Virus record (IMG/VR): IMGVR_UViG_3300045580_000523
Coordinates: 1 to 26,176 of that record
Reading direction: 5' to 3' (one strand)
Source: a virus
Taxonomy: Duplodnaviria; Caudoviricetes
DNA: 26,176 bases
Shown: piece after piece, positions 1-26,176 of the stretch
Numbering within the stretch: position 1 is the stretch's first letter
Layout of the letters: the number at the start of each line of letters is the position of its first letter
Position numbers and translations under genes: made by a program
The notes under the pieces: model-generated
Told to the model about the DNA's origin: nothing
Database searches by the model: none
The model's input: only the letters and a program-made list of their open reading frames with translations

Positions 1-3000
1 GGCGGGATGCTCGGCATGGCCGGCAAGGCGATTCCGATCCTGGGGCAGCTGGGCCTGGCCGCTACCGGCGTGCAGGCGATCTTCGGGGGACTGCAGGGAG
101 CGGTCAACGCCGTGCTGGCCCCGCTGCAGCAGCTCTCGGCTGAGGCCGGCCGGCTGAACAAGCAGGTGGCAGAAGCGGGGATTTTCGCGGCGCAGAGCTT
201 CGCGATCCTCGGGCCTGATGGAAAGCTGGTGGAGGGCACCGCCCGCCAGATGCAGATGGTGCGCGGCGCAATCCTGAAGGAATACAAGGGAATTCAGCAG
301 GAGGTGGCCAACATCAGCGGTGCCACTGCCAGCGAGATCTACGACGGCTTCAATATCATCCTTGAGAACATCAGCAGCCTTGGCGAGAAAGGCACGCTGG
401 AGAACTCCGCCAAACTGGCCACCAGGATGGCGGCCGGGATGAACACTCTCGGCATTCCTGGCTATCAACTGCGGCAGGAAGTGAATGCGCTGATGATGGG
501 CAACATCGATCGCAACGCGATGATGGCCACCAAGCTGGGCATCACCAACGAGGACTTTAAGCGCGAGACGTCGCAAGGAACCTATAACGACTTCCTGATG
601 AAGAAGTTGGAGAAGCTCTACGAGGGCCAGAAGGTGCTGGCGCTGAGCCTGGCGAACGTCATGAGCAACTTCGACGATGTGAACCAGGCGATCGCTTCGG
701 AATCGGGCCAGCCGCTGGAGCGGGACACCGCTCAGATGATGCAGACGATCCTGGTGACGTTCAAGAACCTGCAGGGCAGCTTCACCGGGTTCTTCAAGAG
801 CATCGCCGAGGCGGTGGGGCCGATCATCAAGATGCTCGGACCGGTCGTGTCGGTTCTCACCTCCATTGGCGCAGCAGCGTCATCGGTGGGTCGGATAATC
901 ATGGAACCGCTCGGCCTGCTCACTGCGATCTTCGGCAAATTGCTGCCTGTAGGAACAGCTGTTGCCAGGACGTTTGAGGTGATCACGAGAGTGATCCAAC
1001 TGTTGGCAGAAAGCATCGGGGCTGTGATCAACCCGATCAAGGCGCTGTTCACTGTGGATACGGACACCGCCAACGATGGCGTGAACAGTTTCTTCGACAA
1101 CATGATAAAGGGGTTGGAGGCTGCAAGCAGTGCCATCGCATCCTTCCAGAAGATGTGGTCGGGAATGATGCTGAATGTGGGCCTCGCTGGCCTGCGCGGC
1201 AGCATGAGGACGAAGGGCGCAACAGAGAAGGAAATCCAGGATGCCGAGAAGGACTACAGAGAGCGCTTCAAAACCCAGACCGGTCTGACCGAAGCTGTGG
1301 AATTGCGCAGTCTCCAGCTTGATCCGAAGGCAAAAAATTACATTGAGGAGCTGAACAACAGGCTCGGCACTGGATCGACGCGGGCTCTCAACATCTCCAA
1401 GGCTTGGGCCGACATCAAGCAGAAGGCCTACCAGAACGAGATCAAGGCGCTGGAACAGGGCCTGACCCTGATGAACAAGCAGAAGGAGCTGGCCGAGGCG
1501 ATGAGCGCGGCCGCTGCCGCCCGCCGGGCCCTGGAGGCCCGCGGCTACGAGCTGGGCGTGCAGGTGGCCGCCAGCCCGGAGGCCAAGGCCGCTGCCGAGG
1601 CCCGCCTGGCTGACCTGAAGCTCAGCCAGGAGAAGGAAGCGATCGCCGAGCGCCGGGGGATTCTCCAGACGGAGCGGGAGCTGCAGCAACGGCAGATGCA
1701 GATCCAGGAGAAGCAGATCAAGATCCAGCAGGAGCAGCTGAAGATCCAGCTGGCGGAGGCCCGTGCCGATCAGGTGCGCGTAGACGAGGCCACCAAGGCC
1801 GCCCTGAAGGCCCGGGGAAACACCAAGGTTGGCAGCCCGGAATGGCAGGGCTTCACGCGAGAACTCAATGTGTTGGCCGCTGAGCGCACCCGTAATACGA
1901 CCCGCGTCACTGGTGCGCAGAGAGCCGTGCAACTGGCCTTCGAGGCAGAAGGCCAGGTGGGGACCTTGGCGAGTCTCCAGGCGCAGGTGCTGGGTCTGCA
2001 GGAGCAGCAGCTCGACATTCAGGGCCAGTCGGCCCAGTACACCCGTGAGCAGCAGCGGCTCCTGGCCGAGATCAGCGCCGAAGAGCAGCGCATCACCAAC
2101 ACGCTCACCCGCACCACGAACGAGCAGAACCGCAAGAAGCTGGCCCTGGAGAACCAGAGCGAGGAGATCACCCGGCAGAACACGCTCCTCGAGCGGCAGA
2201 GCCGGCTGGAGAAAGCCCAGGCCGATCTGGCCACGACGCGCGCCAAGTCGGAGGTGCAGGCCGCCCAGCGCCTGGCCGAGATCCAGGAGCTGCAGGACCG
2301 GGCCCGCAGCGGCGGCGGCACCGCCTCGGTGATCGAGGCCCAGATCGCGGCGGCTGCGGCCGGCGTGAGCGGGATGGAAACGGCGGCCCAGGTGCAGGAA
2401 CGGCTGTACCAGGCCAAGGAGCAGCAGATGACCCGCGAGCACGCGCTGCAGCAGCGGCAGCTGGAGGTGCAGCAGAAGCGGGAAGAGAGCGAGCTGCGGA
2501 TCCAGCGGATCCGGTTTCAGAGCCAGCAGGTGGAAGCCACACTGCAGCGGGCGCAGATCATGGCGGACATCGCCCGGCTAACCCAGAAGCAGCGGCAGGA
2601 TGCGATCGCTCCGCAGCTGGCGGGGGCCAGCAGCGTGCCGGCGCTGGGAAGCGTGGGAGGTGGTGTGGCCCCAATCCCTGCCGGCGCCCAGACCAGCCGG
2701 ACCCGCGACCCCGATGCCGAGGCCACCGGTTGGGACATCGTGATGCCGGGCGGCCGCGGCGCCCCGGTCAGGGCCCCCGTGGCGTTGACGATCACCGGCA
2801 CTGGGTTCCAGGGCAGCGGTGCGGGAGCCAGCGGCAGGGGATACGGCAACTGGATCTCAGGAGAGTTCCAGCTGGGTGGCAAGAAATATGAGCTGTTGCT
2901 GGGCCACTTCGACCGAGTCGACGTTGCGCCTGGGATGCAGGTTCCTGTGGGCGGCCAGATCGGGACACAGGGCATCACCGGCCGCACGTTCGGCACGCAT

Positions 3001-4767
3001 GTGACCACCCATGTGAATCCCAAGGGCGGGGCCAGTGTTGCGGATGCCTGGGGAGCCCTGGACTCCATCACGAAAATCTGGGAGCGCGGGACAGCTGGCA
3101 TGGCGAGCGGCGCCACAGCTGGCGCGGGCGCGCCAACTGCCCCGACGTTGCCGCCACCGAACACGAACCCGAAGCTGCTGCGGATCATGCAGGCTGCGCG
3201 CGGCGCCGGCTTCCAGGGGGAAGACCTGATCCGGATGACAGCCGTGGCGATGGCGGAGAGCTCCGGCAACGTTCAGGCCTTCAACAACAACGCCCGCACC
3301 GGAGACCTGAGCTACGGCGCCTTCCAGGTGAACATGCGTGGCGACCTGGGGCCCGCTCGCCGGCGGCAGTTCGGCCTGCCCAACAACGAGGCCCTCTTTG
3401 ATCTGGGCACCAACGCGCGTGTGGCGAAGGCGATCTTCGACAGCCAGGGGATCAACGCCTGGGGAGCATTCCGCGATGGCCGCTTCCAGGAGTGGATGGG
3501 GCAGGCCCGAGCTGCAGCCCCCTCCGTGATGGGATCGGTTGCCGCCGCTGGCGGCGCCGTGGCGCCCAGCACCGCCCTACAGGCCCAGGCCCTGCAGCAG
3601 AGACTGACGGGCCTGGACTCCCAGGACACGCAACTGGTCAGGGCGCTGGACGAGAACACCCAGGCCATGGAAGAGCTCAAGAACATCTTCGGCCTGCAGA
3701 AGGAGAACCTCACCGAGCAGCAGCTGGCCGAGCGGGCCCAGTTCGAGTACGAGCGGGTGAAGGCCCAGCTCACGGCCCAGGTGATGAAGACGCCCGAGGG
3801 CCGGCTGGCGATCGCCACCGGGGATGCGGTGAGCAGCGGCATCAGCAGCTCCGTGTCCGGTGCCCTGCAGGCCCTGCTCAACGGTGGCGATGTGAAGCAG
3901 GCGGTGAGCAGCGCGCTGGCGCAGGCGGGGCAGTCGCTGATGCAGGCCACGCTCGATGCCTTGCTCAACCCGCTGCTGGCGCAGCTGCAGGGGGGCATCG
4001 TGAAGGCGGTCACCGGGATCGACATCCAGGGCTCGGCTCTGCAGATGGCCGCAACGGCTCAGCAGGGTGCTGCCAGCACGCTGGTGCAAGCCGCTGGGCT
4101 GCAGATCAATGCCGCCACGGCCTTGATGGCCGCGGCCGGTGCCGGCGGCGTGGATGGGGTGGGCAACACCGCCAGCTCCCTGTTTTCGCTGGCGGCCAAG
4201 ATCCCCAGCCTGATCGGTGGCTTCGCGGGGCTGAGCAGCGGGCTGGATTTTGCGGCCGGCTTCAGCAGCATCGACAGCGCCCTGCCGGATTACGCGAGCC
4301 TGCCGATGCTCACCCCCACCACTCCGGGCCGGGCCGGCGGCGGCGAGATCGAGTACGGCCTCGACTACCTGGTGGGCGAGCGGAACGCGGAGATCGTGCG
4401 CTTCAACAAGGCCGGCGGGAAGGTGTTCAGCAACCGCGCCCTCACCAAGGCGCTCGGCGTGCCGTTCCAGCGCGCCCCCGGCGGCGCCACCACCGTTGCG
4501 GAAGGTGGCGGCGATGCGATGGGCATCCCGTTCCTCAAGGCCCGGCCGGGCGGCAGCAGCGGCAGTGGTGCCGGGGCGGCCCCCATGGCGCGCTCCAGCG
4601 CTCTGCGGCTGAGCGTCGACACCCAGGTGATCAACGGCGTCGAGTACGCCACGGTGGAGCAGGTGCGGCAGGCCGCAGCGGCAGCAGCCCAGGCCGGCCG
4701 TGATTCGGTGGCCTACGACCTGCGCAACAGCCCCTCCTTCCAGCGCAGCGTGGGAATGGGCGGATGA
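1..4767 (+). CDS. Tail tape measure protein (5'-truncated) with M23-like and lytic transglycosylase domains
   Basis: Frame is open from base 1 (first ATG at 7). Long Ala/Gln/Glu-rich helical and coiled-coil protein. M23-like segment (GWDI..GAPVRAP..GYGN..GHFD..GxTG) at ~2719-3015. SLT/lysozyme-like segment (AVAMAESSG..YGAFQVN..N..AW) at ~3229-3480. C-terminal RAGGG..YLVGERNAE motif typical of siphovirus TMPs. Followed by tail-tip genes. Confidence 0.9.
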   Translation, partial: GGMLGMAGKAIPILGQLGLAATGVQAIFGGLQGAVNAVLAPLQQLSAEAGRLNKQVAEAGIFAAQSFAILGPDGKLVEGTARQMQMVRGAILKEYKGIQQEVANISGATASEIYDGFNIILENISSLGEKGTLENSAKLATRMAAGMNTLGIPGYQLRQEVNALMMGNIDRNAMMATKLGITNEDFKRETSQGTYNDFLMKKLEKLYEGQKVLALSLANVMSNFDDVNQAIASESGQPLERDTAQMMQTILVTFKNLQGSFTGFFKSIAEAVGPIIKMLGPVVSVLTSIGAAASSVGRIIMEPLGLLTAIFGKLLPVGTAVARTFEVITRVIQLLAESIGAVINPIKALFTVDTDTANDGVNSFFDNMIKGLEAASSAIASFQKMWSGMMLNVGLAGLRGSMRTKGATEKEIQDAEKDYRERFKTQTGLTEAVELRSLQLDPKAKNYIEELNNRLGTGSTRALNISKAWADIKQKAYQNEIKALEQGLTLMNKQKELAEAMSAAAAARRALEARGYELGVQVAASPEAKAAAEARLADLKLSQEKEAIAERRGILQTERELQQRQMQIQEKQIKIQQEQLKIQLAEARADQVRVDEATKAALKARGNTKVGSPEWQGFTRELNVLAAERTRNTTRVTGAQRAVQLAFEAEGQVGTLASLQAQVLGLQEQQLDIQGQSAQYTREQQRLLAEISAEEQRITNTLTRTTNEQNRKKLALENQSEEITRQNTLLERQSRLEKAQADLATTRAKSEVQAAQRLAEIQELQDRARSGGGTASVIEAQIAAAAAGVSGMETAAQVQERLYQAKEQQMTREHALQQRQLEVQQKREESELRIQRIRFQSQQVEATLQRAQIMADIARLTQKQRQDAIAPQLAGASSVPALGSVGGGVAPIPAGAQTSRTRDPDAEATGWDIVMPGGRGAPVRAPVALTITGTGFQGSGAGASGRGYGNWISGEFQLGGKKYELLLGHFDRVDVAPGMQVPVGGQIGTQGITGRTFGTHVTTHVNPKGGASVADAWGALDSITKIWERGTAGMASGATAGAGAPTAPTLPPPNTNPKLLRIMQAARGAGFQGEDLIRMTAVAMAESSGNVQAFNNNARTGDLSYGAFQVNMRGDLGPARRRQFGLPNNEALFDLGTNARVAKAIFDSQGINAWGAFRDGRFQEWMGQARAAAPSVMGSVAAAGGAVAPSTALQAQALQQRLTGLDSQDTQLVRALDENTQAMEELKNIFGLQKENLTEQQLAERAQFEYERVKAQLTAQVMKTPEGRLAIATGDAVSSGISSSVSGALQALLNGGDVKQAVSSALAQAGQSLMQATLDALLNPLLAQLQGGIVKAVTGIDIQGSALQMAATAQQGAASTLVQAAGLQINAATALMAAAGAGGVDGVGNTASSLFSLAAKIPSLIGGFAGLSSGLDFAAGFSSIDSALPDYASLPMLTPTTPGRAGGGEIEYGLDYLVGERNAEIVRFNKAGGKVFSNRALTKALGVPFQRAPGGATTVAEGGGDAMGIPFLKARPGGSSGSGAGAAPMARSSALRLSVDTQVINGVEYATVEQVRQAAAAAAQAGRDSVAYDLRNSPSFQRSVGMGG

Positions 4768-5228
4768 TCGAGATCTGCGCCTACATCTCCTTCCAGGCCG
4801 ATGGGGAGCCGGTGCCCGGCTACGCCTGGCAGAACCTGTTCACGGGGCAGACCCGCATCTACGACGGGCGGCCGCACACCTCGATGGGGTTCCGGATCTC
4901 CGATTCGGCCGGTGCCCGCGGCGGCGATCGCTCGCAGGGCCGGCTGGCGATGAACCGCAACCAGCTGGCGCTGAACGTGCTGGCGGAGGCCCGGGCGAAC
5001 CAGTGGAAGCTGCGCGCTGATGTGGTGCTCTGCGACGTGGCGGCCGGCACGGATGTGCGGCTGCTGTCTCGCCATCTCTGGCGGTTGGGCCCGATCGAAC
5101 GGCGCGACATCATCACCGTGACGCTCAACTCCCCGCTGGATGCGCTGCGGGGCGATGCGCCGCGGCGGCGGCTCACCACCGAGCTGGTGGGCCAGGTGCC
5201 CGACACCGGTCAGATCTTCATTGCCTGA
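4764..5228 (+). CDS. Minor tail protein (gpL/DUF1833-like position)
   Basis: ATGA overlap with the TMP stop. 154 aa with C-terminal LNSPLDAL..PRRRLT..LVG motif resembling siphovirus tail-tip proteins. Lies between TMP and NlpC/P60. Confidence 0.65.
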   Translation: MIEICAYISFQADGEPVPGYAWQNLFTGQTRIYDGRPHTSMGFRISDSAGARGGDRSQGRLAMNRNQLALNVLAEARANQWKLRADVVLCDVAAGTDVRLLSRHLWRLGPIERRDIITVTLNSPLDALRGDAPRRRLTTELVGQVPDTGQIFIA

Positions 5229-5671
5229 TGCCCATGCCGCAGCACGCCACACAGACCGCTCCCTGGGCGCGATACATCGGCCTCCCCTACCGCTGGGGTG
5301 GGGATCCGGATCGCCATGGCGCCACCGACTGCCTGCGCCTCACCATCGCCGTGCTGGGCCTCTACGACGCCCCCCGGCCGCCGCGGATCAAACGGGAGTG
5401 GTACGAGGCCGCCGGCCGCTGCCGCTGGCGGCCATTGCTCGAGGAGCTCGCGGCCATCAGCCGCCCGGTGCCGGGTGCGATGCCGCTCGATGTGGCGCTG
5501 CTGGCCGGCGGTGAGCCGATCGCCCTGGGCGTGTGCGTTGCGGGAGGGCTGCTCACCACCTGCCAGGGGCAGGGCGTGCACTGGCGCCCGCTGGCGGCCT
5601 GCCAGATCCGGCGGTGGTTCCAGTTCCTGCCGCCTGCTCCCGCCAGCACCGCTCCCACCCTGATCCTGTGA
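5228..5671 (+). CDS. NlpC/P60-fold tail assembly protein (gpK-like)
   Basis: TGATG coupling. YIGLPYRWGG..TDC motif with the catalytic Cys. The expected catalytic His is not evident. Confidence 0.8.
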   Translation: MPMPQHATQTAPWARYIGLPYRWGGDPDRHGATDCLRLTIAVLGLYDAPRPPRIKREWYEAAGRCRWRPLLEELAAISRPVPGAMPLDVALLAGGEPIALGVCVAGGLLTTCQGQGVHWRPLAACQIRRWFQFLPPAPASTAPTLIL

Positions 5672-8600
5672 CGCGCCACCCACGCCCTCTCCCTGGTGAT
5701 GCCTATCTGGCGCAGCTGCTCGGCTGGAGCGAAGACCAGCTGCTGCGGTATCAGATCGAACGGCAGCAGGCCGCGGCGATCGAGAACGAGCGGAACCCGC
5801 CGGTCGCCACCTGCGATCCCGGCACGCTGGCGGTGATTTCCCTGGTCACCACCATCCTGTCGGTCGGCTACACGGTCCTCTCTACCCTGCTGGCGCCCAA
5901 GCCACGGCGGCCCGGGCAGGTGATCACCAAGCAGCGGCAGGGCGAGACGATCACCGATGGCGCCCGCTACACGCCACGGCCGGGCTTCGACTCGACACAG
6001 GAGGTGGCGCGGCTCGGCACCGTGATCCCGATCACCTTCGCGCGGCGTGAGTATCTGCCGGCCCTCAACGGCCGCCCCGAGGGCTGGTACGGCGGCTGTC
6101 GCGTCGACCTTGGCCTGCTGTGGTCTCAGCTGGTGGCCATTGACGGCTCCCAGCTGTTTCGCGGCGTCTACGTGCTTGGCGAAGGCCCGATGGCGGAGAT
6201 CGACCCGGAGGGCTTCGCCATCGGCAACAACCCCCTCCGCTCCTATGACCTTGGCACCGCCGGCGCCAATGAGGCCGCTGCGCGGGTGACGATCTACAGC
6301 CGCCTTGGAGGCGGGCGGATCCGCTCCACCGATCGCATCGCCGGCCGCCTGGCGGTCAACGACAGCGGCAACATGGAGAACGCCGGTGGCGGCGACGTGT
6401 TCCAGGTACGCAGCACCGGCGGCGTGATCCGCCCCGATGCCTGCGCCACCGCACGGCCCAGCAGCTCCACCGCCTGCGGGCTCTATGCCACGGTCGGCAA
6501 CGGCCTCGGCTACCGGGTCAACCCCCAGCTGCGGCCCACCCGCCAGTTCGCCGCCACCCCGAAAAGCAACAGCGGCGATCAGCGGATCAATCCCGTCGAC
6601 GATCCGGTGGCGCTTGGCTCTATCTGGAAGGCGCGGCGAATGTGGTCCGGCCGCAGCGGCGTCACGGCCACCTCGACCGGGGTCACCAATGGCAGTGCCA
6701 CGCTCAGCGTTGGTGACACCTTCGACTATCTGTTGTCGCGCAGCAGCGATGCGCTGACAAAGCTGAAGTTCAACAGCACCAACACCGATGCCGAAATTGA
6801 TCACATCGAAACCTGCTCTGATGTGGCCGCGGCGATCAGCGGTCGCCAACGTAGTGCAGATGATGCCCTGAAAGTGGGCGAGTTGTTCAAGTGCGGCAGT
6901 TGCCTGGCCGTGCTGGAGCAGCGCACGCCATCTGATCGCCTGTTCATCTCCAATGCTGACAATCAGCCGGTTGGAAATGGCCAAGAAATTATGGTTCGTT
7001 TTCGGGTCGTCCGTGCTGGCGTTGTGTTTGTGACGCCTGACTCCGAGATCAATCCATCCGGAACCGGTCAGGAACAGTTTCCACCACGCATCACCAAGAA
7101 CATCGACTGGGAATGGACAGCGGTGGATCCTGGACCCCGATATGCGACAGGCACCAGCCGGGGCCACCTGCACCGATGCGCCATCGGTGATTTCACCCTC
7201 ACCAAGCCGGCGCGCATCATCGAGATCGGTTTGCGCAGCACGTTGGGGATGCGCGGCAGCGGCTTCACCAACCTGCGACAGGTTCCCACCCTTCGGGAGA
7301 TCAACCGGCTGGCCGGTGGAGAGCGTGGCGGGGAAACGCTCAAGGCGGGCCAGAAGATCAAGGTCGCGCAGTTCCAAAGCGGTGCCCGCAATTTCAACGA
7401 GGAGCGCTATGCCTTTGTGCGGATCAGCTATCGGGCGGAGGGCTCCGCAGCGTTTGTGGAACTCCCCACCCTTTATGGAGTGCGTGGATTCACCCAGCAG
7501 GCGCAAACCAATGGCCTGCAGCTCGAGCTTCCTGACGGGGCACGCTGCGCGCAGATTCGCCTTGAACCCATCAGCGGTTGGGAGATCCGCTCCGGCACGG
7601 CCACCGGGCAGCTGGCGGTACTCGACAGCCGCATGACCACTCTGCAGACCGTTGTCGATGGTGCCTGCACGGTCCGCTATGTCGGGGAGGCGCCGTTTGC
7701 CCGCAGCCAGGAGCGATTTGCGCTCAACGCGATCGAACCCGACCTTCGCACCTCCCTGGTGGGAGTGGTGACCACCACCGGTGCCGTGCGGGCCCTGCCT
7801 GGCACCTACACCGATGTGCAGCTGCTGCAGGGGGGCCGAGACAGAGGAGCCCGGGCGACCGTGACGGTGCCTAGCGATGGGTCCTTCAACAGCTCCAACA
7901 TCACGATCACCAAACCAGCTGCTGGCTTCAACGACGGCCCGGTCAGCCTGGCCAATGGCACCACCGCCGGCTCTGCGGTGATCGCCTCCCGCAGCTTCAC
8001 GGTCTCCGTTGCCAGCACTGACCCGACGCTGCTGTTTGATTTCAGCCTGGATTACGTTCGGCTGGCAACGGTCAACGACGAGCCGGCGCCACGGGTTGGC
8101 AGCCGCGTCAGCCTCTCCTCAACCGGCACGCTGCCGGAGGGCTTCAACACGTACACCACCTATTTCGTGGTGGAGGCAGCAGAGTCAGAGTTCAGCCTCG
8201 GCCTCACGGCAAATGGTGCATCCATCTACCCCACCAGCGTGGGCTCTGGCGTGATCACCTGCACGCAATGGGTGCAGGCCTACGCGGTCACCGCTGACGC
8301 CAGCACCAACCGCCTGACCGTCACCGATGCGGCCGCGGCCCCGTTGATCGGCACACCGCTGCAGATCGCCGCGGAACTGCTGCTGCCGGAGCCGCTGCTG
8401 GCCGGAACCACCTACTGGGTGGTGGCCAACCCAACGACCACCACAATGGAGATCAGCGCCACGGCTGGTGGCGCTGCCATCAACATCACCAGCGCCGGCG
8501 TCGGTGCCTTGTCGGCCCGAATCAGCAACGCCATCAACTGGGCCGGGACCGGGATCCTCGGCAAGACCGATCTGGGCCTGGGTTGGAGCGATGGCGATGC

Positions 8601-9864
8601 CATGACGGATCCCTGGGGCAAGGTGGCGGAGGCCTTTGTCTACGACGAGATCCAGACCACGGCCAGCCAGGGGCCTGAGCACGAGATCGCCTTCGTCAAC
8701 ATCATCCAGACCAATGCCACGGCACCCACCTACGAGGGGATCGCCGGGGTGGGGATGAACATCCGCTCGGCGCTGGAGATGCAGAGCGTGAACCAGCTGT
8801 CGGCCCAGGTGATCGGCGGCCACATCTGCCCCCGCTACATCGAGGAGACCGAGGGCCCCACCCACCTGCTGCCTGACATCTTCTCCCGGCTGGCCCTGAG
8901 CCCGAAGTTCGGTGCCGGACAGGACGTGAGCGCCGAGCAGATCAATGCCCCCAGCTTCCAGGCCGCGGCGCAGTGGTGCTTCGAGCGGCGGTACTTCTTT
9001 GATGGCACGCTGCCGGAACCGGAGAACCTCAGGCAGTGGGCAGCGGATCAGGCCGGCCTTCATCTGCTCGCCTTCTACGAGCTGAATGGGCAGTTCTATT
9101 TCAAGCCGGCCCTCTCGTTCGATCCGGTGCCGATCGTCGACCTGTTCACCGCCGCCAACATCCAGAAGGGGACGTTTCAGAGCACCACCAGCGACGACGA
9201 CCAGCGCCAACCCATCCAGGTGAGCGGGCTGTATCGGGAGGAGCGCAGCAACGATGACCTGCTCTCCCCCGGGGTGTTCTCGACGGTGCGGGAGATCACG
9301 ATCCGGGAGGCTTCCGCCAGCGACAGCGACCCGGTGGTGCCGCTGGACATGAGGAGCAGCTGCACCAACCGCTGGCACCTGATCGACGCGATGAAATATC
9401 TGATCCGCTGGCGCCGCCTGGTGGGAGACCCGATCAGCTTCGAGACCACCTACGCCGGCCTGCTGCGGCCGATCGCACCGGAGGATCACATCGCAGTGGC
9501 CTACGACGAAACCCTCGAGGATCTCTACAGCAACGGCGCCGTGCTGGCCGATGGCACCCTGGTGGCCTCTGAGCCGCTGGAGGATGGCTCCTATGAGGTG
9601 CTGGCCTGGGATGGCACCACCCCGCCGGGGCCGACACTGCAGACGCTGGCGGTGAGTGGTGGCGGCACCAGAGGCAACCTGCTGGGCAGCGCCTGGACCC
9701 GCACCGCGCCACCGCAGGTGCGCACCTACCGGGTGATGCGCGTCACGCCCACCGATGACGGCCGGCAGAAGATCGAGGCGGTGCTGATGCCCACCGACGC
9801 TTCTGGCCGCCTGCTGCTCTCCCTAGATTGGGATGAGCCGAGCGCGTGGGTGATCCGCGGCTGA
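5668..9864 (+). CDS. Tail tip / host-specificity protein (gpI-gpJ-like fusion)
   Basis: GTG at 5668 overlaps the NlpC stop (GTGA) and is in frame with the 5533 ORF. N-terminal hydrophobic helix plus LLAPKP..GFDSTQEVARLGTVIP (gpI-like). C-terminal J-like motifs (FGAG..I..F..AA.WC..RYFFDG; LFTAANI..F). Confidence 0.8.
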   Translation: MTRHPRPLPGDAYLAQLLGWSEDQLLRYQIERQQAAAIENERNPPVATCDPGTLAVISLVTTILSVGYTVLSTLLAPKPRRPGQVITKQRQGETITDGARYTPRPGFDSTQEVARLGTVIPITFARREYLPALNGRPEGWYGGCRVDLGLLWSQLVAIDGSQLFRGVYVLGEGPMAEIDPEGFAIGNNPLRSYDLGTAGANEAAARVTIYSRLGGGRIRSTDRIAGRLAVNDSGNMENAGGGDVFQVRSTGGVIRPDACATARPSSSTACGLYATVGNGLGYRVNPQLRPTRQFAATPKSNSGDQRINPVDDPVALGSIWKARRMWSGRSGVTATSTGVTNGSATLSVGDTFDYLLSRSSDALTKLKFNSTNTDAEIDHIETCSDVAAAISGRQRSADDALKVGELFKCGSCLAVLEQRTPSDRLFISNADNQPVGNGQEIMVRFRVVRAGVVFVTPDSEINPSGTGQEQFPPRITKNIDWEWTAVDPGPRYATGTSRGHLHRCAIGDFTLTKPARIIEIGLRSTLGMRGSGFTNLRQVPTLREINRLAGGERGGETLKAGQKIKVAQFQSGARNFNEERYAFVRISYRAEGSAAFVELPTLYGVRGFTQQAQTNGLQLELPDGARCAQIRLEPISGWEIRSGTATGQLAVLDSRMTTLQTVVDGACTVRYVGEAPFARSQERFALNAIEPDLRTSLVGVVTTTGAVRALPGTYTDVQLLQGGRDRGARATVTVPSDGSFNSSNITITKPAAGFNDGPVSLANGTTAGSAVIASRSFTVSVASTDPTLLFDFSLDYVRLATVNDEPAPRVGSRVSLSSTGTLPEGFNTYTTYFVVEAAESEFSLGLTANGASIYPTSVGSGVITCTQWVQAYAVTADASTNRLTVTDAAAAPLIGTPLQIAAELLLPEPLLAGTTYWVVANPTTTTMEISATAGGAAINITSAGVGALSARISNAINWAGTGILGKTDLGLGWSDGDAMTDPWGKVAEAFVYDEIQTTASQGPEHEIAFVNIIQTNATAPTYEGIAGVGMNIRSALEMQSVNQLSAQVIGGHICPRYIEETEGPTHLLPDIFSRLALSPKFGAGQDVSAEQINAPSFQAAAQWCFERRYFFDGTLPEPENLRQWAADQAGLHLLAFYELNGQFYFKPALSFDPVPIVDLFTAANIQKGTFQSTTSDDDQRQPIQVSGLYREERSNDDLLSPGVFSTVREITIREASASDSDPVVPLDMRSSCTNRWHLIDAMKYLIRWRRLVGDPISFETTYAGLLRPIAPEDHIAVAYDETLEDLYSNGAVLADGTLVASEPLEDGSYEVLAWDGTTPPGPTLQTLAVSGGGTRGNLLGSAWTRTAPPQVRTYRVMRVTPTDDGRQKIEAVLMPTDASGRLLLSLDWDEPSAWVIRG

Positions 9865-10283
9865 TGGGCATTGCCTTCCCTGCCATCGAGCCAACGGCCT
9901 TCGCATTCACGATGCCGCGCCATCCGGTGACCAGCGCGATGTCGGAAAGCGGCGTTGAAGATCATCGGCTCTGGGGCACGGTGGCCGTGCGGGGCCTGCT
10001 CGAGCTGGAGTTTGCCAACATCCGCACCGCCAGCGCCACAGCGATCCTCGCCACCTTCCACCAGAGCTATTCGGGCCTGCTGGCTCTTGATCTGCCCGAC
10101 ATCCTGTTTGCCGGGGTGACGGCCGATGATCGCGCCTTCATCGATTCAGTCACCACCGAAGCGGGCTTGCAGTGGTTCTGGCCCGTCGGCCAGGATGCCC
10201 CCACGCCTCGGCAGAGCCTGGTCTATCGGCATCGCTGCACCCTGCCGGTGCAGCTGCAGGCACGGCTCCAAAACAGCCCATAG
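9864..10283 (+). CDS. Distal-tail (Dit/gpM-like) protein
   Basis: ATG at 9864 in a TGATG overlap. FPAIEP..SESG.E..LELEFANI pattern resembles gpM/Dit-like minor tail proteins. Confidence 0.55.
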   Translation: MGIAFPAIEPTAFAFTMPRHPVTSAMSESGVEDHRLWGTVAVRGLLELEFANIRTASATAILATFHQSYSGLLALDLPDILFAGVTADDRAFIDSVTTEAGLQWFWPVGQDAPTPRQSLVYRHRCTLPVQLQARLQNSP

Positions 10284-10311
10284 GCCCGGGTGGGCGGCTG
10301 GCGATGGCGCT

Positions 10312-10322
10312 CTGCCTAGCCT
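10312..10322 (+). promoter_or_regulatory. CTGCCTAGCCT late-promoter-like motif
   Basis: Identical 11-mer at 11827-11837. TAGCCT is -10-like and lies ~28 nt before ATG 10350. Confidence 0.45.
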
Positions 10323-10349
10323 CCTGGAAAGACTGGGCTGTGGTTGGGG

Positions 10350-10748
10350 ATGGGCGTTCGGAACACCACCCAGAGTGATGTGTACTGGAACGGCTCCCTG
10401 GTGGGGAAGATCACCGAGGTCTCTGTTTCCGTGTCACGCGACAAACTCCCCACCACCGGCATCGGCCAGGTGGCGGCCACCAAGGCCAAGGGGCTGCGGG
10501 AATCACAGATCAGCGCCACGTTCCTCTACGACCCCGACAACAGCGCGGCGGTGGCGATGGCGAACAGCATCTGGGATGACAGCGAAGCCGTTGACACCCT
10601 GCGCATCGTCACGCGACGGGGTTCGACCCGGGGAGACTTCACGATGGATGTGCTCGCGGCATCGCTGGGTGCACCGATCCGTGTGCGTGAGCTGATCTCC
10701 TGTTCGCTCAACCTCGAGGTGAACGGCGACATGAGCGGGCGGTTCTGA
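10350..10748 (+). CDS. Tail-tube-fold structural protein
   Basis: ATG at 10350. VGKITEVSVSVSRDKLPTTGIG....KGLRES.ISATFLYD resembles the W/S.....D.T..G......GL...SG pattern of tube-fold proteins. Confidence 0.55.
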   Translation: MGVRNTTQSDVYWNGSLVGKITEVSVSVSRDKLPTTGIGQVAATKAKGLRESQISATFLYDPDNSAAVAMANSIWDDSEAVDTLRIVTRRGSTRGDFTMDVLAASLGAPIRVRELISCSLNLEVNGDMSGRF

Positions 10749-10751
10749 TCC

Positions 10752-11834
10752 ATGGCGATCGACGGCCAGATCGGCACGGTCACCCTCAGCCGCAGCTGGC
10801 CGCCGGCGGTGGTGCTCACCGATGAGGTGCTCGATGCGCCTGGCCTGGTGGTGCGCCTGCGGCTGGAAGAGCCTGGCTTCCTCAACGGCGACGAGGTGCT
10901 GCTGACGGCCCCCCTCGGCCTGCCGCTGGATGTGCAGGGCACGGGCTACGCCAACTGCCCTGATGGCCACAGCTTCTGGGGCGATGCCGACTCCAGCGGG
11001 CCAGCCACTCAGCACCGCACGGGCGCCGATCTGCCGTTCTGGGGGACAGACGACAACGCCACCTTCTGGGAACATCCGGGGACCGTGGGGTTTGTCCAGC
11101 AGGCCACCGTGTTCATCCATCGGGATGCACTGGAGCGCGCCACCTTCTACAGCCTCGAGGTGGCTGCGGTGAACGGCGGTGAGCTCAGCCGGCTGCCCCT
11201 GCGGCTGGTGGGCTTCGATCGGCTGATCGTCAGCGTGGCCAGCCGCCACAGCGGTTATGCCGAGGCGCTGCTCGCCCTGGCGCTGGCCATCCCCCGCCCT
11301 GAGGAGCCCGAGACCCTGCTGGCGGATCTGGTGCCGGCCCTGCCCGCGGTGATCAAGGAGGCCGGCGCCGATGCGGAGGAACGTGGCTGGAAACGACAGG
11401 CCGATCTCTTCGCCTGGGAGCTGGAAACCGATGCCGGCATGCTCGACCACGGAGCGATCGGCGAGGCCTTCGGGTCGGTGATCGCCAGCCAGGCCTCTGG
11501 CGCCGGATCGTTCTCCGGCGAGATCTCCAACACCTACAGCCCCGGCGTGAGCCCCAGCACCGCGATGCTCAGGCTGCAGCTGCTCGCACGTCATGGCAGC
11601 ACCGCCACGATTCGCCTGCTGGTGGCCGATGGCCCCCGGGGCCACTCCAATGGCCATGCGTTCATTTCTGAGGACTGCCTCTTCTATGAGCTCGACATCG
11701 CCCTGACCAGAACACGCCTGTCAGCCCAGGCCGGCGACACCATGAAGATCAGCGCACAGTTTGCTGCCATCGGTGATGTGCGCTTTGTCATCGCTGATCG
11801 GACTCATCCCTTGTCGGAGATGTCCCCTGCCTAG
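10752..11834 (+). CDS. Tail structural protein with C-terminal tube-like domain
   Basis: 360 aa. C-half WELETDAGMLDHGAIGEAF....SQASGAGSFSG aligns by eye with the preceding tube-fold protein. Confidence 0.55.
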   Translation: MAIDGQIGTVTLSRSWPPAVVLTDEVLDAPGLVVRLRLEEPGFLNGDEVLLTAPLGLPLDVQGTGYANCPDGHSFWGDADSSGPATQHRTGADLPFWGTDDNATFWEHPGTVGFVQQATVFIHRDALERATFYSLEVAAVNGGELSRLPLRLVGFDRLIVSVASRHSGYAEALLALALAIPRPEEPETLLADLVPALPAVIKEAGADAEERGWKRQADLFAWELETDAGMLDHGAIGEAFGSVIASQASGAGSFSGEISNTYSPGVSPSTAMLRLQLLARHGSTATIRLLVADGPRGHSNGHAFISEDCLFYELDIALTRTRLSAQAGDTMKISAQFAAIGDVRFVIADRTHPLSEMSPA

Positions 11835-11837
11835 CCT
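11827..11837 (+). promoter_or_regulatory. CTGCCTAGCCT late-promoter-like motif
   Basis: Identical to 10312-10322. Lies ~21 nt before the fibre ATG and includes the upstream gene's TAG stop. Confidence 0.45.
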
Positions 11838-11857
11838 GCCGTGAGAAGCAGCAGCCA

Positions 11858-14800
11858 ATGGCTCGGATCACGTTCGCCAATGCCATCGCCGGCATCCTGA
11901 ATGCCTATGGCCCCGGCGGGCAGCAGCGTGCCAAGGAGCAGCTGTCTGCAGTGGTGGATGGCCTGAAACAGCTGGTTGGCGACGCCAACATCGCCTTTGG
12001 CAACACCGAACCTGCTGATCCGCTCAACAGTCCGTACATCCTGTACGTCAACCCCTACATCGGCTCTGATCGCTTCGTTGCCGGGAGCTACAACTCGTTC
12101 GAGGCCCCGGCTGGCGCGACCCCTGAAGCGATCAGTGCCGCCAAGCTCCGGCGTCTGGACAATCAGCGTCTGGTCTGCGGCTATTCACCTCAGAGGCCGT
12201 TCAAGACGCTCAACCGGGCGATCATTGAAGCCGGGATCATCACCGCCAAGAGCTACTACGAAGCCCCGCTGGGCAACAACGATCTGGTGAGCATCGTCAT
12301 CTCCCCGGGGGCGATGAATGTGCTCAACGGCGTCGGTGCCGCCCTGGTGCTCGAGTGGGAAGACGGCAAAGAACCGACGGACGCCGAGCTGCAGGCCTTC
12401 AACCCGGTGGCCACCGGCGGCATTCTGCTGCCCCGCGGCTGCAGCCTCGTTGCCGTCTCCAGCGACCTGCGCAAGACCATCCTGCGGCCCGTGTTCGTCC
12501 CCAGCCCGGCCGATGAGGCTGCCGACTGCAGCAACCGCCGCAGCATCTTCAAGGTCACTGGCACCGGTTACTACTGGGGCCTGACCTTCATGGACAAGGT
12601 GGGCAGCACCAGCTCTCACCACCTGCTGCACTGCTTCGAGTTCGCCAGCAAGGCTGAGCTCGATGAGTTCTACACCAAGATCCGCAGCGCTTTCGGGGGC
12701 GCCAACAACACCGGCGGTCTCAATCCAGCCCTGGCAGTCACCCGCAACTCTGAGTTCGAGATCGTTGGGCCCCGGCCTGCCTCTGGCAACCAGGACATCA
12801 ACACCGACACGACGATCAGCGCCAGCCCCTACATCTTCAACTGCAGCATCCGCAGCAACTACGGCCTCTGCGGCGTGTTTGCCGATGGCGCCAAACCCAC
12901 CGGCTTCCGGTCGATGGTGCTGGCGCAGTTCACCGGCGTCAGCATGCAGCGCGATCTGAGCTGCTGGCAGAAGTACATCAGCAACCAGAACCCTCTGTGG
13001 GGCAACTACTTTGCCAACTACGCCGACTACATCAACAGCGACCCCAACGATGTGCGGATGCACCCGGCTCGGCGCAGCTTTCATATCCGCGCCATCAACG
13101 ACGCGATCATGCAGGAGGTCAGCGTCTTCGCAATCGGTCATGGCATCCACCACTGGGTCCAGAGCGGCGGCGAGCTGACGATCACCAACAGCAACAGCAA
13201 CTTTGGCGGTTGCGCCGCCCTGGCCCAGGGCTACAAGAACGTCGCCTTTGCCGCGGACAGCAACTGGAACGTCGGCAGCATCCGCGTCGCCACCAACCTC
13301 GCGGACAAGCGCAACAACGTCCGCAAGGTCTACCTCGGCAACATCGCTGAGTCGACCGCCAACAACGCCACCACCATCACGCTGACCGCCCCACTGGAGG
13401 CCGGGCTCAACAACCCCAGCCAGCCGCGCATCCTGGAGCGCGACGGGTACAGCCTCCCGCCGGGCTCCTATGTCTGGGTCGAGAACCCCCGCGGGGCCGA
13501 CTACCGAGCTCAGCTGGCGAGCACCCCCTGGAGCAGCGCCAACGCCGATCGAGTCGTCGTCACCGCGGCCTTCCAGAACGAGGACGGCAACGCCCCTGGC
13601 CAGGCGATCACCAACAGCCAGGGCTTCGACACCGGCCAGACCTGGCCCGCACTTGCCGGCGCCCGTCTCTACATCCGCCGCCTGCAGGACGTCCGCACCG
13701 TCGATGAACGGCGCTACTCGCTGCGCTGCAACACCACTGCCGCCCGCTCCCGCACGCCCGTGCGCGACTACGTGCTGCAGACCACACCTGGCACTGGAGG
13801 GATCGTCAGCGGGATCCCCGACAACCAGATGCTGGTGGTGGCCGCGGCCTCCAACGTCGCGCCCCAGGGCTCCGGTGTGCAGCGCTCGGCCTCGGTGGAA
13901 CTGCGACGGGCCAATGCCGTCAACACCTGGACGAGCGGCAACCTCTACCGGCCTGGCGACACGGTCCGCTATCTCTCCAAGAGCTGGAGCTGCAAGACCC
14001 AGAACAGCGACACCACCTGGGATCCGAACAAGTGGGAGCAGGCCTACGTCCACATGGAGGAGGCCTACCGCCCCGAGGACTTCTGGAAGAACACCCAGCC
14101 GGCGATCGTCTTCGACAACGACACCGATCCTCTCGACGACACGCTGACCTGCGGTTACAACCTCGCCACGGTCTGGTCGACCGATGCCGCGATCCAGACG
14201 CAGTACCGCAGCGCCGTCGACTACCTCGGTGTCCACTCGCTGCTGGTGAGCCTCGGTTTCAGCGCCAGCAACGCCCACACGATCCTGCTGCCCAAGACGG
14301 CGGCCACCAGAGAGCGCAACCCGCAGAGCGCCCTCGATGGCATCGGTGCCCCCAGCGGTGCCGCCACCGCCTGGAACAACTGGGCGATCCAGTTCCGCCG
14401 GCCCTCCAACATCCGCCTGTTCGGCCACGCCTGGGAGTGGAGCGGCTTCCTCAACTACACCAAGAGCCTCCCGGAATACCAGCTGGACCTGGGCCCGATC
14501 AACCGGTTCACCTACTTCTTCACCAACCAGAACGGGGGAAGGGTCTACGGCAGCGGCTTCAACGAGGAGGGCTTCCTGGTCACTCCCCAGGGCCTGCAGA
14601 ACCTGGCGACCGGCACCGAGATCAGCTTCGAGGCCGTCGGTGAGGCGGAGATCCCGATCGACGAGGTCGCCTTCCCAACCAGCTTCGATCAGCTGATCGC
14701 CAACAAGCTGACGGTCAACACCGAGCTGAACCTCGGCGGCGTGGTCCGCGGGGCCCCCAGCTGGGAGGGTGGCTTTGGTGGCGTTCTGCCGGCCCTGCCG

Positions 14801-15829
14801 ATCGCGACGCTGACGCAGCGGGGGATCATGGAGTTCGCCACCGGTCAGGAGGTCCAGGAGTTTCTGCGCGACGACCTGGCGGTCAGTCCGGCCACGCTGA
14901 TTCAGGCCCTGGGCGATGCCGTCAAGAGCGTCGTCAACCTGCGCCTCAGCCTGTCGAACGGCAGCTCGGTGCCCAGCGGAAACCAACTCAACGCCACCAG
15001 CCTGTTCCTGCACCCGTTCAACGGCAACGAGGTGGCGCTCTACTCCGTGCAGTCGCTGCGCTGGCAGGTGGTGCGCTTCAGCGGCGTGCAGACCTTCAGC
15101 CTGTCCGGCGCCAGCTCTGCCAACACCAACTACGACATCTACCTCTACAACAGCGGCACGGCACTCAACCCCACTCTTGCCGTGGAGTACGTGGCCTGGT
15201 CAGGTGATCAGACCCCACCGACCAGAGGCAATCAAAACGGTGTGCTGGTCCGCAACGGGAACCCTGCCCGACGCCTGATCGGTGTGGTGCGCGCCACATC
15301 GGCTGGCACGAGCACGATCGACCTCGGTGGCCAGATCCTTGGCGCCAACAGCGCAGACTTTCCAAAAATCTATCTCTCTAACCTCTATAACCTGTACGAC
15401 GCCAGAATGGTGTATTTCTTCGGTAACTCTTGGAATGTTCCATCGATACCTTGGTCTGTCGCCCCCGTGTCGGTCTACCCCACAGCCCCCAGAGTCAGTT
15501 GGATTCAGGCCTCGACAACGCTTGTTACCGCTTTTCTTGATATCTACAACAATCCCATGGCAGGCGGAAATGCGCGGCAGGATGGAGTGATCGCTTACGT
15601 CGCTCCAGGTATCAATGCGACAACATTCCCGGACCCGACTGCCTTCTATGGAGAGTGCTCTTACGAGAACCAGACAGCCGGTTCACAGTGGGCAGGAGCA
15701 CTCAACCCGGGCCTCAACAACATTTATTACCTGTACAGACAGTTTGCGAACTCGCTTGCAGGAACCGATGACAGGTCGGCAATCAACGAACATGCCGCTC
15801 ATGGCATGATCGTCACAGTTAAGGCTTGA
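11858..15829 (+). CDS. Large tail fibre / receptor-binding structural protein
   Basis: 1323 aa. N-half motifs (RPFKTLNRAIIEA, GGILLPRG, DLRKT..RP, SASPYIFN, GFRSMVLAQFTG, ITNSNSNFG) recalled from cyanophage virion proteins. CBM5/12-like motif at 13928-14035. Fibre-type ATLTQRGIMEFAT..AVSPATL at 14804-14899. Lower-GC C-terminus. Confidence 0.8.
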   Translation: MARITFANAIAGILNAYGPGGQQRAKEQLSAVVDGLKQLVGDANIAFGNTEPADPLNSPYILYVNPYIGSDRFVAGSYNSFEAPAGATPEAISAAKLRRLDNQRLVCGYSPQRPFKTLNRAIIEAGIITAKSYYEAPLGNNDLVSIVISPGAMNVLNGVGAALVLEWEDGKEPTDAELQAFNPVATGGILLPRGCSLVAVSSDLRKTILRPVFVPSPADEAADCSNRRSIFKVTGTGYYWGLTFMDKVGSTSSHHLLHCFEFASKAELDEFYTKIRSAFGGANNTGGLNPALAVTRNSEFEIVGPRPASGNQDINTDTTISASPYIFNCSIRSNYGLCGVFADGAKPTGFRSMVLAQFTGVSMQRDLSCWQKYISNQNPLWGNYFANYADYINSDPNDVRMHPARRSFHIRAINDAIMQEVSVFAIGHGIHHWVQSGGELTITNSNSNFGGCAALAQGYKNVAFAADSNWNVGSIRVATNLADKRNNVRKVYLGNIAESTANNATTITLTAPLEAGLNNPSQPRILERDGYSLPPGSYVWVENPRGADYRAQLASTPWSSANADRVVVTAAFQNEDGNAPGQAITNSQGFDTGQTWPALAGARLYIRRLQDVRTVDERRYSLRCNTTAARSRTPVRDYVLQTTPGTGGIVSGIPDNQMLVVAAASNVAPQGSGVQRSASVELRRANAVNTWTSGNLYRPGDTVRYLSKSWSCKTQNSDTTWDPNKWEQAYVHMEEAYRPEDFWKNTQPAIVFDNDTDPLDDTLTCGYNLATVWSTDAAIQTQYRSAVDYLGVHSLLVSLGFSASNAHTILLPKTAATRERNPQSALDGIGAPSGAATAWNNWAIQFRRPSNIRLFGHAWEWSGFLNYTKSLPEYQLDLGPINRFTYFFTNQNGGRVYGSGFNEEGFLVTPQGLQNLATGTEISFEAVGEAEIPIDEVAFPTSFDQLIANKLTVNTELNLGGVVRGAPSWEGGFGGVLPALPIATLTQRGIMEFATGQEVQEFLRDDLAVSPATLIQALGDAVKSVVNLRLSLSNGSSVPSGNQLNATSLFLHPFNGNEVALYSVQSLRWQVVRFSGVQTFSLSGASSANTNYDIYLYNSGTALNPTLAVEYVAWSGDQTPPTRGNQNGVLVRNGNPARRLIGVVRATSAGTSTIDLGGQILGANSADFPKIYLSNLYNLYDARMVYFFGNSWNVPSIPWSVAPVSVYPTAPRVSWIQASTTLVTAFLDIYNNPMAGGNARQDGVIAYVAPGINATTFPDPTAFYGECSYENQTAGSQWAGALNPGLNNIYYLYRQFANSLAGTDDRSAINEHAAHGMIVTVKA

Positions 15830-15832
15830 CCC

Positions 15833-16018
15833 ATGAAAAACGAACTTGCGATCGAATCCGCCACTTATGCCTCCGGTGCCGCTCCCATTTTGGTTCGCCT
15901 GGTACTGAGCGACTCCACGGAGGCAGCCATTTACCTCGATGAGCCCCGCGGCAAACTGCATGACCTGCTCGATGCGTGGCTTGCAGAAGGCAACGAGATC
16001 ACAGAAGCTACGACTTGA
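15833..16018 (+). CDS. Small tail-fibre-associated (chaperone-like) protein
   Basis: 61 aa directly after the fibre. C-terminal AWLAEGN motif is common in small proteins downstream of phage fibres. Confidence 0.55.
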   Translation: MKNELAIESATYASGAAPILVRLVLSDSTEAAIYLDEPRGKLHDLLDAWLAEGNEITEATT

Positions 16019-16093
16019 ACAGCCGCGCGCGACGGAAGCATCCGTGCATGCGTCAAGCCTAGCTTGTATGCGCTGGGCTCTTGACTCACAGCT

Positions 16094-16360
16094 GTGCCAG
16101 ACAATCAATCATATCCGGCTTATGAGCCCAAGCCTCCCAACGTTGTTGGCAGCTATCTGTTGCCTGTGCTGGCAACCATCTCGGCGTTGTCGTTCATGGC
16201 AGCCGCCAGCGCCAGCATTGGCGTCTGGAAAGATGTTTCGGTGATGCGTGAGTCGATGAGCACGTTGATCAAGAATTCTGATCTACAGCAGAAGCAATAC
16301 AAGGAAGTAACTGAACAACTTCAGGAACATGAAATCCGTTTAACAAAAGGGAAGCTATGA
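16094..16360 (+). CDS. Membrane protein, one TM helix plus coiled coil (lysis cassette)
   Basis: Hydrophobic LLPVLATISALSFMAAASASIGVW followed by a heptad-like tail ending LQEHEIRLTK. ATGA-coupled to the next gene. Confidence 0.6.
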   Translation: MPDNQSYPAYEPKPPNVVGSYLLPVLATISALSFMAAASASIGVWKDVSVMRESMSTLIKNSDLQQKQYKEVTEQLQEHEIRLTKGKL

Positions 16361-16782
16361 CGGCAAAACGAAACAGCCGCTCGACGGTGCTGGCCAGCGT
16401 GTCTCCTGTGATTGGAGCCGGGCTCACGATTGCCGGCTGGGTGGTGGTGGCCAACGTGGCCTGGCAGCTGGTAGCGGGCCTGACGCAGGCCCTGCTCTGC
16501 GAAGCCCGCAGCCGCCGGCCGCTGGAGTGTCTGCCGGCCTGGACGCAGATGGGCGAGATCGGCCGCCGCTCCACCGACACCCTGCTGGCCCTGGTGGTGC
16601 ACAGTCCAGCTGAATCGGCCGCCGCCGCCATGGGTGGCTTGGCCGGAGGTGTGCTGGTCAGCCGCCGCCGCACGGCAGAACAGGCCGAGGAAAGCGAACA
16701 GCCGCTCAGAGGCCCGATCGGCATCGTGCCACCGCCTGGGGAGCCCCAGGATGGATCTGGCGACGACCCTGAGCCTGCATGA
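16357..16782 (+). CDS. Putative holin-like membrane protein
   Basis: Long N-terminal hydrophobic segment, a Cys-x9-Cys loop and a second hydrophobic segment. ATGA-coupled on both sides, upstream of the lysozyme. Confidence 0.5.
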   Translation: MTAKRNSRSTVLASVSPVIGAGLTIAGWVVVANVAWQLVAGLTQALLCEARSRRPLECLPAWTQMGEIGRRSTDTLLALVVHSPAESAAAAMGGLAGGVLVSRRRTAEQAEESEQPLRGPIGIVPPPGEPQDGSGDDPEPA

Positions 16783-17081
16783 TCGGATTCCTGCTCAGAC
16801 CGCTGCTGTCGTTGCTGGTGCGGCAGATCGTCATCCTGCTACTGCAGGCCCTGGGGCGTGATCTGCGTCAGCGGCTGCCGGAGGTGTTCGCGGCGATCGA
16901 TGCCCAGGTGATCCGCGCCATCCAGCAGGGAGCTGATCAGGTGTCGATGCTGTTCACTCTGGCGGTCCAGCAGGTGGTGCACCGCGATCCCTCGACGCTG
17001 GAGCTGCGCATCCTCACGCTGCTGTTCGATCCGGCTGCCAGTGCCCGCCACGCCAAGTCCACATCTGCTGTGACGCCATGA
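16779..17081 (+). CDS. Hypothetical membrane-associated protein (lysis cassette)
   Basis: Leu-rich amphipathic N-terminus. ATGA overlaps with both neighbours. Confidence 0.6.
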   Translation: MIGFLLRPLLSLLVRQIVILLLQALGRDLRQRLPEVFAAIDAQVIRAIQQGADQVSMLFTLAVQQVVHRDPSTLELRILTLLFDPAASARHAKSTSAVTP

Positions 17082-17737
17082 ATCCGTCCCTGCTCCGCTA
17101 CGCCCTGGCCACCGTCGATGGACATCCAGGCCACAAGGCCTTCTGGTCGGCGGTGGAGGGGCTGCTCACCCATGAGCAGAGGAAACGCCTCGAGCAGGGC
17201 GGCGACATCCGCACCGCCACCTGGTTGATCCCAGCCGTCAGCCCTGCCTGGAATGCTGTGGTGACTGTGGCTCTGCCCCTGGTGAAGGAGTTCGAGGGCT
17301 GCAAGCTCACTGCCTACCCCGATCCTGAGACAGGCGGCGAGCCGTGGACGATCGGCTGGGGCAGCACACGGCATGCCGATGGCCGCCCGGTGCGCCGCGG
17401 CGACACGATCAGCCAGGCCCAGGCTGATGCGCTGCTGGTGGCCCGTCTGGAGCGTGATGCGCAGGCCTTGGCCAGTCGCATCACGGGATGGGGAGGCCTG
17501 AGCATCAACCAGCAGGCGGCCCTGCTCTCGTTCACCTACAACTGCGGCACGCACTGGTATGGCAGTGAGGGCTTTGCCACCCTCACCCGTTGCCTGCAGC
17601 GCGGGCTGCAGAACGATGCCCAGGAACTGTCGAAGGTGCCGGGCGCCTTGATGCTCTACGTGAATCCGGGCGGGCCCAGCGAGGCAGGCCTGCGGCGGCG
17701 CCGCAAGGCGGAAGGGGCGCTCTGGAGCGCTCAGTAG
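17078..17737 (+). CDS. Endolysin, GH24 phage lysozyme
   Basis: KEFEGC.L.AYPD....WTIGWGST (E-D-T triad), Q.AALLSF.YN.G, GL.RRR.AE..LW. Has a ~60-aa N-terminal extension. Confidence 0.95.
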   Translation: MNPSLLRYALATVDGHPGHKAFWSAVEGLLTHEQRKRLEQGGDIRTATWLIPAVSPAWNAVVTVALPLVKEFEGCKLTAYPDPETGGEPWTIGWGSTRHADGRPVRRGDTISQAQADALLVARLERDAQALASRITGWGGLSINQQAALLSFTYNCGTHWYGSEGFATLTRCLQRGLQNDAQELSKVPGALMLYVNPGGPSEAGLRRRRKAEGALWSAQ

Positions 17738-18534
17738 GGCCAGATCGCCGCCGGCCGCACCCCACCGCTCGGCACAAAGCGACCGCCGTCGCGGCGATCA
17801 ATGTGGATGAAGCCGCGGTTGCGGCCGTCCCCGAAGCCACCGGTCCAGCGGGTGATCAGGAAGTCGTAGAGGGCCTGCAGGGGCAGGCCGACCGGATAGA
17901 GATCGACGGCCAGGCCGCTGACATGAAAGCTGTTGGGCACGCCGCCAACCTCGCGATTGATGGGCTCGGGCCGGAAGAAGCTCGTCACCCCCAGCGGGCG
18001 GCCCCAGGCCTGACGGATGGCCTGGAACTCCCGGGCGGTCTCCAGGATGCGGGGCACCACAGCGCTCTGAGCCGTAGGCCGCCGGCGTGCGTCGAACTGC
18101 AGCACCTCGCCCACGGTGAGGTTGGGGGTGATGAAGGCACCGAAGTCGCTCCAGTCGATCTCCTCTGCCACGACATGCGCAACGGCTGCGGGAAGCACCA
18201 ACGCGGCTGCCTGCAGGCCCGCTGGTGCCACCCCCTGCAGTCGCTTGAAGTGGGGCATGAAAGCGTGCCACGTGCCGGCGCCGCCGCCCAGCTCCACCAG
18301 CTCGTGGGCGTTGCCCTGAATCTCCCTGGTGGCCACCACACCCAGCTGCTTGCCGGCTGGCACCAGCACCTTCTCATCGTCGGGCAGCTCAGCTGCAGGA
18401 TCGGTCGACTTCTTGAGCCAGGTGTCCTGCACCGCCTGCAGCGAGAAGATCACCGGCTTCTGCAAGGCCGCGGCCGACTTGCTGTCAGCGGCCGGGGATG
18501 AGGCCTGGTCCGCCGTGTTGCTGCCCTTGGTCAT
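17731..18534 (-). CDS. Peptidase M15A (Zn D-Ala-D-Ala carboxypeptidase-like) with N-terminal putative cell-wall-binding domain
   Basis: TS.FRP...N..VGG..NS.H..G.AVD and GFIHID motifs. N-terminal DTWLKKS...LPDDEK..V..G...H..V.L..W module of the type seen in cyanobacterial cell-wall enzymes. Confidence 0.9.
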   Translation of the reverse strand: MTKGSNTADQASSPAADSKSAAALQKPVIFSLQAVQDTWLKKSTDPAAELPDDEKVLVPAGKQLGVVATREIQGNAHELVELGGGAGTWHAFMPHFKRLQGVAPAGLQAAALVLPAAVAHVVAEEIDWSDFGAFITPNLTVGEVLQFDARRRPTAQSAVVPRILETAREFQAIRQAWGRPLGVTSFFRPEPINREVGGVPNSFHVSGLAVDLYPVGLPLQALYDFLITRWTGGFGDGRNRGFIHIDRRDGGRFVPSGGVRPAAIWPY

Positions 18535-18582
18535 GGTGGCTCAGCTCTGTTCTTGCGTCAGTCTGGGAGCGCCTGATGGCAC

Positions 18583-18617
18583 AAAAAAACGGCCGCGTCC
18601 CTGCAGGGTTGCGGCCG
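18583..18617 (-). terminator. Rho-independent terminator
   Basis: Minus strand CGGCCGC-AA-CCCTGCAGGG-AC-GCGGCCG followed by T7, 24 nt downstream of the acidic-protein stop. Confidence 0.85.
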
Positions 18618-18641
18618 ATCGAATCGGATCTGATGCCCAGA

Positions 18642-18998
18642 TCAGGAGGCCGGCTCAGCAGCAGGTTCAGCTGCAGCCTCGGCCGCGGGTTCAGCAACGA
18701 TCTCTTCGGCCGGCTCGGCGGTTGCCTCAGGAGCAGCATCCGCGACGGCCTCGGAGGCCGGCTCATAGGCAGCCAGCAAGCTGTCGAGCTGCTGATCCTC
18801 AATGGCATCGGCGTCGACAAGCTGCTGGAGCTCCTCGGCGCGCGCCTGGGCAGCGGCAGCAGCAGCTTCCGCTGCTTCCACCGCAGCGTCATCGGCGGCA
18901 TCATCGGCCAGAGCTTCAGCGAGCTGCTGCTTCAGCGCTGCGATCTCAGATTGTTGACCGGACAGAACAGCGGCAAAGCGCTGGATCAGAGAGGACAT
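18642..18998 (-). CDS. Highly acidic Ala-rich coiled-coil protein
   Basis: 118 aa from ATG 18998 (alternative ATG 19031). About 26 D/E versus 3 K/R by hand count. C-terminal AEPA repeats. Strong GC3 codon bias. Confidence 0.75.
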   Translation of the reverse strand: MSSLIQRFAAVLSGQQSEIAALKQQLAEALADDAADDAAVEAAEAAAAAAQARAEELQQLVDADAIEDQQLDSLLAAYEPASEAVADAAPEATAEPAEEIVAEPAAEAAAEPAAEPAS

Positions 18999-19079
18999 GA
19001 TAGAAAAGAGGGAGGAGAAGAACCGAGGCATTGGACAGGATCCAGAACGGGGGTGACCGCGCTGGAATTGAGGCGTTGT

Positions 19080-19595
19080 TCATCCCTTGCTGCCCTGCAC
19101 CGTGACGTCGCCGTTGTATCTGCCGGTCTCGCGGTAGGTGCGACGCGGTTTCGAGCTCAGCCAGGTGAACTTCAGCTGGCCCACCCGCTTGCGGGGCCAC
19201 AGCTTGACCGGCCACAGCTGGCGGTTGTTCTTGAACTCCATGGTCAGCCGGCTGCCGTGCCAGCCGGGATCGCCGAAACCGGCCAGCGCGTGATCAAGGC
19301 CCTCGCGCGCGCGGCTGCTCTTGAGCTTGAACACGCACTCGACGTTGTCTGGCAGGCTGAACATCTCGAACGAGTCAGCCAGGGCAAACTGACCAGGCAG
19401 CAGCAGGTAGGGGTCCTTCTCGCTGTGCTCATGCAGCGGATACGGGACCAGCTCCTCCGACTGGGACGACTCGATCAGCAGGGTGTCGCCAAGGCGGATG
19501 TCGAGCGATGCTGGATTGAGCATCTCCGGATCGAACGGGGTCACCATGCCGGCAAGGCAGAGGGTTTCGATCGCGTGGTCTGGAAGGGTGGCCAT
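19080..19595 (-). CDS. dcd: dCTP deaminase
   Basis: ATG 19595 (TGATG-coupled). LNPASLDIRLG, KSSRAREG, AGF.DPGW.G.LT.E, R.GQL and Y..TGRY motifs. Confidence 0.92.
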   Translation of the reverse strand: MATLPDHAIETLCLAGMVTPFDPEMLNPASLDIRLGDTLLIESSQSEELVPYPLHEHSEKDPYLLLPGQFALADSFEMFSLPDNVECVFKLKSSRAREGLDHALAGFGDPGWHGSRLTMEFKNNRQLWPVKLWPRKRVGQLKFTWLSSKPRRTYRETGRYNGDVTVQGSKG

Positions 19596-19774
19596 CAGCC
19601 GAGCGGAGCGAAGGATGAGTGGTAGCCGCCAAGCAGATCGCAGGTCTCGAGCTCGCGAAAATAGCGGCGCTTGGCCTCGTCGGCTGCGGCCTGGAGGCGG
19701 GCCGCTTCGGCACCAGCAATGTGGGCCCTGCGGCAGGCGCACTGGCGCAGGTTCAGCTTGAGATCAGGGCTCAT
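19595..19774 (-). CDS. Hypothetical protein, 59 aa (not in ORF track)
   Basis: MSPDLKLNLRQCACRRAHIAGAEAARLQAAADEAKRRYFRELETCDLLGGYHSSFAPLG. ATGA overlap upstream and TGATG overlap with dcd. Confidence 0.7.
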   Translation of the reverse strand: MSPDLKLNLRQCACRRAHIAGAEAARLQAAADEAKRRYFRELETCDLLGGYHSSFAPLG

Positions 19775-19899
19775 CGGGATTCAGCGCAACGGATCCAGGC
19801 TGTGCCCTGTGGACCGCAGGGATCGTGATGAACATCCCAAACCATCCAGGCAATGGGTAGGACAGTCATGAACAGGCCAAGGAGTCGTTCCCGTTTCAT
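19771..19899 (-). CDS. Small membrane protein, 42 aa
   Basis: MKRERLLGLFMTVLPIAWMVWDVHHDPCGPQGTAWIRCAESR. ATGA-coupled at both ends. One hydrophobic helix. Confidence 0.6.
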   Translation of the reverse strand: MKRERLLGLFMTVLPIAWMVWDVHHDPCGPQGTAWIRCAESR

Positions 19900-20159
19900 G
19901 GGTCGACTCCTTGCATGTGAGCCTCCACCCTCCTGAGCAGCCACTTCGGCACCCTTGGAGCCATTGGCACCCATCGTTTGCTGTCCCACCCCAGGGCCGT
20001 CCAACGGGCGTTCTGATCGAGGAGACAGTTGCCGCGATTTCCACTCTTGCGAAAGCGCACCACCATCGGGTCTGTCACTCCCTCCGGTTGACGCTCAACA
20101 TGCCAGATCGGCGCGGCCAGGAATGGGCTCAACTCAGTTTGGAAGATCGTCTCAGTCAT
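19896..20159 (-). CDS. Hypothetical protein, 87 aa
   Basis: ATG 20159 overlaps the upstream stop by 8 nt and has GAGG upstream. Trp-rich sequence. Confidence 0.6.
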   Translation of the reverse strand: MTETIFQTELSPFLAAPIWHVERQPEGVTDPMVVRFRKSGNRGNCLLDQNARWTALGWDSKRWVPMAPRVPKWLLRRVEAHMQGVDP

Positions 20160-20835
20160 GGGACACCTCAGGCAGTGGCCGGCTGTAGTCAAAACGCCAC
20201 CAGCGGACGGAGATTCGGTCTTCGCCATCGAGGATGTTTTCGCGGCAGGAAACCGGCCAGCCGTTGTCATTGAAGAACACGACAGCCTTTTCGGTCATGC
20301 CGTGATCAATGTAGATGTGCTGCTTCTTGCACCAGCCGTTGCATGGTACCGATTCCACCAGCACGGGAATGGGCAGTGTGGTGTGTTCGTTGACCACCTG
20401 CAGAGCATTCTCATCGACAATGATCTGGAGTGAACCAGGCGGGAAATACCTGCCAGCGACAGGGACCAACATGCCTCCTGGAGGCGCGTTTAACACAAAG
20501 TCGCCGTCATTGATGTGCAGCTCTTTCAGTTTATCTTCTGCCTGAATGTACTGGCCCCATGGCTGGAGAAGTAAGCCCTTGGCATTATGGATCAGTCGCA
20601 GTTCCCTGTTGCCGTAGCTGCCCCAGTGCTGCACGGAGATCCACTCGATGCCGCTGTGTTCGAGACCGGGAACGGCGTTGCCCTGTTCGTGAAACATCCA
20701 CGGGTTGAGACAGTGCGCTGTGCGCTGAAGCTGCACCCCTGCCAGCTGGAGCACCTGGGGGGTCTCGGCTGAGTAGCTGATCTCTCCGGTGCGTGATGAG
20801 ATCGGCGATGAGCTGGAGCCAGTAGGGGGTGCCAT
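20152..20835 (-). CDS. Hypothetical protein (start uncertain; overlaps the nuclease tail)
   Basis: Globular-looking C-terminal ~200 aa of ORF 20152..21135. Candidate ATGs at 20835 and 20850, or a later start. Confidence 0.55.
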   Translation of the reverse strand: MAPPTGSSSSPISSRTGEISYSAETPQVLQLAGVQLQRTAHCLNPWMFHEQGNAVPGLEHSGIEWISVQHWGSYGNRELRLIHNAKGLLLQPWGQYIQAEDKLKELHINDGDFVLNAPPGGMLVPVAGRYFPPGSLQIIVDENALQVVNEHTTLPIPVLVESVPCNGWCKKQHIYIDHGMTEKAVVFFNDNGWPVSCRENILDGEDRISVRWWRFDYSRPLPEVSHD

Positions 20836-21166
20836 CAAAGATGTGAGCATCGGAGAGTGGGATGAGAACCCAGCCGGACAGCTGAGCGAGGGTGGTCTTG
20901 GTGATGTCTCTGGTGATGCCGCTGCCGGTGGAGTGACCACCTGGGCGCCAGATGCCACCGTTGATTTCCACAGCGACTTGGGCATCGGGCCAGGCAAAAT
21001 CGGCGCGGTAAGGAGGAGGCCTACGCGACTTGAGGTGTTCCTGTTTCTGATACACCGCCCAGGCATTCCAGATCGGCAGCGTGTGTTCGCGCTGGAAAGG
21101 CAGGTCTGGGAAGGAGACCAGCCATTGGTTGGCAAAGGCCTCCTCCAGATGGCTTGGGTTCGGCAT
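20585..21166 (-). CDS. Vsr/DUF559-like PD-(D/E)xK endonuclease
   Basis: S.LE..F, YRADFAWP...VAVEINGG.W..GGH..G.G..RD..K...AQL.GW.L motif. ATG at 21166. Confidence 0.8.
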   Translation of the reverse strand: MPNPSHLEEAFANQWLVSFPDLPFQREHTLPIWNAWAVYQKQEHLKSRRPPPYRADFAWPDAQVAVEINGGIWRPGGHSTGSGITRDITKTTLAQLSGWVLIPLSDAHIFDGTPYWLQLIADLITHRRDQLLSRDPPGAPAGRGAASAHSALSQPVDVSRTGQRRSRSRTQRHRVDLRAALGQLRQQGTATDP

Positions 21167-21497
21167 GCTCGGACGTGAACAGATTGGGCAGCGGCTCAAT
21201 GCCAAGCGAGAGGACGGCGCCTGTGAATGGATCGCGCGGCCAGTTGGCACGGCAGAGGGCAATGACCCTGAGCAGCGAACGGATCGATGCTGGATCGGTC
21301 TGTGCCAGGTCGTTGCGACGCGCACCAAGGGCATCCTCAAGCAGCCAGATCAACTGCTTGTAGGCCTCAGGACTGAGGGTGTCCGGCTGGGAAAACCAGC
21401 ACCGTGAAGGTGTGCCACCCTGCAGCAACAACCGGTCATTGAGGTACAGAGCAAAGCCTGTGAGCGGCAGCTGGGGCTGTGCGCGCAGATCATTCAT
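21021..21497 (-). CDS. Hypothetical protein
   Basis: 158-aa ORF with a globular-looking first ~110 aa. The tail overlaps the nuclease gene. Confidence 0.55.
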   Translation of the reverse strand: MNDLRAQPQLPLTGFALYLNDRLLLQGGTPSRCWFSQPDTLSPEAYKQLIWLLEDALGARRNDLAQTDPASIRSLLRVIALCRANWPRDPFTGAVLSLGIEPLPNLFTSEHAEPKPSGGGLCQPMAGLLPRPAFPARTHAADLECLGGVSETGTPQVA

Positions 21498-21550
21498 GAC
21501 GACATGAAGTGAAAGATTGTCGATGAAACAATGTGAGTGGAATGAATTGC

Positions 21551-21724
21551 TGCGGATGGCCTTGCTGTGGCCCTGTTTAAGCCTGGGCTCTGAGGCGAAA
21601 CCACATCCCTCGACGGGACCCGTTGTCTGCCGCCGCCACCGACGGCGGGAGGGGAGAGGCTGGGTTCGTCACCACCAAGTCGGCCGCTCAGTGGCCGGCA
21701 TCCCCTGGGAGGCCATCACACGCA
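21551..21724. ncRNA. Candidate multi-stem structured RNA
   Basis: Closing stem TGCG-GATGGCCT (21551-21562) / AGGCCATC-ACA-CGCA (21710-21724) encloses four further stems. Intergenic within the early operon. Confidence 0.45.
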
Positions 21725-21744
21725 CCTCATGAATGCGCTGCAGC

Positions 21745-21777
21745 ATCAGCACGGGCCCCTAAGGGCTTCGTGCTGAT
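21745..21777. repeat. Inverted repeat / hairpin
   Basis: ATCAGCACG (21745-21753) and CGTGCTGAT (21769-21777) are perfect arms, with inner GCCC/GGGC. Confidence 0.7.
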
Positions 21778-21796
21778 CCATTCCGGCGGTGAGGGT

Positions 21797-22762
21797 TCAT
21801 GGCGTGGCCGGTCCGGCGGTGGCTGTTGGCTTGGCGGCCAGAAGCCGTTCCTCGATCTCCTGGAACCACTGCGGGGTGATGGCTGGATCCATCAGCTCCT
21901 GCTCCAGGGCCGCGCGCTCTTCCTTGCTGAGCCACCCTGGCGGCGGCCCCTGGCGCGTTGTTGCGGCTGGCCGTGCGGTGGCATCAACAACCCGGCGTGG
22001 GGGGTTGGCCATCGGGCGCTCGCCACTGGGTCGTGGCGGCGCTGCAGTCGGCCGTGTTCCAGAAGCGCGTGCAGGTGAGGTCTCGGCGCTGGAGTTGAAA
22101 TCGTCCTCTCGCTCAGCGGCCAGGCCAAGCACCATCTGCAGCGCCAGTCGGCGGCAGGTGGTGAGGCCGGCGGCATGGGCCTGGCCGCGGCGATCGCTCT
22201 CACCCACAAAGAGCGGCACCGGTCCGCTGCTGATCGCGCCACCGCTGGAATGCACCAGGTAGGCGGTCACGATCGGGTGGCCGTTGTCGTCGAACTCCTG
22301 TCTGGTGAGCGCACAGAGCCCATGCGCAGCAGCGCTCTGGGCTGCGGAAATCACTTCTGCCAGATCGGCATAGCCATAACTGATCGTCTGGCCTTTTCTA
22401 GTCACATATTCAGCCGAACGGTTCTCCTGCAGCTTGGGCTCAGTCGCATGCCAGGCTGCATAGGCAGTGAACAGTTCAATCTGCTGTTCTGGACTGGGCC
22501 CATAGCCCAGAAACTCTCTCAAACGGCGGGCGGGATCATCTGGGATGGAGGAGCCAACACCACGTTGTTGTGCTTCGAGACGGCTGCGGAGATCGGCAAA
22601 GGCCGCTCGCATGCTCTCGAATCGGTTTGCAGTGTCTGCCTCAGCAGCAGCCAGCCGATCCGCCAGGTCGAGCACGGTCTGGGTGATCGGATCACTGGCT
22701 GTGGGCAGGGGCTGCGGCGGCGCCTGGCCAGCTGGCGGCCCCGTGGGCGGAATGCTGTCCAT
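21797..22762 (-). CDS. erf: ERF-family single-strand annealing recombinase
   Basis: Y.YADL..V, L.HSSG, Q....LT..RR.AL...LGL..E.EDD ERF signature. N-terminal coiled-coil extension and Pro/Arg-rich C-terminal linker. Confidence 0.85.
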   Translation of the reverse strand: MDSIPPTGPPAGQAPPQPLPTASDPITQTVLDLADRLAAAEADTANRFESMRAAFADLRSRLEAQQRGVGSSIPDDPARRLREFLGYGPSPEQQIELFTAYAAWHATEPKLQENRSAEYVTRKGQTISYGYADLAEVISAAQSAAAHGLCALTRQEFDDNGHPIVTAYLVHSSGGAISSGPVPLFVGESDRRGQAHAAGLTTCRRLALQMVLGLAAEREDDFNSSAETSPARASGTRPTAAPPRPSGERPMANPPRRVVDATARPAATTRQGPPPGWLSKEERAALEQELMDPAITPQWFQEIEERLLAAKPTATAGPATP

Positions 22763-22820
22763 CACGAACGTTGCTGGTTGGGTTGGGCGCGGCCTGGCTA
22801 CGCTCCGCCAGGCCGGCCAC

Positions 22821-22834
22821 CGAACACTAGCACT
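22821..22834 (-). promoter_or_regulatory. Putative LexA box / operator 1
   Basis: AGTGCTAGTGTTCG, one mismatch to the cyanobacterial RGTACNNNDGTWCB consensus. Lies between the divergent erf and 22850 genes and contains the -10-like TAGTGT. Confidence 0.5.
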
Positions 22835-22849
22835 AATCACCAGATCGGA

Positions 22850-23122
22850 ATGACCCTGACCAGCAACGCCACCAGCTCAGTCCCGGACGGCCCTCCCCTG
22901 CTCACCATGGCCCGTTCCGGCACTGTGCTCCACGTCACGGTTCTTCATGCAGCGGCAGCCGATCTGCTGTGGCAGCACCGGCAACAGCTCACGAAGATCC
23001 ACAACTGCCTGAGCCTGCGGCTGTGCGTGCTGAACCCTGCTCAGCCTGATGGCAGCGCAACCGAAGTGGAGTGGCAGCGTCCCCAGATGGTCCGCAGGTC
23101 CATCAGCGGGCGTCGCCGCTGA
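22850..23122 (+). CDS. Hypothetical 90-aa protein (candidate antirepressor)
   Basis: ATG 22850 in frame with ORF 22175..23122. Lone plus-strand gene between erf and the repressor, convergent with the repressor (20-nt overlap). Confidence 0.5.
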   Translation: MTLTSNATSSVPDGPPLLTMARSGTVLHVTVLHAAAADLLWQHRQQLTKIHNCLSLRLCVLNPAQPDGSATEVEWQRPQMVRRSISGRRR

Positions 23123-24050
23123 TGTCTCGCACCACGGCAGGGATCACCGCTGATGCAGCGGCCTGCCGTCCGGCGATCTGCTCCAGCTCCTTGGGTTCGG
23201 CGTGATCCCTGAGCCGTTGCAGGAGCACCAGGCAGGCGGCGCGTTCATCGTCCTCCTGCTGCGCATCCCACTGGGCGATACCCCGCAGCACCTGCTGCAG
23301 GCGCTCGAGTCGGCCCTTGTCGTTGCTGGGGTAGAGCTCAGCAATCAGCGCCCAGTCGTCGATGATGTCCAGACCGGCCGCGGCGGCGGCGGCGCGCAGC
23401 TGTCGCGCCGGCACGCCGCTCTCCAATGCCCCTGAGCTGGTGGGTTCGCCGGGCCAGGGAGGGGGCACCAGCAGTCCACCAGCGATCGACAGCAGCTCTT
23501 CCGGCCCGTAGGGGCCTTGCTGGTCACTGATGACGGTCGCCTTTTTCACGAGCTCACTGAGCCGGGGCTCGCGGGGCGGATCGGCTTCACCGGCCTGCAC
23601 CTTGGCGACCCATTCGTTCAGCCGGCCCATCTCCAGCAGAAACGTGACCGTCAGGCTGGCCCGGCGCTTGCGCAGGTACAGGTTGAGGCCTGACGCATGC
23701 AGGCGACTGGTGAGCCCCTGATCGATCCAGCCGTCGGCTCCCTCCGCAGGCTCTGACGAGGGCGTGCCAACCGCTTCCCAGGCATGCCCCTTGTGGTTCA
23801 CCCAGCTGCCAGATGTCAGTGGCATGCCAGCGGACCAATCCGGCACCGGGTCTTTCGACTCGGCGAGCAGCGACAGCTCCGCCAGGCGTGAGACCACGGC
23901 CAGGCTCCAGCCGTTGCGTTGAAGCCACTGCTCGAGCAGGAGGCGCAACCGCTCACGGCCGATCGCTTCTGCATGCAGCCAGTGCACCGACTGAGAAGCG
24001 AGAACAGGGCCAGACGGCACCGGGGTGCGCTGGTTTTGCTGCTGAGCCAT
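23103..24050 (-). CDS. Repressor-like XRE-HTH protein with inserted CBM5/12-like module
   Basis: ATG 24050 with AGAGGT upstream (alternative ATG 24101). GR..L..LL..W..RNGWS..V.SRLA (helices 1-2) and LHASGLNLYLR.R......F..EMG.LN (helix 3 onward) flank a ~45-aa Trp-containing insert. Divergent from rep. Confidence 0.6.
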   Translation of the reverse strand: MAQQQNQRTPVPSGPVLASQSVHWLHAEAIGRERLRLLLEQWLQRNGWSLAVVSRLAELSLLAESKDPVPDWSAGMPLTSGSWVNHKGHAWEAVGTPSSEPAEGADGWIDQGLTSRLHASGLNLYLRKRRASLTVTFLLEMGRLNEWVAKVQAGEADPPREPRLSELVKKATVISDQQGPYGPEELLSIAGGLLVPPPWPGEPTSSGALESGVPARQLRAAAAAAGLDIIDDWALIAELYPSNDKGRLERLQQVLRGIAQWDAQQEDDERAACLVLLQRLRDHAEPKELEQIAGRQAAASAVIPAVVRDISGDAR

Positions 24051-24094
24051 GGCGACCTCTGAGCGCGGCGATGGGAAACAGGCCTGTTCGGCCT

Positions 24095-24108
24095 CGAACA
24101 TAAGTCCT
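24095..24108 (-). promoter_or_regulatory. Putative LexA box / operator 2
   Basis: AGGACTTATGTTCG, one mismatch to RGTACNNNDGTWCB. Adjacent to TTGACA (24110-24115, +) and overlapping the TGTTCG-N4-CGAACA inverted repeat (24085-24100). Confidence 0.5.
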
Positions 24109-24278
24109 ATTGACACTGTGAAGAATCCCTGTGCACCGGCCCTGCAGCCATGGGCAGGGAAACCGCACCGTCCTCGCGGCACCGTGCAGCGCCACCGGCG
24201 GCAACAGATTGGGAACAGCCCCGAGTCGCGGCATCCCGAGACGGCTATGGTTGCGGTCGACTGGTCGGTTACCCGCCC

Positions 24279-24309
24279 ACAACAAAGGCCCCGCCTGGGA
24301 GGCGGAGCC
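24279..24309 (-). terminator. Rho-independent terminator
   Basis: GGCTCCGCCT-CCC-AGGCGGGGCC followed by TTTGTTGT. Confidence 0.65.
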
Positions 24310-24371
24310 AATGTTGCCCTTGCGGGCTGCGACCACCAGCCACGCTCCCCAGCGAATCTGATGGCCGCAAC
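24279..24371 (-). ncRNA. Candidate counter-transcribed antisense RNA to the rep leader
   Basis: -10 TAAGAT (24383-24378), a 12-bp stem, a GCAA-tetraloop hairpin and a terminator. The wobble pairs work only on the minus strand. Confidence 0.55.
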
Positions 24372-24415
24372 ACGGTCATCTTACTGCATCCAACGCAAGC
24401 AGCAGGCCTAGGGGA

Positions 24416-25786
24416 GTGGAAGAAACCACACCAGCTTCTGCCATGCCAACCGCACCATTCAACGGCGAACTGCACCGCCCGCTGTTTGCACAGATCCCGC
24501 TGGAACTGCTGAGCAGTTCAGCTGAAAGGGGCAGAAGACGACTGGTGTTTGTTTATGCCTGGCTGTGGTTTTACGCTGGACAGAATGATAACGCCTTCCC
24601 TTCTGTTCCGCGCCTGGCGCTGGAGTGCGGCATGAAGGAACGCGACATCCGGGCAGCCCTTCAGACCCTTCTGGACGAGGGCTGGATCATCAAAGCCGGC
24701 ACCGGACCCAGAGGCACCAACGTCTATCGGGTGCGGATGGAGACAAAGCGCAAACGACCGCGCCCCAAATCCACTGCAGCAGAACGGAAGTCGGCAGCAC
24801 CCCTCCCCTACAAGGGGAGTCCCCCTGCAGGGGAGGCCCCGCAGGGGCACCCCTCCCCCTGTAGGGGAGGCCCTACAGGGGTACCCCTCCCCCACAGGGG
24901 GACTCCCCCACAGGGGGACCCAATCAATAAACCCTTAAACGAAGAGTTAGATAACCCAGAAGAGTTAATACCTATCCCAAACACATATATGTCCCAACGA
25001 GCTGAAATCAGCTCGACCGCCGCAGCCCTGGTCACAACGGCTGGCGCCGTCGCGACAGATCGGCAGATCGTGGTAACGTCAGACCAGAACGACGCTCCCC
25101 AGCGACATGCCGAACCGGCCGCCAGCGCTTCCTGCTCCCCTGCCACCGAGCAGCCCACCGCCCAGGCCGCAGGCCAGCAGGCCGGCCTGCCCGCCTGCGC
25201 CAGGCCCTATCGCCAGCTGCTGGTGGAGTGGTGGACCCGCCGCCGCCAGAAGCATCCCGCCGCTTCACGCGAGCTCAGCGCCGCGGATGTCCAGGCCATC
25301 CACCACGCCGATGCCCTTGGCGTTTTGGAGCCGTTCCTCGAGCATGCCGCGGCCAGTGGCTGCAAGTCCCTTGCCACCGGCTACCGGCGCCGCTGCGAGC
25401 AGCTGCGGGCCGGCCCTGCTGCTGCCGAGGCCTTCGAGCAGCTTCGCTCCGCCTACCTGGCCGCTCCACGTCGGGTCACCTGTCAATCCCTTCCTGCCGC
25501 CCAGCGCGAGCTGGGCGCAGTCCTGGCCGCCGGCCACACCGTCGATCAGCTGCTGGCGGCTCTCGCCGGTGAGGTCCAGGCCCAGGAGCAGCAGCAAGCC
25601 AGCACGGGCTTTGCTCCGTCCCTGCCCGACATGGCTCGCTGGCTGAAGGAGCGCCGTTTCGTGGCCTACCTGCCTCAGAACCAGCCCGCTGCTGCTGTGG
25701 CCGCGGCCAGCTTCGTCCCTCCGATCGATCCAGAAACCGGTGAGTCCGATCCCTTTGCCTACCACCGTCACATCACTGGCCGATGA
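24416..25786 (+). CDS. Replication initiator (lambda O-like, N-terminal winged HTH)
   Basis: VY..L..YAG....AFPS..RLA.ECGM..R.IR.AL..L...GWI wHTH. Internal iterons. C-terminal PDMARWL.ERRF motif. Start is GTG 24416 or ATG 24443. Confidence 0.8.
   Translation: MEETTPASAMPTAPFNGELHRPLFAQIPLELLSSSAERGRRRLVFVYAWLWFYAGQNDNAFPSVPRLALECGMKERDIRAALQTLLDEGWIIKAGTGPRGTNVYRVRMETKRKRPRPKSTAAERKSAAPLPYKGSPPAGEAPQGHPSPCRGGPTGVPLPHRGTPPQGDPINKPLNEELDNPEELIPIPNTYMSQRAEISSTAAALVTTAGAVATDRQIVVTSDQNDAPQRHAEPAASASCSPATEQPTAQAAGQQAGLPACARPYRQLLVEWWTRRRQKHPAASRELSAADVQAIHHADALGVLEPFLEHAAASGCKSLATGYRRRCEQLRAGPAAAEAFEQLRSAYLAAPRRVTCQSLPAAQRELGAVLAAGHTVDQLLAALAGEVQAQEQQQASTGFAPSLPDMARWLKERRFVAYLPQNQPAAAVAAASFVPPIDPETGESDPFAYHRHITGR
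24797..24990 (+). repeat. Replication-origin iterons plus AT-rich tract
   Basis: Seven quasi-palindromic CCC(C)-N3-5-GGGG units starting at about 24805, 24821, 24837, 24855, 24871, 24889 and 24905. These are followed by an AT-rich stretch with GAAGAGTTA twice. Confidence 0.75.
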
Positions 25787-26176
25787 CAACCTCCATCACT
25801 CCAAGCCCAGCTGGCTCTCTTGAACTGCCTGCGCACAAGCGCCGCCCGCCGGCCGGCCCTGCCTTTGTGCTCCCCAGCGTCGTCTGCTTCGCCTGCTTCG
25901 ATTCCGGCATCGTCGCGAACCACGACCTCGCGATCAACGAGTTCCTCGAGGATTACGACGTGCTCCCGTCCGGCGAGCGCATGGTCGGCTCTGATCCTGC
26001 CGTGATCTGCTGCTGCACAGCCGCCTATTCCGGCACCGGCCGCGGCTTCCGCGATTCCTCGGGCCCGTGTCGAGTGGAAACGGCCGTCGGCGCCCGCCTG
26101 ATTGGTTGTGAGCTGCCCCAGGAGGCGATCGCCACAATCCACCGCAACCGCCGCAAGTTGGCCTACGCCGCGGTGC
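25783..26176 (+). CDS. Zn-finger protein, 3'-truncated (helicase-loader-like position; not in ORF track)
   Basis: ATGA-coupled to rep. MTTSITPSP...CFACFDSGIV...ICCC. Open to the window end. Confidence 0.7.
   Translation, partial: MTTSITPSPAGSLELPAHKRRPPAGPAFVLPSVVCFACFDSGIVANHDLAINEFLEDYDVLPSGERMVGSDPAVICCCTAAYSGTGRGFRDSSGPCRVETAVGARLIGCELPQEAIATIHRNRRKLAYAAV

Follow-up and report, generated by a model that had tools for sequence, protein, structure and literature searches.

The window analysed here, the whole stretch of 26,176 nucleotides of a Caudoviricetes record (IMGVR_UViG_3300045580_000523), carries siphophage tail, lysis and early-region genes according to Pfam and PHROG annotation. 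Two close relatives of the phage are binned in Cyanobium MAGs. The tape measure protein (7-4767) carries M23 peptidase and lysozyme-like domains, and convergent lysozyme and M15 peptidase genes occupy 17078-18534. A regulator gene is divergent from the replication initiator gene rep and is followed by a small convergent gene, x, and by erf. The features are as follows.

13928..14035, plus strand: CBM5/12-like motif in the tail fibre
21797..22765, minus strand: erf, ERF single-strand annealing protein, downstream of the regulator (Pfam ERF, E 2e-7; PHROG 2324)
22821..22834, minus strand: LexA-type box in the gap between x and erf, whose starts diverge
22850..23122, plus strand: gene x, 90 aa, convergent with the regulator; candidate antirepressor or partner
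23103..24050, minus strand: regulator gene P0001, 315 aa, predicted tandem XRE-like folds with a nested CBM5/12-like module
23208..23423, minus strand: predicted second, C-terminal XRE-like domain, residues ~210-281
23457..23699, minus strand: remainder of the predicted N-terminal XRE domain, residues 118-198, with predicted recognition helix (119-126), helix 4 and helix 5
23715..23849, minus strand: insert of CBM5/12 (ChtBD3) fold in the model, residues 68-112, replacing the HTH turn (alignment gap 62-111)
23865..23984, minus strand: helices 1-2 of the predicted N-terminal XRE domain, residues 23-62 (AF2 helices 23-46 and 50-62), aligned to XRE structures
24095..24108, minus strand: LexA-type box 58 nt before the regulator start, differing by one base from a box in PMC3091678
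24279..24383, minus strand: conserved structured RNA of ~92 nt, antisense to the rep leader, with a -10-like hexamer (24378-24383), a long stem, a GGGG-loop hairpin, a GNRA hairpin and a terminator (24287-24309)
24416..25786, plus strand: rep, replication initiator, divergent from the regulator (Pfam HTH_36; PHROG replication initiation)

The regulator is predicted to be a DNA-binding protein of tandem-XRE type. As a whole it has no family match in Pfam, PHROG or NCBIfam, where the HTH_3, HTH_26 and HTH_31 profiles also leave it unmatched, and profile searches of PDB sequences return nothing significant. The AF2 model has a mean pLDDT of 79.5, with about 90 over residues 31-190 and 89-95 over residues 61-120. 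Residues 23-198 of this model, with the insert skipped, align by VIA to XRE regulators (2ofy, Z 6.5, rmsd 3.1, 80/80 aligned). The C-terminal domain, overlooked in the original prediction for this locus, is a second XRE-like fold (Aca10, Z 5.4, rmsd 2.3, 56 aligned) with no Pfam match, and a peptidase S24 autocleavage domain is absent from the protein. A model of an insert-free homologue (pLDDT 92) likewise comprises two XRE-like domains, residues 11-135 (2ofy, Z 8.1) and 144-237 (5woq, Z 6.4), the second of which also matches C.Esp1396I (Z 5.9) and lambda repressor (Z 5.3). Foldseek gives no match to this model at E<=0.001; for an insert-free member the ESM Atlas provides HTH_31 clusters at 0.89-0.91, as a lead only. 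Both models contain the five-helix lambda-repressor-like fold with an HTH at helices 2-3. The Z-scores are modest, in a range of 5-8 that by the tool's own warning is possibly common for helical folds; the XRE case rests on full-domain coverage and on match lists dominated by one fold.

A module with a CBM5/12-like pattern between two XRE helices was originally proposed from the sequence of the window. The module does lie in frame between the helices named there, and AF2, Foldseek and VIA together place a CBM5/12-like fold in the HTH turn. By VIA, model residues 60-114 align to the CBM5/12 structures SmChiB (Z 7.3, rmsd 2.7, 49 aligned) and 2d49 (Z 6.3). The same two structures are the top Foldseek matches of the insert (rmsd 1.7-2.3, but E>0.001), and both tools recover the ski-boot beta fold with its core aromatics in the model. 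At the sequence level the isolated insert reaches E=0.016 against Pfam CBM_5_12, below cut-off: it scores 15.7 bits where the gathering score of PF02839 is 26.2, and the best distant member scores 20.3. The profile is matched by 23/71 close homologues at E<=1 (best 0.0059) and by the distant protein P0083 at E=5.7e-4. A search of the open-access literature found no paper that places a CBM inside an HTH or repressor. Phage tail, baseplate and injection-system proteins contain the same fold (7eea, 9b45, 7b5h) and are a likely source class of the insert. The similar motif pointed out earlier in the tail fibre is real, but weak (Pfam E=0.085). As a direct donor of the insert it is unsupported, the insert HMM reaching it at an iE of 0.2.

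Seventy-two close homologues of the regulator were found. The close alignment has 71 rows, namely 70 homologues and the query, two near-identical homologues being omitted; the insert is present in 71/71 rows (50-88% overall identity). An exhaustive search returned 22 matches: three already known, P0074 (a close member whose C-terminus is unrelated), five fragments, 11 distant proteins that retain the insert with variable loop length, and two homologues without it, P0091 and P0092. Homologues without the insert, which the original prediction suggested looking for, therefore exist. The insert-free set comprises 26 proteins, 40 viral loci, ORF103 of cyanophage P-SS2 and a chromosomal gene in 273/301 host-order genomes; two matches per host genome are, where checked, halves of one gene. 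This chromosomal gene is unannotated (L062-L092, e.g. L063:1387-2445), and in L063 it is flanked by what we take to be two fatty-acid-desaturase-like ORFs. The segment between L59 and L117 measures 57 residues in 14 close insert-bearing proteins and 57-70 in 13 distant ones, versus 5-10 in 30/31 insert-free rows, the odd row being mis-extracted. HHalign joins the insert-bearing and insert-free profiles (prob 99.7, E 6.6e-26) with a single 50-residue gap, 62-111, at the HTH turn. The LH[AS]S[GQ] motif within residues 118-198 is common to insert-free members, and the inspected host loci have a short turn (e.g. LAEVL-DLGR-IHxSQ), except three insert-bearing ones. Among isolated phage genomes, tblastn with P0001 and P0082 finds no match, and with insert-free queries P-SS2 only (from P0092, E 3e-10). 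The regulator is assigned to an unannotated picocyanobacterial and cyanophage family with predicted tandem XRE folds.

In trees built from the core alignment without insert columns, with two long or mis-extracted host rows omitted, one branch separates insert-bearing from insert-free proteins (16 versus 13 rows, UFBoot 100, SH-aLRT 99). In a larger tree of 27 versus 29 rows the insert-bearing branch has an SH-aLRT of 98, and none of its 27 proteins has lost the insert. Two trees that split the insert group gave AU p-values of 0.036 and 0.056, from too few replicates. A single origin is favoured, not proven. Because canonical XRE turns are short, a single gain is the simplest reading of these unrooted trees. 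A lone insert-bearing member lies in a host chromosome (G077:C61:36590-37462), presumably between carotenoid genes and a hydrolase, and phage reference genes are unmatched in bases 1-59999 there; it is possibly a captured repressor giving immunity.

The insert is under purifying selection, with a pN/pS of 0.32 (uncorrected, 10 sequences) and a column identity of 0.69, against 0.59-0.76 for the rest of the protein. W72, G81, H86, G88, H89, W91, E100, P101 and W108 are invariant in 71/71 close rows. The module is acidic in 14/14 close members and its variable loop is clade-specific; a role as an extra DNA-binding wing is unlikely in this acidic close clade. After one insertion the module might have persisted as a passenger, or as a self-association or stability element, binding neither ligand nor partner, and we regard this as possible, if on the doubtful side. 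The 13 distant members keep mainly fold-core residues (G81 and W91 in 13/13, W108 in 12/13, G88 in 9-10/13), their loop is free in length and varied in charge, the same fold serves in the structural phage and injection-system proteins mentioned above, and insert-free members fill the same genomic slot as the regulator. Several surface-looking residues speak against a passenger, however: A74, G75, M76, H86, H89, E100 and P101 are all invariant in the close members, and H89 is kept in 9/13 distant ones. So does the absence of any loss on the insert branch.

The gene order around the regulator is constant. In close viral loci rep is divergent from it in 16/16 and erf stands behind it in 15/16 (one contig ends), and distant insert-bearing phages keep the order int...rep / regulator / x / erf; the integrase-like gene lies at a distance of about 4 kb there (L128-L132). 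It is this conserved position, together with the fold, that argues for a phage repressor, as the regulator had been called at the outset. ORF103 of P-SS2 (ACT65665.1; L017:8938-9678; GQ334450.1:92216-92956), which is insert-free, is divergent from the helicase/primase arm and lies directly before bet and int. Sullivan et al. (PMC2784084) describe P-SS2 as having no identifiable repressor, and ORF103 is a candidate for it. The integrative element at G189:C41 (8235-13659) has an insert-free member as its divergent gene and also encodes an integrase; its other genes we take to be type I restriction-like genes, a long divergent ORF and a small gene that resembles those for excisionases. An integrase is present in 5/5 complete insert-free phages and in 2/5 close relatives of the window phage (2/4 near-complete), as sought by protein queries, the Pfam integrase model having overlooked a 77-80% identical copy.

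Other repressor candidates occur in the same genomes. A small XRE protein is 90-94% identical in three complete relatives. In 5/5 relatives a protein with a LexA DBD only, without the protease domain, is encoded behind a sigma factor gene (G303:C1:14758-14946; L109-L113), and in G303 a LexA-type box precedes it. Either protein could be the true repressor. The relative G303 also encodes a reverse transcriptase and bAvd of a diversity-generating retroelement (C1:64723-66449), the reverse transcriptase not being found in G305 or G306, and its head-morphogenesis protein has an intein-like domain. In metatranscriptome contigs 23461-24039 is covered, as are parts of x, erf and rep; transcription, strand and level are not readable from them.

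Gene x lies beside the regulator in 24/24 insert-bearing phage loci with a downstream flank, several of them near-duplicates (L001-L007, L009-L016, L018 (split), L019 and L126-L132). It was found in 0/41 insert-free viral loci and in no host locus, not even at the chromosomal copy in G077 that bears the insert. The protein has no PHROG family and shows similarity (E 2e-10) to the central part of a KilA-N protein of G303. Since x and the insert occur together on only one branch, their association counts as one event and not as independent co-evolution. The original prediction had allowed for a partner protein acting through the module, and x is a concrete candidate for it.

The antisense RNA at the rep leader is conserved in structure. 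In 12 sequences, 97.7% of cells in the long stem are paired, with compensatory change in three pairs, and the GNRA loop is kept in 12/12, in four variants. Rfam has no family here at E<=5 except a weak P9, and the metatranscriptome contigs leave the region uncovered. Pairing is conceivable between the CCCC loop of the rep leader and the GGGGAG found where rep begins (24411-24416, plus strand), an arrangement that we take to resemble the antisense/pseudoknot copy control of plasmids. Such an RNA may fit plasmid-like prophages without integrase. Within rep, G/C-rich inverted repeats at 24790-24945, with only weak hairpin-type Rfam matches, are likely origin iterons.

The two boxes flanking the regulator and x resemble the 14-bp cyanobacterial LexA motif presented in PMC3091678, and the host recA and lexA promoters have boxes that match this motif. 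With a search pattern that blends the two consensuses of that source, the window gives five strand-matches versus 0.94 expected. The box between x and erf recurs in 14/14 close sequences (one mismatch in 11, two in three), and a box 54-64 nt before the regulator in 17/18 (nine with one mismatch, eight with two). In G305 and G306 the KilA-N gene likewise has LexA-type boxes in front of it. Intergenic palindromic operators or direct repeats are not convincing anywhere, and a sigma-70 scan found no promoter. A promoter-region pattern that P-SS2 lacks occurs in 12/23 insert-free and 9/14 insert-bearing intergenic regions, against 0.9 and 0.3 expected; it was fitted with the alignments already in view and is only a lead.

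A LexA-type box ahead of the regulator itself is odd for a maintenance repressor. The regulator might instead be an SOS-induced Cro-like or activating protein, co-induced with erf, while lysogeny would depend on host LexA, on the small XRE protein and on antisense control of rep. This we judge unlikely, although the box is nearly constant in close sequences, other regulators and the conserved antisense RNA are at hand, half of the near-complete close relatives have no integrase, and host chromosomes contain a gene of the family. Against it, a box with at most one mismatch near the regulator, x or erf is found in 0/5 scanned distant loci, and one with one mismatch in only 3/29 insert-free loci; the cI-like position is constant, and imperfect boxes may bind weakly.

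A sugar bound by the module was originally proposed as something that could gate the lysis-lysogeny switch. This idea is unsupported by the residues: the aromatic pair with which CBM5 modules bind chitin and the CBM12-type His and Trp are missing. A CBM12-type Trp after the His-Thr motif binds chitin, and in comparison with 3wx7 both this Trp and the His after strand 3 are absent from the insert. According to PMC8449059, CBM5s bind chitin via a nearly invariant exposed YW/WW pair, whereas the Tyr of YxxGD and the last Trp are core residues. With the register set by the offset from these core residues, not by structural alignment, the pair corresponds to positions 94-96, where G95 is found in 69/71 close rows, the five commonest residues include no aromatic, and the 13 distant members have one Trp. 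The insert more likely docks a protein partner than a sugar. A module that binds sugar, muropeptide or metal at H86/H89 and directly gates DNA binding is quite improbable, for although the fold lies next to the recognition helix, H86 and H89 are invariant and the non-core W83 occurs in 58/71 close members, neither aromatic arrangement is present, W83 and H86 are lost in distant members, and for binding of soluble chitohexaose intact CBM5s require about 2 mM (PMC8449059). Similarly improbable is its wider form, a virion-type carbohydrate-binding module grafted into the HTH turn and re-tuned through His86/His89 as a metabolite or metal sensor gating lysis-lysogeny in freshwater picocyanophages.

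The reading that we tentatively prefer, while giving it rather less than an even chance, is that the regulator is a lysogeny repressor of the non-cleavable kind and that a partner, most plausibly x, docks on its grafted module, induction running via host LexA. We infer DNA binding and repression by the regulator, contact between x and the insert, and SOS induction. (i) The regulator would hold a temperate Cyanobium-type siphophage dormant by repressing the rep-side promoter. (ii) Its tandem XRE domains would act there as an intramolecular pseudo-dimer. (iii) DNA damage would lift repression by host LexA, so that x is made. (iv) Docking of x on the CBM5/12-fold module would pull the repressor off the rep-side promoter, leading to lysis. 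As the regulator has no protease domain, induction needs another trigger, and non-cleavable repressors can be induced by LexA-controlled small antirepressors (PMC3121763). The oddly placed box, the other repressor candidates, the integrase found in only two of four near-complete close relatives and the absence of boxes in distant loci weigh against this proposal.

The locus is a clean natural case in which a four-residue HTH turn has accepted a whole folded domain and long retained it, and the insert-free orthologues are matched controls for the insert. A repressor candidate is named for temperate picocyanobacterial siphophages such as P-SS2, and a predicted fold is now given to an unannotated gene in most picocyanobacterial genomes sampled. 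Gene x, the LexA-type boxes and the antisense RNA at rep are new here; with the regulator they make up a small testable circuit for prophage induction.

Several known systems provide comparisons. The insert shares with the CBM5/CBM12 (ChtBD3) modules of chitinases and phage tail proteins the fold, the core aromatics (W72, L/Y78, W91, W108) and a G-x-x-V-x-H/Y-x-G hairpin, but it lacks the exposed chitin-binding aromatics and is nested in an intracellular regulator. ORF103 of P-SS2 and the picocyanobacterial chromosomal homologues belong to the same family (HHalign 99.7%; tblastn E 3e-10) and the same slot; they differ in having neither the insert nor gene x, and are annotated only as conserved cyanobacterial protein. 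Unlike lambda cI-type repressors, the regulator has no C-terminal peptidase S24 autocleavage domain. Gifsy GfoR/GfoA (PMC3121763) is a parallel for the proposed logic, in which the repressor has no autocleavage domain and a small gene would be controlled through a LexA box. The proteins are unrelated, however, and x adjoins the regulator instead of lying outside the immunity region; the regulator here has its own LexA-type box, and binding of x to it is a proposal. XRE/Cro-C1 regulators (2ofy, C.BclI, TP901-1 CI, P22 c2, SaPI Stl) share the predicted five-helix fold, which occurs twice per chain in the regulator, and the divergent position beside a replication arm. The regulator is set apart from them by the lack of a sequence-family match, the length of its helix 1, an additional helix and a hairpin ahead of helix 5, its tandem domains and the 50-residue beta module in the turn.
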